A DNA stretch of 64,000 nucleotides from an uncultured Gammaproteobacteria bacterium (lineage in GTDB: Bacteria; Pseudomonadota; Gammaproteobacteria; JAURND01), in contig CAVQQD010000002.1 in NCBI GenBank assembly GCA_963714975.1, forward strand, positions 608,001 through 672,000, given 5' to 3'. A model generated the notes under the pieces. It did not search any database. It saw only the letters and a program-made list of their open reading frames with translations, and was not told where the DNA came from. Positions 1 through 64,000 of this stretch are shown piece after piece. Each line of letters starts with the position of its first letter. The stretch's first letter is position 1. A program made the translations under genes and the position numbers.

Positions 1-417
1 TTCTAAACCACCGGCACCCATGGCGAGCATCGCCATACAACCAGCGGCGCAGGTGTGGCTGTCAGAGCCTAATAATGTTTTACCCGGCTTTCCGAAGTAT
101 TGCATATGAATTGGATGGCTAACCCCGTTGCCAGGGCGGCTATACCAAAGACCAAATTTTTGGCAAGCGCTTTGCAAAAATAGATGGTCATCAGCATTTT
201 TAAAGTCTTCTTGCAGTAAATTATGGTCGACATATTGCACAGATAATTGAGTTTTTACCCGCTTCAGACCCATGGCTTCGAGCTCTAACATAACCAGAGT
301 GCCGGTAGCATCTTGGGTGAGGGTTTGGTCAATTTTTAGCCCAATCTCCTGGCCTGCCAGCATCTTTCCTTCTACTAAGTGACTATTGATCAGTTTTTGA
401 GCAAGGTTCATTGCCAT
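1..417 (-). CDS. Aconitate hydratase (Aquifex/archaeal-type), 5' part; runs off the window edge
   Basis: Manual translation from ATG at 417: MAMNLAQKLINSHLVEG..IDQTLTQDATGT..YVDHN..GNGVSH..LLGSDSHT..GAGG; DHN and GSDSHT are aconitase motifs. Confidence 0.88.
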   Translation of the reverse strand, partial: MAMNLAQKLINSHLVEGKMLAGQEIGLKIDQTLTQDATGTLVMLELEAMGLKRVKTQLSVQYVDHNLLQEDFKNADDHLFLQSACQKFGLWYSRPGNGVSHPIHMQYFGKPGKTLLGSDSHTCAAGCMAMLAMGAGGLE

Positions 418-622
418 GGTAGTGGCTCCTTTTTGACAGGTAATAGGAACTAAAGGATTGGTAATTCTCTAAGAATAGCAGGATCGGTGCAATTCGCGAG
501 GCCCCATAGGCTGTATGGATTCCTTCTCTCACAGCGGTTTTCTGTGGGAGAAGGTGGTCGCAGGCCGAATGGGGGTGTTTGAAAGGGCTTTCAGCATTTT
601 GAACCCACCTATTACCCCTTTA

Positions 623-654
623 TTAATACTAAATTAATTCTTTGACTTTATAAT
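623..654 (+). promoter_or_regulatory. PmrA-type tandem TTAA box plus -10 (TATAAT)
   Basis: TTAA at 623 and 634 (11-bp period), TATAAT at 649; same geometry at 4614, 8459 and 56613. Confidence 0.65.
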
Positions 655-1454
655 CAAAACAAATATATGGCGAGGAATCCATGTTTGAAGATAAAGAGAG
701 CAAGGTTGAGAAAAATTTTGAGAAACACAAAGTTGTGCAGCCGCGAAGTGCGTTTCAGGAAAACGGGGTATCGTATCGAGGTGGTAATAGCAATTGTATA
801 GGTGTAACGAAATCTGGAACTGATGAAGAATTTGTTCTTAAAAATTTTAATGATGGCTTTTATTGTGCCCATGAAAAGCTTTGCTATGATTTGCTAGCAC
901 TTTGTGGGGTTAAAGTCCCCGAAACCTATATAGTTCATGAGGACAAAGCTGACAAATATTGGTTAGCTTCGCGAAAAGAGCCGCGCTACCAAGATTTGTA
1001 CCAGTGGCTTTTTAAAGCTGGGCCGGACCCTAATCCAGACGAACTTCCGAGATTTTTTGCTCAGATCACGGAAAAGCTGCAAAAACAATCCTTACTAGGA
1101 AGTGATGGTGGAGAAAAACCGATAAGAGGCTTATATGAAAATGTAGCCATATTTATGTTTTTACAAGATATGGATACAATAGGTTCTCTATATGGAAACA
1201 TTGGACTGATTGAACAAGAGGATTGCTTCCAAGCAGTTAAGATTGATCCTGGGAGCTGTTGGCTTTTCCCAACTGGTGAGGGTTATGAGCGGAATTTACG
1301 TCAATTGCAGAATGGAAAGATTGAAAATTTTTATAGTCCCCATGATGGGAATAAGAGTATTTCGGTCTTTAAACATTGCAAAACGGAGCAAATTTATCCA
1401 TCGTGCCGTAAGACCCCGTCATTCATGGCGGGGATGTAAGGCACTCCTTCGATT

Positions 1455-1535
1455 ATTTGGGTTTTGGTTGCTGCTCAATGTACTGTAGTGTCTACCCGTT
1501 TTGGATTCGCTCTTTACTGTATTGAGTTTGGCATA
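1455..1535 (-). pseudogene. tnpA: Internally deleted tnpA remnant
   Basis: Minus strand reads ..TGRH.. joined to ..QYIEQQPKPK*, the two ends of a TnpA (intact copy at 51182-51595 has HGRHC..HYIEQQ). Confidence 0.65.
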
Positions 1536-1555
1536 GACCAGAATATAATAGTCGC

Positions 1556-2764
1556 ATGAAAATCCAGAAAGCATTTAAATTCCGTATTGAGCCGAATGGT
1601 GCGCAAAAACGCGCGATGAGTCAGTTTGCGGGTAATGCACGTAAGGTTTGGAATTTAGCATTAGCGCGTCAACAAGAGCTCTATGCCGAAAACAAACCGT
1701 TTACCCATAGCTTTGGTATGAATCACTGGTTGTTAGTATGGAAAAAAGAAATGCCCTACCTGCAACAATCGCCTTCCCAAACCTTGCAACAAGTCACTAA
1801 GGACCTTGATCGCGCATTTAAAAACTTCTTCGCCCACCGTGCTGCTTTCCCCAAATTCAAGAAAAAAGCTCACTCATCAGATAGTTTTCGTTTTCCACAA
1901 GGGTTTAAGCTGGATCAAGATAATAACCGTATTTTTCTGCCAAAATTGGGATGGATACGCTATCGCAACAGTCGCGATGTAGTAGGGAAAATTAAAAACG
2001 TCATCGTTAAGCAATGCAATGGCTTGTGGTTTGTATCAGTGCAGACCGAGCGTGAAGAGAGTCAACCCTTGCCAACAGCTACTACCCCAGTGGGTATTGA
2101 TATGGGTATTGCACGTTTTGCTACGATGAGTGATGGGACCTATGTCGAACCCATGAATAGCTTCAAAAAACATCAAGCACGCCTTGCGCATTATCAACGT
2201 CGCTTGAAGCGTAAGAAAAAATTTAGTCGTAATTGGATAAAAGCCCAAAGGCGGGTTCAAAAGACTCACAACACAATTGCCAATGTCAGACAAGATTTTC
2301 TGCACAAAACCAGCACCGCGATTAGCAAAAACCACGCGCTCGTCTGTGTTGAGGATTTGCAGATAGCTGCCATGTCGAAATCTGCCAAAGGCAATTGTGA
2401 GCAGCACGGTCGCCAGGTCAGACAAAAGGCAGGTTTAAATCGCGCCATACTGGATCAGGGTTGGGGTGAATTCCGACGCCAGTTAGCTTATAAGCTTGAG
2501 TGGAACGGCGGCATTTTTCTAGCAGTGGATCCGAAAAATACCAGTCGAACCTGTCCTGCCTGTCAGCACGTTTGTGCAGACAACCGCAAAACGCAAGCTG
2601 AGTTTGCGTGCGTGCGTTGTGGCTATAGCCACCATGCCGATGTGGTTGGCGCGATCAATATTTTAGAGCGGGGGCACCGCTTGCTAGCTTGTGGAGAGAA
2701 GACGCAGTCAGGTCGCTCGAGGAAGCAAGAACCCACCGAAGCGAGTTGCGCACAGGTTGCGTAA
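1556..2764 (+). CDS. tnpB: RNA-guided endonuclease TnpB
   Basis: N-terminal HTH, RuvC motifs GIDMG / VEDL / [10 protein letters not shown], zinc finger CPAC..CVRC. Confidence 0.95.
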
Positions 2765-2822
2765 CCGCAGTAGGAATCCTCGCCCTTTAGGCGGGGAGGA
2801 AGTCAAAATGGCATGGTGCGCG
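2660..2822 (+). ncRNA. Putative omega-RNA (reRNA) of TnpB; guide read from the right flank (AATGGCATGGTGCGCG)
   Basis: Position inferred from known TnpB biology (overlaps tnpB 3' end and right end); boundaries approximate. Confidence 0.5.
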
Positions 2823-2947
2823 TTGCTCAGTTAACTGATGATCAGTTAAAGAACGTAATCGATAACCCGCAATTAAATACTTTTCTTTTGGAAAAAAACA
2901 GAGTTTCCATATTGGAAACTTTACAAGCAAGGCGCAATTCTTATAGA

Positions 2948-3155
2948 CTATCCGATGCACACAAATCGGTCAGCAATTGTCGCTGCTCCGTCATGAGACC
3001 GGCGGGTGACCCGGAGGCGGGGACCCTTAACAGAAATCCTCCTATCCCCTTTGTAAAAGGGGATAGGAGGATTTTGGTGGGGTGCCGCAGCGGCAGGACC
3101 CGCCGGGGAGCAAGGCTTCAGCGGAATTGCTGACCGATTTGTGTGCATCGGATAG
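2948..3155. mobile_element. MITE, 208 bp, about 31-bp terminal inverted repeats, 8-bp target duplication
   Basis: TIR CTATCCGATGCACACAAATCGGTCAGCAATT; TSD CTTATAGA at 2940-2947 and 3156-3163; nested hairpin at 3034-3076. Confidence 0.9.
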
Positions 3156-3576
3156 CTTATAGACAGGTTTTAAACGAGAAATGGATCCAATGGGAATTGA
3201 AGGGGCCAATATTTTGGTTTAAAACAAATAAATACAAAATTGCTGCTGCTCTAGTTGTTGGAGCTATCCCAGGTGCAGTTATAGGAGCAGAAAAAGAAAT
3301 TTTATTTGATCCTGGCATTTGTAACGGCTTGGCTTTGGCTGGTATCGGGGTTGGTTTGGTGGTGTTATTGTTAGCAATGAAGTATGGCGTTGATAAATGC
3401 CGGACAAATAGTCATGAGTATCCTATTCTTCATATGGTAAAAGATGTGGTTTTAGCTGCTTCATCGTAAATCTCTCGGATTTTTGGACAACGGCTTGTTT
3501 AGAAAATGCCATTGCTGCAGTTATCGACGAGAATAATTTTTATTCTAAATTTCGTTACCGTTTCTTTGCCAATTAA

Positions 3577-3891
3577 TTAAGCTGCCTTATTTGTAAGTTC
3601 AAAAGCTTTTAAAAAAGCGCTTGGAATCTTTTTTGCGATCAGTAATAAACTGCGCGCTGAACTATGAGGTTCACGCCTTCCTTGTTCCCAATTCCGCAAA
3701 GTGGCTACACTTACACCCATCAAAGATGCAAATGCCTGCTGGCTTAATCCCAGGTTATGCCTAATTTGAGCAACTTCTTTTGCATCCGGTAGAGTAACTC
3801 GTGAAACCTTCAACTTTTTTTTACCTAATTGCCACGCTCTAATTTCTTTAATACCTTCTAATATTTCTTTCCCAAGGTCTCTGCTTTTCAT
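3577..3891 (-). CDS. higA: HigA-like HTH (Xre) antitoxin
   Basis: IRHNLGLSQQAFASLMGVSVATLRNWEQGRREP HTH; overlaps the stop of the upstream toxin. Confidence 0.85.
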   Translation of the reverse strand: MKSRDLGKEILEGIKEIRAWQLGKKKLKVSRVTLPDAKEVAQIRHNLGLSQQAFASLMGVSVATLRNWEQGRREPHSSARSLLLIAKKIPSAFLKAFELTNKAA

Positions 3892-4205
3892 TGGATTGTC
3901 TCCAAAGATTTAGCTATACGAGCCAAAGTTGTCGCATCAATATTTTCTCGTTCAGATTTACTATATATCGTTAACATATAAATTTGATCTCGTGTTTTAG
4001 CCCAATAATAAATTATCCGTACCCCACCAGACTTACCCATGCCTGCGCGAGCCCAACGAAACTTCCGAACGCCACCGCTGCCTGAAATGACTTTTCCAGA
4101 TTCTGGATGCTGCATTAAATAATGTTGCAATTTCCCATATTCATCATCACTAAGATAATCCGATATTAAGCGGCTGAAATAACTAGTCTCCACAAATAAC
4201 ATCAT
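3888..4205 (-). CDS. higB: HigB/RelE-family toxin
   Basis: FVETSYF..G.VISGSGGVRKFRW..GKSGGVRIIYY; toxin-first gene order. Confidence 0.85.
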   Translation of the reverse strand: MMLFVETSYFSRLISDYLSDDEYGKLQHYLMQHPESGKVISGSGGVRKFRWARAGMGKSGGVRIIYYWAKTRDQIYMLTIYSKSERENIDATTLARIAKSLETIQ

Positions 4206-4427
4206 AATTTCAGTATAAGTCATTGGCGCACCTATTGCAATGTTTGTCGTGGAGTATTAGTAACAAAAAAAGCAATAATTTTATTTTTTGGAAACATAAA
4301 TTGCTCGCATAAAGTAGTGGCAGAGCTCCTTACTATAAATATCGAGGGAGAATGATCAATACCGTATTTCGTTGCCGACAAGCTGCGAAACGACGTAAAA
4401 TGGGGGATTGGTAAAAAAAAAGAAGAT

Positions 4428-4512
4428 GGTTCTATGTAGAATCGAGTGGGTAATATATCCTTCTCCCCTTGTGGGAGAAGGATATATTACCCACTCAAAA
4501 CAACATAGAACC
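4428..4512. repeat. Palindromic MITE (GGTTCTATG..CATAGAACC) around a CCTTCTCCCCTTGTGGGAGAAGG core
   Basis: Long inverted repeat; near-perfect 8-bp flanking repeat AAGAAGAT/AAAAAGAT; half copies at 22361-22405 and 44877-44929. Confidence 0.8.
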
Positions 4513-4613
4513 AAAAAGATAAAGCTGGGACGATGATTCACGAGGGTGGTACAAGCCGCCCTTCATGAAACACTCATCTGCAGGCACAGCAAGATCAAAC
4601 TTAATTATGGCCT

Positions 4614-4645
4614 TTAATAGTTTGTTAATATTGGCTTGATAGGAT
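4614..4645 (+). promoter_or_regulatory. PmrA-type box plus -10 (TAGGAT)
   Basis: TTAA at 4614 and 4625; -10 at 4640. Confidence 0.6.
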
Positions 4646-4707
4646 TATGAAAATTTACTAATTTACTTTCAATCGCCAAATTTATTTAAGACTTTCTGGA
4701 GAAAATT

Positions 4708-7195
4708 ATGCTCAGTCGTGATGAAGTACTAGAACAATTGCAATATTTTTCCTCTGATGAGCGCGTTGCTACAGAAATCCCCACACTAATCGATTTGCTG
4801 CGTAAAATTTCTCCGGAAGAGTTAAAGCAGCTAACGACTTCGTCTTCAGAAGAGTTGTTAAAACCACTAACAACAAAATTATATACTTTATTAGGAGATC
4901 CACGCTTAGAAGGCATAACTCAAAACAATATTCTTTTTAAGAATGTATTATATGATGCGCTATTAGTGATCTCTCATGATTACCCCATACATACCATTAG
5001 CATATATGATCCTGATGATCACTTGAGTGACGACTATGATCTGGTGTTAATGAACAAAGCGCCCTCTAAAGAGCAACTCGAAAAAATAAAGTGCACTTCT
5101 GTTATTACTCAAGAACCATTTCAGCTAATTCAATACGGTCCAAAAGCAGAAATACGCTGTACTATAGGTGGTTCTATACTTGCGCAAATTGGATTTCCTG
5201 AGCACGAGTTTAAGTCATCTTTTTTGCAGCTTACAGAGGATAAGCCCATACTTTCTGTCAAGTCATCCTATCCCCCTAAAAAATTATGCGAGCTGGATCG
5301 TATAGCCATACCTTTGGGGGGTCATGCTTTAGATGGGGAAGCAGTGATTAAATTATCAGATCGGTATTGGTTTAATATTCATGAGCTTGGCAAGACTATA
5401 AATTAATACAGGACAGTGGAAGAATTGTTACACCAATAAAGCTTTTAATGCACAAGATAGAGCTAGGATTACAGACCTTCTTCAGAAAAAAAACATCACT
5501 CCACCGTCAACTGTTTCTGAGCAAAAATCTACCTTTGGATTAGACTCTGCTCTATCTATTGCAGCCGCCGAAGGATTTGATGTTGGGCAAAATTCAGTGC
5601 CCATTCAGGAATCCATAGCAGCCCTGCTCCGTACGGTAGATCAGTTTGTCAGGGCCTTTACACGTGGGATGTCTCCTCAGCAAATACAATCTTTAGGATC
5701 TCGAGCCGCCTTACGGCGTCTTGGTCTTGAAATCGCCCACAGTGATCAACTTCAGTCTGAAGTTAACCAAAGAATTCTTATGTGGGGATTGCCGGAAATT
5801 AGTCGATTAGTTGCCATTGCAACACATCCTAATGTTTATGCCTTCGTTAGAGCAAAACAACTTAATTTAGATACTATCCGAGCGTGGGGAGAAGGGGAAA
5901 CCTTGAGAATATGCGGGATAGCAAATCAACCCTCTGTTGCTAGCTTCATTAGCATGAGGCAACTTGATTTAGACATGATCCGCCGTTTGGGCGAAGCGGA
6001 AACCTTGAGATTAGTCGGGATTGCAAATCAACCCCATATCCAAAGATTTATCCCTTCTGAAGAAAACGGTTTGGGTATGTATGATGGGTGGAGCATTAAC
6101 CTTTTCCAGATATACGAATGGAAACCTCGTCAGCTTGCAGTGGCTAATCGAGACTATACAAATCCCGCGTTAAATATTGCTGATTTAAGTGAGCTTGATC
6201 TACGTATGGCTCAACATTTTGTAGATCAAGCAACTTCTTTGCAGGGTGTTAAGTTTCCTAAAGCTAATTTAAGAGGAATTAGTCTGAAGGGAAAAAATCT
6301 TCAAGGTGCCGACCTTTCAAACTGTGATCTTACATTAGCTGATCTTAGTGGGGCCAACCTGCAAGGCGCAAATCTATCGGGCGCCACACTAAAGGGAGCG
6401 AATCTCAGTGGTGCTTATTTACAAGATGCCAAACTATCAGGAGTTACTATAGGATCAGCTAGCAGAGGCATTTTGGAGTTATGGCAAAAAACACGATTTC
6501 TTGGTGCTGATTTGCGTAATACTATAGAGTTGCCCAACAGCTTCAGACGTCATCTGGCTGCTATTGAGGAGAATATAAATATAGGGGGGCATTCTTTACC
6601 TGGTGACGGTATGGACTTACAAGGCGCGCGAGTAGATGGGTTCAATTGGAAACAATGGAAACCTAGTCCCGATAATGAAATATTACCACAGCAACTGCTA
6701 GCTAAAGCTCATAATTTACAGGCACGAGGATATGTGCAGGAAGCTCAAGTGGCTAAAAGCTTGGCGACAGATTTTCAACGCAATAGAGCTTCATTTTTTC
6801 CAGCTGCAGAAGAGATCAACTTATTATCAAAATTTCGTAACCCTAAAATAATGCTGGCGCATACATTATTTTGGATTATAAATGTTTCCCTTTTGGTGGA
6901 AGGTGGTATGTTATTTTCAGGCTCGGATTATCTTTTTAATTTCAGTATTCGGTCTGATGAACTCTTCATTGGCACTGTTTTGTGTTTATCTGCTTTACTG
7001 GCTTTAAAGCTCAAAGAAAAAGTAACTGGAAATTATGTATATTTTACTTCGGAAACCGGGGGAATCGTTGATAAAATGTTACAAAATTCAAGAATCTCTT
7101 CAAAGAAATGGTTGAGAGCGCGTAGCTCACTTCGGGGTCCACGGCAGGTCAAATCCTCTCATCGTTTAATTATCCAAAAAATAATGGGGAGGTGA
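4708..7195 (+). CDS. Large candidate effector: U-box-like region, about 33-aa repeats, pentapeptide repeats, C-terminal TM segments; one frameshift near 5395-5401
   Basis: The frame of ORF 5597 is open back to 5402 (INTGQWKNCYTNKAFNAQDRARI..) and continues ORF 4708; A(N/D)LSG pentapeptide repeats at about 6260-6450. Confidence 0.6.
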
Positions 7196-7561
7196 TGCTG
7201 ACAATACTAAATCGTCGATTAGCTGCTGGCATAATTCCTTAGTGAGGGGTTTGTATAAAAATGCTTTAACTCCTAACTCATAGGCTCGCACTTTTTGCTG
7301 CTCATCTTCGTGTGCCGTGACGATGACCACTGGCGTTCGGCTATTGGGCCCTTTACTCTGACGCAAGTGGCGGGTGATCACAAGGCCACTTAAATCCGGT
7401 AGATCTAGGTTCACTACCACTAGTCGGTAGGGATGATGCAGCTTTTCTAAAGCGGCTAATCCCCCATTGACCACTTTCACGCAGCAATGCAGACTTTCAA
7501 AATACCTGCGGGTGGTATAGGCGATCATGGGGTCAGGTTCAATCAGTAATACATTTTTCAT
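7166..7561 (-). CDS. Single-domain response regulator (atypical receiver)
   Basis: MKNVLLIEPD..VVNLDLPDLSG..VTAH..YKP; Asn at the usual phospho-acceptor Asp position. Confidence 0.85.
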   Translation of the reverse strand: MKNVLLIEPDPMIAYTTRRYFESLHCCVKVVNGGLAALEKLHHPYRLVVVNLDLPDLSGLVITRHLRQSKGPNSRTPVVIVTAHEDEQQKVRAYELGVKAFLYKPLTKELCQQLIDDLVLSASPPHYFLDN

Positions 7562-8287
7562 GGGTACTTTCCTGTTCGTTAGTTGGCCGACGCTAATCGT
7601 CAGCAACAATGCGCCTGATCAAACGGAATGGGCGCGTTAGTTGAAAACGGAGGTTTGTTCGTATGCATGCGCGTTCCTGGGTTGATGCAAAAAAAACATC
7701 GAATCAGGGCAGGCAAGCAGAAGGTTTTAGGATGGCGAGGCGATAACCCCCCGCCATGCCATTCCTCTCTTACTTGCCTACCCCTCTTTGCATCGATATT
7801 AGCCACCAAAAAACCGCTAACTTAGCATCCCAGGCCCATAATCCACCGAAGACAGGCGAGGAAATTCCATGGGATGTAAGCGGATTTCCCCAGGCGTGAA
7901 CAACCCGCCTAGGAGAATCCAGGTAAAAAAATGTAGCCAACAGCGAAAAAAAAGTTTTACGCGAACGCGCAATGAAGTAAGCTGAGTGAGCCATCTTCGG
8001 TTAACCTCCTCTTAGGTTAATTGATTATGGAAGTGCCTCAAGAATGCGTCTACATTCTTTTTGGCGCGGCCTCGGCGGCGCAAGCCCCCGAGGTTTTGCT
8101 ATTATTCATTGACTTTAGCTGAAATGCAAATTTTTCTTAATGGTGACTTAATTTATTCTTTCTCAAATTTCCCTAGAGAAATTTGGAGAAAGTGGCCGCA
8201 GACCGGATGAGGGAATTTGCATGGCTTTCAGTTGGTGCCAAAATCAACTAGTTAACCAAGAAGTTCCTTACAAGAATTTTTTGTAAT

Positions 8288-8433
8288 CTCTGTAGGGGGC
8301 AAAAACAATTTCCCCCTTTGGAAAAGGAAAGAAACATTGAGTACTACGAAAATAACGTTAGTGCTCTCATCTTTTTAAATCCCCCTTAATCCCCCTTTTT
8401 CAAAGGGGGAAATTGTTTTTGTCCCCTACAGAG
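8288..8433. mobile_element. MITE (CTCTGTAGGGG..CCCCTACAGAG), 9-bp TSD
   Basis: About 29-bp TIRs; TSD TTTTGTAAT at 8279-8287 and 8434-8442; relatives at 55127-55173 and 56427-56587. Confidence 0.88.
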
Positions 8434-8458
8434 TTTTGTAATTTCTATAGGATCCCTC

Positions 8459-8490
8459 TTAAGACTAACTTAATTTTTTAACGTTATAAT
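8459..8490 (+). promoter_or_regulatory. PmrA-type box plus -10 (TATAAT)
   Basis: cTTAA at 8459 and 8470; TATAAT at 8485. Confidence 0.65.
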
Positions 8491-8532
8491 CAAAATCAAA
8501 AAAGTTATCAACTATAAAGATAGAGGCAATCC

Positions 8533-9705
8533 ATGCAAGAGAGTAAAGATGTTCTAAAACAGGTGTTTCAGCCATACAGTGATTTCACAGAAAACGGAAA
8601 GGTATATGCTACTAGTCAACGTAAGCATACAGGGGCAATGAAATCTGGCACAAATGAAGAATTTATTCTTAAAAAAGGCTTGGGAATCGACTGTGTTCAT
8701 GAAAAACTTTGCTATGATTTGCTAGCACTTTGTGGTGTGAAAGTCCCTGAAACTTATGTAATTCATAGAGAGAAAGGAGATGGGCAGTATTGGTTGGCTT
8801 CGCGCAAAGAGAAGGGCTACCAAGACTTAGGTGTTTTCCTTCTGCGTGTTGCGCAGAAAACTGACCAATCAGGAAAACTCAAAATTGATTTTCCTAAGGC
8901 TGAGCCATGGCTACGAAAACAATCTTTGCCAGGAAAGGATGGCTTACCAAAACCGATACAAGGCTTATATGAGAATGTAGCTGTATTTATGTTTCTACAA
9001 GATCGGGATGTAATAGGCCACGGATCGGCCAACCTTGGGCTAATTGAACAAGACAATTGCTTCCAGACAGTTAAAATTGATCCTGCGAATAGTGATATTG
9101 AGCGGGCAAAAGATGATCATCTAAACAACAAAGCTTTAGAAATATTACGGGGGGAAAGTAAAGGACACTATATTTCTAATAATAAGTTTGATCGTGGGAC
9201 GAGTGAGCTCGTCTTTAAACATTGCACTTCAGTTCAAATTAATGATGGTATGATTCGGGTTGCTCGATTGACCGATGCGCAATTAAAGTCCGTCATCTAT
9301 AACGAACAATTTCCAGATTATTTACTTCCTGCGGTAACTAGAAATGCTATATTTGCGACTTTAACCGCAAGACGTGATTCTTATATTCAAGTTTTAGACA
9401 ATAAGAATATCGATTGGAAAAATTGTAAACTGATATCAGATCACATTGCAACAGCCACTTTAACAGCACACGGGCCAATATTTTGGTTTAAAGCCAATAA
9501 ATGTAAAGTGGCTGCTGTGGTTGCTGGAGCTATCCCAGGTGCAGTTCTAGGAGCAGAAAAAGAATTTTTCTTTGATCCGGGTATGTATAACGGTTTGGCT
9601 TTGGCCGGTATCGGGGTTGGTTTGGTGGTGTTATTGTTAGCAATGAAGTATGGCGTTGATAAATGCCGGACAAATAATCATGAGCATCTTCTATGTCGGT
9701 CATAG
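8533..9705 (+). CDS. PI3/4-kinase/HipA-like candidate effector with two C-terminal TM helices (intact paralog)
   Basis: FILKK, HEKLCYDLLALCGVKVPET, QDRDVIG..NLGL and VKIDP kinase-like motifs; hydrophobic C-terminus. Confidence 0.7.
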   Translation: MQESKDVLKQVFQPYSDFTENGKVYATSQRKHTGAMKSGTNEEFILKKGLGIDCVHEKLCYDLLALCGVKVPETYVIHREKGDGQYWLASRKEKGYQDLGVFLLRVAQKTDQSGKLKIDFPKAEPWLRKQSLPGKDGLPKPIQGLYENVAVFMFLQDRDVIGHGSANLGLIEQDNCFQTVKIDPANSDIERAKDDHLNNKALEILRGESKGHYISNNKFDRGTSELVFKHCTSVQINDGMIRVARLTDAQLKSVIYNEQFPDYLLPAVTRNAIFATLTARRDSYIQVLDNKNIDWKNCKLISDHIATATLTAHGPIFWFKANKCKVAAVVAGAIPGAVLGAEKEFFFDPGMYNGLALAGIGVGLVVLLLAMKYGVDKCRTNNHEHLLCRS

Positions 9706-10250
9706 ACACCCCGTAAAAATTTTTCAGTAATCAGCATTATTGGCTGTGCTTGACTATACATCACATAACTGCGTGATATTAAAGTTCCATCGTTTGTCCC
9801 GAAATGCTGTACCAGCGCTGGGTTTTGTTCTAATTTGCAGCCTAGCAATTGGCGAAATGTTTCTATTTTATTTTGTCGCAATAAGTGTCCGAGGGGAATA
9901 GTAGTGCGAAATAAATCATGCTTAAAATTTTCTGCTGATAAAGCATTAAGATTAATTAAAGAACGAGCGTACAAAAGAATTTTTCCTGATTGCTCACCTA
10001 TCAGTAGGGATTCACGAAATATTAGTTCTGTAGACTCAGTTAAATAAGGCAGTGGCAGGCTTGTACCGAGAAGTCGCTCGCTTAGCTTCTGTATCTTAAT
10101 TTTTTCCTTAGCATAGGATTCTAGGACATCAGTTAAAGTCGTGTCGCAGGTGATAATAATTCGCTCAATCGAGTTTAAAGAATGCAGTAGTGGATTATTA
10201 AGGGAAATCTCAGTTAAATTTTCGAGATCTTGGAAAAAAAGCATCTGCAT
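9678..10250 (-). CDS. Chorismate pyruvate-lyase family protein (UbiC/DUF98-like)
   Basis: DTTLTDVLE..RESLLIG..LYARSLI..IPLGHLL..SRSY..LITEKF. Confidence 0.75.
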   Translation of the reverse strand: MQMLFFQDLENLTEISLNNPLLHSLNSIERIIITCDTTLTDVLESYAKEKIKIQKLSERLLGTSLPLPYLTESTELIFRESLLIGEQSGKILLYARSLINLNALSAENFKHDLFRTTIPLGHLLRQNKIETFRQLLGCKLEQNPALVQHFGTNDGTLISRSYVMYSQAQPIMLITEKFLRGVYDRHRRCS

Positions 10251-10286
10251 ATGTTAGAATCGCTGCCTAATTGAAGAGGGTCCATT

Positions 10287-10676
10287 ATGTTACAAATTTT
10301 TTTAAAAGCAAAACTTCATCATGCTCGGGTTACCCATGTAGAATTAGAATATCAGGGTTCTTGTGCCATTGATCAAGAATTATTAGCGGCTGTTGGCATT
10401 TTAGAAAACGAGCAAATTCATATTTACAATCTTAATAATGGTGAACGTTTCATTACTTATGCAATTACCGCCCCGGTGGGATCAGGCATTATCTCGGTCA
10501 ATGGGGCTGCTGCGCATAAGGTCAAGATTCAAGATCGGATAATTATCTGTAGTTATGCCTGGCTTAATGAGCAAGAGGTAGCACAACATCGTCCTCGGGT
10601 GCTGCAGTTAGATGCCCATAACCGCTCCACTCCGATTGCCCAAGAACAGCTATACCAGGTTGACCTCTTCTCCTAA
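10287..10676 (+). CDS. panD: Aspartate 1-decarboxylase
   Basis: [18 protein letters not shown] (G-S autocleavage site)..[14 protein letters not shown]. Confidence 0.97.
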
Positions 10677-10715
10677 CCTTCAGTTATTATGCGCATTTTT
10701 AGCTTATGCCCAATA

Positions 10716-11594
10716 CTAAAGTTTATCTTGTGATAGGTTTCTGACCTCATTTAATGACAAATCCATCAGCCCGGCGATTTCTTCTAGCGCCAAACCTTTA
10801 GCCATTAGCTTGCGTACCAAGACTTGCTGGGTTTTAAAGCTACCTTCTTCACGCCCAATCTCTATGCCTTCTTGCATCCCGCTCCGATGAGCAGCATTTA
10901 CCAAGGTTTTTTCAACACTAATGGCATCCCAATAGCGATCATAGTCTTCCAATTCGGCCGGTGTATAGGCGGCTTCTTCAGCCAAGTCGAGGGCTTGTTT
11001 AATTTCAGGTTCCTCCAGCCAATCGCTAGGGACTTGGTTAACTTTTTCATTTAGCTCCGACATAAAACGCAGCCACAGAACTTTCAGTTTTTTCTCCGGA
11101 TAATTCTTGGCTTTGAATTTAGGCAGCTCAATAAATACTAATTGTAAATCTTTAATCTCAACCGCAGGCTTCTGCACATTCACAATTTTATAGTGGTGGT
11201 ACCAATGCTCTTCATCAGGATCAAAGGTCGTGTTAATCAGGCCAAGCCCATACACTGGCCGTAGTAATTCGTAGTCTTCTCCTTTTTCTAATTGACGCAC
11301 ATAGGCTTTACTGACATTAAATAATAAACGTTGTTTAAAACTATCCGTCCATTGGATCTGCATTTCCACAATAAACACCCGGCCTTGCTCATCAGTACAC
11401 TTCACATCTACCACAGTGTATTTAAAGGCAGGAATTGTGGGGACTTGTTCACTAGGTAAGTATTCTAGCCTACTGATTAAGCCTTTTTCGGGGAGAGGTA
11501 AGATCGAGTTAAGAAAGCTTTTGAGTAGTTCGGGATGTTCGCCAAAAATTTTTTTAAAAACAATATCGGTTTTAGGATCTAAATAGCGTGGCAT
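10716..11594 (-). CDS. Rpn family PD-(D/E)XK nuclease (recombination-promoting nuclease / putative transposase)
   Basis: YLDPKTDIVFKKIFG..VDVKC..FIVEMQ..FIELPKF..EGIEIGREEG tail. Confidence 0.9.
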   Translation of the reverse strand: MPRYLDPKTDIVFKKIFGEHPELLKSFLNSILPLPEKGLISRLEYLPSEQVPTIPAFKYTVVDVKCTDEQGRVFIVEMQIQWTDSFKQRLLFNVSKAYVRQLEKGEDYELLRPVYGLGLINTTFDPDEEHWYHHYKIVNVQKPAVEIKDLQLVFIELPKFKAKNYPEKKLKVLWLRFMSELNEKVNQVPSDWLEEPEIKQALDLAEEAAYTPAELEDYDRYWDAISVEKTLVNAAHRSGMQEGIEIGREEGSFKTQQVLVRKLMAKGLALEEIAGLMDLSLNEVRNLSQDKL

Positions 11595-11710
11595 GGTTTC
11601 TTCCAGTAATGGGTAATGAGTTCAACCATAGCAAAATGTTTTTGACTGAGCAATACAGTAGGGGAAATCCCTCTCCAAATATGAGCCGTGTGCGGCAGGA
11701 CCTTGAAGGC

Positions 11711-12565
11711 TCAGCGGCAATCCTCCACTCGTACATTATCAATCAATCGCGTTTTACCTAGCCATGCAGCAGCTAACACGACTAACGCAGTGTCATTGGG
11801 CTTGGGAATTTCTAAGCTAGCTGAATTTCGCACTTCCAGATAGTCTAATTTAAAGCCGAGTTTTTCCAGTTCTTCTCCAGCTTGTTGGCACAATTTTGGA
11901 TAATCCAGGTTGCCGCCAATGATTTGCTCGCATACCTGGTTTAAATTTGCAAATAGATCGGGAGCTATTGCTCGCTCGCTGACATTTAGATATTGATTCC
12001 TAGAGCTCATTGCTAGACCATCCGCTTCTCGGACCGTAGCTACTGGAAGAATAGTAATGGGAAAATTTAAATCCTGCACCATTCTGCAAATAATAACCCA
12101 TTGTTGAAAATCTTTTTCGCCAAAGATCGCTATTTGTGGCTGCACGATATGAAATAACTTCGCGACGACGGTAGTGACTCCATAAAAAAAATGCGGGCGG
12201 GTTTTACCACACAATGCATCGGATAAACCCGGGACAATGACCTGGCTGAGTGGCAGTTGATTATTAGGATAAATTTCATGGTTATCAGGCAGAAACAAGC
12301 TGTCGACTTCGCTGGCAATTAATTTATCAATATCGGTTTGCTGTGTGCGCGGATAAGTATCGAAATCTTCGTGCGGAGCAAATTGTAGGGGATTCACAAA
12401 AATACTGACCACAATATGGTCGGCCACTTGTTTGGCGTGTCGCACGAGCGCTAAATGTCCCTCATGCAGGTTGCCCATCGTTGTGACCAGGGCAATTTTT
12501 GTTCCAGCCATGCGTAATGGAGCTAGATGCTCGCGCAAAGATTGAATTGATTGGAAAATGTTCAT
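11711..12565 (-). CDS. panC: Pantoate-beta-alanine ligase
   Basis: TMGNLHEGH, FVNPLQF, FGEKDFQQ, DGLAMSSRN, RLIDN. Confidence 0.98.
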   Translation of the reverse strand: MNIFQSIQSLREHLAPLRMAGTKIALVTTMGNLHEGHLALVRHAKQVADHIVVSIFVNPLQFAPHEDFDTYPRTQQTDIDKLIASEVDSLFLPDNHEIYPNNQLPLSQVIVPGLSDALCGKTRPHFFYGVTTVVAKLFHIVQPQIAIFGEKDFQQWVIICRMVQDLNFPITILPVATVREADGLAMSSRNQYLNVSERAIAPDLFANLNQVCEQIIGGNLDYPKLCQQAGEELEKLGFKLDYLEVRNSASLEIPKPNDTALVVLAAAWLGKTRLIDNVRVEDCR

Positions 12566-13371
12566 GCAAAACTTTGTTCTAGGCTGGGAAACTCACCATT
12601 TTTTACGCAACGGACGTATTCTTTAACAGCTCCTGGAATACCGTCAGTTTGGCCCAACAAAAAATTACGTGTGAAGGTATATTGTTGTCCAGTGATACCT
12701 AGCATATCAGGGGTCACTAATACTTGCCCATCGCAATAAGGTCCAGCTCCAATACCAATGACGGGAATGGAAAGTTTTTGGGTAATTTTCTTTGCCAATT
12801 CGAAGGGGATGCATTCCAACACCAGCAACTTAGCGCCCGCTTTTTCAAGCTGAATTGCCGAATCAAAAATTTCATGTGCTTGCGTTTTTTCACGCCCTTG
12901 GACTTTATAGCCGCCAAAAGCATGAACTGATTGTGGGGTTAAGCCAAGGTGAGCGCAGGTAGGGATCCCTTTCTCATTGATTTGACTGATGATCGGCAGC
13001 AGCCAATTTCCCCCCTCCATTTTGATCATTTCCGCACCTGCCTGCATCAATTTAGCGGCATTCTTCAGGGCCCGATCCACGCCGCTATAAGACATAAATG
13101 GCATATCAGCTATGACAAAAGCCTGGGGCTTAGCGCGGCAGACATTCTGGGTATGATAGACGATATCTTTGACGGTCACCGGGAGTGTGCTACTATGGCC
13201 AGCAACCACCATTCCTAGGGTATCACCTACTAAAAGTATTTCTACTCCTGCTTCGCTGAGAGTTTTTGCAAATGCTGCATCATAACAAGTCAGCACGCTA
13301 ATTTTTTCCCCATCTTGCTTCATTTTATGCAGCTGGGTAAGTGTAATATGTTTAGTCATAGCTTGGGTCAT
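12562..13371 (-). CDS. panB: 3-methyl-2-oxobutanoate hydroxymethyltransferase
   Basis: LTCYDA..LLVGDTLGM..DMPFMSY..HLGLTPQS..GIGAG..DGQVLV. Confidence 0.98.
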   Translation of the reverse strand: MTQAMTKHITLTQLHKMKQDGEKISVLTCYDAAFAKTLSEAGVEILLVGDTLGMVVAGHSSTLPVTVKDIVYHTQNVCRAKPQAFVIADMPFMSYSGVDRALKNAAKLMQAGAEMIKMEGGNWLLPIISQINEKGIPTCAHLGLTPQSVHAFGGYKVQGREKTQAHEIFDSAIQLEKAGAKLLVLECIPFELAKKITQKLSIPVIGIGAGPYCDGQVLVTPDMLGITGQQYTFTRNFLLGQTDGIPGAVKEYVRCVKNGEFPSLEQSFA

Positions 13372-13445
13372 GTGGTTATGGGAGGACTATTTCGTCGGCT
13401 ATGTTACCCAGCATTTACTATTTTTGCAAAGAAGAGGATCGTCCA

Positions 13446-14651
13446 ATGCAAGCCTCATTAGAACACAAGCGGATTTTATTAGGAGTGACTGGCGGTATTG
13501 CTATTTATAAAAGCGCTGATTTAGTGCGTCGCTTACGGGAGGCTGGGGCCGAAGTTCGGGTAGTAATGACTAATGCTGCTAAATCCCTGATGACGCCTTT
13601 AGCATTTCAAGCGCTCTCAGGCTACAGCGTATTATCCGATTGGGACGGACAGAGTTCTGAATTTGCCATGGATCATATTGCCTTAACTCGTTGGGCCGAT
13701 CTGATTTTGATTGCTCCTTGCACTGCGGATTTTATGGCTAAATTAGCGCATGGACTGGCTGATGATGTGCTAAGTACCTTATGTCTTGCCGCAACTGTGC
13801 CGATCTTAGTGGCTCCGGCGATGAATAAACACATGTGGGACAACCCAGCAACGCAATTTAATAAAGCTCAATTGGAGCAACGCGGGGCGAGCATCATCCC
13901 TCCTGAAAGCGGTGCACAAGTCTGTGGCGATGTGGGGGTAGGGCGAATGGTCGAGGTCGATGCGATCCTGAGTTCACTGGTCGAAATGTTTAGCAAAACA
14001 ACGCGTTTGCAGGAGGTACGGGTTTTAATCACTGCCGGTCCAACCCAAGAACCGATTGATCCAGTGCGATTTATTTCTAATCACAGTTCTGGCAAGATGG
14101 GTTATGCTTTGGCGGAAGCGGCAGCTGCTGCGGGGGCAAAAGTGACGCTGGTAAGCGGTCCTTGTCAGCTGACCCTCTCGCAAAGCATAGAGAAAATAGC
14201 CGTGATTACCGCGCAACAAATGTTTGATGCTGTCATGGCAAAGCAAGCTGATTGTGATATTTTTATTGCCGTAGCGGCTGTGGCAGATTATCACTGTGTG
14301 AATATTGCGTCGCAGAAAATGTCTAAAGGCCAAGAAGAATTGACTTTGGTGTTACAACCCACCCCAGACATTTTGGCAGCGGTCGCTCAGCAAAATCAGA
14401 GGCTTTTTACCGTAGGTTTTGCAGCAGAAACCGAGCATGTCGTAGAAAATGCCAGAGGAAAATTGCACGAAAAACATTTGCAGCTAATAATTGCTAATGA
14501 TGTTTCACAAGCTAATATTGGCTTTCATTCCGACCAAAATGCCTGCATTGCCCTTTGGGACCAGGGGGAGAAAAATTTTTCTGCGCGCTCAAAGCGACAA
14601 TTAGCAGTAGATTTGCTTGATTTAATTGCTATTCTTTATTCGCAAAGGTAG
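13446..14651 (+). CDS. coaBC: Bifunctional phosphopantothenoylcysteine decarboxylase/synthetase
   Basis: GVTGGIAIYKS, APAMN, TAGPTQEPIDPVRFISNHSSGKMG, GFAAET. Confidence 0.97.
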   Translation: MQASLEHKRILLGVTGGIAIYKSADLVRRLREAGAEVRVVMTNAAKSLMTPLAFQALSGYSVLSDWDGQSSEFAMDHIALTRWADLILIAPCTADFMAKLAHGLADDVLSTLCLAATVPILVAPAMNKHMWDNPATQFNKAQLEQRGASIIPPESGAQVCGDVGVGRMVEVDAILSSLVEMFSKTTRLQEVRVLITAGPTQEPIDPVRFISNHSSGKMGYALAEAAAAAGAKVTLVSGPCQLTLSQSIEKIAVITAQQMFDAVMAKQADCDIFIAVAAVADYHCVNIASQKMSKGQEELTLVLQPTPDILAAVAQQNQRLFTVGFAAETEHVVENARGKLHEKHLQLIIANDVSQANIGFHSDQNACIALWDQGEKNFSARSKRQLAVDLLDLIAILYSQR

Positions 14652-15732
14652 GGATATTTTTGCTACGGATATTGCTTGCAGCATCAGCATTTATTCGGGT
14701 ACGTAAAGTAGGAAAGCTGTGCGGAGAATTCTCGCTCACAAAATTCACTATTTTTTCCCTAATTTCGCAACCTAGACTCCACAAATCTCCGGTATTCCGG
14801 GCACTGATTAAAGCTCGTAATTGTAAAGAATTTTCTTTTAGGTCAATTACTTCTAGCTTTCCCATCTTTTTGTCCCAAAAAGGAGAATTGTGTAGAGTAT
14901 CAATTAAAAATTGTCTTAGGATCTGAATGTCTATACTGTAATCGACATGAAAAGGAATAGAGCCTAATAAATTTGGATCAGGCTGAGTGAAGTGGATGAA
15001 AGGTTTATCGATAAAATAATTTAACGGCAAAACTAACCTTCTTAAATCCCATAAGCACAAGGTAACATTGGTAGAAGTAATCTCTTCTACCTTGCCAATT
15101 TCACCTTCAATCCCCAAAGTGTCACCAATTTTAATCGGTTTAGTAAAGGCTAATTGAAAGCCAGAGATGATGTTGCTGACTAATTTTTGCGCACTCAATG
15201 CAACGATGGCACCTGCAACTCCAGCGGAAACCAATATGCCCTTGCCTATTTCTCTAACACTCTCAAAGCTCAATAATAAAAGTGAGATGGCAAGTATAAA
15301 TATAAGTAACTTCCCAATATTTTTTAAGACATGATATTTAGTAATTAAGACGGTGTAACGTAAATCTTTATTAGTGGTTAATGATTTTTTTAGCAGCCAA
15401 ATGTCTAAATAATCCATTATTTTCAGCGCCGACCAACTCATAGCCAGAATAAATAAAACTTTAACGATGTGACTAATAATTTGGGAAGCAGAATTTAAAT
15501 CCAACGCTGATGCAGCTAGAGTAAAATAAAATAAAACAAAAATTACATACAGTGGATTTTTCAGATGATGTAAAAAAATTCCAAGTAAGCTTGCTTGCAT
15601 TTTAAAATGTTTGACTAATAGGATATAAACAACGAAATGGGTTAGTAACCCGAAGAAGATGCCTATACCAACAGCGATTAAAATTGGGACATATAGTTGA
15701 AAATTATTCATTGAAAATTGCATGGGTATCAT
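14629..15732 (-). CDS. Small-conductance mechanosensitive channel (MscS family)
   Basis: TM helices followed by SAGVAG..AQ..SNIISG..PIKIGD..GKVEEI..WDLRRLVLP. Confidence 0.9.
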   Translation of the reverse strand: MIPMQFSMNNFQLYVPILIAVGIGIFFGLLTHFVVYILLVKHFKMQASLLGIFLHHLKNPLYVIFVLFYFTLAASALDLNSASQIISHIVKVLFILAMSWSALKIMDYLDIWLLKKSLTTNKDLRYTVLITKYHVLKNIGKLLIFILAISLLLLSFESVREIGKGILVSAGVAGAIVALSAQKLVSNIISGFQLAFTKPIKIGDTLGIEGEIGKVEEITSTNVTLCLWDLRRLVLPLNYFIDKPFIHFTQPDPNLLGSIPFHVDYSIDIQILRQFLIDTLHNSPFWDKKMGKLEVIDLKENSLQLRALISARNTGDLWSLGCEIREKIVNFVSENSPHSFPTLRTRINADAASNIRSKNIPTFANKE

Positions 15733-17162
15733 ATTGGGATTCCTGCAGGAAGTGAAGATAAGGAACTACTACTGCTTTCTTGGTGATAAGTTAAAAGTTT
15801 GTTATTATTAATTTTTTGGCTGATAATACCGAGTTGTGCTAATATTTTGTTAGTAATTTCATTCCAATTGCGGAGTTTTTCATTTTTTGTTTGCTCAGTT
15901 GTTAGATATTCTTGAAATGTTTCTGGGTAGTAATTTCGTGCAGCTCCTTGATAATGTTTGTTTAGAACAGCAAAAGTGAGTAATAGGCCAGCAAGTGCTA
16001 CAATGGCTAAGGTAATATAGAGGCCTTGTCTTGTCATTACAAAGTCTGCTGCTTTTCCTATGCCTAATGTATGAATACTTTCCAATTTAGCTTTAGCCAG
16101 TTTAATAATAAGCATGGGGAAAAAGAAATTCCCGGCACACGTCCCTAAAAAAGTGCTTATCCCAACCCAGATGAGTAGTCTTTTTTGTTTTTTCCACCAT
16201 TCCTTGGCAGATAAGCGCTTGGTTTTTTCATTAGATTCAGCCGATTGCTCGTCTGCAAAATTACTATGGTCGTACTTACTCAATGAATTTTGAGCTTTAA
16301 CTCTATTCTGGGGGTGCAGATTCTGAGTTGTAGTTATTATTTCAATAAGTTCATTATATACCTGTTCTTGGCCTTTGACAGATAATTGTTTTAATTCTTT
16401 GATAAGTTGTAGGAGTTGATCAGCGTCTATATCAATTTCCTTAAACATTGCTTGTAACTGCATTTCTAGCTTAGTTAAGTTGGCACCACTTAGAAAAAAT
16501 GTTGCTTTGCTCAATATGGATGAAAATTCATTGCCACTTATTGATTTATCTTCAGTGTTATTATCCTTTTCTTTAATATATTGATTAAAAGGAGATTGGT
16601 TAAGGCTATTTTTTATTCCTTGCAGATTTTCTTCTAGTTCGATTATTATTTTTCTGCGAATGATGAAGAGTATTTGTTCCCTCAGTTTGGCCAGTTTTAC
16701 CGTGCGAATCCTATCTTTCTCTTGTAGACGCAAGTCTTTCCAACTTATCTTAACCAGGGTGGAAATCGGTAAAAGGCAAAAAATTCCCAATCCTAAAAAA
16801 GTAACTACTAAGTTGACGTCAGAGATGGCGAAAAATCCTAAAACTGCTGAAGTCAAGCCTAAAATAGTAGTGATGATCAGATGACAGATAATAAAGATAT
16901 CACAAGCTCTTTCATCAACATGAACCTCTAATTTGTTTTTCTCCAATTCGGTTAAATTGACAAAGCTTAGTAGTTTATGGAAATTATTGAGGTTATTTTC
17001 AGTTTTAAATGTTTTCTTTAATTTATTAACTGGAAACGCCAATTTTTTATCTATGTCCAAAGATAAAGTTCGATGACTATAGGCGTCTGATTCCAGTTGT
17101 TTAAAAAATTCTATTTTATCTTTGGTGTCCTGCAAAACCGTATTCAATAAATTTTCAGACAT
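15729..17162 (-). CDS. Hypothetical AT-rich multi-TM/coiled-coil protein, possible effector
   Basis: 477-aa ORF with two TM hairpins separated by a helical region; RBS GAGGTG; no family recognised. Confidence 0.6.
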   Translation of the reverse strand: MSENLLNTVLQDTKDKIEFFKQLESDAYSHRTLSLDIDKKLAFPVNKLKKTFKTENNLNNFHKLLSFVNLTELEKNKLEVHVDERACDIFIICHLIITTILGLTSAVLGFFAISDVNLVVTFLGLGIFCLLPISTLVKISWKDLRLQEKDRIRTVKLAKLREQILFIIRRKIIIELEENLQGIKNSLNQSPFNQYIKEKDNNTEDKSISGNEFSSILSKATFFLSGANLTKLEMQLQAMFKEIDIDADQLLQLIKELKQLSVKGQEQVYNELIEIITTTQNLHPQNRVKAQNSLSKYDHSNFADEQSAESNEKTKRLSAKEWWKKQKRLLIWVGISTFLGTCAGNFFFPMLIIKLAKAKLESIHTLGIGKAADFVMTRQGLYITLAIVALAGLLLTFAVLNKHYQGAARNYYPETFQEYLTTEQTKNEKLRNWNEITNKILAQLGIISQKINNNKLLTYHQESSSSSLSSLPAGIPI

Positions 17163-17397
17163 AATTCACCTCTTTAGATTATACAGGTAAATGCTGAGTC
17201 TTATAACTCTTGAATAAATAAATTGCTTAGCAGAGGTTATAATACAAAAAAATAGATTGCAAGCTTTTTTGGCAGTGCTTTGTTCTAGCTTTTATAGGTA
17301 GTTTATTTATTAGAGAGCCTAATCAAAAACTTATTTTAAAAGGCACAACACTGGCGCATCACTAGAAAATTTTGTAGGATATGAGCTCTTATGTGCT

Positions 17398-17471
17398 GCG
17401 GGTGTAGTTCAATGGTAGAACTTCAGCTTCCCAAGCTGATAGCGTGGGTTCGATTCCCATCACCCGCTCCA
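17398..17471 (+). tRNA. tRNA-Gly (CCC)
   Basis: GCGGGTG acceptor stem, TCAGC-TTCCCAA-GCTGA anticodon arm, GTTCGATTC, CCA end. Confidence 0.97.
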
Positions 17472-17500
17472 TCCATCAATAAAGAAGGAAGGATATAATA

Positions 17501-19558
17501 ATGAATAGGCTGCTGAAGATTATTGTCTGGATCGTCGTAATCCTGGTTCTTTTGGCGGTGGGCTCGGGGATAGTGTTGTTTACTATGATTAAACCTAGTG
17601 TCCTTAAAAGTCAAATGACCACTTGGGTGCATAATAAAACAGGCAGAGAATTAATTATCAGCGGTGATATTGAGCGTTCCATTTTTCCCTGGGTAGGCTT
17701 GCGCATCCATGACTTACGCTTAACGAATGCCCCTGGTTTTGAGCCTCAGGATAATTTTGTCAGCATTGGTCAGGTCGATGTCAAGGTAAAACTTCTCCCT
17801 TTGCTCAGCCGAACAGTGGAAATAGGGAAGATAAGCTTTGATGGAGTACAGCTCAATTTGGCGAAGAATGCGATTGGTCAAGGCAATTGGCAAGATTTAG
17901 GGAGAAGAAAAGCTTCCTTGGTCGGCTCTGATAGTGCTTCTAATACATCCGCGCCCGCCTCAGCAGCATCCGCTTCTTCTAGGCATTTTGAAATTAGTAT
18001 TGCTGAATTAGAGATAAAGCGAGCTAATATTTCCTGGAGAAATGCTCAAAATGGTGATCATTTATTGATTAAAAATTTAGATTTAACTAGCACGCATATG
18101 GGCTTTAATCAAGCCTTTCCATTTGCAGTAGCGTTTACTCTAGAAGGAGCAAAACCTCAAATTACGGGTCAATTTTCCTTAGATAGTAATGTGATTGTGG
18201 TCCCTGCGTTACAACAGTTTAAATTTACGAAACTGCGCTTGAATAGCGCAATTTTAGTACCCAATTTACCTAAGGCACAATTAGCAGCCGATAAACTGGA
18301 TTTTTCTCTAAAATCACAACTGTTAACAGCTGAAAATCTAGTTTTCACGCTGGGGGATTTAGTGGCTAAGATTGAACTTAAGGGAGAAAATCTAATCAGC
18401 CAACCTGCTTTTCAAGGTCATATTCGGGTGACGCAATTTAATTTGCGGGATTTTCTGAGTTTGATAAGGAAAAATTTCCCCACACGTGACCCAAGTGCCT
18501 TGCAGCGGGTTTCTTTGTTAACTGATTTTACAATCAATAAAAATTTACTTAAGCTCAGCTCATTAACCATGCAGGTTGATGACTCTACGGCGAAGGGAAA
18601 TTTCGCATTAGAAAACAATGGTCCTAAAAAATTAAATTTTAACTTGGATGTTGATCAAATTAATTTAGATCGTTACTTGCCGAATGGTTCGATGGTCGGA
18701 ATGAAATCAGCAGCAACCGCGGTAAAATCAACACCGGCAACGCCAGTTACAGTTGCGACAGCAGTAGCAGACCCAGCAGTTGTCGAAAAGAACCGTTTAA
18801 AATTAGCCGCAATTAATGGAACTTTGCAAGTTAATTTACTCAGTTTAAGCAACATTCGAATTAATAATGTTTTTGCCTTAATTAATACAAAAGACGATTT
18901 GATCCATATTTCGCCTTTTAAGGCAGAAGTATTTCAGGGCACTAGTGATGGAGAAATAGCCATCGATGTCCATTCGGACATCCCTAAATATTCAGTTAAA
19001 GAAGCTTTAAGTAATGTGCAATTAAGCCAATTATTTAAATCGGATCGGCTGACCGGAACTGCTAATATTAATTTAAATGTCACGGCACTAGGGAAAAATA
19101 AAAATGTCATTTTACATAGTTTAAATGGCACTACTCAGTTTAATATAAAAAATGGCGCCTTGTTAGGGGTAGATATTCCTTATGAATTAGCGCGCGCGGT
19201 TGCAGTATTAAAAAAACAAACGATTCCTCCTGAGCCTGCCATTAGGCAAACTGAATTTAGTGAATTTACTGGTTCGGGAGTTTTAAATCAGGGAGTGTTG
19301 GCGAATGAAAATTTACAAATTCTCTCGCCAGCTTTTAAAATTACTGGGAAGGGAACAGCCAATTTTGTGGATCAACAATTGAACTATCATTTGTTGGTAG
19401 CCAGACCTCAGGAGGAAGAGAAATTTGCCATCCCCTTATTGATTACTGGTACTTTTAGTAAGCCGAAGGTAACGCCTGATTTGGAAGCAATTTCAGGTAT
19501 GCTACTCAAACAACAATTGCAGGATAAAATCCAATTACTGCGGAAGTGGATTAAATAA
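17501..19558 (+). CDS. asmA: AsmA family protein
   Basis: N-terminal anchor, TGRELIISGDI..FPWVGL, GQGNWQDL, C-terminal IPLLITGTFSKP. Confidence 0.88.
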   Translation: MNRLLKIIVWIVVILVLLAVGSGIVLFTMIKPSVLKSQMTTWVHNKTGRELIISGDIERSIFPWVGLRIHDLRLTNAPGFEPQDNFVSIGQVDVKVKLLPLLSRTVEIGKISFDGVQLNLAKNAIGQGNWQDLGRRKASLVGSDSASNTSAPASAASASSRHFEISIAELEIKRANISWRNAQNGDHLLIKNLDLTSTHMGFNQAFPFAVAFTLEGAKPQITGQFSLDSNVIVVPALQQFKFTKLRLNSAILVPNLPKAQLAADKLDFSLKSQLLTAENLVFTLGDLVAKIELKGENLISQPAFQGHIRVTQFNLRDFLSLIRKNFPTRDPSALQRVSLLTDFTINKNLLKLSSLTMQVDDSTAKGNFALENNGPKKLNFNLDVDQINLDRYLPNGSMVGMKSAATAVKSTPATPVTVATAVADPAVVEKNRLKLAAINGTLQVNLLSLSNIRINNVFALINTKDDLIHISPFKAEVFQGTSDGEIAIDVHSDIPKYSVKEALSNVQLSQLFKSDRLTGTANINLNVTALGKNKNVILHSLNGTTQFNIKNGALLGVDIPYELARAVAVLKKQTIPPEPAIRQTEFSEFTGSGVLNQGVLANENLQILSPAFKITGKGTANFVDQQLNYHLLVARPQEEEKFAIPLLITGTFSKPKVTPDLEAISGMLLKQQLQDKIQLLRKWIK

Positions 19559-19682
19559 AAACAGGCATCTATGGCCTATCTTTCGCAACGAAATGTTTGA
19601 AAAATGCTCATGTACTAACGTGTACACTGCGCTTTTTCATCCATTTCGTTACTTCAACCTAGGCTCATAGCTGCCTGTTTTT
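19557..19682. repeat. 126-bp palindromic repeat (RPE-like), copy 1
   Basis: Ends AAAAACAGGCA/TGCCTGTTTTT; core GCTCATGTAC..GTACACTGCGC; inverted copy at 30972-31097. Confidence 0.88.
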
Positions 19683-19714
19683 GCCAATAGGGTGAATATT
19701 AAAGTGAGGATTAC

Positions 19715-21121
19715 ATGGATAAAAATGCACTAAAGCAATTTGTAGAACACATCTGGGATGAGTCAATCATCCCCGTCTTGTCTCGTTATGTCGAAATTCC
19801 CAGTAAATCTCCGTTTTTTGATGCTCATTGGGAACGAAATGGCTATTTGGAGGAAGTTGTTGCTTTGGTTTGTCAGTGGTGTCAGAGTTTGAAGATTACC
19901 GGAATCCAAGTGCAAGTGCATCGTTTGCCCGGTCGCACACCATTGCTGCTGTTGGAAGTTCCAGGGCAAAAAGAGGAAACCGTATTACTCTATGGTCATC
20001 TAGATAAGCAACCAGAAATGGTGGGTTGGGATGAGAATTTTGGACCCTGGCAGCCAGTAATTAAAAATAATAGATTATATGGTCGAGGTGCAGCGGATGA
20101 TGGTTATGCAGTATTTACTTGCCTAGCTGCTATTAAAGCCTTGCAGCAACAACAATTACCCCATGCACGTTGCCTCATATTGATAGAAACCTGTGAAGAA
20201 AGTGGTAGCTATGATTTGCCTTTTTACATGGAGCATTTAGCCGACACCATTGGGCAGCCTAGTTTGGTTATTGGCTTAGATTCGGGTGCTGGAAATTATG
20301 AGCAACTGTGGAATACCGTGTCCTTGCGCGGCATTATTGCCGGGGTATTGACTGTGGAAATTCTCACCGAGGGGGTACACTCTGGAATAGCCAGCGGTGT
20401 CGTTCCTTCTAGCTTGGGTATTTTGCGCGAGTTATTAAATCGCATCGAAGATGCAAAAACCGGGAACATTCTCGTAGATGAACTGCATGTGGATATTCCC
20501 AGCTACCGCCAGGAAGAGGCCAAGTTAGTGGCGGATGCTTTAAAAGATGATGTTTGGCGCCAATTTCCCTGGGTCGCCGGGGCTGGGCCTGACCAGGAGG
20601 TTGGCTATGAATTGGTTTTAAATCGTACTTGGCGTCCTACTTTATCTGTGATTGGGATGGCTGGCATCCCGCCGGTCGAAGATGCCGGAAATGTTTTGCT
20701 TCCAAAGATTAGTGTATTACTGTCCTTGCGTATTCCCCCTTTATGTGATCCTGAACGAGGAGCTAGGGCGCTTAAGCAACGCCTTGAAACCAACCCCCCT
20801 TATAATGCCAGGGTTACCTTTGAACCAGAAAAAGGCGTTTTTGGTTGGAATGCGCCTCCCATTCAAGATTGGCTAGCGACAGCCATTGATGCAGCTTCGC
20901 AACAGTATTTTGGCAAGCCGGCTGTGTTGTGGGGGGAAGGCGCAACGATCCCTTTTATTTACATGCTAGGAGAACAGTTTCCTCAGGCACAATTTTTAAT
21001 TACCGGGGTTTTGGGCCCTCATTCCAATGCCCACGGCCCGAACGAATTTTTAGATTTACCCACGGTGAAAAAGCTCACCTGTTGTGTGGCTGAAGTGCTA
21101 TATCAACATGCCCTGCAATAA
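19715..21121 (+). CDS. M20/M25/M40 family metallopeptidase
   Basis: LYGHLDKQP, LYGRGAADDG, EESGS, SNAHGPNE. Confidence 0.92.
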   Translation: MDKNALKQFVEHIWDESIIPVLSRYVEIPSKSPFFDAHWERNGYLEEVVALVCQWCQSLKITGIQVQVHRLPGRTPLLLLEVPGQKEETVLLYGHLDKQPEMVGWDENFGPWQPVIKNNRLYGRGAADDGYAVFTCLAAIKALQQQQLPHARCLILIETCEESGSYDLPFYMEHLADTIGQPSLVIGLDSGAGNYEQLWNTVSLRGIIAGVLTVEILTEGVHSGIASGVVPSSLGILRELLNRIEDAKTGNILVDELHVDIPSYRQEEAKLVADALKDDVWRQFPWVAGAGPDQEVGYELVLNRTWRPTLSVIGMAGIPPVEDAGNVLLPKISVLLSLRIPPLCDPERGARALKQRLETNPPYNARVTFEPEKGVFGWNAPPIQDWLATAIDAASQQYFGKPAVLWGEGATIPFIYMLGEQFPQAQFLITGVLGPHSNAHGPNEFLDLPTVKKLTCCVAEVLYQHALQ

Positions 21122-21177
21122 ATCCTGCCTGACTCTTTTTGTTGACCACCGCCACAAATAGTCCTACTATTTGTGGC

Positions 21178-22360
21178 ATGTATACACGAAAACTGCAAAT
21201 CAATCTTCCTGCTCGTAAATCGGCATTTTTATGGGGCGCCAGACAAACTGGAAAGTCTTCTTTTCTTACAGAGCCATTACCCAGACTCAATTTATTACGA
21301 TTTGTTAGATACCCATGAGATGCTTCGCTTGTCGAAAGCGCCTTATCTATTACGCGAAGAAATTCTAGCTTTGGATAAGCAACAATTAGAGTTTCCCATT
21401 ATTATTGATGAAGTGCAGAAAGTTCCTGAATTGCTGAATGAAGTCCATTGGTTAATCGAAAATACTCCGGCACCCAATTTATTTTGTGTGGCTCAAGTGC
21501 TCGGAAGCTAAAAACACGAGTCCAGTAATTTATTGGGTGGCCGTGCTTGGCAATATCATTTTTATCCCTTGGTTTTTCCTGAGATTCCTGATTTTGATTT
21601 ATTAACAGCTTTGCAACATGGCTTGATACCCAACTCATTATTTATCTGAAGAAAAATTTATCTGCCGATAATTTACAAGCCTATGTGGATATTTATCTGA
21701 CTGATGAGATTCGCAACGAAGGCGCGGTACGAAATTTAGCCAGCGTTTGCTCGATTTCTGGATGTTGCTGGACTGAGTAATGGTGAAATGATTAATGCTA
21801 CCAATATTGCTAGAGATTGTGGCGTTGATCGCAGCACGGTCCAAGGATTTTATCAAATTTTAATAGATACATTACTTCGGATATTTTATTTATCCTTTTC
21901 GCAAAAAAATCAAACGCGATATTAATTTTGGCTAGCTCCTAAATTTTATTTATTTGATGTGGGTGTTGCGAATTATTTAGCACGACAAAAAGTCATTGAT
22001 TTAAAGGGTATCATTGCAGGAAAAAATTTAGAGCATTATATTTTAATGGAATTAATTGCTTATAAAAATATCAATCGCAAACGCATTGAGATTTATTATT
22101 GGCGCACTAAAACAGGTTAGAAGTCGATTTTATTTTAGGTAATGCTGAAATAGCTATTGAAGTAAAAATTAGTGAATCAAGTCCACCAACAAGATTTAAA
22201 AGGCTTAATTGCTTTTTGCGAAGAACACCCCAAAACTAAAGCCATCGTGGTATCTCAAGATCACCGCGCCCGCCAGCTAAATGTGAACGAAAACTTGAGT
22301 ATCACCATTATGCCTTGGCGCAGTTTTTTGCAAGCACTTTGGCAGGGGGGGATTATTTAG
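21178..22360 (+). pseudogene. AAA+ ATPase (AAA_14/DUF4143-type) pseudogene with several frameshifts
   Basis: MYTRKL..LWGARQTGKS Walker A, IIDEVQK Walker B, GSSARKL, PKFYLFDVG and YWRT..EVDF scattered across different frames. Confidence 0.8.
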
Positions 22361-22459
22361 GGTTCTATGTAGAATCGAGTGGGTAGGTTTTCCTTCTCCC
22401 ACAAGCTATCCGATGCACACAAATTCGGTCAGCAATTCCCGCTGAAGCCTTGCTCCCCG
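22361..22459. repeat. Fused halves of two MITE families
   Basis: 22361-22405 matches the left half of the 4428 element; 22406-22459 matches the reverse complement of the right end of the 2948 MITE. Confidence 0.8.
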
Positions 22460-22460
22460 A

Positions 22461-24083
22461 TTACATATCCCCATAATTCGGCCCATCACCCCCCTCAGGA
22501 GGGACCCAGTTGATATTTTGCCTGGGATCTTTGATATCGCAGGTTTTACAATGAATACAATTGGCGGCATTAATCTGCAAATGCGGGTTGCTGTGGCGAT
22601 CGAGAATTTCGTAAACTCCGGCTGGGCAATAACGCGACTCCGGTGAATCGTAGTCTTTTAAATTAACCGTAATCGCCAATTCAGGATGTGCTAATTGCAA
22701 ATGGCAAGGTTGGTTTTCGGCATACGAGGTATTCGATAAATACACCGAAGCCAGTTTATCAAAGGTCAGAATTCCGTCATGTTGAGGGTAGACAATGGCC
22801 TGACATTCGGAGGCGTCTTTCAAACATTGATAATCGGGCTTGCCATGCGCTAAGGTCCAAGGGGTTTTGCCGCGTAGCACATAGGTGTCCAGGGCGGCGT
22901 ACCCTAGTCCAGCCCATAACCCCCAGCGAAAAGCAGGTCGGATATTACGCGCTGTTTTTAATTCCAGGCCAATCCAAGAATCTTTAATAACCTGGTCAAA
23001 AGCATTTAATTCCCCATTTAAATCCTCACGATTCATCAGAGTTTCTGCAGCCAATATTCCTGATTTCATACTGGTATGGATCCCTTTAATCCGGGGAACA
23101 TTTAAAAAGCCAGCGCAGTCACCAATTAACAGTCCACCGGGGAAGCTTAACTTGGGAATGGATTGCCAGCCGCCTTCATTCAAGGCTCGAGCACCGTAAC
23201 CCAGTCGCTTAGCACTTTTGAATGTTCCGGCAATGGCCGGGTGCGTCTTAAAGCGTTGCAATTCTTCATAGGGATCCAAATAAGGATTTTGGTAATCTAA
23301 ACCCACGACCAAACCTACAGCCACTTGCTGATTTTCCAGGTGATACACAAACGATCCACCATAAGTTTGGGAATCCAGTGGCCAACCGACCGTATGTAAC
23401 ACTAGCCCAGCATGATGTTGCGCTGCGGGAACTTCCCACAATTCTTTAATTCCAATGGCATAAGTTTGTGCTTGGGATTTTTGCGCCAAGCCAAAACGAG
23501 CTAGCAGCTGTTTGGTAAGCGAGCCGCGACAACCTTCGGCAAATAAGCTCTGTGTTGCATAAATGGGGATGCCGGCTTGATAATTTGCCGTGTGCTTGCC
23601 TTCCTGATCCACTCCTTGCTCTCCAGTGACCACCCCGCAGACCTGGCCGTTAGCATCGTAAAGAATATCCACAGCTGGAAAACCTGGAAAAATCTGCACG
23701 CCCAAGGATTCTGCTTGCGTTGCGAGCCATTGACAGAATTTGCCTAAGCTAATGATATAGTTACCCTGATTTCGCATCGGGGAAGGAGTTGGCAAAGAGA
23801 AGCTTCTCGTTTGGGTTAAGATCCGAAATTCGTCTTTTACCGCGGGAGTGAGCAAAGGAGCTCCTTGGTTTTTCCAGTCGGGAAGGAGCTCAGTTAAGGC
23901 GCGCGGATCGATAACCGCTCCTGAGAGAATATGTCCGCCGATCCGTGCTGATTTTTCTAGAACACAGATGCTTAATTCGCGTCTTTGCTCTTTGGCAAGT
24001 TGTGCCAGGCGAATGGCTGCCGCTAAACCCGCAGGCCCGGCACCGATAATCAAGACATCAAAATGGAGTGATTCCTGGTCCAT
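22461..24083 (-). CDS. Electron transfer flavoprotein-ubiquinone oxidoreductase
   Basis: GAGPAGL FAD motif, GGHILSGA, C-terminal NCIHCKTCDIKDP Fe-S motif. Confidence 0.97.
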   Translation of the reverse strand: MDQESLHFDVLIIGAGPAGLAAAIRLAQLAKEQRRELSICVLEKSARIGGHILSGAVIDPRALTELLPDWKNQGAPLLTPAVKDEFRILTQTRSFSLPTPSPMRNQGNYIISLGKFCQWLATQAESLGVQIFPGFPAVDILYDANGQVCGVVTGEQGVDQEGKHTANYQAGIPIYATQSLFAEGCRGSLTKQLLARFGLAQKSQAQTYAIGIKELWEVPAAQHHAGLVLHTVGWPLDSQTYGGSFVYHLENQQVAVGLVVGLDYQNPYLDPYEELQRFKTHPAIAGTFKSAKRLGYGARALNEGGWQSIPKLSFPGGLLIGDCAGFLNVPRIKGIHTSMKSGILAAETLMNREDLNGELNAFDQVIKDSWIGLELKTARNIRPAFRWGLWAGLGYAALDTYVLRGKTPWTLAHGKPDYQCLKDASECQAIVYPQHDGILTFDKLASVYLSNTSYAENQPCHLQLAHPELAITVNLKDYDSPESRYCPAGVYEILDRHSNPHLQINAANCIHCKTCDIKDPRQNINWVPPEGGDGPNYGDM

Positions 24084-24149
24084 AGCTATTTCCCTGTGCT
24101 ATACTGCAAAATTTCATGAAATGCCTATACTATAATTATTAACCGAACA

Positions 24150-24779
24150 ATGCCAAGATCAAATAGTAGTGCGCGCTGGTTGAACGAACATTTTAATGAT
24201 CCTTACGTGAAGCGGGCGCAGCAAGCCGGCTATCGTTCGCGAGCCGCTTTTAAGTTATTAGAAATTCAAGAAAAGGATAAACTATTGCAGCCGGGGATGC
24301 AGGTTGTTGACTTGGGAGCGGCGCCGGGTAGTTGGTCCGCTGTGGCGACAAAGTTGGTGGGTGTCAAAGGTCGTGTGTTTGCCTTGGATCTATTGCCCAT
24401 GGATTCCTTGGCCGGTGTTGAATTTATTCAAGCGGATTTTAACGAGGAACAAACGGTGCAAGAGTTGCTTCGTTACATTGACAATAGCCCCATTAACCTT
24501 GTAATGTCTGATATGGCACCCAATATAAGTGGGATTGCTGCAGTTGATCAGCCAAGATCGATGTATTTAGCAGAGCAGGCATTGATGTTTGCGACACAGG
24601 TGTTAAAACCTGGGGGAAGTTTCATAGTGAAAGTTTTTCAAGGCGTTGGGTTTGATTCATTTATGCAAGGAATGCGTGTTTGTTTCACTCAGGTGAAGGT
24701 ACGCAAACCCAAGGCTTCTCGGTCGCGCTCCAAGGAAGTTTACTTGGTGGGCGGCGGTTTCCGCAGTTTTACAGGTTGA
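24150..24779 (+). CDS. rlmE: 23S rRNA U2552 2'-O-methyltransferase
   Basis: [35 protein letters not shown]. Confidence 0.97.
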
Positions 24780-24781
24780 TT

Positions 24782-26628
24782 ATGGCAAAAAATTTATTAT
24801 TGTGGTTGGTGATCGGTATTATTTTGATCACAATATTTAGCAATTTTGGTCCGCGCAAGGAAGCCGGAGAAAAAATGAGCTATTCGCAATTTTTGCAGGC
24901 TGTAGATCAAGGCCAAGTGAGTAATGTCACGATTGAAAATCAATCTATTCGCGGGGTCACTCGCAACAACACCTCATTTACCAGCTATATGCCCATTACC
25001 GATCAATACCTATTGGGCGATCTGATCAAAAAAGGTGTCAATGTCACAGGTAAGCCGCCGGAACAAGAAAGTTTGCTGATGCATATTTTTATCAATTGGT
25101 TCCCGATGCTGCTACTGATCGGTATTTGGATTTTCTTTATGCGGCAAATGCAGGGCGGCAGCAGCGGCAGAGGGGGGCCGATGTCGTTTGGGCGTAGTCG
25201 CGCGCGTATGCTCAATGCGGATGAAGTCAAAATTACCTTTGCGGATGTGGCGGGGATCCAAGAAGCGAAAGAAGAAGTACAAGAGTTGGTGGAATTTTTA
25301 AAAGATCCTTCTAAGTTTCAAAAACTGGGAGGAAAAATCCCCTGTGGGGTGCTCTTAGTGGGAGCGCCTGGAACGGGTAAAACTTTATTGGCGAAGGCGG
25401 TTGCTGGGGAAGCGAGGGTGCCGTTTTTTAGTATTTCTGGATCAGACTTCGTGGAAATGTTTGTCGGAGTGGGCGCTTCACGGGTGCGTGATATGTTTGA
25501 CCAAGCTAAAAAACATGCTCCCTGTATCATATTTATTGATGAAATTGATGCCGTGGGTCGTCATCGTGGTGCAGGTTTGGGGGGTGGGCATGATGAACGC
25601 GAACAAACCCTGAATCAATTTTGGTGGAAATGGATGGCTTCGAAGGAAAAGAGGGTGTGATTGTGATGGCCGCCACGAATCGCCCTGACGTTTTGGATCC
25701 TGCGTTGCTTAGGCCGGGACGATTTGATCGACAGGTAGTAGTTCCGCTGCCTGATGTACGAGGTCGTGAGCAAATTTTATCCGTGCATATGAAGAAAGTA
25801 CCTCTGGATAAAAGCGTTAAAGTGTCTAACTTAGCCCGTGGTACTCCCGGATTTTCTGGGGCCGATTTAGCCAATTTAGTCAATGAAGCCGCCCTGTTTG
25901 CCGCCCGCGCAAATCGCCGTTTTGTAGGTATGGAAGAGTTTGAAAAAGCCAAAGATAAGTTAATGATGGGTGCTGAGCGGCGCTCGATGGTGATGAGCGA
26001 TCAACAGCGAAAACTCACGGCCTATCATGAGGCTGGACATGCGATTGTTGGTTTGCAAGTGCCGGATCATGATCCGGTGTATAAAGTGAGTATCATCCCC
26101 CGCGGTCGTGCTTTAGGGGTCACGATGTTCTTGCCGGAAGAAGATCGTTATAGCGTCACTCTTCAGCATTTAAATAGTCAAATATCTGGGTTATTTGGCG
26201 GTAGGGTGGCAGAATTACTTATTTTTGGGCCAGACTTTGTTACGACGGGTGCTTCGAATGATATTGAACGCGCTACGGAAATTGCTCGTAATATGGTCAC
26301 CAAGTGGGGTCTTTCTGAAAGATTGGGGCCATTAACTTATGGTGAGGATGAAGGTGAAGTATTTCTGGGTCGAACGATGACTCGACGCAAAGAAGTATCC
26401 GATTCGACGGTGAATGCGATTGATCAAGAGGTACGGATCATTATTGACGGCAATTTTGAACGTGCCAAACATATTCTTTCTGAGAAGATGGAAGAATTAC
26501 ATTTGATGGCGGAAGCTTTATTGAAATATGAAACCATTGATGAAGAACAAATCCGCGATATCATGGAAGGTCGCCCAGCTCGCCCCCCAAGAGACTGGAC
26601 CGATGAAGCAGCGTCGGGAACTGAATAG
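24782..26628 (+). CDS. ftsH: ATP-dependent zinc metalloprotease FtsH (apparent -1 indel near 25620, probably an assembly error)
   Basis: MAKNLLLW.., [24 protein letters not shown]|LVEMDGF, HEAGH. Confidence 0.95.
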
Positions 26629-27448
26629 CTACACTTTATTCCCTCAAGTGATGGGCATTTTAAACATCACTCCCAATTCATTCTCTTCCGTAGGCCGTTT
26701 TCTATTGCTCGATGAGGCCTTGCAGTATGCACGGCAGATGGTCGAAGAAGGAGCAGCTATTATTGATGTGGGTGGAGAGCCTACCAATCCTGGCGTTTTT
26801 CCAATGATTTCCCTTCAGGAAGAACTTGACCGCGTTATTCCCGTAGTCGAAGCCTTAGCACGCGAATTGCCAGTGCCTATTTCAGTAGATACCAGTAAGC
26901 CTGAAGTAATGCGTGAGGCGATTGCCAAAGGCGTTGGTTTCATTAACGATGTGCGAGGATTGATTGATCCGAAAGCAATGCAAGTAGTGGCTGAAACCCA
27001 AGTCACTGTCTGCTTAATGCATATGTTATATCCTCATGGAAAACCCGAAATTGCAGAAGAAAATCCTTATGGCGAGGATGTGGTGCTCACCGTCAAAGAA
27101 TTTCTGCAGGAGCGGGTTGCTGCTTGTATCCAGATGGGTATTTCACCACAGCAGATTGTGATTGATCCGGGGATTGGTCATGGAAATTTTGGCAAAAATC
27201 TGCACCAGAATTTAACTTTACTAGGCCGCTTATCTGAATTTAAAGCGCTTAACTTGCCAATTTTAGTAGGCGTTTCGCGCAAGACTTTTATTGGTGAGCT
27301 TCTCAATTTATCCGTCGAAGAACGCCTGTTTGGTAGCCTAAGTGCGGCTGCCCTCGCTGTTTATAACGGCGCCTCCATCATCCGCGCGCACGATGTGAAA
27401 GCTACCGTAGAAGCCATTCGGGTTGCTGTCGCTATTTTCGAGCATTGA
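26603..27448 (+). CDS. folP: Dihydropteroate synthase
   Basis: [44 protein letters not shown]; start uncertain. Confidence 0.95.
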
Positions 27449-27498
27449 TTCCATCTCAGTGATCCTTTATAGTGGCGGGCTTTCCTTGGCGAGGGCAT

Positions 27499-28830
27499 AT
27501 GGAACAAACAACGAAATATTTTGGTACAGATGGGATTCGTGGGCGGGTTGGCGCTTCATTAGTGAATCCTGAATTTGTGTTAAAACTGGGCTGGGCAGCA
27601 GGAACGGTATTGGGTCCTGGCAAGGTGTTAATTGGTAAAGATACCCGCATTTCTGGCTATATGTTAGAGTCTGCGCTAGAAGCAGGTTTGTCTGCAGCAG
27701 GGGTTGATATTCATTTGCTAGGCCCGATGCCGACACCTGCTATTGCCTATTTGACTCGTACCTTCCGTGCCGAAGCGGGGATTATCATCAGCGCTTCGCA
27801 TAATCCTTATTATGATAATGGCATCAAGTTTTTTTCTATGCTTGGGGTCAAAATACCTACTTCGGTTGAAGAGGCTATTGAACGCCAACTCCAGCAACCA
27901 ATGGTCACGGTGGATTCCGCCAAATTAGGGAAGGCGATTCGCATAGAAGATGCTGCAGGCCGTTATATCGAGTTCTGTAAAAGCACAGTTCCCCATGGTA
28001 TGAGTTTAGCTGGAATAAAAATGGTGGTTGATTGTGCTCATGGTGCTACCTACCACATTGCTCCCCATGTATTTCGTGAATTAGGCGCTAAGGTTATTAT
28101 TCTAGGAGGGGACCCCAACGGACTGAATATCAATGAAGCTTCCGGTTCCACCTATCCAGCTGCCTTGCAACAGCAGGTATTGCGAGAAGAGGCTGATTTA
28201 GGCATTGCTTTTGACGGGGATGGTGATCGAACCATCATGGTAGATCGTCAGGGAAATATCGTCGATGGTGATGACATTTTATATATCATCGCTCGTGACG
28301 ATTTGCGGAAAGGCCGTCTTGCCGGTGGTATTGTGGGCACCATCATGAGTAATTATGGCTTTGAACAAGCAATTAAAGCCTTGGGCATCGACTTTATTCG
28401 CGCTCCTGTGGGTGATCGTTTCGTGATGGAACAATTGAAAAGATCAGGTTGGTTGCTAGGTGGCGAGCCTTCAGGCCATATTGTCAATTTGGGTCTGACA
28501 ACGACCGGAGATGGCATTATCTCCGCCTTACAAGTATTGCGAGTCATGTCAGAATCAGGCGAGGCATTACACGAATTAACCGCAGAGGTGCAGAAATTAC
28601 CCCAGGTTTTGTTAAATGTGGGCATGGATCAACCGGTTGCGTTAGAAAGTCATCATGAGATTAAAGTAGCTGTGTCTCGGATTGAGCAACAACTGGCAAA
28701 TTCGGGTCGCGTGTTACTGCGTGCTTCAGGCACCGAGCCGGTTATTCGGATTATGGTAGAGGGGCAAAACTGGGAGTTAGTACATCAATATGCCAATGAA
28801 TTGGCAGAAGTCGTCAAACGACATAATTAA
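27499..28830 (+). CDS. glmM: Phosphoglucosamine mutase
   Basis: [29 protein letters not shown]. Confidence 0.98.
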
Positions 28831-28878
28831 AAATTCCCTCTCCCACAAGGGGAGGAGGAATAGGGTTGGGTTTTTATT

Positions 28879-29637
28879 ATGAAGTCATTAATTGCCGGAA
28901 ATTGGAAAATGCATGGCACTTTAGCGAGTGTCCAAGCATTACTCGAAGCTATCAAGCAGGGGTTGAGTCAAGGTCTACAAGCTGAATTAGCTGTTTTCCC
29001 CCCCTTTGTTTTTTTACCCCAAACGCAAGCTTTGCTGCAAGGAACTGCTGTAGCCTGGGGGGCGCAAAATGTGGCCACCGCCATGAGTGGCGCTTTTACC
29101 GGTGAAGTGTCTGCGGCAATGTTGCAAGAGTTTGGCTGCCAATATGTATTAGTCGGTCATTCTGAACGACGCACTTTATTTGCCGAAACCAATGCCATGG
29201 TCGCGAGCAAATTTCAAATTGCTGTTCAGGCAGGGTTAGCGCCTATTTTATGTGTAGGGGAAACCAAGGAGCAGCGCGAGCAGGGGCAGACTTGGGAGGT
29301 TATCCGCACGCAACTGGAGGCGTTATTATCTCAAGACGAGGGTATTGCCTTGCTGGCCAAGGGGCTCATTGCCTATGAGCCGATTTGGGCAATTGGCACA
29401 GGATTGACTGCTGAACCACAGGTGGCCCAAGAAGTTCATAGTAAAATTCGGGAATGGATTGCCCAAAGTAATAAAACTGTTGCTCAACAGTTACGAATCT
29501 TGTATGGTGGCAGCGTCAAACGTGATAATGCTGCCGCGCTGTTTTCAATGCCCGATATTGATGGTGGCTTAATTGGCGGGGCTTCACTTAATGCAACCGA
29601 ATTTTTAGATATAGCGAAGTTATGCAGCAACTCTTAA
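28879..29637 (+). CDS. tpiA: Triosephosphate isomerase
   Basis: AGNWKM, GHSERR, AYEPIWAIGTG, YGGSV, GGASL. Confidence 0.98.
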   Translation: MKSLIAGNWKMHGTLASVQALLEAIKQGLSQGLQAELAVFPPFVFLPQTQALLQGTAVAWGAQNVATAMSGAFTGEVSAAMLQEFGCQYVLVGHSERRTLFAETNAMVASKFQIAVQAGLAPILCVGETKEQREQGQTWEVIRTQLEALLSQDEGIALLAKGLIAYEPIWAIGTGLTAEPQVAQEVHSKIREWIAQSNKTVAQQLRILYGGSVKRDNAAALFSMPDIDGGLIGGASLNATEFLDIAKLCSNS

Positions 29638-29927
29638 CCATTTTACATATTTTAGTAGCCATTTGTGTCATTGCGTTGGTGCTCATTCAGCATGGCAAAG
29701 GAGCTGATATTGGCGCCAATTTTGGCAGTGGCGCATCACAAACAGTTTTTGGTAGCCAAGGTTCTACGCCATTTTTGGTAAAACTAACTGGAATCTTGGC
29801 CTTAGTTTTTTTTATCACGAGTGCAGTTTTAAGCTTTGTCGTTGGAAAACAAGCACATCAAGGAGTCGGGATTCCCATTCCTGCAGGGGTAACTCAACCT
29901 GCTCAAGGAATTCCCACCGATCATTGA
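29622..29927 (+). CDS. secG: Preprotein translocase subunit SecG
   Basis: VLIQHGKGADIGANFGSGASQTVFGS. Confidence 0.96.
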   Translation: MQQLLTILHILVAICVIALVLIQHGKGADIGANFGSGASQTVFGSQGSTPFLVKLTGILALVFFITSAVLSFVVGKQAHQGVGIPIPAGVTQPAQGIPTDH

Positions 29928-29963
29928 TCGTCGTCCCGGGAGGCTGGGAGACGGTAGAGTATA

Positions 29964-30048
29964 GCCGGAGTGGTGGAACTGGTAGACACGCTGTCTTGAG
30001 GGGGCAGTGGCGAAAGCCGTGTCGGTTCGAGTCCGACCTTCGGCACCA
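29964..30048 (+). tRNA. tRNA-Leu (GAG)
   Basis: GCCGGAG stem, CTGTC-TTGAGGG-GGCAG arm, long variable arm, GTTCGAGTC, CCA; conserved secG-tRNA-Leu-nuoA order. Confidence 0.97.
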
Positions 30049-30061
30049 ATAGGTGAACGTA

Positions 30062-30419
30062 ATGCTACAAAATTATTTACCCGTATTAATCTTCATCGGG
30101 ATTGGAATTTTATTTGGAGTGTTGCCTTTGGCTGCGGGGTTTATTTTAGGTCCACGTCGGCCTGATGCCGCAAAAAATTCTCCTTATGAGTGCGGATTTG
30201 GTCCAGTAGGATGATGCTCGTTTGCCCTTTGATGTGCGATTTTATTTAGTCGCCATTTTATTTATTATTTTTGATTTAGAAACTGCGTTTTTATTTCCAT
30301 GGGCGGTTAGTTTAAGAACGATTGGCGCATTCGGTTTTTATGCCATGTTATTTTTCTTAGCTATTTTAGCAGTGGGCTTTATTTATGAGTGGAAGAAAGG
30401 GGCTTTAGAATGGGAATGA
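30062..30419 (+). CDS. nuoA: NADH-quinone oxidoreductase subunit A (apparent +1 indel near 30210)
   Basis: [20 protein letters not shown] then [33 protein letters not shown]. Confidence 0.93.
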
Positions 30420-30915
30420 CCCAATCTGAACTCATCGATAGCAATCATCCGGGTTTCTTTACTACCTCATTAGATAAACTAGTCAAATGGGCGCGTTCTG
30501 GTTCCTTATGGCCCATGACTTTGGTTTGGCTTGTTGTGCTGTAGAAATGATGCACGCCGCAGCTGCTCGTTACGATCTTGATCGCTTCGGCTTAATTTAT
30601 CGCCCCAGCCCACGCCAATCCGATGTCATGATTGTGGCAGGAACTTTATGCAACAAAATGGCGCCGGCATTACGTAAAGTCTATGATCAGATGGCAGAGC
30701 CGCGTTGGGTGATTTCTATGGGTTCCTGTGCTAATGGCGGTGGTTATTACCATTATGCTTATTCGGTAGTACGAGGCTGCGACCGCATTGTGCCCGTCGA
30801 TATTTATGTGCCTGGATGTCCTCCTACTGCGGAAGCCTTAGTGTATGGCATTATTCAATTGCAAAATAAAATTCGTCGTCCTCGGGTGATCCGAAGGGTG
30901 GAGACTCCTGAGTAG
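30410..30915 (+). CDS. nuoB: NADH-quinone oxidoreductase subunit B (apparent -1 indel in T run near 30521)
   Basis: [11 protein letters not shown]|[27 protein letters not shown]. Confidence 0.93.
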
Positions 30916-30971
30916 ATTTTTTAGCATGATTTAGATTGTTAGTAACTGTTCACCACATTGCCAAAGTTGGC

Positions 30972-31097
30972 AAAAACAGGCAGTTATGAGCCTAGATTGA
31001 AGTAACGAAATTGATGAAAAAGCGGAGTGTACATGTTAGTACATGAGCATTTTTCAGATATTTCGTTAGGAAAGATAGGCCATAGATGCCTGTTTTT
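30972..31097. repeat. 126-bp palindromic repeat (RPE-like), copy 2, between nuoB and nuoC
   Basis: Reverse-complement near-copy of 19557-19682. Confidence 0.88.
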
Positions 31098-31111
31098 ATG
31101 GAGATTAATTA

Positions 31112-31792
31112 TTGCCTACATTACTTACACAACTTAGAGAGCATTTCGCACACAAGCTGCGCGATTATAATCTCGCACACGATGAAGTGACGGTGGAAAT
31201 TAATGCGGCTGATTGGCATGACATTGCGTTGGCCTTACGCGATCGCGAAGAGTTTCAGTTTACGCTGTTGATCGATGTCTGTGGCGTGGATTACCTCTAC
31301 TATGGGTTTTCACAATGGCAGACGGAAGACACCACCTTGACGGGTTTTAGTCGAGCGGTAGAGGCTCGTGCTGAACATCCTGCTGTCTGGTCTAAGCCAC
31401 GTTTTGCTGTGGTATATCATTTACTTTCGATAGCTCACAATCGACGCCTGCGGGTGCGGGTTTTCCCCACCGAGGACCCACCCAGGGTTGATTCAGTGGT
31501 GGATTTATGGCCTGCAGCTAATTGGTTCGAACGTGAAGCATTTGATTTGTTCGGGATTATATTCCAAGGACATCCTGATTTGCGTCGAATTCTGACGGAT
31601 TATGGTTTTATTGGTCATCCCTTTCGCAAAGATTTTCCATTAATTGGGGAAGTAGAAATGCGCTATGACGCCGATTTACAGCGTTGCGTCTATGAACCGG
31701 TCAGCATTCAGCCGCGCACCTTAGTTCCAAAAGTCATCAGACATGACAATCGCTATGTGGGAAGGGGGGGGGTGAATGACGGAAATCCGTAA
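31112..31792 (+). CDS. nuoC: NADH-quinone oxidoreductase subunit C
   Basis: [38 protein letters not shown]. Confidence 0.96.
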
Positions 31793-33029
31793 TTACACTT
31801 TAAATTTTGGACCGCAGCATCCTGCGGCACATGGTGTGTTGCGCTTGGTATTAGAAGTGGATGGGGAGGTCATTATGAAGGCCGATCCCCATATTGGTTT
31901 ACTGCATCGGGCTACGGAAAAATTGGCTGAAACCAAGCCTTATAATCAAAATATTGGTTATATGGATCGCCTCGATTATGTTTCCATGATGTGCAATGAA
32001 CAGGCCTATGTGATGGCCATCGAGAAACTTTTAGGCGTTACTCCCCCCATCCGTGCCGAATATATTCGCACGATGTTTGCTGAAATTACCCGGATCTTGA
32101 ATCATTTATTATGGCTAGGCGCACATGCGCTAGACCTTGGGGCGATGACCGTTTTTCTCTATTGCTTTCGTGAGCGCGAAGATTTGCTGGATTGTTATGA
32201 AGCGGTTTCAGGCGCCAGGATGCACGCAACTTATTTTCGTCCCGGGGGCGTCTATCGAGATTTGCCGCAGAAAATGCCTGAATATAAGCCTGTTCCTTGG
32301 CGTAGCCAACGGGATATGGCTGAAATTAACCGCAACCGCCAAGGTTCTTTGCTCGATTTTATTTGGGATTTTAGCGAGCGGTTTCCTAAGTTGCTTGATC
32401 AATATGAAGAACTCTTAACCGAAAATCGCATTTGGAAGCAACGTACCGTCGGGATCGGGGTGGTGACTGCGGAGCGAGCCATCGAATTAGGCTTTACCGG
32501 TCCCATGCTACGTGGTTCTGGAGTCGAGTGGGATTTACGCAAAACCCAGCCGTATAGTATTTATGAGCAGTTAGATTTTGCGATCCCGCTTGGAAAAGTC
32601 GGCGACTGTTATGACCGTTATTTAGTGCGCATGGAAGAAATGCGTCAATCTAACGCTATGATTCGCCAATGTGTGCAATGGCTAGAACGAAATCCGGGTC
32701 CAGTGATGATCGATGATCCGAAAATAGCCCCTCCAAAGCGGGAAGTAATGAAACGCGATATGGAAGCCATGATCCATCATTTTAAGCTATTTACTGAGGG
32801 TTATTGCCTTCCCCCTGGCGAGGTGTATGCGGCGGTTGAGCAACCCAAGGGAGAGTTTGGTATTTACTTAATATCTGATGGGGCCAACAAACCGTATCGA
32901 GTCAAGATTCGACCTGCAGGATTTCCTCATTTAGCCGCTCTGGATGAATTGTGTCGTGGTCATATGATTGCTGATGTTGTCGCTATTTTATCGAGTTTGG
33001 ATATTGTGTTTGGAGAGATCGATCGATGA
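31776..33029 (+). CDS. nuoD: NADH-quinone oxidoreductase subunit D
   Basis: [26 protein letters not shown]. Confidence 0.98.
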
Positions 33030-33544
33030 GTGAAGTGAAAGAATTGCTTATTTCTGCGCCCGTGCGCGCTGAAATAGAGCAATGGATGCGGAAATATCCG
33101 CCAGAACGTAAACGTTCGGCTCTGTTATTTGCCCTGCGTCGAGTCCAAGAACAAAATGGCGGTTGGTTAAGTGTGGAATTAATGGATGCGGTCGCTGATT
33201 TTTTAGAATTGCCGAAAATTGCTGTTTATGAAGTCGCTACTTTTTACAGCATGTATGATTTAAAACCGGTAGGCAGGCACAAAATTGATGTCTGTAATAA
33301 CATTTCCTGTATGCTCAATGATTCGGAAAAAATTATCGAACATCTTGAGCAACGTCTTGGGATTGGCGTGGGTGAAACTTCTGCCGATGGCTTATTTACT
33401 TTAAATGAGGTGGAATGTTTAGCGGCGTGTGTCCATGCGCCGGTATTACAGCTTGATGATACAGTTTATTATGAAAATATGAGCTTAGAAAAGGTTGATG
33501 CCTTGATTGATGAGATTCGGGCGGTGGAGGCAAAAGATGCCTAA
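33026..33544 (+). CDS. nuoE: NADH-quinone oxidoreductase subunit E
   Basis: [20 protein letters not shown]. Confidence 0.96.
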
Positions 33545-34808
33545 TGCTGTTTGTTTTCGCAGCTTACATTTAGATCAGCCCTGGACTTTGCGAACTTATG
33601 AGAGTATTGGCGGCTATGCACAATGGCGCAAAATTCTCCGCGAAAAAACCCCACCAGAATCGATCATTGAGGAATTGAAAAAAGCTTCGTTGCGGGGGCG
33701 TGGTGGCGCTGGATTTCCTACAGGGTTGAAATGGAGTTTTATTCGACGTGATACGCCAGGACAAAAATATGTGTTATGTAATTCCGACGAAGGGGAACCT
33801 GGCACTTGTAAAGATCGGGATATTCTGCGTTATAACCCCCATCAAGTACTCGAAGGCATGGCGATTGCTGGCTATGTGATGGGTGCGACGATTGGTTATC
33901 ATTATTTGCGCGGTGAATTTTGGGAGATGTTTAATCGTTGCGAGCAAGCTTTGGAAGATGCGCGTGCCGCCGGTTTATTTGGTAAAAATATTTTAGGTTC
34001 TGGCATTGATTTTGATCTGCACCATCATTTGGGCGCGGGTGCGTATATTTGTGGTGAAGAAACCGCGTTGATGGAGTCTTTAGAAGGTAAAAAAGGTTTT
34101 CCACGTTTTAAGCCGCCTTTTCCTGCGACTTATGGCATTTATGGTTGCCCGACGACGGTAAATAACACCGAAACCTTTGCTTCGATTCCAGTGATTTTAG
34201 AAAAGGGCAGTGATTGGTTTTTGCAATTGGGTAAACCCAATAATGGTGGTGAAAAGATTTTTTGTGTCAGCGGTCATGTCAATAAACCTGGAAATTATGA
34301 GTTGCCCTTGGGCATTCCTTTTCCAGAATTGTTAGAAATTGCTGGCGGTGTTCGGCATGGACGGGCGCTGAAAGCGGTGATCCCAGGGGGTACTTCGATG
34401 AAAGTCCTGCCTGCGTCTATCATCATGCAGACCTCGATGGATTATGATAGCTTGATGCAGGCGGGGTCGATGATTGGTACCGCCGCTGTGATTGTGATGG
34501 ATGAAACCACTTGTATGGTGCGAGCGCTGAGAAATATTTCTACGTTCTACAAGAAGGAATCGTGTGGACAGTGTACGCCCTGCCGGGAGGGGAGTGGCTG
34601 GATTATGCGCATTGTTTGTCGGATTGAGGAAGGTCGAGGCGAACCCGACGATTTACAACGACTAGCTGAGGTGGCTAAAGGTATCGAGGGGCGCACCATC
34701 TGTGCTTTTGGTGAGGCCACTGCCTGGCCTGTGGCGGGATTTTTAAGGCATTTTTACGATGAATTCGAATATCATATTAAGCATAAAAAGTGTCTGACTC
34801 ATGATTGA
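33537..34808 (+). CDS. nuoF: NADH-quinone oxidoreductase subunit F
   Basis: [40 protein letters not shown]. Confidence 0.97.
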
Positions 34809-37248
34809 ACTTGAAATAGACGGTCGAAAACTAAGCGCCAGGCAAGGCGAAATGATTATCCAAGTGGCGGATGAGGCAGGGATTTATATTCCGCGCTTTT
34901 GTTATCATAAACATCTGTCTATTGCAGCTAATTGCCGGATGTGTTTAGTTGAAGTTGAAAAAGCTCCTAAAACTTTGCCTGCTTGTGCCACTCCAGTAGC
35001 AGCGGGTATGAAAGTATTTACCCAGTCGGAAAAAACTATAGAGTCGCAGAAAAATGTGATGGAGTTTTTGCTGATTAATCATCCTCTTGATTGCCCGATT
35101 TGCGACCAAGGTGGCGAGTGTGAGTTACAAGATTTATCCATGGGTTATGGTAAAGGAGTTTCCCGTTATAACGAAAGAAAGCGCTCGTTCAAAGACACGA
35201 ACTTAGGACCATTAATTTCCTCCGAAATGACGCGCTGTATCCAATGTACCCGCTGCGTCCGTTTTGGCGCTGAAGTGGCAGGAATGCGCGAATTAGGTGC
35301 TACCAATCGGGGCGAGGTGATGGAAATTGGCACTTATGTCGAGCATGTGATCCAATCCGAAGTCTCCGGTAATATCATTGATCTTTGCCCAGTTGGCGCA
35401 TTGACCTCTAAACCTTATCGATTTACTGCCAGAGCTTGGGAAATGAAACAGCATCCTGCTATTGCTCCTCATGATTGTCTTGGTTCTAATATTTTTATTC
35501 ATAGCCGTGGTGAAGAATATAGTCCAGTTCGTCAGGTGATGCGCGTAGTGCCGAGGGAAAACTCGAGTATTAACGAAGTGTGGTTGGCCGATCGTGATCG
35601 CTATAGTTATGAAGGAATTCATAGTGAAAATCGCGTCACTCAGCCATTAATTAAACAGGGGGGAGTGTGGCAAGAAACCTCCTGGGAACAGGCATTGCAG
35701 CATGTGGTGGAATACCTGCGAGCAGCCGGACCGACGCAGATGGGAGCTTTAATCAGCCCAAGTGCCACCGTGGAAGAGCACTATTTATTGCAGAAATTGC
35801 TGCGGGGAAGTGGTTGCCATAATATCGATCATCGTCTCCAACAAACTGATTTTAGCGATCAAGAATACAGCCCCCTCTACCCGTCCTTAGGATTACCTAT
35901 TGCGGAATTAGAACAATTAGAGGCATTTTTCTTGATTGGCGCTGATGTGCGGATGGAGCAGCCCTTAGCAAATATTCGCTTGCGTAAAGCAGCATTAAAA
36001 GGCGCAACGACTTTGCTGGCTAATCCGATGCATTATGACAGCAATTTTCCGGTGACCGAATCCTGGTTAGCGGCAGGGCCGGATTTAATTAATGTCTTGG
36101 CCAAAATACTGAAAGCACTGCAAGAACAATCAAGCTATCAACTGCCTGAATCACTACGCGTCTCGCTAGATTCCGTGACTCCTGGTGAGGTCGAACAGGC
36201 CGCAGCGACGAAATGGTTACAAGCAGAAAAAAAAGCAATTTTATTAGGTGCTTATGCTCTCAATCACCCCCAAGCTTCCCTAGTGCGGCACTTGAGTTAC
36301 GCTATTGCACAGTGTAGCCAGGCAAGCTGGGGGGTTTTTTCAACCGGGGCTAATAGTGCTGGTGCCCATCTGGCGGGTGCAGTGCCGCATCGCGGAGTAG
36401 ATGGTGAAAATTTAGCTAACCCTGGTCTTAATGCACGCAGCCTCTTTGAGAAGCCGTTACCGATTTATATCCTCTTCAATGTCGAACCCGAATTGGATTG
36501 TGCCGACTCTGCTGCTGCTCTGCGAGGGTTAAGTGCAGCAGATAAGGTGATTAGCCTAGCGACCCACCGAGGAGGCGCGATGGAGGAATATGCTGATGTG
36601 ATTTTACCGATTGCCAGTTTTGCAGAGAATTCAGGGACCTATGTTAATGCTGAAGGTTGCTGGCAATCGATGATAGCAGCGGTGTTACCGCTTGGTAAAG
36701 CGCTGCCAGGGTGGAGGTTATTAGCGAATTTAGGGAGTTTATTAGAATTACCGGGTTTTGATTATGTTGCCGCTGAAGTGGTGCGGGATGAACTGAAAGG
36801 GAAGTTGGAGAATATTAGTTTTGTGGATCCACTATCAGAGACGGCCGCGCTGAGCCGAAGGGGTGGCGCGTTGGGCAACCATGCCGCGCGCAGCGTGCGA
36901 GCACGGCAGGTGCCCGAGCGACAGGACCCCGTAGGCGGGGACCGGCTACGGCTCTTATATAGAATCACCGAATGGCCGATGTATCGGATAGACAGTATGG
37001 TTCGAAATGCAAAATCCTTGCAAGCAACCTTATCGGCAGAGCTTGCAGCCATACGCATTCATCCCCAATTGGCCAATGAATTACAGCTCAAAGCAGGGGA
37101 GTGGGTCACGGCAATTCAAGAGGGCAGCGAGGTGAAACTAAAATTAATCCTCGACGAGCGCATTGCTCCAGGGTATGTTGCTATTCCAGCCGGCCTTGAA
37201 GCCACCGCCGGATTTGGTGATGCGATGGGGGAGATTGAGTTAATGTAG
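34801..37248 (+). CDS. nuoG: NADH-quinone oxidoreductase subunit G with a GC-rich in-frame insert at about 36837-36955
   Basis: [33 protein letters not shown]. Confidence 0.97.
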
Positions 37249-37357
37249 CCCCTTGTCCCCTCTCCCCCGCCAAAATCCCCCCTATCCCCTTTGCAAAAGG
37301 GGGGTAGGGGAGGGATTTGGAAGGTGGGAGAGGGGGTATAATCTAGAGGTATAAACT

Positions 37358-38386
37358 TTGCTACAACAATTATTACTTATAATCTGGATAGTAATAAAAA
37401 TTCTGGTATTAGTACTCTGCTTGTTTGCTGCTGTCGCCTATTTAATGCTAGCGGAGCGCAAGGTTGTGGGCTATATGCAATGCCGCATTGGACCTAATCG
37501 GGTTGGGATCATGGGATTAGGCCAACCCATTGCTGATATCATTAAATTATTATGTAAAGAAATTATCATTCCTTCCGCTTCGAATCGTTATTTGTTTATT
37601 ATTGCCCCCATCTTAACTCTGGCTCCCGCAATGGTTGCTTGGGTAGTCATTCCTTTCGACCAAGGTTACGCGTTAGCCAATATCAATGCCGGACTGTTGT
37701 TTTTGTTCTCCATGACCTCACTTGGAGTTTATGGCATTTTAGTTTCGGGTTGGGCTGCCAACTCCAAGTATTCCTTATTTGGAGCCTTACGTGCTTCGGC
37801 GCAGACTATCTCTTATGAAATTCCGATGGGGTTTGCTTTGGTAGGAGTCTTACTAGCCGCCAATAGTATGAATTTGCAGGATATTGTTTTGAAGCAGAGC
37901 GGGGGAATTTGGCACTGGTTTTTCTTGCCCCTGTTGCCATTATTTGTGGCTTATTGGATTTCTGCTTTGGCAGAGACTAATCGCTTGCCCTTCGATGTGG
38001 CGGAAGGAGAATCCGAAATTGTGGCAGGATTTCATGTGGAATATTCTGGAATGTCCTTTGCGCTCTTTTTCTTAGCAGAATATGCTAACATGATTTTGAT
38101 TTCAGCCATTGCTTCGTTATTGTTCTTAGGTGGATGGTTATCTCCCTTCGAAGGGATCCCGATATTGGGGAACTTTTTTGCTTGGGTTCCTGGAATCATT
38201 TGGCTGTTGGGCAAAATGGCTATGTTTTTATTTCTTTATTTATGGATTCGCGCTACTTTTCCGCGTTATCGCTACGACCAAATTATGTATCTCGGCTGGA
38301 AGGTGTTAATCCCCGTCACTCTGATCTGGATTTTGCTGGTTGCGGCGGCAGTGCAATTCCAGGTACCCCCTTGGTTTATTGGTTGA
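37358..38386 (+). CDS. nuoH: NADH-quinone oxidoreductase subunit H
   Basis: [35 protein letters not shown]. Confidence 0.97.
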
Positions 38387-38393
38387 TTGAAAC

Positions 38394-38903
38394 ATGAACG
38401 TTGCAAATAAATTTCTCCATGTACTACTGCAGTGGCTCAAGCGCTTTTCGTTGTGGGAGTTATTTAAAGGGCTATCAGTGACCGGACGTTATTTTTTTAC
38501 TCCCAAGGTCACGATTCAATATCCTGAAGAAGAAACCCCGACTTCGCCGCGTTTCCGAGGGATGTTGGCCTTGCGTCGTTACCCCAATGGCGAAGAACGT
38601 TGCATTGCTTGTAAACTGTGTGAGGCAGTTTGCCCGGCTTTGGCCATTACGATTGAGGCTGAACCTCGTGAGGATGGTTCGCGTCGCACGACTAAATATG
38701 AAATTGATGTTTTCAAATGCATTAATTGTGGTTTCTGTGAGGAAGCCTGCCCCGTCGATGCGATTGTTTTAACGCGTGAAATGCATTATCACCAAGAAAA
38801 TCGTGGTGAAAATATTCAAACTAAAGAAAAATTATTGGCATTAGGGGATATGTATGAACAGCAAATCGCCGAAGATCGAAAGGATGACGGAGATTATCGT
38901 TGA
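38394..38903 (+). CDS. nuoI: NADH-quinone oxidoreductase subunit I
   Basis: [12 protein letters not shown] and [12 protein letters not shown]. Confidence 0.98.
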
Positions 38904-39502
38904 TGACGGTTTTAGAATTACTTTTCTATGGCTTTGCCGCCCTGGTGTTATTTTCAGCCGTGATGGTCATCACCTCACGCTATCCAGTGCGCGCGGTATT
39001 ATTTCTAGTGTTGACTTTTTTTGCCAGCGCTGTGCTATGGATGATGTTACACGCAGAATTTCTTGCTCTAGTGTTAATTTTTGTCTATGTCGGTGCTGTC
39101 ATGACCTTGTTTTTATTTGTGGTGATGATGTTAAATTTAGATATTGTGCCGCGACAAAAACAGTGGGTGAAATTCCTGCCGTTGGCGTTGTTGATTATTG
39201 GCGTACTGTTACTCCTCATGCTGTGGGCACTGCAGCCGCATTTCTTTTCTAATCAGGACTACCCTTGGATATCACAACCAGAAAATTACAGTAATGTTAA
39301 ACAGCTAGGGGCGCTGTTGTATACCGACTATATGTATCCGTTTGAATTAGCTGCAGCACTGCTTTTAGTGGCGATTATTGCGGCCATCAGTTTGGTATTT
39401 CGGGGCAAACATGGCAGTAAGGCTCAGTCAGTCAGTCAACAGGTTGCTACTCGCCCTCAGGATCGTCTCCGTATAACTAAACATCTGCAGAGAAAACGAT
39501 GA
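38900..39502 (+). CDS. nuoJ: NADH-quinone oxidoreductase subunit J
   Basis: [28 protein letters not shown]. Confidence 0.95.
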
Positions 39503-39804
39503 TTTCCTTGTCCCATTACTTAATATTGAGCGCGATCTTGTTTGTATTGAGTATGGCGGGTATTGTACTTAACCGCCGTAATTTAATTGTGCTGTTGATG
39601 TGTATTGAGCTGATGCTCTTAGCTGTTAATACTAATTTAATTGCCTTTTCACATTTTTTGCAAAATGAAAGTGGCGAAATATTTGTGTTTTTTATTTTAA
39701 CGGTGGCCGCGGCGGAATCAGCAATTGGATTGGCATTAATCGTGCTGTTTTTCCGCAATCGTGGCAGTATCCAAGTAGATGAAATGCGGTCCTTGAAAGG
39801 TTAA
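39499..39804 (+). CDS. nuoK: NADH-quinone oxidoreductase subunit K
   Basis: [20 protein letters not shown]. Confidence 0.97.
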
Positions 39805-39806
39805 AC

Positions 39807-41774
39807 ATGCAATCGGCTATTTATACTATTTCATTACTGATTATATTATTGCCGCTATTAGGAGCTGCGATTGCGGGAATTTTTGGCCACTTTATTGGTC
39901 GTGCCGCATCCCATTGGGTCACTATTTTGGGTGTGGCTTTATCTTTTATGGGTTCCATTTATTTATTTTATGCGATGGTATTAGGTGACGTCGCACCTAT
40001 GGATCGTTTTATTTATACCTGGGGGATTAGTGGCAGTTATTATTTGGGTGTAGGTATTTTAGTGGATCAATTGACAGCGGTGATGATCACTACGGTCACT
40101 TTTGTCTCTTTATTAGTCCACATTTACAGCATTGGTTATATGAAAGAGGATTCGGGATATCAGCGCTTTTTTGCGTACATGTCTTTATTTACCTTTTTTA
40201 TGCTGGTGTTGGTAATGGCCAATAATTTTTTACTATTATTTTTTGGCTGGGAAGGGGTGGGATTAGTTTCCTATTTGTTGATTGGCTTTTGGTTTCAACG
40301 AGAATCTGCTGCTCAGGGTGGCTTAAAAGCGTTTGTGGTCAACCGCGTCGGAGATTTTGGCTTTATTTTAGGTATTGCTGGCATTGTCGCTTATTTGGGG
40401 GTATTAGATTACCAAGAAGTATTTAGACGGGCACCTGAATTAATCAATGAGACTCTAGCCATTACTTCACATATTCATTGGTCCGTCATTACCGTCATTT
40501 GCTTGTTATTATTTGTCGGCGCCATGGGGAAGTCAGCGCAACTGCCGTTACATGTTTGGCTGCCAGAATCGATGGAAGGTCCCACGCCGATTTCTGCCTT
40601 AATTCATGCGGCTACCATGGTCACCGCGGGGGTGTATATGGTGGCTCGTCTTTCTCCATTGTTTGAATTGTCTGCAGTGGCTTTGAGTGTTGTGTTAGTG
40701 GTAGGCGCGAGTGGAGCGTTATTTTTAGGTATTGTTGCTTTGGTACAAAATGATATTAAACGCGTCATTGCCTATTCGACCATGTCGCAGTTAGGTTATA
40801 TGATGGCAGCCAATGGGGTGTCGGCTTTTTCTGCGGGCATATTTCATTTAGTCACCCATGCTTGTTTTAAAGCCTTATTATTCCTGGCGGCAGGTTCAGT
40901 GTTGATTGCTTTGCACCATGAACAAGATATGCGGCGCATGGGCGGGTTGCGCAAATACATGCCGGTCACTTATCTGATGTTTTTAATTGGGGCTTTGGCT
41001 TTAGCGGCTTTGCCTCCTTTTGCAGGCTTTTATTCAAAAGATGCCATTATTGAAGCAGTACAAAATGCCAATCTTCCGGGAGCACGATATGCTTATACCT
41101 GTCTACTCTGGGGCGCTTTCGTAACTGCCTTATATATTTTTCGTGCTTTTTTCTTAACTTTTCATACTCAAGAACGTTTTGATCCCCATTTACGTGAGCA
41201 GGTCCAAGAAACTTCAGCAGTGGTGCTGGTGCCCTTGATCGTTTTAGCGATTCCCTCCATGTTGTTGGGGATATTAATGGCGGAGCCAATGTTGTATAAC
41301 TTTTTTCCTTTGTTGGGAAATAGTGTTTTAGTATTGCCACAATATAATTTTTTTAGCCAAGTTATTGCTGAGTATCATGGCACATTAAATGCTGCGTTAA
41401 CCTCGGTTTTTCATTGGCCTTTTTGGTTTTCTGTAGCCGGAATTTTTGTCGCCTGGTTAAGTTATGTTCGTTTTCCTAAGTTCCCAGCTTGGTGTGCTGA
41501 ACGAGCGCGATTAGTCTATTTGATATTAGTGAATAAATATGGCTTTGATGCCTTCAATGACTGGTTATTTGTACGCGGAGGGCTTAAACTTAGCCACTTT
41601 TTCTTTGATTTTGCGGATGTAAAGTTAATTGATGGAATTCTTGTTGATGGTTCAGGACGCGAGGTTACTCGTCTTTCTGCCCTGTTGCGCCGTTTACAAT
41701 CGGGTTACCTCTACCATTATGCTTTAGCGATGGTGCTTGGGTTAATTTTATTTTTGGTATGGTTTTTTATCTAA
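39807..41774 (+). CDS. nuoL: NADH-quinone oxidoreductase subunit L
   Basis: GWEGVGL, NRVGD, GKSAQLPLHVWLP..MEGPTPISALIHAATMV. Confidence 0.98.
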   Translation: MQSAIYTISLLIILLPLLGAAIAGIFGHFIGRAASHWVTILGVALSFMGSIYLFYAMVLGDVAPMDRFIYTWGISGSYYLGVGILVDQLTAVMITTVTFVSLLVHIYSIGYMKEDSGYQRFFAYMSLFTFFMLVLVMANNFLLLFFGWEGVGLVSYLLIGFWFQRESAAQGGLKAFVVNRVGDFGFILGIAGIVAYLGVLDYQEVFRRAPELINETLAITSHIHWSVITVICLLLFVGAMGKSAQLPLHVWLPESMEGPTPISALIHAATMVTAGVYMVARLSPLFELSAVALSVVLVVGASGALFLGIVALVQNDIKRVIAYSTMSQLGYMMAANGVSAFSAGIFHLVTHACFKALLFLAAGSVLIALHHEQDMRRMGGLRKYMPVTYLMFLIGALALAALPPFAGFYSKDAIIEAVQNANLPGARYAYTCLLWGAFVTALYIFRAFFLTFHTQERFDPHLREQVQETSAVVLVPLIVLAIPSMLLGILMAEPMLYNFFPLLGNSVLVLPQYNFFSQVIAEYHGTLNAALTSVFHWPFWFSVAGIFVAWLSYVRFPKFPAWCAERARLVYLILVNKYGFDAFNDWLFVRGGLKLSHFFFDFADVKLIDGILVDGSGREVTRLSALLRRLQSGYLYHYALAMVLGLILFLVWFFI

Positions 41775-41826
41775 ATCCCCTCTCCCGCTTGCGGGAGAGG
41801 GATGTCCAATTATTCTAAGGTATAGC

Positions 41827-43350
41827 ATGTCCCAATGGCCTTTATTGAGTCTATTAATTTGGCTCCCAGTATTGGGTGGCATCGTCATCCTGGTTGCAGC
41901 AGGAAATGATCGTCACGCCATGTGGGCACGTTTTATCGCCTTAATTTTTTCTTTCAGCAGTATTGCGCTCTGTGTTCCTTTGTATCTCAATTTTGACGAA
42001 AGCACTTACTTATTGCAATTTCAAGAAAGTATTAGCTGGATTCCGGCCTATGGAGTGAAATATTCACTCGGGGTTGATGGAATTTCCATGCCGTTAGTGC
42101 TACTGACCGTATTTACCACTTTGTTAGTGGTTTTCTCCTCTTGGGAGACAGTGCATAAAAAAGTCGCACAATATCTAGCTACTTTTTTGATTATGCAAGG
42201 CATGGTGATTGGGGTATTTTCTGCGACAGATTCTTTATTGTTTTATATTTTTTGGGAAGGAATGCTGATTCCGATGTATCTGAGTATTGGTATTTGGGGG
42301 AGTGATAATCGATCCTATGCCGCGATTAAATTTTTTCTGTTTACTTTTTTAGGTTCGGCTTTAATGTTGGTGGCCTTCCTATATTTGCGTATCAAGGTCA
42401 ACAGTTTTAACATTTTTGCATTTTATGATGTGCCACTGACTATGCAAGAACAAATCCTGCTCTTTGTGGCTTTTTTACTGTCATTTGCGGTCAAAATTCC
42501 GATGTGGCCAGTGCATACTTGGCTTCCCGATGCGCATACCGAAGCCCCGGCCGGAGGTTCAGTGGTGTTAGCAGCCCTGATGTTAAAAATGGGTGCTTAT
42601 GGTTTTTTACGTTTTACTCTGCCCATTGCTCCCGATGCTTCTCGTGCGTTGGATTGGCTGATGATCGTCTTATCATTAATTGCCATCGTCTATATTGGTT
42701 TTATTGCGATTGCCCAAACCGATATGAAAAAACTTATTGCTTATTCCTCAGTAGCTCATATGGGTTTTGTGACTCTGGGATGTTTCATGATTTATATCAT
42801 TATTGAACGCGCTGGAAACTATGATGCTGCATTCATGAGTTTAGAGGGTGCTTTGGTACAAATGATTTCCCATGCCTTTGGTTCTGGGGCGATGTTTTTG
42901 AGTTTTGGGATGTTATATGAACGCTTGCATACGCGTTTGATTTCGCACTTTGGCGGCATCGCACGACCGATGCCAGTTTTTGCGGCCTTTTTTATGATCT
43001 TTGCTCTTTCAAACGTTGGCTTGCCAGGAACCTCGGGATTTGTCGGCGAGTTTTTAATTATTTTAGCCAGCTTTAAAGGCAATGTTTGGGTTGCCTTATT
43101 TGCAGCGACTACCTTAATCATTGGTTCGATTTATACTTTGTGGATGTATAAGCGAGTTTTCTATGGCCCAATTGTTAATGAAGGCGTGGCCATGCTGAAG
43201 GATGTTAATTTTCTGGAAGTCGTTATTTTTGTGTTAACTGCGGGTGCAGTATTCTTTATTGGTTTATATCCGGGACCGTTACTGTCTATTTTTCATAGCA
43301 CAGTGGGTCATTTATTAGAAATCAGTATGCGATCAAAGCTCGTGATTTAA
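41827..43350 (+). CDS. nuoM: NADH-quinone oxidoreductase subunit M
   Basis: GVDGIS, FWE, VKIPMWPVHTWLPDAHTEAP, KKLIAYSS. Confidence 0.98.
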   Translation: MSQWPLLSLLIWLPVLGGIVILVAAGNDRHAMWARFIALIFSFSSIALCVPLYLNFDESTYLLQFQESISWIPAYGVKYSLGVDGISMPLVLLTVFTTLLVVFSSWETVHKKVAQYLATFLIMQGMVIGVFSATDSLLFYIFWEGMLIPMYLSIGIWGSDNRSYAAIKFFLFTFLGSALMLVAFLYLRIKVNSFNIFAFYDVPLTMQEQILLFVAFLLSFAVKIPMWPVHTWLPDAHTEAPAGGSVVLAALMLKMGAYGFLRFTLPIAPDASRALDWLMIVLSLIAIVYIGFIAIAQTDMKKLIAYSSVAHMGFVTLGCFMIYIIIERAGNYDAAFMSLEGALVQMISHAFGSGAMFLSFGMLYERLHTRLISHFGGIARPMPVFAAFFMIFALSNVGLPGTSGFVGEFLIILASFKGNVWVALFAATTLIIGSIYTLWMYKRVFYGPIVNEGVAMLKDVNFLEVVIFVLTAGAVFFIGLYPGPLLSIFHSTVGHLLEISMRSKLVI

Positions 43351-43361
43351 GGATTATTATT

Positions 43362-43405
43362 CCTTCTCCCCTTGTGGGAGAAGGTGCCGAAGGCGGATGA
43401 GGGGT
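43362..43405. repeat. REP-like hairpin family CCTTCTCCC-N-GGGAGAAGG (representative copy)
   Basis: Related copies near 523-577, 8158-8214, 28836-28858, 37250-37337, 41777-41801, 44876-44898 and 57039-57064. Confidence 0.8.
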
Positions 43406-43416
43406 GAGTTATACCA

Positions 43417-44853
43417 ATGTCATTTACAATACCTGATTTTGTGCCAGCGTTGCCTGAAATAGTAGTGCTTTGTATGGCATGTGTGATCTTGATCGTCGAT
43501 TTGTTTATTCCGAAGCGAGCGCGCTGGATTACCTATGGGTTGGTACAATTAACTTTAGTGATTGCTGCTGTTATTAGTCTTTGCCAATATGGACATCCTG
43601 CTGTCACGACATTCAATGGCACTTTTGTTTTAGATCGATTAGCCGTCATTTTGAAATTTTTTATTTATTTTTCATCCTTCATGGCTTTTGTCTATACCAG
43701 GGCTTATTTACCCAAGACGAATGTTCCTCAGGGAGAATATTATATTTTAGGCTTATTTTCAGTGTTAGGGATGATGGTGTTAGTTTCGGCAGCAAATTTC
43801 ATGACTTTATTTTTAGGTCTGGAGTTATTTTCCTTACCCTTATATGCCATGATTGCCTTGCGCCGTGATTCCGCTATTTGTGTTGAAGCCGCAATTAAAT
43901 ATTTTGTGATTGGTTCTTTAGCTTCTGGAATGTTGCTCTATGGTATGTCGATGTTTTATGGTGCGGCCAAGAGTTTAGATATTTATGCAGTGGCGAAGTT
44001 TATTGGCCAACCAGGAGAGCTTTACGGGATTTTAATGTTTGGTTTGGTATTTATTGTGACCGGAGTTGCTTTTAAATTAGGCTCGGTGCCGTTTCATATG
44101 TGGATCCCAGATGTGTATGAGGGATCTTCCTCTCCGGTGATTTTATTTTTGGGTTCAGCATCGAAGATCGCGGCCATTGGCTTAGCCTTTCGGTTATTGG
44201 TGGATGGCTTGTCGGGTTTAAGTCATCATTGGCAAGATTTATTAATTATTGTTTCCGTGCTGTCGATGGGCTTAGGGAATTTAGCAGCGATTGTGCAAAG
44301 TAATATCAAACGTATGTTGGCTTATTCTTCAATTGCGCACATGGGTTACATGATGTTAGGGCTATTAACCGCCACGCCGTCGGGCTATGGGGCAGCTTTA
44401 TTTTATATGATTACTTATGCCTTGATGACTCTTGGCGCCTTCGGTTTGGTGGTGATGATGAATTATTCCGGTTATGAGGCGAGTAAAATTGATGATTTGC
44501 GCGGGCTGAATAGCCGCAATCCTTGGTTAGCGTTGATGATGTTATTGACGATGTTTTCCTTGGCGGGCGTACCGCCCTTGGTAGGTTTCATGGCTAAAGT
44601 GTCGGTATTAGAAGCTTTAATTGAAGTGCATCTGGTATGGTTAGCCGCAGTGGCTTTATTATTTGCCATCATTGGGGCGTATTATTACATTCGCATTATC
44701 AAAGTGATGTATTTTGAAAATCCCCTAGAGGCACGACCCATCCGCTACTCCCGTGATATGCAAATTGCTTTGACTGTTAATGGCTTATTATTATTGATCC
44801 TCGGGATGGTCCCCGGCTTCTTATTTACCCTCTGCCAAAGCGCGTTTTCTTGA
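43417..44853 (+). CDS. nuoN: NADH-quinone oxidoreductase subunit N
   Basis: EAAIKYF, FKLGSVPFHMWIPDVYEG, KRMLAYSSIAH, SLAGVPP. Confidence 0.98.
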   Translation: MSFTIPDFVPALPEIVVLCMACVILIVDLFIPKRARWITYGLVQLTLVIAAVISLCQYGHPAVTTFNGTFVLDRLAVILKFFIYFSSFMAFVYTRAYLPKTNVPQGEYYILGLFSVLGMMVLVSAANFMTLFLGLELFSLPLYAMIALRRDSAICVEAAIKYFVIGSLASGMLLYGMSMFYGAAKSLDIYAVAKFIGQPGELYGILMFGLVFIVTGVAFKLGSVPFHMWIPDVYEGSSSPVILFLGSASKIAAIGLAFRLLVDGLSGLSHHWQDLLIIVSVLSMGLGNLAAIVQSNIKRMLAYSSIAHMGYMMLGLLTATPSGYGAALFYMITYALMTLGAFGLVVMMNYSGYEASKIDDLRGLNSRNPWLALMMLLTMFSLAGVPPLVGFMAKVSVLEALIEVHLVWLAAVALLFAIIGAYYYIRIIKVMYFENPLEARPIRYSRDMQIALTVNGLLLLILGMVPGFLFTLCQSAFS

Positions 44854-45044
44854 TGCTTGGGGGTGCAAAAATCCCCCTTCTCCCACAAGGGGAGAAGGAT
44901 ATATTACCCACTCAAAACTTCATAGAGCCATATTAATTAAACACAAATCACTTCAAAAATTACTAGACAATTAGATATAAATAAATTAGCATTCACCAAT
45001 TAATTAGGATCATCTAATCATCCACTTAGCCGAGGAGTTAACCC

Positions 45045-45587
45045 ATGAGTCGTGAATTATTAGAATTGAAAGCCGCCCTTCATAAGCTTGATGAGACCGA
45101 TTTAAGTCTTAGAAAGAAACATCAAAATGCTCAAAATGTATTAGGGCAGATAGAAAAATATTTAGAGGATGGATCACCTGATAATGAAACTAAAGCTTTA
45201 ATTAACACTGCACTAGAAAAGATCAAGGGAGTGGCTAAGCATTATGCCCAGAACTGGCATGACCATGACCATGACCATGACCATGATCATGAAATCTCGC
45301 CAGGTCAGCGGGGGTTGGCTGGTGCATGGTTTGTGGCTGCAATTGCGGGACCAATCGCGTCAAGCTATGCACCAGACGAAGTGACTCGACGAATTTTAAT
45401 GTTTTCACCTGTAGAATCATTCGCTCTCTTGGCGTTGTATATAGCTTTTCAGAACTGGCACAATGCTTCTGCTGAAGAAAAAGAGACTTTGAACAGAGTT
45501 AGAAAAATAGAAGAAAATTTTAATCAGAAGCCTGGGGAAGCACAATCAACTAACGGATGGAGTCTACTAACTGATTTCGTTTCCTAA
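45045..45587 (+). CDS. Two-TM hypothetical protein, paralog family member 1, with a His-Asp repeat
   Basis: Shares LMFSPV and NA.SEEKETL-type motifs with 48438-49016; GACCAT hexamer run at about 45258-45290. Confidence 0.75.
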   Translation: MSRELLELKAALHKLDETDLSLRKKHQNAQNVLGQIEKYLEDGSPDNETKALINTALEKIKGVAKHYAQNWHDHDHDHDHDHEISPGQRGLAGAWFVAAIAGPIASSYAPDEVTRRILMFSPVESFALLALYIAFQNWHNASAEEKETLNRVRKIEENFNQKPGEAQSTNGWSLLTDFVS

Positions 45588-45720
45588 TTCAGGGATTTAA
45601 TTTGTTGAGGAGTTCAAACATAATACCAGCCTTCTTTCCTTGCAGAATCCGCTTGTGAGCTCTTCTCGCTTATGCTACATTTTGTACAAGAATTTGTGTA
45701 CATAACATAGTGAGGAATTG

Positions 45721-45968
45721 ATGAAAACTTCTGTTCATGTGTTCATGAACTTAGAATATCAATGAAACGCATACTCGGTGTAGTTCAGCGTGGTCAAGTA
45801 GTGACTGTTTATTCCAGAAAGCTTCCTATTGCCAAAATTATTCCCATCAATAAACGACAGACTGAAATCCAGGAAGTAGGCTTCGGCATGTGGAAGGATT
45901 ATAGTGAAATTGCTGACGTCAATAAATATTTAAGAAAAATAAGGAAAGGACGACAGCATGATATTTGA
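45721..45968 (+). pseudogene. Phd/YefM-type antitoxin with an 8-bp duplication frameshift near the start
   Basis: Removing one TGTTCATG (45732-45747) gives MKTSVHELRISMKRILGVVQRGQVVTV..PIAKIIP..FGMWKD. Confidence 0.75.
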
Positions 45969-46173
45969 TACAGATGTACTTATTTGGTATTTTCGAGGTA
46001 ATAATAAGGCCAGGGAAGCCGTGTATGAAACAAGTGAAATTGGTATAAGTGCTGTTACATTAATGGAATTAATCCAAGGTGTCAGAAATAAACAAGAGCT
46101 TCAGTTGCTGCATAAATTTCTAACAACTAATTCCATCCGAGTTTTTTATTTGACATCCTTGTATCTTAATTCC

Positions 46174-46370
46174 AATCACTCAATGTGGTTAAATATCCAA
46201 GGGCACTTGGATAGGGGTAAATATGCCGGTGACATCCTAAGGCATTAAGCCTGTAGAGGAGATTTTAGCAATTTACCCCGTACTTTATTCATACAGACCG
46301 GACGGTATCTTAGGACTTGAGGTAAATATCAATGATCCTGTATTCACAAGGTTGGTCCGAATAAAGCTAT
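46174..46370 (+). ncRNA. Bridge RNA (5' hairpin, target-binding loop, donor-binding loop)
   Basis: LTG TGACATCCT 46230-38, RTG GAGGAG 46256-61, LDG GACGGTATCT 46301-10, RDG ACAAG 46346-50; closing stems GGGGTAAAT/ATTTACCCC and CTTTATTC/GAATAAAG; 5' and 3' ends approximate. Confidence 0.88.
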
Positions 46371-46401
46371 CCAAGCTATTCGCAACATGTAGGATACTAC
46401 T

Positions 46402-47367
46402 ATGAAGAAAGCATTTCTAGGCATTGATATCAGTAAAAATACATTTGATGTAGCTGTGCTAATGGAAGATAAGATAAAAACTCAAAAATTCAACAATAAC
46501 GAGCAAGGCTTTAATAAATTACTTGTATGGCTAAACCAGAAGGAAATCGTGTTGTCTCAAGCTTGTATGGAAGCAATCAGTATTTACGGGCAGGCATTAG
46601 CCGAATTTCTTTATGCTCAAGAAATCCCTATAAGCGTTGTTAATCCTGCGAGAATTAAAGGATTTTCTCAAAGTGAATTAGCCCGCTCTAAAAATGATAT
46701 TCTTGATGCAAAATTAATTGCAAGATTTTGTAAGTTGATAGGCCCAGAATTATGGCAACCAACTCCTGAACCGATTAAAATATTACAGCAATGGGTTAGG
46801 AGATTGGATGATTTAATCGCTATGCACAGACAAGAAGAAAACCGATTAGAAGTTTCTGATCATTGTTTAAAGGAGCACATACAAGAGAACATTAGCCACT
46901 TAGAAAACAATATTAAGGAAGTTAAAAATGTCATTAAAAATCACATAAATAGCGATCCTGACATGAAGAAAAAAAGCAAGCTATTGCAATCTATTCCTGG
47001 TATTGGAGAAGCAACTACAGCGCAGATATTGGCTTTTATTGGGAATGTGAGTAAATTCAATAATGCGAAAGAATTGGCGGCATTCGTTGGTCTTAATCCC
47101 AAGCAACGACAATCAGGAACCTCTATCAATGGTAGAGCTAGACTCTCTAAAACAGGTGATTCGGCTCTAAGAAAAGCATTTTATATGCCCGCTGTTGTCG
47201 CCATGAGACATAACCCAATACTCAGAAATTTTTCTATGCGACTAGAAAAAACCGGCAAACACAAAATGGTTATTATTGGCGCAGTAATGAGAAAGCTTGT
47301 TCATATGATTTACGGGATACTAAAATCTGAAACCGTGTTTGATCAAAATATATTAAAATTAGCTTGA
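46402..47367 (+). CDS. IS110 family DEDD recombinase/transposase
   Basis: GIDISK, CMEA, VVNPARIK, KNDILDA, SIPGIG, GLNP..RQSGTS, GAVMRKL. Confidence 0.96.
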   Translation: MKKAFLGIDISKNTFDVAVLMEDKIKTQKFNNNEQGFNKLLVWLNQKEIVLSQACMEAISIYGQALAEFLYAQEIPISVVNPARIKGFSQSELARSKNDILDAKLIARFCKLIGPELWQPTPEPIKILQQWVRRLDDLIAMHRQEENRLEVSDHCLKEHIQENISHLENNIKEVKNVIKNHINSDPDMKKKSKLLQSIPGIGEATTAQILAFIGNVSKFNNAKELAAFVGLNPKQRQSGTSINGRARLSKTGDSALRKAFYMPAVVAMRHNPILRNFSMRLEKTGKHKMVIIGAVMRKLVHMIYGILKSETVFDQNILKLA

Positions 47368-48437
47368 CAGATGAGACGGTATCTCCTCGCCCTAAAGGGC
47401 GAGGATTCCTACTGCGGTTACGCAACTTGTGCGCAACTCGCTTCGGTGGGTTCTTGCTTCCTCGAGCGACCTGACTGCGTCTTCTCTCCACAAGCTAGCA
47501 AGCGGTGCCCCCGCTCTAAAATATTGATCGCGGCCAACCACATCGGCATGGTGGCTATAGCCACAACGCACGCACGCAAACTCAGCTTGCGTTTTGCGAT
47601 TGTCTGCACAAACGTGCTGACAGGCAGGACAGGTTCGACTGGTATTTTTCGGATCCACCGCCAGAAAAATGCCACCGTCAATACCCATATCAATACCCAC
47701 TGGGGTAGTAGCTGTTGGCAAGGGTTGACTCTCTTCACGCTCGGTCTGCACTGATACAAACCACAAGCCATTGCATTGCTTAACGATGACGTTTTTAATT
47801 TTCCCTACTACATCGCGACTGTTGCGATAGCGTATCCATCCCAATTTTGGCAGAAAAATACGGTTATTATCTTGATCCAGCTTAAACCCTTTGAAAACGA
47901 AAACTATCTGATGAGTGAGCTTTTTTCTTGAATTTGGGGAAAGCAGCACGGTGGGCGAAGAAGTTTTTAAATCGATCAAGGTCCTTAGTGATTGTTGAAG
48001 GTTGGGAAGGCGATTGTTGCAGGTAGGGCATTTCTTTTTTCCATAGAAGAAATTAATTTACATGCTATCCATCTTTTAGAAGACTATGTACTTTCTGATG
48101 GAATTGAGTTGGCTGATGCGCTAATAGCAGCAACCTCCTTGCACTACGGTGAAGAGATACTTACTTCAAATATTAAACATTATCGTTGTTTGCCCAATTT
48201 AGTTTTAAACAAATTCGTTCCAGCCTAGTCACCTATCTGAGTCTTAAATGAGCTGTCTGCATCGGCTAGGTCTGGTCACAGGCTCTCAGCTCGCGTCCAC
48301 ACGATTGGAGGGATGTGGGGGGTGGTAATTAATTACAAATTCACCCACAAAATTGCTAGACAACTCAGTATGGATAAGTTAATCTTTTGCGACTTTGCAG
48401 GATCCATTCCAATCATCACCTAGCCGAGGAGTAAACT

Positions 48438-49016
48438 ATGAGTACTGAAACGCGAGAACAGCAGCTGAAAAAGGCTATTAAACCGCTTGAAAAGCTTGTT
48501 CATTCATCATTATCTGAGCGGAGCCGCTTTGAACCTATTGCACAACAACATCGAATTGCTCAAAGCGCATTAAAAGTGATAGAGGACTATGAGCCTAATT
48601 CTGAAACAGATTCACAGACTAAGGCCGAAATTCAGCAGGCACTACTAGAGATAAAAAAAGTAGCCAATGACTATGCTCAGCTATGGGAAGAGCATGAAAG
48701 TTCAACGCAGAGTTCAGTAGTAGCTTGTCTGTTCTGGGGAGCTGCTTCAATTGCTGGACCCGTAGTAGGAGCGGAAATTATTGAATCCAATCCGTTGGTC
48801 GGTCATGTTTTAATGTTTTCACCTGTAATATCATTTGCCCTAATGGCGATCTGTCTCTTTTTAACCAAGTGGAATAATGCTTACTCTGAAGAAAAAGAGA
48901 CTTTAAAAAGAATTGAAACAATTCAAGAAAATCTCAATAAGCAGTCTCAGCTTCAGTCGAAGCTTGACGAATCTGGTAATGATGGGCGCACTTTTCCATT
49001 AACTAGTGTTGTCTAA
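48438..49016 (+). CDS. Two-TM hypothetical protein, paralog family member 2
   Basis: Homologous to 45045-45587, including about 115 bp of upstream DNA. Confidence 0.75.
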   Translation: MSTETREQQLKKAIKPLEKLVHSSLSERSRFEPIAQQHRIAQSALKVIEDYEPNSETDSQTKAEIQQALLEIKKVANDYAQLWEEHESSTQSSVVACLFWGAASIAGPVVGAEIIESNPLVGHVLMFSPVISFALMAICLFLTKWNNAYSEEKETLKRIETIQENLNKQSQLQSKLDESGNDGRTFPLTSVV

Positions 49017-49039
49017 TTCAATACATTTTCGTACTCCGC

Positions 49040-49157
49040 AGGTGTCATCCCGAGCGAAGCGAGGGATCTCATGAATGTGGCAAAGCATATGATAAAAAAT
49101 CTGTATGGGACTCTTCTTTAAACAGCGAGATCCCTCGCTTCGCTCGGGATGACACCT
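49040..49157. repeat. Perfect 31-bp inverted repeat (GTCATCCCGAGCGAAGCGAGGGATCTC family)
   Basis: Arms at 49040-49070 and 49127-49157; partial extra arms to about 49192. Confidence 0.9.
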
Positions 49158-49312
49158 CTGGGGCGGGATGACATTCGCTCGGGATGGCACCTGGGAGTTA
49201 CACATTTTCTGGCATAACAGCCCGGTAATTATTTGCACTAGGCTGTTGTTTTGGGAGGGGCTTAGATTCCTCCCGTCTTAATTACTAATAATAATATTTA
49301 GGAACTTAGCTT

Positions 49313-49954
49313 ATGACTCTTCGGCAATTGCAAAACATTCTTAATACTCTTAATAATCCCACAGCTGCAATTATGCGCCAATATTCTACGTATCAATATG
49401 CCAGAGGCGTATTAATAGCGTTGGAAAATAGTTTAAATCCCAATATAAATAATCCAATACCTAATAATCAAGTTGAAGTGATGAGAGCTATATTAAGTAA
49501 GATAAAGCAAGAGGCTCGACACTATGCTTGCCAATGGTACAAGCGTATTGGTTCATGCAAAAATTTAGCTACAATACTGGCGGTAACTATATGTTCGGCA
49601 GTTGTGGCTACAGCCGGATTTTTAGGAACGATGTTTGCAGTTGGACTTGCGCCGGGCGCATTGTATTTTTGGTTTCTCCCTGTGGTGGGATTAGTGGGGG
49701 CAAGTGTATATGTCTCTTTAAGAGAGGGGGTCAGAGCGCTTACTGAACTGAGAGATATATTTCGCAGAGTTGGCATTTTAGAACGAAACCTGAACCTAAA
49801 TGTTGAGCAGCCTCAGCAACTTCGTGAGGAATCGGAATCTAAGTGGGAATCTAAACGGGGATCTGAGGTAGAATTAGTGTCATTTTCCAATCATCCTCCC
49901 GATCCTCCTGATTCTGAGCGAGGAATAACGCTACCTGGCGCTCTTACGGTATAG
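49313..49954 (+). CDS. Two-TM hypothetical protein, divergent family member 3
   Basis: ILSKIKQEARHYACQW resembles ALEKIKGVAKHYAQNW; TM hairpin; acidic tail. Confidence 0.65.
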   Translation: MTLRQLQNILNTLNNPTAAIMRQYSTYQYARGVLIALENSLNPNINNPIPNNQVEVMRAILSKIKQEARHYACQWYKRIGSCKNLATILAVTICSAVVATAGFLGTMFAVGLAPGALYFWFLPVVGLVGASVYVSLREGVRALTELRDIFRRVGILERNLNLNVEQPQQLREESESKWESKRGSEVELVSFSNHPPDPPDSERGITLPGALTV

Positions 49955-50012
49955 TAATTCGCCAGCTATTTGTTACAGTTTCCTTTCCCTTGTCTCGTAG
50001 GTTGCTACGCCA

Positions 50013-50354
50013 ATGAAAGGTTTCGCTTTAATTGAAATATTGCTGACACTGTTTATTCTTTCCTTTGCTTTGTTGGCTTTGGCCGGGATGCAAATGTCAG
50101 CTTTACGTCACAGCCAAGCGGCTTATCTGCGCAGTTTGGCTCTGGTGCAATTATCTTCACTTATTGACCGTTTGCAGGTAAATCACCCAAGCTTGCATAA
50201 TGCGGAATTAGCCCGTTGGAATGCGCAAAACGCTCGTTTATTACCTAAAGCCCAAGGCTCTTACCATTGTCTTGGTGTGACTTGCGCAGTAAGCTTGAAT
50301 TGGCAATTTGGGCAGCTAGAGCAAGCGACTTTGTCAATTACTTTGCGAGAATAA
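50013..50354 (+). CDS. pilV: Type IV minor pilin PilV-like
   Basis: MKGFALIE prepilin cleavage motif; LALAGMQMSALR..AYLRS. Confidence 0.8.
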   Translation: MKGFALIEILLTLFILSFALLALAGMQMSALRHSQAAYLRSLALVQLSSLIDRLQVNHPSLHNAELARWNAQNARLLPKAQGSYHCLGVTCAVSLNWQFGQLEQATLSITLRE

Positions 50355-50355
50355 G

Positions 50356-51069
50356 ATGTGGCAGCAGAGAGGCTTTTCATTACTCGAAGCTATGTTAGCT
50401 TGTAGTTTGGGATCATTTTTATTATTGGGCTTGTTGCAAATTTATTGGACCGTGCATACTAATTTACCGCTGCAACAAGCGATTGCTAGTATGCAAGAAA
50501 ATGGTCGTTTTGCCAGCCATTTATTGCGACAAGCTATCGCCATGGCGGGCGATGCCCGTTGTGTTTCTCCGCCTCCTTTCGTAAATCACCACCTTGCTAT
50601 TCGCGGTTACGAAAATACTGTGCCGGAATTTCTGCGGGGTAAAGTGATGCCGTCTACCGACAGCTTAGTGGTTGGTCGTTGTCAAACTGTTGAAGGAAAA
50701 GCCCAGTTTGCGCAATACGGATATTTTATTGGCAAAACCATTCGCAAAAATTTGCAAGACGAATTTGTGGCAGCTTTGTATGAATCACCGGTGGTTGGCT
50801 ATAAACAAGAATTAATTCCAAATGTGAAAGCAATGAAAATTCATTATGGCATAGCAAGTCATGATGGCAAGTTTATTGAAGCTTACCAGCCGGCTTCTGC
50901 TATTACTGATTGGTCGCGAGTTAAAATTGTTGCTATAGCTTTATTGCTGAGTTCGGAAAAGCCGGTATTATCAAAGCCGATTCCCTATGAATTTGCTGGT
51001 CAAACTTTTCCACCAAGTCGTTTTTTACATCGTGAATGGGATATTGATATTGCATTACAGGAAGGATAA
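50356..51069 (+). CDS. pilW: Type IV minor pilin PilW-like
   Basis: QRGFSLLE motif; MQENGRFA; MKIHYG; DWSRVKIVAIALL. Confidence 0.8.
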   Translation: MWQQRGFSLLEAMLACSLGSFLLLGLLQIYWTVHTNLPLQQAIASMQENGRFASHLLRQAIAMAGDARCVSPPPFVNHHLAIRGYENTVPEFLRGKVMPSTDSLVVGRCQTVEGKAQFAQYGYFIGKTIRKNLQDEFVAALYESPVVGYKQELIPNVKAMKIHYGIASHDGKFIEAYQPASAITDWSRVKIVAIALLLSSEKPVLSKPIPYEFAGQTFPPSRFLHREWDIDIALQEG

Positions 51070-51181
51070 TTCTAGGATTTGAATCCGCCGGAGAGGTTTT
51101 TAATGTTATCCTCCTGCGCCGTAAAACCCCGTCATTCATGACGAGGATATAAGGCGCACAACCGCGAAGCGAAGTGAGCGC

Positions 51182-51595
51182 TTAGTGGGGAGAGTTCTGT
51201 TGCTCGATATAGTGTCGAATGACAGAGATGGGCGCTCCTCCACAGGAAGCAGCAAAGTAACTGGGAGACCACAGTACTCCTTTCCAATAACACTGCAGAT
51301 TTTGAGAGTGTGCTTGGCGAAGGCGACGAGAAGAAACGCCTTTGAGGCTATTGACTAACCGTGACAACGATATTTTGGGTGGATAATTAACCAATAAGTG
51401 CACATGGTCACGCTCTCCTTCCATTTCGACCAATGTCGCGTCAAAGTCTTCGCAGACACTATAAAATACTTCACTCAAGAGCTCTAGCATGGGTTTTGTA
51501 AAAACACATTTGCGATACTTTGTCACAAATACCAAGTGAGCATGTAAATTAAAAACACAATGTCTGCCGTGTCGGATGTCTATTGAACTATTCAT
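51182..51595 (-). CDS. tnpA: IS200/IS605 Y1 transposase TnpA
   Basis: HLVFVTKYR, DHVHLL (HUH), LKGVSSR, LWSPSYF, YIEQQ. Confidence 0.97.
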   Translation of the reverse strand: MNSSIDIRHGRHCVFNLHAHLVFVTKYRKCVFTKPMLELLSEVFYSVCEDFDATLVEMEGERDHVHLLVNYPPKISLSRLVNSLKGVSSRRLRQAHSQNLQCYWKGVLWSPSYFAASCGGAPISVIRHYIEQQNSPH

Positions 51596-51621
51596 AGACC
51601 AATAGTATATTCATTGGTACT

Positions 51622-52794
51622 ATGAAAATCAAAAAAGCCTATCGTTTTCGCTTAAAACCCAGCCAAGAGATTGAGCAGCAACTGTCCGCTTATGCAGGAC
51701 ATTGTCGATTTGTATGGAATAAATGTTGCCGCATGAATTTGGAACGCTTGCAACGACAGGAGCGTATTCTGCGCTATGCAGAATTTGATTTTTGGGTGAA
51801 GCAATGGAAGCAATCTGCAGAATATGGTTTTTTGAAAGAATGTCCAGCACATATCGTGCAACAAAAATTGCGTGATTTAGATCGAGCATTTTCCGATGCA
51901 TTTGACAAAACGCAGCCAAATAAACGATTACCTCGCTTCAAGAAAAAAGGTCGTCACGATAGTTTTCGATTTCCGGAGCCGAAGCAAATCGAATTAGAAG
52001 GCAACCGTCTGAAATTACCGAAATTAGGTTGGATTCATTTTTACCGAAGCCAGGAGGTCATAGGGGACATACGAAATGTGACGGTATCGCGGCAAGGAAA
52101 ACATTGGTATATCAGTATCCAAGTACAACAAGACATCTCTTCGCAGTCAACAGCAGTCGATAGCGTAGGTATAGACGCAGGCATTGCAAAATTCGCGACC
52201 CTATCCAATGGTGACACTATAGAATCCTTGAATAGTTTTAGGCAGATAGAAAAAAGATTAGGGATAGAACAGCGCAAATTAGCGAAGAAGCAAAAATTTT
52301 CTGGGCGATGGAAGAAGCAAGTGGCTCGAGTAGGGGCACTGCATCAAAAAGCATCGAACATGAGACGAGATTTTTTACACAAGACTACAACCCGCATCAG
52401 CAAAAGCCACGCGGTAGTGGTTGTGGAAGATTTGCAAGTAAAAAATATGAGTCGATCCGCATCGGGAGACTTACAAAATCCCGGGGTGAATGTTGCTGCG
52501 AAGTCTGGATTAAACAAGGCGATATTAGACCAGGGCTGGTATGAATTCAGGCGACAATTGGGATATAAGCTGACGTGGAATGGAGGGATGTTCATTGAAG
52601 TATCACCCCACTATACCAGCCAGCGTTGTTCTCATTGTTTGCATGTTGCCAAGGAAAACCGTCAGACCCAAAGTGAATTTGTGTGTGTATCGTGCGGATA
52701 TGCAGCAAATGCTGATTTGAACGCGGCGAAAAATATTTTAGCAGCAGGGCATGCTGTGATGGCTCGTGGAGCAAGCGCGTTGGGTGCGGCGTAG
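51622..52794 (+). CDS. tnpB: RNA-guided endonuclease TnpB
   Basis: GIDAG / VEDL / NADLNAAKNI; CSHC..CVSC. Confidence 0.96.
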   Translation: MKIKKAYRFRLKPSQEIEQQLSAYAGHCRFVWNKCCRMNLERLQRQERILRYAEFDFWVKQWKQSAEYGFLKECPAHIVQQKLRDLDRAFSDAFDKTQPNKRLPRFKKKGRHDSFRFPEPKQIELEGNRLKLPKLGWIHFYRSQEVIGDIRNVTVSRQGKHWYISIQVQQDISSQSTAVDSVGIDAGIAKFATLSNGDTIESLNSFRQIEKRLGIEQRKLAKKQKFSGRWKKQVARVGALHQKASNMRRDFLHKTTTRISKSHAVVVVEDLQVKNMSRSASGDLQNPGVNVAAKSGLNKAILDQGWYEFRRQLGYKLTWNGGMFIEVSPHYTSQRCSHCLHVAKENRQTQSEFVCVSCGYAANADLNAAKNILAAGHAVMARGASALGAA

Positions 52795-52867
52795 AAACGA
52801 GAACCTCATACTCGTGGCACAGCCACATGTATGGAATCTCCGGCATTTATGCCGGAGAGGATGTCAA

Positions 52868-53003
52868 AAACGCTACCCCCTAAATTAGCCTCGTATAAAC
52901 CATGATGCATTTCTTGTATGGCTTTTACCAACACCTTATCTTTTATCTTCTCTTGCAATGCCCACTTATGAAACTCTTTATTTTTCAAAATATACATTGG
53001 CAT
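52868..53003 (-). pseudogene. RelE/ParE-family toxin 5' fragment truncated by the IS605 right end
   Basis: YILKNKEFHKWA..I.D..L..AI.EM..GLYEANLGGSV stops exactly at the IS boundary. Confidence 0.75.
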
Positions 53004-53212
53004 TTCTCTCTATAAGTATACCACCTTGTGCCATAGGGTTGAATATAATTTAAAATTTACTGAACTTTAAATGCATTATCTACATGGAAATTCTCAGGTT
53101 CAATACCGTATTGCACGATATGAAACATCCACTCTCCCGCTTGTACGGTATGGTTCAGGGGTTAGGAATTTGTTACTTTAGGCATGTAAGGAGCAAAAAT
53201 AAGCTTATTGCT

Positions 53213-53681
53213 GGTATTATCCAAACCGATTTTCTATGAATTTGCCGGCCAAATTTTTCCACCGAGTCGTTATTTACATCGTGAATGGGACATAGACATT
53301 GCATTGCAGGCAAGATTATTCACAAGGCTTTGTGCTGATTACCGCACTATTATATTTAATGGTAATAACGCTATTAGTCATGAGCGCTTTTGGCAGCAGT
53401 ATCCTCCAAGGCCAAATGACACAGCATATGAACGATGAATTGCAAGCCTTGAACGAGCTCAGGCAGCATTGTTAATGGCAGAGCAATCAATTCAAGGTAC
53501 TGAACTGGTAGGGTAGGGGAGTGACCATGGGGCAAATTATTCTTTTAAGCGATTGGTGGAAATTAAAGGTGGTATTTATTATCAAGTAAGTGCTACAGGT
53601 ACTTTTGCTGCGGCTCAAAGCCAGTTGCAAAGCATTTGGCTGATGCCGGATAAAAAAAGAGTGTGGTGGTCGGAGGGCTAA
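53213..53681 (+). pseudogene. Duplicated pilW 3' end plus frameshifted pilX copy
   Basis: Similar to 50964-51073 and to 55101-55594; contains indels and a stop. Confidence 0.8.
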
Positions 53682-53717
53682 GGAGCTTAATCGTTCGCTT
53701 CTCTCTTCGAGACTTTT

Positions 53718-54950
53718 TTAATACAAAAACCCAAACAGCCACAGAGGAATGCGTTTTTGAAAACCGTGCTCAATATTATCAACAGCTAAGTAGGCATTTT
53801 CCAGCTCTTTCACTTGTGATAGGTCTTTATTTTTTCCTCCTACTTCAATCTGAATTTCGTTATCAATACAGAAATCTGTTCGTGGATGGCCAGTGATTTT
53901 GTGTTGGGGGCTCAGCATACTTAGGAAAAATGTCTCACGTACATTGCCAATATTTGGCTGCGTTTCTAGGGTATAGAGTAGATTGGGGTTACTAAGCAGA
54001 ATTTTATCCGTCATTTCCAGGTGTTTAAGTCGCTGATTACCGGCAGGTAAGCAACGCACAATACTGGCATCTTCTAGATATTTAAAATAAGTTTTGATGG
54101 TGCGATCATCCTGAATGTCAGTTAGGTTTTTAATTTTTTGCCAATTGGGGGTAAAGGGTACTTCTTGAGCAATATAGGCCAGTAATTGTTTAATTTTTTT
54201 AATGCTATTACCGGTGAGATGAGGATAAATCGCCGCTAAATCCGCTTCAATTGTAGTATGTAAATTTTGTTCCAAGGTAATTTTAAATTCGTTTAGATCT
54301 TTAAATTCTCGGAAATAAGGATAATAGCCATGCTGGCGATATTGTTGAAAGAGTTTGAGAATTTTGAGTTCTTTGGAAGCAAGCAATTCAATAATTTCAA
54401 AAGCATGTTGCGTGTGTTGCTGCAGAATGTCGGTGAGAGTAAAGCTGGGTAAGGACAGATCATGACTTAATTCGATAAATTCTCGGAACGAGAGGCCAAC
54501 CATCCGATAAGTCACAGCTCGGCGGCTTAGGTCATGGCTGCCTTGATGAATTTCTAATGCAGAACTGCCTGAAGCGATAATGCGTAATTGTGGAAAAGTA
54601 TCACAAATGCTTTTTAGCTCCATGGACCAATTAGGATATTTGTGCAGCTCATCAAAGGCGATGAATTGTCCTCCTAGTTGGACAAAGGTTTCGGCGATCT
54701 CGTATAAACTGAGATTTTGCACTACGAAATGGTCAGCCTGGATATATAGTATTTCATCGCTGTAGCGATTTTGGTGGGCATAATCGAGTAAATATTGAAT
54801 AATGGTCGTGGTTTTACCAATTCCCCGCTCTCCTAGGATAATGGCGAAGTGATGTTTTAAAAGAGTGGTCCGAATAAAATAACGGCGATATTGCGCAAAT
54901 TTATGTGTAATGAAAGTTTGACTGAGTTCAAATAAGGCTTGGATATTCAT
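53718..54950 (-). CDS. AAA+ ATPase (AAA_14/DUF4143-type)
   Basis: GERGIGKTT, FDELHKY, SGSS..DLSRR, C-terminal DF..EVGGKNK..IPLWLFGFLY. Confidence 0.88.
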   Translation of the reverse strand: MNIQALFELSQTFITHKFAQYRRYFIRTTLLKHHFAIILGERGIGKTTTIIQYLLDYAHQNRYSDEILYIQADHFVVQNLSLYEIAETFVQLGGQFIAFDELHKYPNWSMELKSICDTFPQLRIIASGSSALEIHQGSHDLSRRAVTYRMVGLSFREFIELSHDLSLPSFTLTDILQQHTQHAFEIIELLASKELKILKLFQQYRQHGYYPYFREFKDLNEFKITLEQNLHTTIEADLAAIYPHLTGNSIKKIKQLLAYIAQEVPFTPNWQKIKNLTDIQDDRTIKTYFKYLEDASIVRCLPAGNQRLKHLEMTDKILLSNPNLLYTLETQPNIGNVRETFFLSMLSPQHKITGHPRTDFCIDNEIQIEVGGKNKDLSQVKELENAYLAVDNIEHGFQKRIPLWLFGFLY

Positions 54951-55126
54951 AGATTCGGGTATCCTGTAGAGCGTTTCAAATATAGCTCACGAATATATGG
55001 AATGCAAACCATTTCTAATCCGCTTTAAAGGCTTAGCTCTACTGTATGTTTCAGAGTGTGGGAATTTGTTACATTAGTCTATATAAAAACTGATTTACTT
55101 TGAATTTGCCGGCCAAATTTTTCCAG

Positions 55127-55173
55127 GTCTGTAGGGGACAAAAATAATTCCTCCTTTTTCTCCCCCTATAGAG
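55127..55173. mobile_element. 47-bp minimal derivative of the 8288 MITE
   Basis: GTCTGTAGGGG..CCCCTATAGAG flanked by TTTTTCCAG/TTTTTTCAG; absent from the paralogous site near 53255. Confidence 0.8.
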
Positions 55174-55218
55174 TTTTTTCAGCGAGTCGTTATTTACAGC
55201 GTGAATAGGATATAAACA

Positions 55219-55602
55219 TTGCATTGCAGTAAGAATAATTCAGAAGGTTTTGTGCTGATTACCGCATTATTATATTTAATGGTAATAACCCTACTGGTAA
55301 TGAGCGCTTTTGGCAGCAGTATCCTACAAGGTCAAATGACACAGCACATGTATGATGAGTTGCAAGCATTAGAGCGAGCTCAGGCAGCATTATTAACAGC
55401 AGAGCAATCAATTCAAGGCACAGAACTGATGGGAGAGGGGAGTGATCATGGGGTAAATTTTTCTTTTAAACGGCTGACGGAAAATAAAGGCGGTATTTAT
55501 TATCAAGTAAATGCCACAAGTACTTTTGCTGCGGCTAAAAGCCAACTGCAAAGCATTTGGCTGATGCCGGATAAAAAAAGAGTGTGGTGGTCGGCGATTT
55601 GA
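55219..55602 (+). CDS. pilX: PilX-like minor pilin
   Basis: EGFVLITALLYLMVITLL..ALERAQAALLTAEQ..YYQVNA; start uncertain. Confidence 0.65.
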   Translation: MHCSKNNSEGFVLITALLYLMVITLLVMSAFGSSILQGQMTQHMYDELQALERAQAALLTAEQSIQGTELMGEGSDHGVNFSFKRLTENKGGIYYQVNATSTFAAAKSQLQSIWLMPDKKRVWWSAI

Positions 55603-55638
55603 CATCCTCACCTTCCTAAGGGAAGGTGAGGATGTCAA
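55599..55638. repeat. 40-bp palindrome made of two IS605-like right-end termini
   Basis: TTGACATCCTCACCTTCC-TAAG-GGAAGGTGAGGATGTCAA (18-bp perfect arms). Confidence 0.85.
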
Positions 55639-55826
55639 CCATGTATTTAGCTAAATTTAATCTGACTTTGAGAGCATTTCATCTCTTCTAATTTTTGCTG
55701 CTGCAATGTCGAACTTTGATTGAGGCAACAACGCCATTTTATATTAAAAATTGGTAGACTTCGGCATTGAATTAGGTTATTTTTCTGTAAGTAAGAAACA
55801 TCTACCCCAATCATGAGGAATTGACT

Positions 55827-56436
55827 ATGAGTACTGAACAGAAGTATAGCCAAGTTAGTAGTTTGGAGCGCAATTTGGGTGATTATCTCAATGATTTTAA
55901 GCAAAAAGCACATAAATTACCCACTCATAGATTCGCAGTGGGTTACGAACAAAACCTTGAGGATGCTCGAAAAAGGCATAAAGATTCTCTACAAGTGCTG
56001 AAAGATATTAAAGCTTATGTGGATAAGAACCAAGCATTGAATCCGGAATTACAGCAATTAGTTCCACAAGTATTAGAAGCAGTAAAACAAGATGCGAAGG
56101 AATGGTATAAAATAAGCACGAGCTCTCATAACCAGGAAGAGTACTTCTATCCCAATGGTAGGGACGATAGTAGGCTACCAAGCTTCATGGTAACTGCCCT
56201 CGTTTCAATAGGTGGAGGTGTTGCTAGCAGATCAAATATTTGAAACCGATGGTCTTGCTGTGGGTATCGGAGCTGGGGCGTGGGTCGTGCTTTTTTTGCT
56301 TGCTGTTACGGTACAAAACCGAATTTATGCTACTAATGATAAGAATGAGGTGCTGGATCAGGTTGAAGAGATTGGGGCTAAGATAAAATCAACAGATGAT
56401 GTGTCCTTAAGAGTTGTAGTGGTTGACCCTGTATGA
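55827..56436 (+). CDS. Two-TM hypothetical protein, family member 4 (frameshift near 56222)
   Basis: MSTEQ start like 48438 (MSTET); VLEAVKQDAKEWY; TM hairpin split across ORFs 55821 and 56212. Confidence 0.55.
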
Positions 56437-56587
56437 GCCCAAAATAATTCCCCCTTTGAAAAAGGGGGATTAAGGGGGATTTAAAAAGATAAGGATACTA
56501 ACGTTATTTTCGTAGTACACAATCTCTTTAAATCCCTCCTAACCTCCCTTTTCCAAAGTGAGGGATTTATTTTTGTCTCCTACAGAG
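56427..56587. mobile_element. Inverted copy of the 8288 MITE
   Basis: Shares the TAACGTTATTTTCGTAGTAC core and TIRs; degenerate 9-bp TSD AGTGGTTGA/AGTTGTTAA. Confidence 0.8.
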
Positions 56588-56612
56588 AGTTGTTAATGCA
56601 TAGTTTCTCTTG

Positions 56613-56644
56613 TTAATATTCCATTAATCTGGGTTTGTTACAAT
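56613..56644 (+). promoter_or_regulatory. PmrA-type box plus -10 (TACAAT)
   Basis: TTAATATT at 56613, TTAAT at 56624, -10 at 56639. Confidence 0.7.
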
Positions 56645-56675
56645 ATAGACAATGAAAAAGTTGAGGAGGTGAGTT

Positions 56676-57032
56676 ATGGCACAAGAGAGACTAGGGGCAC
56701 AAGCGATGCCGAGCTGGGCTGCGCGAGGGATTGATGCACGGTTAGGGGATACTTCCTTGATGGATTATGGGCTTACTACTGATGGTAGAAATACGGAGTT
56801 ATATTTGGGTGAGGCGCGTAAACGTAATCACATTGGGGCTCGTGATGGTGAAGAATACAATGGTGTTGCAGATAATGCATGGCAGAAAGGTAATGCCAGG
56901 CGTAATCGTAATGACGGGCTGACTGAGGAGAGATTAGATCAAAACGTAGATTTAACTAATGCGAAGTTGAATCAGCAGCAAGCAAGCGTTGATGAGAAAA
57001 CTGAGGACAATACTCCTAGTTTTGGGATGTGA
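56676..57032 (+). CDS. Small hydrophilic hypothetical protein, candidate translocated substrate
   Basis: Strong RBS GAGGAGGTG, PmrA-type promoter, acidic C-terminus DEKTEDNTPSFGM. Confidence 0.7.
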   Translation: MAQERLGAQAMPSWAARGIDARLGDTSLMDYGLTTDGRNTELYLGEARKRNHIGARDGEEYNGVADNAWQKGNARRNRNDGLTEERLDQNVDLTNAKLNQQQASVDEKTEDNTPSFGM

Positions 57033-57093
57033 TTAATACCCCCTCCTCCCACAAGGGGGGAAGGAATAATGCCGAGGGTTTATTATGGGGGTT

Positions 57094-60000
57094 CTACTTC
57101 GAGCGATCCTTAGCAAAATAGGTATACATGGTTGGGACGACAAATAAAGTGAAGGCCGTTCCAATTAACATTCCGGTCGCAATCACCAAACCAATATTGT
57201 AGCGGCTAACCGCACCCGCTCCGGTGGCAATAAGCAGCGGTACCACGCCTAGAATCATCGAAGCAGTCGTCATCAAAATAGGTCGTAAGCGAATTGAGGC
57301 GGCTTTCTCAATCGCTTCACGGACGCTTAATTTCTCTGCGACCTGCAATTTATTGGCAAAGTCCACCATTAAAATGCCGTGCTTACTAATCAGTCCAATC
57401 AGGGTAATTAAACCCACTTGGGTGTAAATATTAATCGTGGCTAGCCCTAAGTTTAATGGGATTAAGGCTCCACAAATCGACATCGGAACGCTAATTAAAA
57501 TAATAAAGGGATCACGGAAGCTTTCAAATTGTGCTGCCAGCACCAGAAAAATAATGATAATGGCAAAAAAGAAGGTATAAATTAAAGCACTGCCTTCTTC
57601 AATGAATTGTCGCGATTGCCCGGCAAAATCATAGCCCATGCCTTTGGGGAGTATTTTATCTGCTTGCTTTTTAAGAAAATCCAAAGCATCGCCAATAGTT
57701 TTACCAGGAACCAAAATACCTTGCAAAGTGGCGGCGTTTAATTGTTGAAATTCGGCTAAATTATTGGGTTTGGCTGCCTCGGTAATACTCACCATGGTAG
57801 ACAAGGGCACCATAGTGCCATTGGCCGCCTTGACGTAAATATTGGCTATTTGCTGCGGGTTTAACCGCAATTCTCGTAAAACTTGCGGAATCACTTCGTA
57901 ACTCCGTCCTTCCATGCTAAACAAATTAATATAATTACCTCCTAAGGAAATGGCGAGGGCATTACCGATATCCTGCATACTGATGCCAAGTTGTCCGGCT
58001 TTATTGCGATCAATATGCACCACTAATTCTGGCTTATTAAACTTTAACGAGTTATCAATAAAGATAAATAAACCACTTTTTCGAGCCGCTTCTTCAATTT
58101 GTTGAGAAATTTGATAAATTAATTCAAAACTGCTGGTGGAATTGATGACAAATTGAATGGGAAGCGGTGTTCCTCCAACGGGTAAGGAAGGCAGGGGAAA
58201 GATTGCGGTTTTTAATCCAGCAACATCCCGAACTTTTTCTTGGATGATCGGGTTCAATTGCTGCTGCGAGCGACTTCGTTCATTCCAAGGTTTGAGGATA
58301 ATTCCCGAAAAAGCACTGGTCGGGTCATTGTTCATCCCATTGACCGCAAAATAGGCTTCAGTTTCTGGGAAACTTTTAAAGATTTTGTCAAATTCAGCAG
58401 TATAGGCGGTGAGATAATCAATATTAGCGTATTGGGGTGCGGTAGATTGCGCAAATAAGACGCTTTGATCTTCATCTGGGGCTAATTGTGATTGAGTAGT
58501 GCTATATAAGAAATAACAGCTAATTATTACTAGAATGGCAAATACCGCGACGACAGGCCGATAATTAAGCACGGCGTGGAGGCGCCGGCGGTAGGTTTCT
58601 TTGAGTTCTTCAAATTTGGTGTCTAGATAATGAACCATGCGTCCTTGACTAAGGTTGGCATTAAGCACTTTTGAGCACATCATCGGGGACAGGGTCAGGG
58701 CAATAATCCCAGAAATAATCACCGAACTTGCCAGAGTAAAAGCAAATTCCTTAAATAGGGCGCCGGTTAAACCGGTCATAAACCCAATGGGGGCATAAAC
58801 TGCAGCGAGAGTAATTGTCATCGCAATGACGGGAGTGGCAATTTCTCGGGCGCCTTTGATAGCGGCATCAACAGGTGACAAACCTTCTTCAATATGACGA
58901 TAAATATTTTCTACCACGACAATCGCATCATCCACCACTAAACCAATGGCCAATACCATCGCCAGCAAAGTCAGTAGGTTTAATGAATAACCTAGGGCTA
59001 ACATAAAAGTACAAACGCCAACTAAGGAGAGCGGGATCGTGATGATCGGGATGGTGACTGAGCGTAGTGATCCTAAGAAGAGGAAAATCACTAAGATAAC
59101 AATAACAGTTGCTTCGACAATAGTCTTGATTACTTCTTCAAGAGAAGCGCTAATATAACGGGTGGAATCATAGGCTATTTTCAGACCTAGGGAGGGAGGA
59201 AAATTCTTTTCCAGATCGGGTAGTAATTTTCGTACGTCCTCAATGACAATGAGTGGATTGGCGGCGGGGGTAGCATTAATACCGACAAAAATAGCTTTTT
59301 GCCCATTAAAGGTCACCAAAGATTCATAGGTTTCTGAGCCTAGTTCTACATTGGCAATATCTTGTAAGCGAATTAAAACACTATTTTGTTGTTTGACTAC
59401 CATATTCCGAAAAGTATCCACATCATGAATACCAGTTTCGGCGCTGATATTAAATGCGACATATTCCCCCTTGGTTTTTCCTGGCGCGGATTGAAAATTG
59501 TTTTTCTTCAGGGCATCGGTAATATCATTCGGCGTGACTCGCAGCGCCGCCATGCGTTGCGGATCAAGCCAGATGCGCATGGCAAATTTGCTGCCACCAA
59601 AAATGTCAGCACTAGCGACACCGGATATCGTTTGCAGCCGTGGTTGAATGACGCGTGTGATGTAGTCAGTGATTTGTTCTGGGGTCATTTCGCTACTAAA
59701 AAAGCTCAAATACATCAGCGCTACAGTAGCACCCGTACTTTTTTCAATGGTAGGCTGTTTGGCTTCGGAAGGTAATTGTCCCTGGACTTCAGCTACCTTA
59801 CTCATGATGTCGGTAAAGGCGGTATCAGGGCTGTAATTGAGCTTGATATAAGCTTGGATTGTGCTGACCCCCTGGGAGCTTGAGGCAGTGAGGTAATCAA
59901 TGCCATCGGCGCTGGCAATGGATTTTTCTAAGATGGAAGTGATAAAACCTTGGATAACGTCAGGACTTGCTCCTGGATAAGCAGTCGTTACGGTAATGAC

Positions 60001-60129
60001 AGTATTTTCCATTTCTGGATATTGCCGTAACTGTAAATCATTTATGGAGCGCAGTCCGACAATAAAAATCAGTAAACTCACCACAGTGGCTAGAACGGGA
60101 CGCTTGATGAAAATGTCAGTAAATTGCAT
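57094..60129 (-). CDS. RND efflux transporter permease (AcrB/MexW-like)
   Basis: FIKRPVLA, LAIGLVVDDAIVVVEN, GLISKHGIL, RLRPILMT. Confidence 0.96.
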   Translation of the reverse strand: MQFTDIFIKRPVLATVVSLLIFIVGLRSINDLQLRQYPEMENTVITVTTAYPGASPDVIQGFITSILEKSIASADGIDYLTASSSQGVSTIQAYIKLNYSPDTAFTDIMSKVAEVQGQLPSEAKQPTIEKSTGATVALMYLSFFSSEMTPEQITDYITRVIQPRLQTISGVASADIFGGSKFAMRIWLDPQRMAALRVTPNDITDALKKNNFQSAPGKTKGEYVAFNISAETGIHDVDTFRNMVVKQQNSVLIRLQDIANVELGSETYESLVTFNGQKAIFVGINATPAANPLIVIEDVRKLLPDLEKNFPPSLGLKIAYDSTRYISASLEEVIKTIVEATVIVILVIFLFLGSLRSVTIPIITIPLSLVGVCTFMLALGYSLNLLTLLAMVLAIGLVVDDAIVVVENIYRHIEEGLSPVDAAIKGAREIATPVIAMTITLAAVYAPIGFMTGLTGALFKEFAFTLASSVIISGIIALTLSPMMCSKVLNANLSQGRMVHYLDTKFEELKETYRRRLHAVLNYRPVVAVFAILVIISCYFLYSTTQSQLAPDEDQSVLFAQSTAPQYANIDYLTAYTAEFDKIFKSFPETEAYFAVNGMNNDPTSAFSGIILKPWNERSRSQQQLNPIIQEKVRDVAGLKTAIFPLPSLPVGGTPLPIQFVINSTSSFELIYQISQQIEEAARKSGLFIFIDNSLKFNKPELVVHIDRNKAGQLGISMQDIGNALAISLGGNYINLFSMEGRSYEVIPQVLRELRLNPQQIANIYVKAANGTMVPLSTMVSITEAAKPNNLAEFQQLNAATLQGILVPGKTIGDALDFLKKQADKILPKGMGYDFAGQSRQFIEEGSALIYTFFFAIIIIFLVLAAQFESFRDPFIILISVPMSICGALIPLNLGLATINIYTQVGLITLIGLISKHGILMVDFANKLQVAEKLSVREAIEKAASIRLRPILMTTASMILGVVPLLIATGAGAVSRYNIGLVIATGMLIGTAFTLFVVPTMYTYFAKDRSK

Positions 60130-60170
60130 ACGCAGCCTAGTCTATAAATAAATCATGGGCGCAGTTTAAC

Positions 60171-61325
60171 CTATTTTAATTGCCCTGGCGCTAGTTCAGG
60201 TAATTTAACGTTATTGTTAATCTTTACTTCTGTCCCGTTATCTAATTTGAGCTGTCCTGAGTTGACGACTTGTTCGCCTGGTTTTAGGCCTTCTAAAATC
60301 GCAATTTCATTGCCACGACGATCACCAATGGTGACATATTGTTGTCGTACCTTATAAATAGGGTGGTCATTTTCATCTTTGTCTTTTTGCTCAACCACAT
60401 ACACGGTACTACCATAAAGGCTTATGGAAACAGCAGTTTGTGGTACTGTCACGACTTTGTATTGTGTAGGCAGCAATACTTGCACGTTGGCAAACATCCC
60501 TGGGTACAATTTGAAATTATCATTGGGTACAGTAGCTTCAATTAAAATATTTCGGGTGATGGGGTCGACTTGGGCATCAATAGCGGTAATTTTGCCCTGG
60601 AATTTTTCACTAGGATAATTGGAGACTTCCATGGCTATGGGTTGGCCGTAGCTGAGCAGTTTGAAATTTTGCTCAGGTAAAGAAAACTGTACGTGCAAGG
60701 GATTGAGTGATTGTAAGTTGACTAAAGCGGTTCCAGGCGAGACATATTGGCCGAGATTAACCTCACGAATACCGATTTTGCCGGCGAAAGGGGCAGTAAT
60801 AAGCTTTTCGCTAATTAATATTTTCGTTTTATTGACCCCGGCTTGGGCTTGTTGCAATTCCGCATTGGCAGAATCTACGCTGGCCTGTGAAGTCGATTTG
60901 GTTTTAAGGAGTTGTAGTTGGCGATCGTAATTCATCTGCGCCAGGGTTAATTGAGAATTAAAATTGACTAAATCTTGCTGATCGACGCGATCATCAAGCT
61001 GCACAAGTTTTTCTCCGGCTTTTACAACTTGACCTGATTGAAAGAAAATTTCTGTGACCATCCCAGGAACCTCTGGGCTCACTTGCACCCCATTGATAGC
61101 CACTAAAGAACCAATAGCATTGATGGTCGGGACCCAGTTTTCTTGTTTGGCAGTAGTGGTGGAAATAGTCACTGCACCGAGACTAAAGTGCGCAAAAAAA
61201 CGGTTCATGAAAAATTTTCGGAGTCCGTTAATTAAAAATATACTGCCAAATAATACAATGACAATGATCAACATGGTGATCATGCGTTTACGGAGCAGGC
61301 TTTTTTCAGGAGGCTGTTCAGTCAT
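60171..61325 (-). CDS. RND periplasmic adaptor (membrane fusion protein)
   Basis: N-terminal anchor, G.V..I.F.SGQ.V..G, ITAPFAG.IG, LYPGMFA. Confidence 0.94.
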   Translation of the reverse strand: MTEQPPEKSLLRKRMITMLIIVIVLFGSIFLINGLRKFFMNRFFAHFSLGAVTISTTTAKQENWVPTINAIGSLVAINGVQVSPEVPGMVTEIFFQSGQVVKAGEKLVQLDDRVDQQDLVNFNSQLTLAQMNYDRQLQLLKTKSTSQASVDSANAELQQAQAGVNKTKILISEKLITAPFAGKIGIREVNLGQYVSPGTALVNLQSLNPLHVQFSLPEQNFKLLSYGQPIAMEVSNYPSEKFQGKITAIDAQVDPITRNILIEATVPNDNFKLYPGMFANVQVLLPTQYKVVTVPQTAVSISLYGSTVYVVEQKDKDENDHPIYKVRQQYVTIGDRRGNEIAILEGLKPGEQVVNSGQLKLDNGTEVKINNNVKLPELAPGQLK

Positions 61326-61328
61326 AGG

Positions 61329-62462
61329 TTATTCCATTTGTAACTCATTTAACAAAGCTGCTATAAAACGCGCTGCCTCTCCACCCGTGATAGCTCGATG
61401 ATCGAAGGTTAAAGAAATGGGTAATATGGAGTGCACAACGGCCTGGCCTTCAAAGGCGACTACCGAGGGCCGAATTTTACCAAAGCCAATGATGCTTGTC
61501 ATCGGCGGAATAATGATTGGGGTTGAATATCGTCCGGCAATTGTACCGAAATTGGTGAGTGTGATAGTGGCGCCTTTCAATTCTTCAGAGGAAAAATGAT
61601 GCGTGCTAGCTTTGGCTTTAAATTCATTGAGTTTCTGCCGTAATTCCGCAGCGGATTGCGCAGCCGCATTTTTAATCACGGGAACATATAAAGCTTCTGG
61701 GGTGTCTACAGCAATCCCAACATTAACTTCCTGAAAGGTTTGGAGGCGATTCTCTCCCCCATGAAAATGTGAGTTTAATACCGGAACCGCCGTGCAAGCG
61801 GCAATGATCGCGCGAACAAAGCGGACGGTAATATCAGAGGATTTTGGCCATAAATGTAAGTCGACATCTTCAAAAAGGGTTACCGGGACAACTTCAGCAT
61901 GAGATTTGGCCATTTGCATGGCCATGATGCGGCGTGCGCCCTGCAGAGGGGTGCCTGCTTTGCTCGCTATTTCTGCTGTTACTGTGGAAGCAGCGGCGGC
62001 ATTGGCGGCACGGCGTACATCTTCTGCAGTCACTGCACCTCCTGGTCCAGTGGCAGTCACTGTGGCTAAATCAACTTGCAATTGCGCGGCTAAGGCACGG
62101 ATAGCCGGTATTGCCTTAATTGTCGAGCGACTTTCAGTCTTAGTTTCTAGCAGAACTTGCGCATTCTCCGGTAAAATATCGCTGCTTTGGATTTCGCCCA
62201 CTACCGTACCGGTATCAGAATGTGGCGGCTCTCCAGCGAAAGCTACTAGCGGGTCACCGGTTTTGATGGTTTCACCTGGTTTGCCATACAGCTTCTCGAT
62301 TCGTCCTGTATGCGGTGAAGGGACATCAACCATTGCTTTAGCTGTTTCCATCGCGACAATCGGTTGATCAACTTGTACCTCGTCTCCTTCAGCTACGTAC
62401 CATTGTCGAATTTCCGCATCCGGCAGACCTTCTCCGAGGTCTGGTAACTTAAATGTAATCAT
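61329..62462 (-). CDS. 2-oxoacid dehydrogenase E2 (dihydrolipoamide acyltransferase)
   Basis: FKLPDLGEGL, lipoyl ETAKA, E3-binding TGPGG, FDHR. Confidence 0.95.
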   Translation of the reverse strand: MITFKLPDLGEGLPDAEIRQWYVAEGDEVQVDQPIVAMETAKAMVDVPSPHTGRIEKLYGKPGETIKTGDPLVAFAGEPPHSDTGTVVGEIQSSDILPENAQVLLETKTESRSTIKAIPAIRALAAQLQVDLATVTATGPGGAVTAEDVRRAANAAAASTVTAEIASKAGTPLQGARRIMAMQMAKSHAEVVPVTLFEDVDLHLWPKSSDITVRFVRAIIAACTAVPVLNSHFHGGENRLQTFQEVNVGIAVDTPEALYVPVIKNAAAQSAAELRQKLNEFKAKASTHHFSSEELKGATITLTNFGTIAGRYSTPIIIPPMTSIIGFGKIRPSVVAFEGQAVVHSILPISLTFDHRAITGGEAARFIAALLNELQME

Positions 62463-63439
62463 GCATACTCCATAACTTTGGTGACAGCAGTTAATATTCG
62501 CTCTACGCTTGGCAAGAATAGTTTTTCCATTTTGAAATAGGGCACTATCGTATCATATCCAGTCACACGCTGGACGGGCGCCAGTAGGGAAGTTAAGGCA
62601 TATTCGCCAATTTGTGCGGCTATTTCAGCTCCCATACCCCCAGTTCGTACCGCCTCGTGGATAATAACGCATCTTCCGGTTTTTTCAACTGAGCGTAGTA
62701 TAGTCTCAATATCCAGCGGTTTGATGGTCGCTACGTCAATAACTTCCGCAGCTAGGCCTTGGCTGGCCAACTGATTGGCTGCTTGCAAGGTTTCGTTGAT
62801 CGAAGCTCCCCAGCTGACTAGAGTGATGTCGCTGCCAGTACGCAACACAAAACATCGATCGAGTGGTAAGGCTTTTCCGTCGTCGGCTACCTCTTGTTTG
62901 CCATAGCGATAAATACGCGCAGGTTCCATAAAAATAACCGGATCAGGATCTCGAATTGCGGCCAGTAATAAACCATAGGCCCGGGCCGGGGAAGAGGGAA
63001 TGACCACACGCAAGCCAGGAGTATGAGCAAATAATGCCTCAGTACTTTCAGAGTGATGCTCGATTGCGCGGATGCCAGCGCCAAAGGGAGTTCGAAAAAC
63101 TAGTGGACAGGATAAACGACCACGCGTGCGGTTGCGTAACCGCGAGATATGGCTAATGATTTGATCCAGTGCCGGATAGAAAAAGCCAAGAAATTGAATT
63201 TCTGCAACTGGCCGTAAACCTTGTGCCGCCATGCCGCAACTAATTCCTGCGATCATGCTTTCGGCCAAGGGGGTATCAAGTACGCGCTCTGGGCCGAATT
63301 TTTGCAACAAGCCATTGGTGATTCTAAAAACGCCGCCGTTGACGCCAATATCTTCCCCTAAGAGGATTACGTTGGGATCATTGCACATTTCGTAATGAAG
63401 CGCTTGGTTGAGGGCTTCAGCTAAAGTAATTTCTGTCAT
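62459..63439 (-). CDS. 2-oxoacid dehydrogenase E1 beta subunit
   Basis: GEDIG.NGGVFR, DTPLAES, AEIQF, EHHSES. Confidence 0.96.
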   Translation of the reverse strand: MTEITLAEALNQALHYEMCNDPNVILLGEDIGVNGGVFRITNGLLQKFGPERVLDTPLAESMIAGISCGMAAQGLRPVAEIQFLGFFYPALDQIISHISRLRNRTRGRLSCPLVFRTPFGAGIRAIEHHSESTEALFAHTPGLRVVIPSSPARAYGLLLAAIRDPDPVIFMEPARIYRYGKQEVADDGKALPLDRCFVLRTGSDITLVSWGASINETLQAANQLASQGLAAEVIDVATIKPLDIETILRSVEKTGRCVIIHEAVRTGGMGAEIAAQIGEYALTSLLAPVQRVTGYDTIVPYFKMEKLFLPSVERILTAVTKVMEYA

Positions 63440-63485
63440 GGAGATTCCTTGTTAAATGTCGCCCCGACCTACGTCGTCCCGACGA

Positions 63486-64000
63486 CTAAAGCAGTGCAAT
63501 TTCTTCTCGTTGTTTTGCATAGGGGGCGGGTACTTCGGCGTATAAATAATCAATGATGGCGGTGTTGGGTTGAGGAGGCATGTTTAAATAGGCATCCGCC
63601 TCTTCGGCCACTTTGGCAGTACATTCTGCTTGTAAACTTTCTTCCTGGCTTGCTGACCATAGGTGCATAGTTTCAAGATATCGTCTCAACCGGGCGATCG
63701 GCTCTAATTTCCAGGCACGCTCCATCTCTTCTTTAGGGATATAACGTCTCGCATCATCTGCCGTTGTGTGATCGCAGAGCCGATAACTGATTGCCTCGAT
63801 TAAGCTAGGACCGCCACCTTGACGTGCCTTATCGAGAGCTTCATTAAGACTGTGGGTGACGGCAATGATATCATTGCCATCTACTTGCCAGCCTTCAAAT
63901 CCTGCGGCGATGGCTTTTTGCGCCAAGGTTTGACTGTGAGTTTGTTTACTGCGAGGTTCGGAAATGGCCCATTGATTATTGTTAATAATAAATACCAAAG
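63486..64000 (-). CDS. 2-oxoacid dehydrogenase E1 alpha subunit, 3' part; runs off the window edge
   Basis: NNNQWAIS, VDGND, YRL.DHTTADD. Confidence 0.93.
   Translation of the reverse strand, partial: LVFIINNNQWAISEPRSKQTHSQTLAQKAIAAGFEGWQVDGNDIIAVTHSLNEALDKARQGGGPSLIEAISYRLCDHTTADDARRYIPKEEMERAWKLEPIARLRRYLETMHLWSASQEESLQAECTAKVAEEADAYLNMPPQPNTAIIDYLYAEVPAPYAKQREEIALL

Follow-up and report, generated by a model that had tools for sequence, protein, structure and literature searches.

An IS110-family element with a predicted bridge RNA directed at the right ends of IS200/IS605-type tnpB elements

Specialisation of one mobile element on another's end has a precedent in IS4321 and IS5075 (IS1111 group, DEDD transposase), which reportedly insert into Tn21's terminal inverted repeats at one fixed point, as Partridge and Hall are said to have described in 2003. 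Unlike the element analyzed here, they belong to the IS1111 group, place the guide RNA downstream of their gene and are directed at the inverted repeat of a DDE transposon, not at the end of a TnpB element. The IS1111-attC group (e.g. ISKpn4) also targets the integron attC site, a multicopy, folded site at which a different mobile system recombines (available sections of PMC11187229), although IS group, target and host element all differ from the present case. ISPpu10 and ISPpu9 of Pseudomonas putida (IS110 family) resemble our element in inserting beside a GC-rich stem-loop of a repeated element, and according to the accessible part of a 2026 preprint (10.64898/2026.03.19.712850) this target stem-loop increases efficiency and fidelity. 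Their targets are REP sequences and not transposon ends, and the stem of ISPpu10 involves the left target (LT) side, whereas our element lies 2 nt from the hairpin foot with the right target (RT) in the stem.

IS621 of Escherichia coli (IS110 group) reportedly has a donor near-identical to that of the element described here, and the two share a homologous recombinase, a CT core and a promoter-like motif that spans the junction of the circle. They also share a bridge RNA, predicted in our case, in the 5' non-coding end, with target and donor internal loops; in these the 5' guide (9 nt) has the sequence of the top strand and the 3' guide (6 nt in our element) that of the reverse complement. On the other hand, the natural target of IS621 is a REP sequence, wild-type ATCAGGCCTAC (PMC11208160, in the part available), while our element lies in the right end (RE) of an IS605-type tnpB element.

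The window (the whole stretch of DNA analyzed, 64,000 nucleotides from an uncultured Gammaproteobacteria bacterium) carries a vapC gene (PIN domain) split by a nested tnpB-element remnant and an IS110 element, arranged as follows.

45958-46149, + strand: N-terminal part of vapC, 64 codons (ORF listing; Pfam PIN match, E 1.2e-05)
46150-46157, - strand: last 8 nt of the IS605-type RE, GATGTCAA, ending TCAA; this is the LT and matches the LTG target TGACATC (46230-46236)
46158-46159, + strand: left CT core dinucleotide; uninterrupted REs have a single CT at this position
46160-47384, + strand: IS110-family insertion sequence of 1,225 bp, in which the right core CT (47383-47384) is counted
46402-47367, + strand: recombinase gene, 321 aa
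47364-47369, + strand: TTGACA, candidate -35 box read from the sequence; in the excised circle, 17 nt upstream of TATCTT (46162-46167)
47385-47408, - strand: subterminal hairpin of the RE plus ATTC, CCTCGCCC-TAAA-GGGCGAGG; ATTC is GAAT on the top strand of the tnpB element
47385-48045, - strand: decayed family-A IS605-type tnpB element, with the 5' part missing, a 390-bp internal deletion and a frameshift (blastn and alignment against the genome copies)
48046-48228, + strand: C-terminal part of vapC (ORF 47992-48228); tnpB-element homology stops at about 48045, and by arithmetic the part continues the frame of 45958-46149

The bounds of the IS110 element were set from four full copies in the genome, 99-100% identical and with differing flanks, all of which have CT at both junctions. 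At the left junction TTGACATC-CT (core at 46158-46159) is joined to TGTATC, and at the right junction ACGGTAT-CT (core at 47383-47384) is joined to CCTCGCCCTAAAGGGCGAGGATTCC. The core dinucleotide at both ends, the lack of terminal inverted repeats and the orientation-specific insertion are those of the IS110 family; the orientation relative to the RE is identical across all RE insertions, the IS110 gene being antiparallel to tnpB both in the window and in the related locus L017. The pre-insertion site would have read TTGACATC-CT-CCTCGCCC, and two kinds of uninterrupted copy back it: paralogous REs of the same genome with one CT, such as TTGACGTC-CT-CCTCGCCCTGAAGGGCGAGGATTCC at G000:C3:268402, and one metagenome contig (run X5, record 7) in which TTTGACATC is directly followed by CTCCTCGCC. 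Assembly of reads from DNA runs gave short contigs without joints, the empty-site contig of X5 being the sole useful item; the sequencing-run search listed no RNA run with this stretch and DNA runs only at a small share.

The recombinase has the N-terminal DEDD RuvC-like domain (DEDD_Tnp_IS110, PF01548, 4.9e-23) and the C-terminal Tnp domain (Transposase_20, PF02371, 9.5e-29) of the family, and over residues 4-315 it matches the PDB sequences of two transposases, those of ISCro4 (2.2e-72) and IS621 (8wt6, 1.2e-70). Alignment of 31 homologues shows no variation at D9, E57 and D102 and almost none at D99 and S241; these five are putative catalytic residues. The stretch 46160-47384 is an active-looking, IS621-like IS110-family element. 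A junction-spanning promoter has been described (available text of PMC11208160), and TTGACA, the 17-nt spacer and TATCTT would form a promoter-like candidate across the circle junction of our element; TGACA is kept at the same distance from the core in the right ends of relatives. The TTGACA of the target itself was rejected as the driver of the integrated element, its distance to TATCTT being just 6 nt. Mimicry of the RE terminus by the IS110 right end (TGTCAA) was also considered and was judged a by-product of the conserved -35 box.

Upstream of the gene, the left end is a non-coding region of 242 nt (46160-46401) with a fold z-score of -2.5 and a two-loop fold; 26 of the 34 predicted consensus pairs show compensatory changes in an alignment of 25 sequences. 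Its predicted parts are these.

46194-46213, + strand: 5' hairpin of the predicted bridge RNA; 5/5 pairs with compensatory changes in the 25 sequences (columns 42-46/55-59)
46214-46279, + strand: target-binding loop, with basal stem GGGGTAAAT/ATTTACCCC (stem covariation), LTG, apical hairpin and RTG
46230-46238, + strand: LTG, TGACATCCT, equal to the LT plus the core
46256-46261, + strand: RTG, GAGGAG, reverse complement of the core plus CCTC
46296-46357, + strand: donor-binding loop, with LDG, apical hairpin and RDG; the apical hairpin covaries (columns 169-177/190-200)
46301-46310, + strand: LDG, GACGGTATCT, identical to the IS's right end plus the core CT
46346-46350, + strand: RDG, ACAAG, reverse complement of CTTGT, that is CT plus the TGT of the IS left end

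In IS110 systems the 5' guide equals the left target plus the core and pairs with the bottom strand, and the 3' guide is the reverse complement of the core plus the right target (PMC11208160, section 7, in the part available). All four guides of the element follow this rule, and the two internal-loop modules, with target-loop guides and with donor-loop guides matching the rejoined ends, are kept in relatives as in the IS110 group. Chance is a poor explanation for the guide match, since the left-end region, searched permissively for the loop layout, fits 11/11 non-core target positions, a score equalled by only 1 of 5,000 shuffles, and the number of exact 13-mer targets expected in the genome is 0.06. 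An Rfam scan of 45500-48500 returned no bridge-RNA or omega-RNA family, only a weak sub-threshold match on the RE hairpin, and is therefore uninformative in either direction. The preliminary description of this DNA had reported the four guide segments, all of which were recovered at the positions it gave, and had read the element as an IS110 whose bridge RNA has a target loop for an IS605-type RE and a donor loop for its own rejoined ends. Sequence, Pfam matches, fold and covariation agree with that reading, and from homology and motifs we infer that the left end encodes a bridge RNA.

Within an IS605-type tnpB element, the 13-nt target runs from the foot of the RE hairpin and stops just before the terminal TCAA. 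In family A the right end consists of an 8-bp hairpin followed by AGGATGTCAA; the copies share a common sequence through GTCAA and diverge immediately past that point, as expected of an IS200/IS605 end, which has neither inverted repeats nor a duplicated target. In IS608 the TCAA is the cleavage site and lies 10 nt 3' of the hairpin foot (available part of PMC3201880), and the family-A geometry is the same, with TCAA ending 10 nt from the foot. The RT, CCTC, is formed by the first four bases of the hairpin (47385 on). The IS110 thus sits 2 nt past the hairpin, between it and the terminal GATGTCAA, the position given in the preliminary description. In the window the family-A tnpB keeps only its TNB part (Pfam Cas12f1-like_TNB, 1.4e-11); intact family-A paralogues encode 402 aa with HTH_OrfB_IS605, OrfB_IS605 and TNB domains. 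HTH_OrfB_IS605, OrfB_IS605 and zinc-ribbon/TNB domains were found in the IS110-carrying family-A copy at L002:2768-3976, in family B of the window and in the TnpB of L017. Family A lacks its own tnpA; the genome has three Y1_Tnp genes, one of them in the family-B element (window 51182-51595), and TnpA might be supplied to family A in trans. Since the 13-nt target is a stretch of an IS605-type RE, we conclude that this IS110 lineage is specialised on the right ends of IS200/IS605-family elements, a conclusion supported by comparison of copies and relatives.

Many IS110 members use REPs (PMC11208160, in its available text), and the target might then be a generic REP-like hairpin repeat to which the tnpB link is incidental. 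The stand-alone palindrome described below would suit this explanation, which we nevertheless regard as highly improbable: the conserved tnpB 3' region follows every family-A hairpin copy in the genome, family B has both tnpA and tnpB, the target in L017 lies 3' of an intact TnpB gene, and no high-copy free REP with the target motif was found in the genome.

The palindrome in question, at 55599-55638 of the window, carries the terminal motif on both arms.

The genome holds four full copies of the IS110, one truncated copy and one remnant of 38 nt. The RE-terminal left flank TTGAC(A/T)TCCT is present in 5/6 of these insertions, and the RE hairpin is abutted by three of the four in which the right end is kept, all with different outer flanks; one full copy is located outside any IS605 end. 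The LTG is polymorphic at 46234 (A in two genome copies, T in three), and RE variants of two kinds correspond to the two alleles. At C1:91646 the T-allele copy lies in the flank TTGACTTC, whereas the copy at C3:329104 has the T allele but an A-type flank; the flank of the off-target copy fits the T allele at 6/9 positions and the RT at 4/4. For neither allele is an unoccupied exact target left in the genome. A second, intact IS605 family (B) has six REs reading TTGACATC-CT-CTCC, different at two RT bases, and all six are empty, and no IS110 occupies the window's intact element with tnpA+tnpB. The three occupied tnpB copies all lack the left-end hairpin, and tnpB is broken in two of them. Three family-A copies in which the left end is full and tnpB intact are unoccupied; their RE variants mismatch the guides at one or two positions.

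All three occupied REs fall into a single sequence subfamily of right ends, characterised by TTGACATC and a hairpin that is perfect. This could reflect one ancestral IS110 insertion, the composite then being copied by TnpA, recombination or gene conversion, in which case the association would be uninformative on targeting. Such co-amplification is very hard to reconcile with the outer flanks and the left-end truncation points, which differ among the three composites, with guides complementary to the junctions, or with the RE-terminal left flank at two further insertions at other loci; moreover, the separated TCAA should stop TnpA from moving the composite, as far as the available description of IS608 applies. 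It is also opposed by related IS110s in other organisms, which occupy the same position of unrelated IS605 families with matching RTG changes.

A search for related loci with the single recombinase protein gave no relative and was repeated with an alignment query (A1). Target boundaries were set automatically in 42 of the 160 loci, to which the target analysis was limited; the guide analysis covered 65 of 80 genome loci, the 15 omitted being extra copies from the same Rickettsia-endosymbiont genome or short or partial matches. Relatives with 61-66% identity occupy the same position in three other IS605-type REs, and their right guide tracks the stem (CCTC, CTCC, CACC). L017 (61% aa identity) adjoins an intact 407-aa TnpB, and its RTG GGAGAG fits the RT CTCC. 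In L097 and L098 (66%) the RTG GGTGAG fits the RT CACC of a hairpin RE; their right flanks are short (279-416 nt), and the one trace of TnpB in them is an ORF with a TnpB-like C-terminal tail. L099 (65%) has the same LT and RT, with a right flank without recognisable hairpin. When two TnpB proteins were compared with the 160 loci by tblastn, L017 was the sole match. L038 (LTG TGACATTCT, flank GTGACAGTCT) was considered as a further RE target and was left uncounted, having no recognisable TnpB in 370 nt.

In the tree, the window element, L097 and L099 form a clade with support 100/99. Comparison of 33 distinct loci gave 20 cognate guide/flank pairs with no more than one mismatch in 11 positions, a level reached by 2.4% of 1,034 non-cognate pairs; across lineages the covariation comes from four IS110 lineages and three RT types. 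The left guide is shown to read the conserved terminal linker, and the right guide the four bases with which the hairpin stem begins, changing with them. Searches of nine genomes each at family and order level gave, besides the own genome, just one match at 28% identity. Class-wide, the junction pattern TTGACANCCTTGTATCTT occurred in the own genome only (1/401) and in none of the 400 other sampled genomes, so the lineage is rare in that class sample. By NuoN, the closest named relatives are MAGs of uncultured Gammaproteobacteria with at most 76% identity; MAGs of Coxiellaceae reach about 58-60%, and none of the listed pathogens is near. The preliminary description had called the element specialised on a TnpB-element motif and had proposed comparing the flanks of homologous insertions and the covariation of guide and target. 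Both comparisons bear it out: the insertions are not mostly outside IS605 ends, and the four relatives from other sources carry a right guide that covaries with the stem, cognate pairs outdoing non-cognate ones.

Taken as a whole, the data are very probably explained by an IS621-like element with a bridge RNA, of a lineage specialised on REs that would serve it as a safe haven, with a presumed side effect on the host element. On the IS621 model, excision of the circle would rejoin the ends as ACGGTAT-CT-TGTATC, to be read by the donor loop; the junction promoter (TTGACA, 17 nt, TATCTT) would drive bridge RNA and recombinase; the target loop would pair with TGACATC-CT (bottom strand) and with CT-CCTC (top strand); and recombination would take place at the CT core. 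REs would offer a landing site that is multicopy, dispensable and mobile from host to host, and as a safe haven they would resemble the REPs, attC sites and Tn21 inverted repeats used by other IS110/IS1111 elements. The omega/reRNA is laid out as the tnpB 3' region plus the RE, with about 16 nt of flank (PMC13565253, in the part available), and insertion would place 1.2 kb between hairpin and cleavage site and between omega-RNA scaffold and guide. TnpA cleavage at that end should therefore be blocked and the guide RNA broken. The preliminary description had held that the host IS is immobilised and TnpB disarmed; the anatomical separation stands, whereas no effect on a live element is visible, because the occupied tnpB elements are already defective, and the intact copies are mismatched and empty.

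A stronger form of that reading is that the specialisation exists because insertion disables the host by cutting off the cleavage site of TnpA and the guide of the omega-RNA, so that the IS110 would be a parasite or competitor disarming TnpB elements. The insertion point is indeed the one place that splits hairpin from TCAA and scaffold from guide, the defects of all occupied copies would fit decay after locking, and the two LTG alleles mirror the two RE variants. We nevertheless consider selection for antagonism unlikely: the guides fit best an RE subfamily with no complete left end in any copy, the complete family-A copies with intact tnpB and the family-B REs are mismatched and unoccupied, and the same pattern is expected from any multicopy conserved site. 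A related reading, rather unlikely in our view, is an arms race of guide against target between two RNA-guided transposons, in which the bridge RNA would track RE variants, as the A/T left-guide alleles within the genome and the right guides GAGG, GGAG and GGTG between lineages might reflect. The mismatched intact TnpB elements would then represent escape, and insertion a lock on TnpA cleavage and omega-RNA. IS110 excision is scarless (PMC11208160, available text), and the lock might therefore be reversible. If this were true, the IS110 would be a natural, programmable silencer of TnpB elements.

No report of an IS605-type RE as an IS110 target class was found in the available portions of the literature searched, which included PMC11208160, PMC11187229, 10.64898/2026.08.14.744561, 10.64898/2026.03.19.712850 and 10.1101/2024.06.21.599552, with ISfinder and supplementary target tables outside the scope of that search; the target tables of Durrant et al. 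and Siddiquee et al. may already hold the motif without the IS605 reading. The target class of the element is thus apparently unreported, while its kind, IS110 with a bridge RNA, is already known.

IS110 bridge recombinases and TnpB/omega-RNA nucleases are two transposon-borne RNA-guided systems under development as genome editors. The locus raises the testable question of whether IS110 insertion turns off TnpA excision and TnpB homing. The three right-guide/target pairs and the single-base left-guide polymorphism within one genome represent natural guide reprogramming, and the six family-B sites provide a natural control of specificity. Both systems would here be nested in nature, with a bridge-RNA clade aimed at the right ends of IS200/IS605 elements.

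Three elements were found nested inside one another at the locus, an IS110 element lying within a tnpB element that itself lies within a vapC gene, and the observation of this insertion is confirmed. The source is an uncultured-type gammaproteobacterium (G000, contigs C1 to C3) whose nearest named NuoN relatives are MAGs with at most 76% identity.

Features of the nested locus and of the second IS605-type element in the window (RE, right end of an IS605-type tnpB element)
45958-46149 and ~48046-48228: PIN-domain vapC gene, split by a decayed IS605-type tnpB element
46150-46157 and 47385 to ~48045, minus strand: decayed IS605-type tnpB element, its RE split by the IS110 element
46160-47384, plus strand: IS110-family element, 1,225 bp, with a non-coding left end of 242 nt
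46402-47367: IS110 gene, 321 aa, Pfam DEDD_Tnp_IS110 and Transposase_20
51182-52868: family-B element, right end GGAATCTCCGGCATTTATGCCGGAGAGGATGTCAA
51182-51595: family-B tnpA, divergent, 137 aa, Y1_Tnp (147 bits)
51622-52794: family-B tnpB, 390 aa

The left junction of the IS110 element reads TTGACATC-CT/TGTATC... and the right junction ...ACGGTAT-CT/CCTCGCCCTAAAGGGCGAGGATTCC. The guide and junction motifs named in the preliminary description were all found in place in the window sequence. The IS110 protein matched the solved transposases of ISCro4 (E 2.2e-72) and IS621 (E 1.2e-70). The vapBC locus is flanked by three paralogous ORFs of 180-213 aa (45045-45587, 48438-49016 and 49313-49954), which have in common a helical N-terminal region, a hydrophobic hairpin and, at the C-terminus, the motif EEKETL...ENLN.

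In the available text of Durrant et al (PMC11208160), the 5' side of a bridge-RNA loop forms 8-9 nt of pairing with the bottom strand and the 3' side 4-7 nt with the top strand, the core being included in both pairings. The guides of the window element obey the rule in this form. In the target loop, the left guide (LTG) TGACATCCT equals the left target (LT) plus CT, and the right guide (RTG) GAGGAG is the reverse complement of CT plus CCTC; in the donor loop, the left guide GACGGTATCT equals the IS110 right end plus CT, and the right guide ACAAG is the reverse complement of CT plus TGT. According to the predicted fold, the guides lie in two internal loops, both of which have a closing stem and a hairpin cap; in an alignment of 25 related sequences, 26 of 34 consensus pairs were preserved despite two-sided changes. 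No mismatch was observed at the 11 non-core positions, a result equalled by 1 of 5,000 shuffled left ends in a permissive search. The element is predicted to work like IS621 and shows every feature of IS110-group membership that can be tested by sequence.

The host elements in this genome (family A) encode, where intact, a 402-aa TnpB with HTH_OrfB_IS605, OrfB_IS605 and Cas12f1-like TNB domains. All family-A copies share the 3' end ...GAAT-CCTCGCCC-TTTA-GGGCG(A/G)GG-AGGA(T/A/C)GTCAA and diverge directly beyond it, an end with the layout of IS608 as given in the portion of PMC3201880 available, in which a subterminal hairpin is followed by TCAA ending 10 nt 3' of its foot. The IS110 insertion point is 2 nt past the hairpin foot, so that hairpin and TCAA are now 1.2 kb apart. 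Paralogues without the insertion carry a single CT at this point, and the exact empty site was found on one metagenome contig. Together, these observations bear out the earlier proposal that the target is an IS605-type right end.

Four of the seven family-A copies (window 47385-48045, C3:468965, C3:329120 and C3:268411) have a full right end and a left-end side cut at four different points, a pattern like 5' truncation; the copy in vapC keeps the reading frame across the entire insert. A related hairpin end, TTGACAT-CCTCGCCCTGAAG(A/G)GCGAGGATTTCTACTGC, occurs at C2:1166515 and C2:1181452, 15 kb apart and both unoccupied, with a TCAA-to-stem spacing 3 nt shorter than in family A.

The genome carries six IS110 insertions, of which four are full (99-100% identity, 321-aa ORFs intact), one is cut at 721 nt and one is a 38-nt remnant. 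The RE-terminal left flank TTGAC(A/T)TCCT was present in five of the six, and an RE hairpin adjoins three of the four that retain a right end, upholding the claim that this IS110 is specialised on the RE motif. The three IS110-tnpB composites differ in their outer flanks and in the left-end truncations of the tnpB element, indicating separate loci, not duplicates of one composite. The exact 13-mer target, with a chance expectation of 0.06 occurrences in the genome, was not found unoccupied anywhere in it. The sixth, off-target copy (C2:1202797, flank GTCCTTC-CT-CCTC) matches the right target (RT) perfectly and LT only at the six core-proximal bases. This copy (C2:1202797-1204029) appears to split an ORF about 15 codons past its ATG, and carries the left-guide T allele plus three other private substitutions.

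The complete and apparently intact family-B element, whose RE ends at 52868, is a built-in specificity control: its end, TTGACATC-CT-CTCC, has an LT identical to the family-A target and two different RT bases, and none of the six family-B REs in the genome is occupied. Of the three tnpA copies in the genome, two have a TAG stop.

Four relatives of other lineages share the RE insertion position. L017 (61% identical, from a Gammaproteobacteria MAG) is inserted 2 nt away from an RE hairpin; the element to which this hairpin belongs encodes an intact TnpB of 407 aa and has the beginning of a tnpA. The L017 RTG reads GGAGAG, and the right flank starts with CTCC. In L097 and L098 (66% identical) the RTG is GGTGAG and the right flank CACCGCCATAAATGACGGTGATTCC; L099 (65%) has the same LT and RT, with no clear hairpin. 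RTG thus changes with RT between lineages, the guide/target covariation for which the preliminary description had called. Across 33 distinct loci, 20 cognate guide/flank pairs had at most one mismatch in 11 positions, compared with 2.4% of 1,034 non-cognate pairs. The window element groups with L097 and L099 in one clade (support 100/99), and since L017 falls in the same unresolved group, the RE-position lineages may have a single origin.

Within the genome, LTG position 46234 is polymorphic. The window copy and C3:467731 have A there, whereas the off-target copy, C1:91646 and C3:329104 have T; the RE ends likewise occur in two forms, TTGACATC and TTGACTTC. C1:91646 combines the T allele with a TTGACTTC flank, but C3:329104 has the T allele within an A-type flank. 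The targeting interpretation is supported.

Three further IS110 relatives from other genomes (L033, L079 and L088) have unrelated guides and are also directly adjoined by GC-rich hairpins, such as AACCCTCCTTTTCTAAGGAGGG for L033; targets next to a hairpin may thus be frequent among these members of the family. A perfect 40-nt palindrome at 55599-55638, TTGACATCCTCACCTTCC-TAAG-GGAAGGTGAGGATGTCAA, has the terminal motif of an IS605 right end on each strand and a would-be RT CACC, as in L097-L099, with no tnpB adjoining.

That insertion would immobilise the host IS and disarm TnpB, as the preliminary description proposed, is inferred from the anatomy and from IS608/ISDra2 biology. All three occupied family-A copies are without the left-end hairpin, and tnpB is broken in two (truncated in the window, frameshifted at C3:329120); the third, C3:468965, has an intact 402-aa tnpB ORF. 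The three family-A copies with full left end and intact tnpB are all unoccupied; two have the RE TTGACTTC-CT-CCCC and one has TTGACGTC-CT-CCCC. This pattern cuts both ways on disarming: the occupied copies may have decayed once locked, live elements may have escaped, or the two RE subfamilies may simply differ in age. The reading ranked first for this reason is that of a multicopy target serving as a safe haven, inactivation being a side effect, above the bolder alternative of an arms race of guide versus target between IS110 and TnpB elements.

In the literature as available to us, specialisation of DEDD-transposase elements on repeats or other mobile elements is established, with REPs, attC sites and Tn21 inverted repeats as targets, and a 2026 preprint (10.64898/2026.03.19.712850), as far as its accessible text goes, describes ISPpu10 insertion as boosted by a target stem-loop. 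Literature searches and passages from IS110 papers yielded no mention of a TnpB-element RE as target, and this class of target appears to be new.
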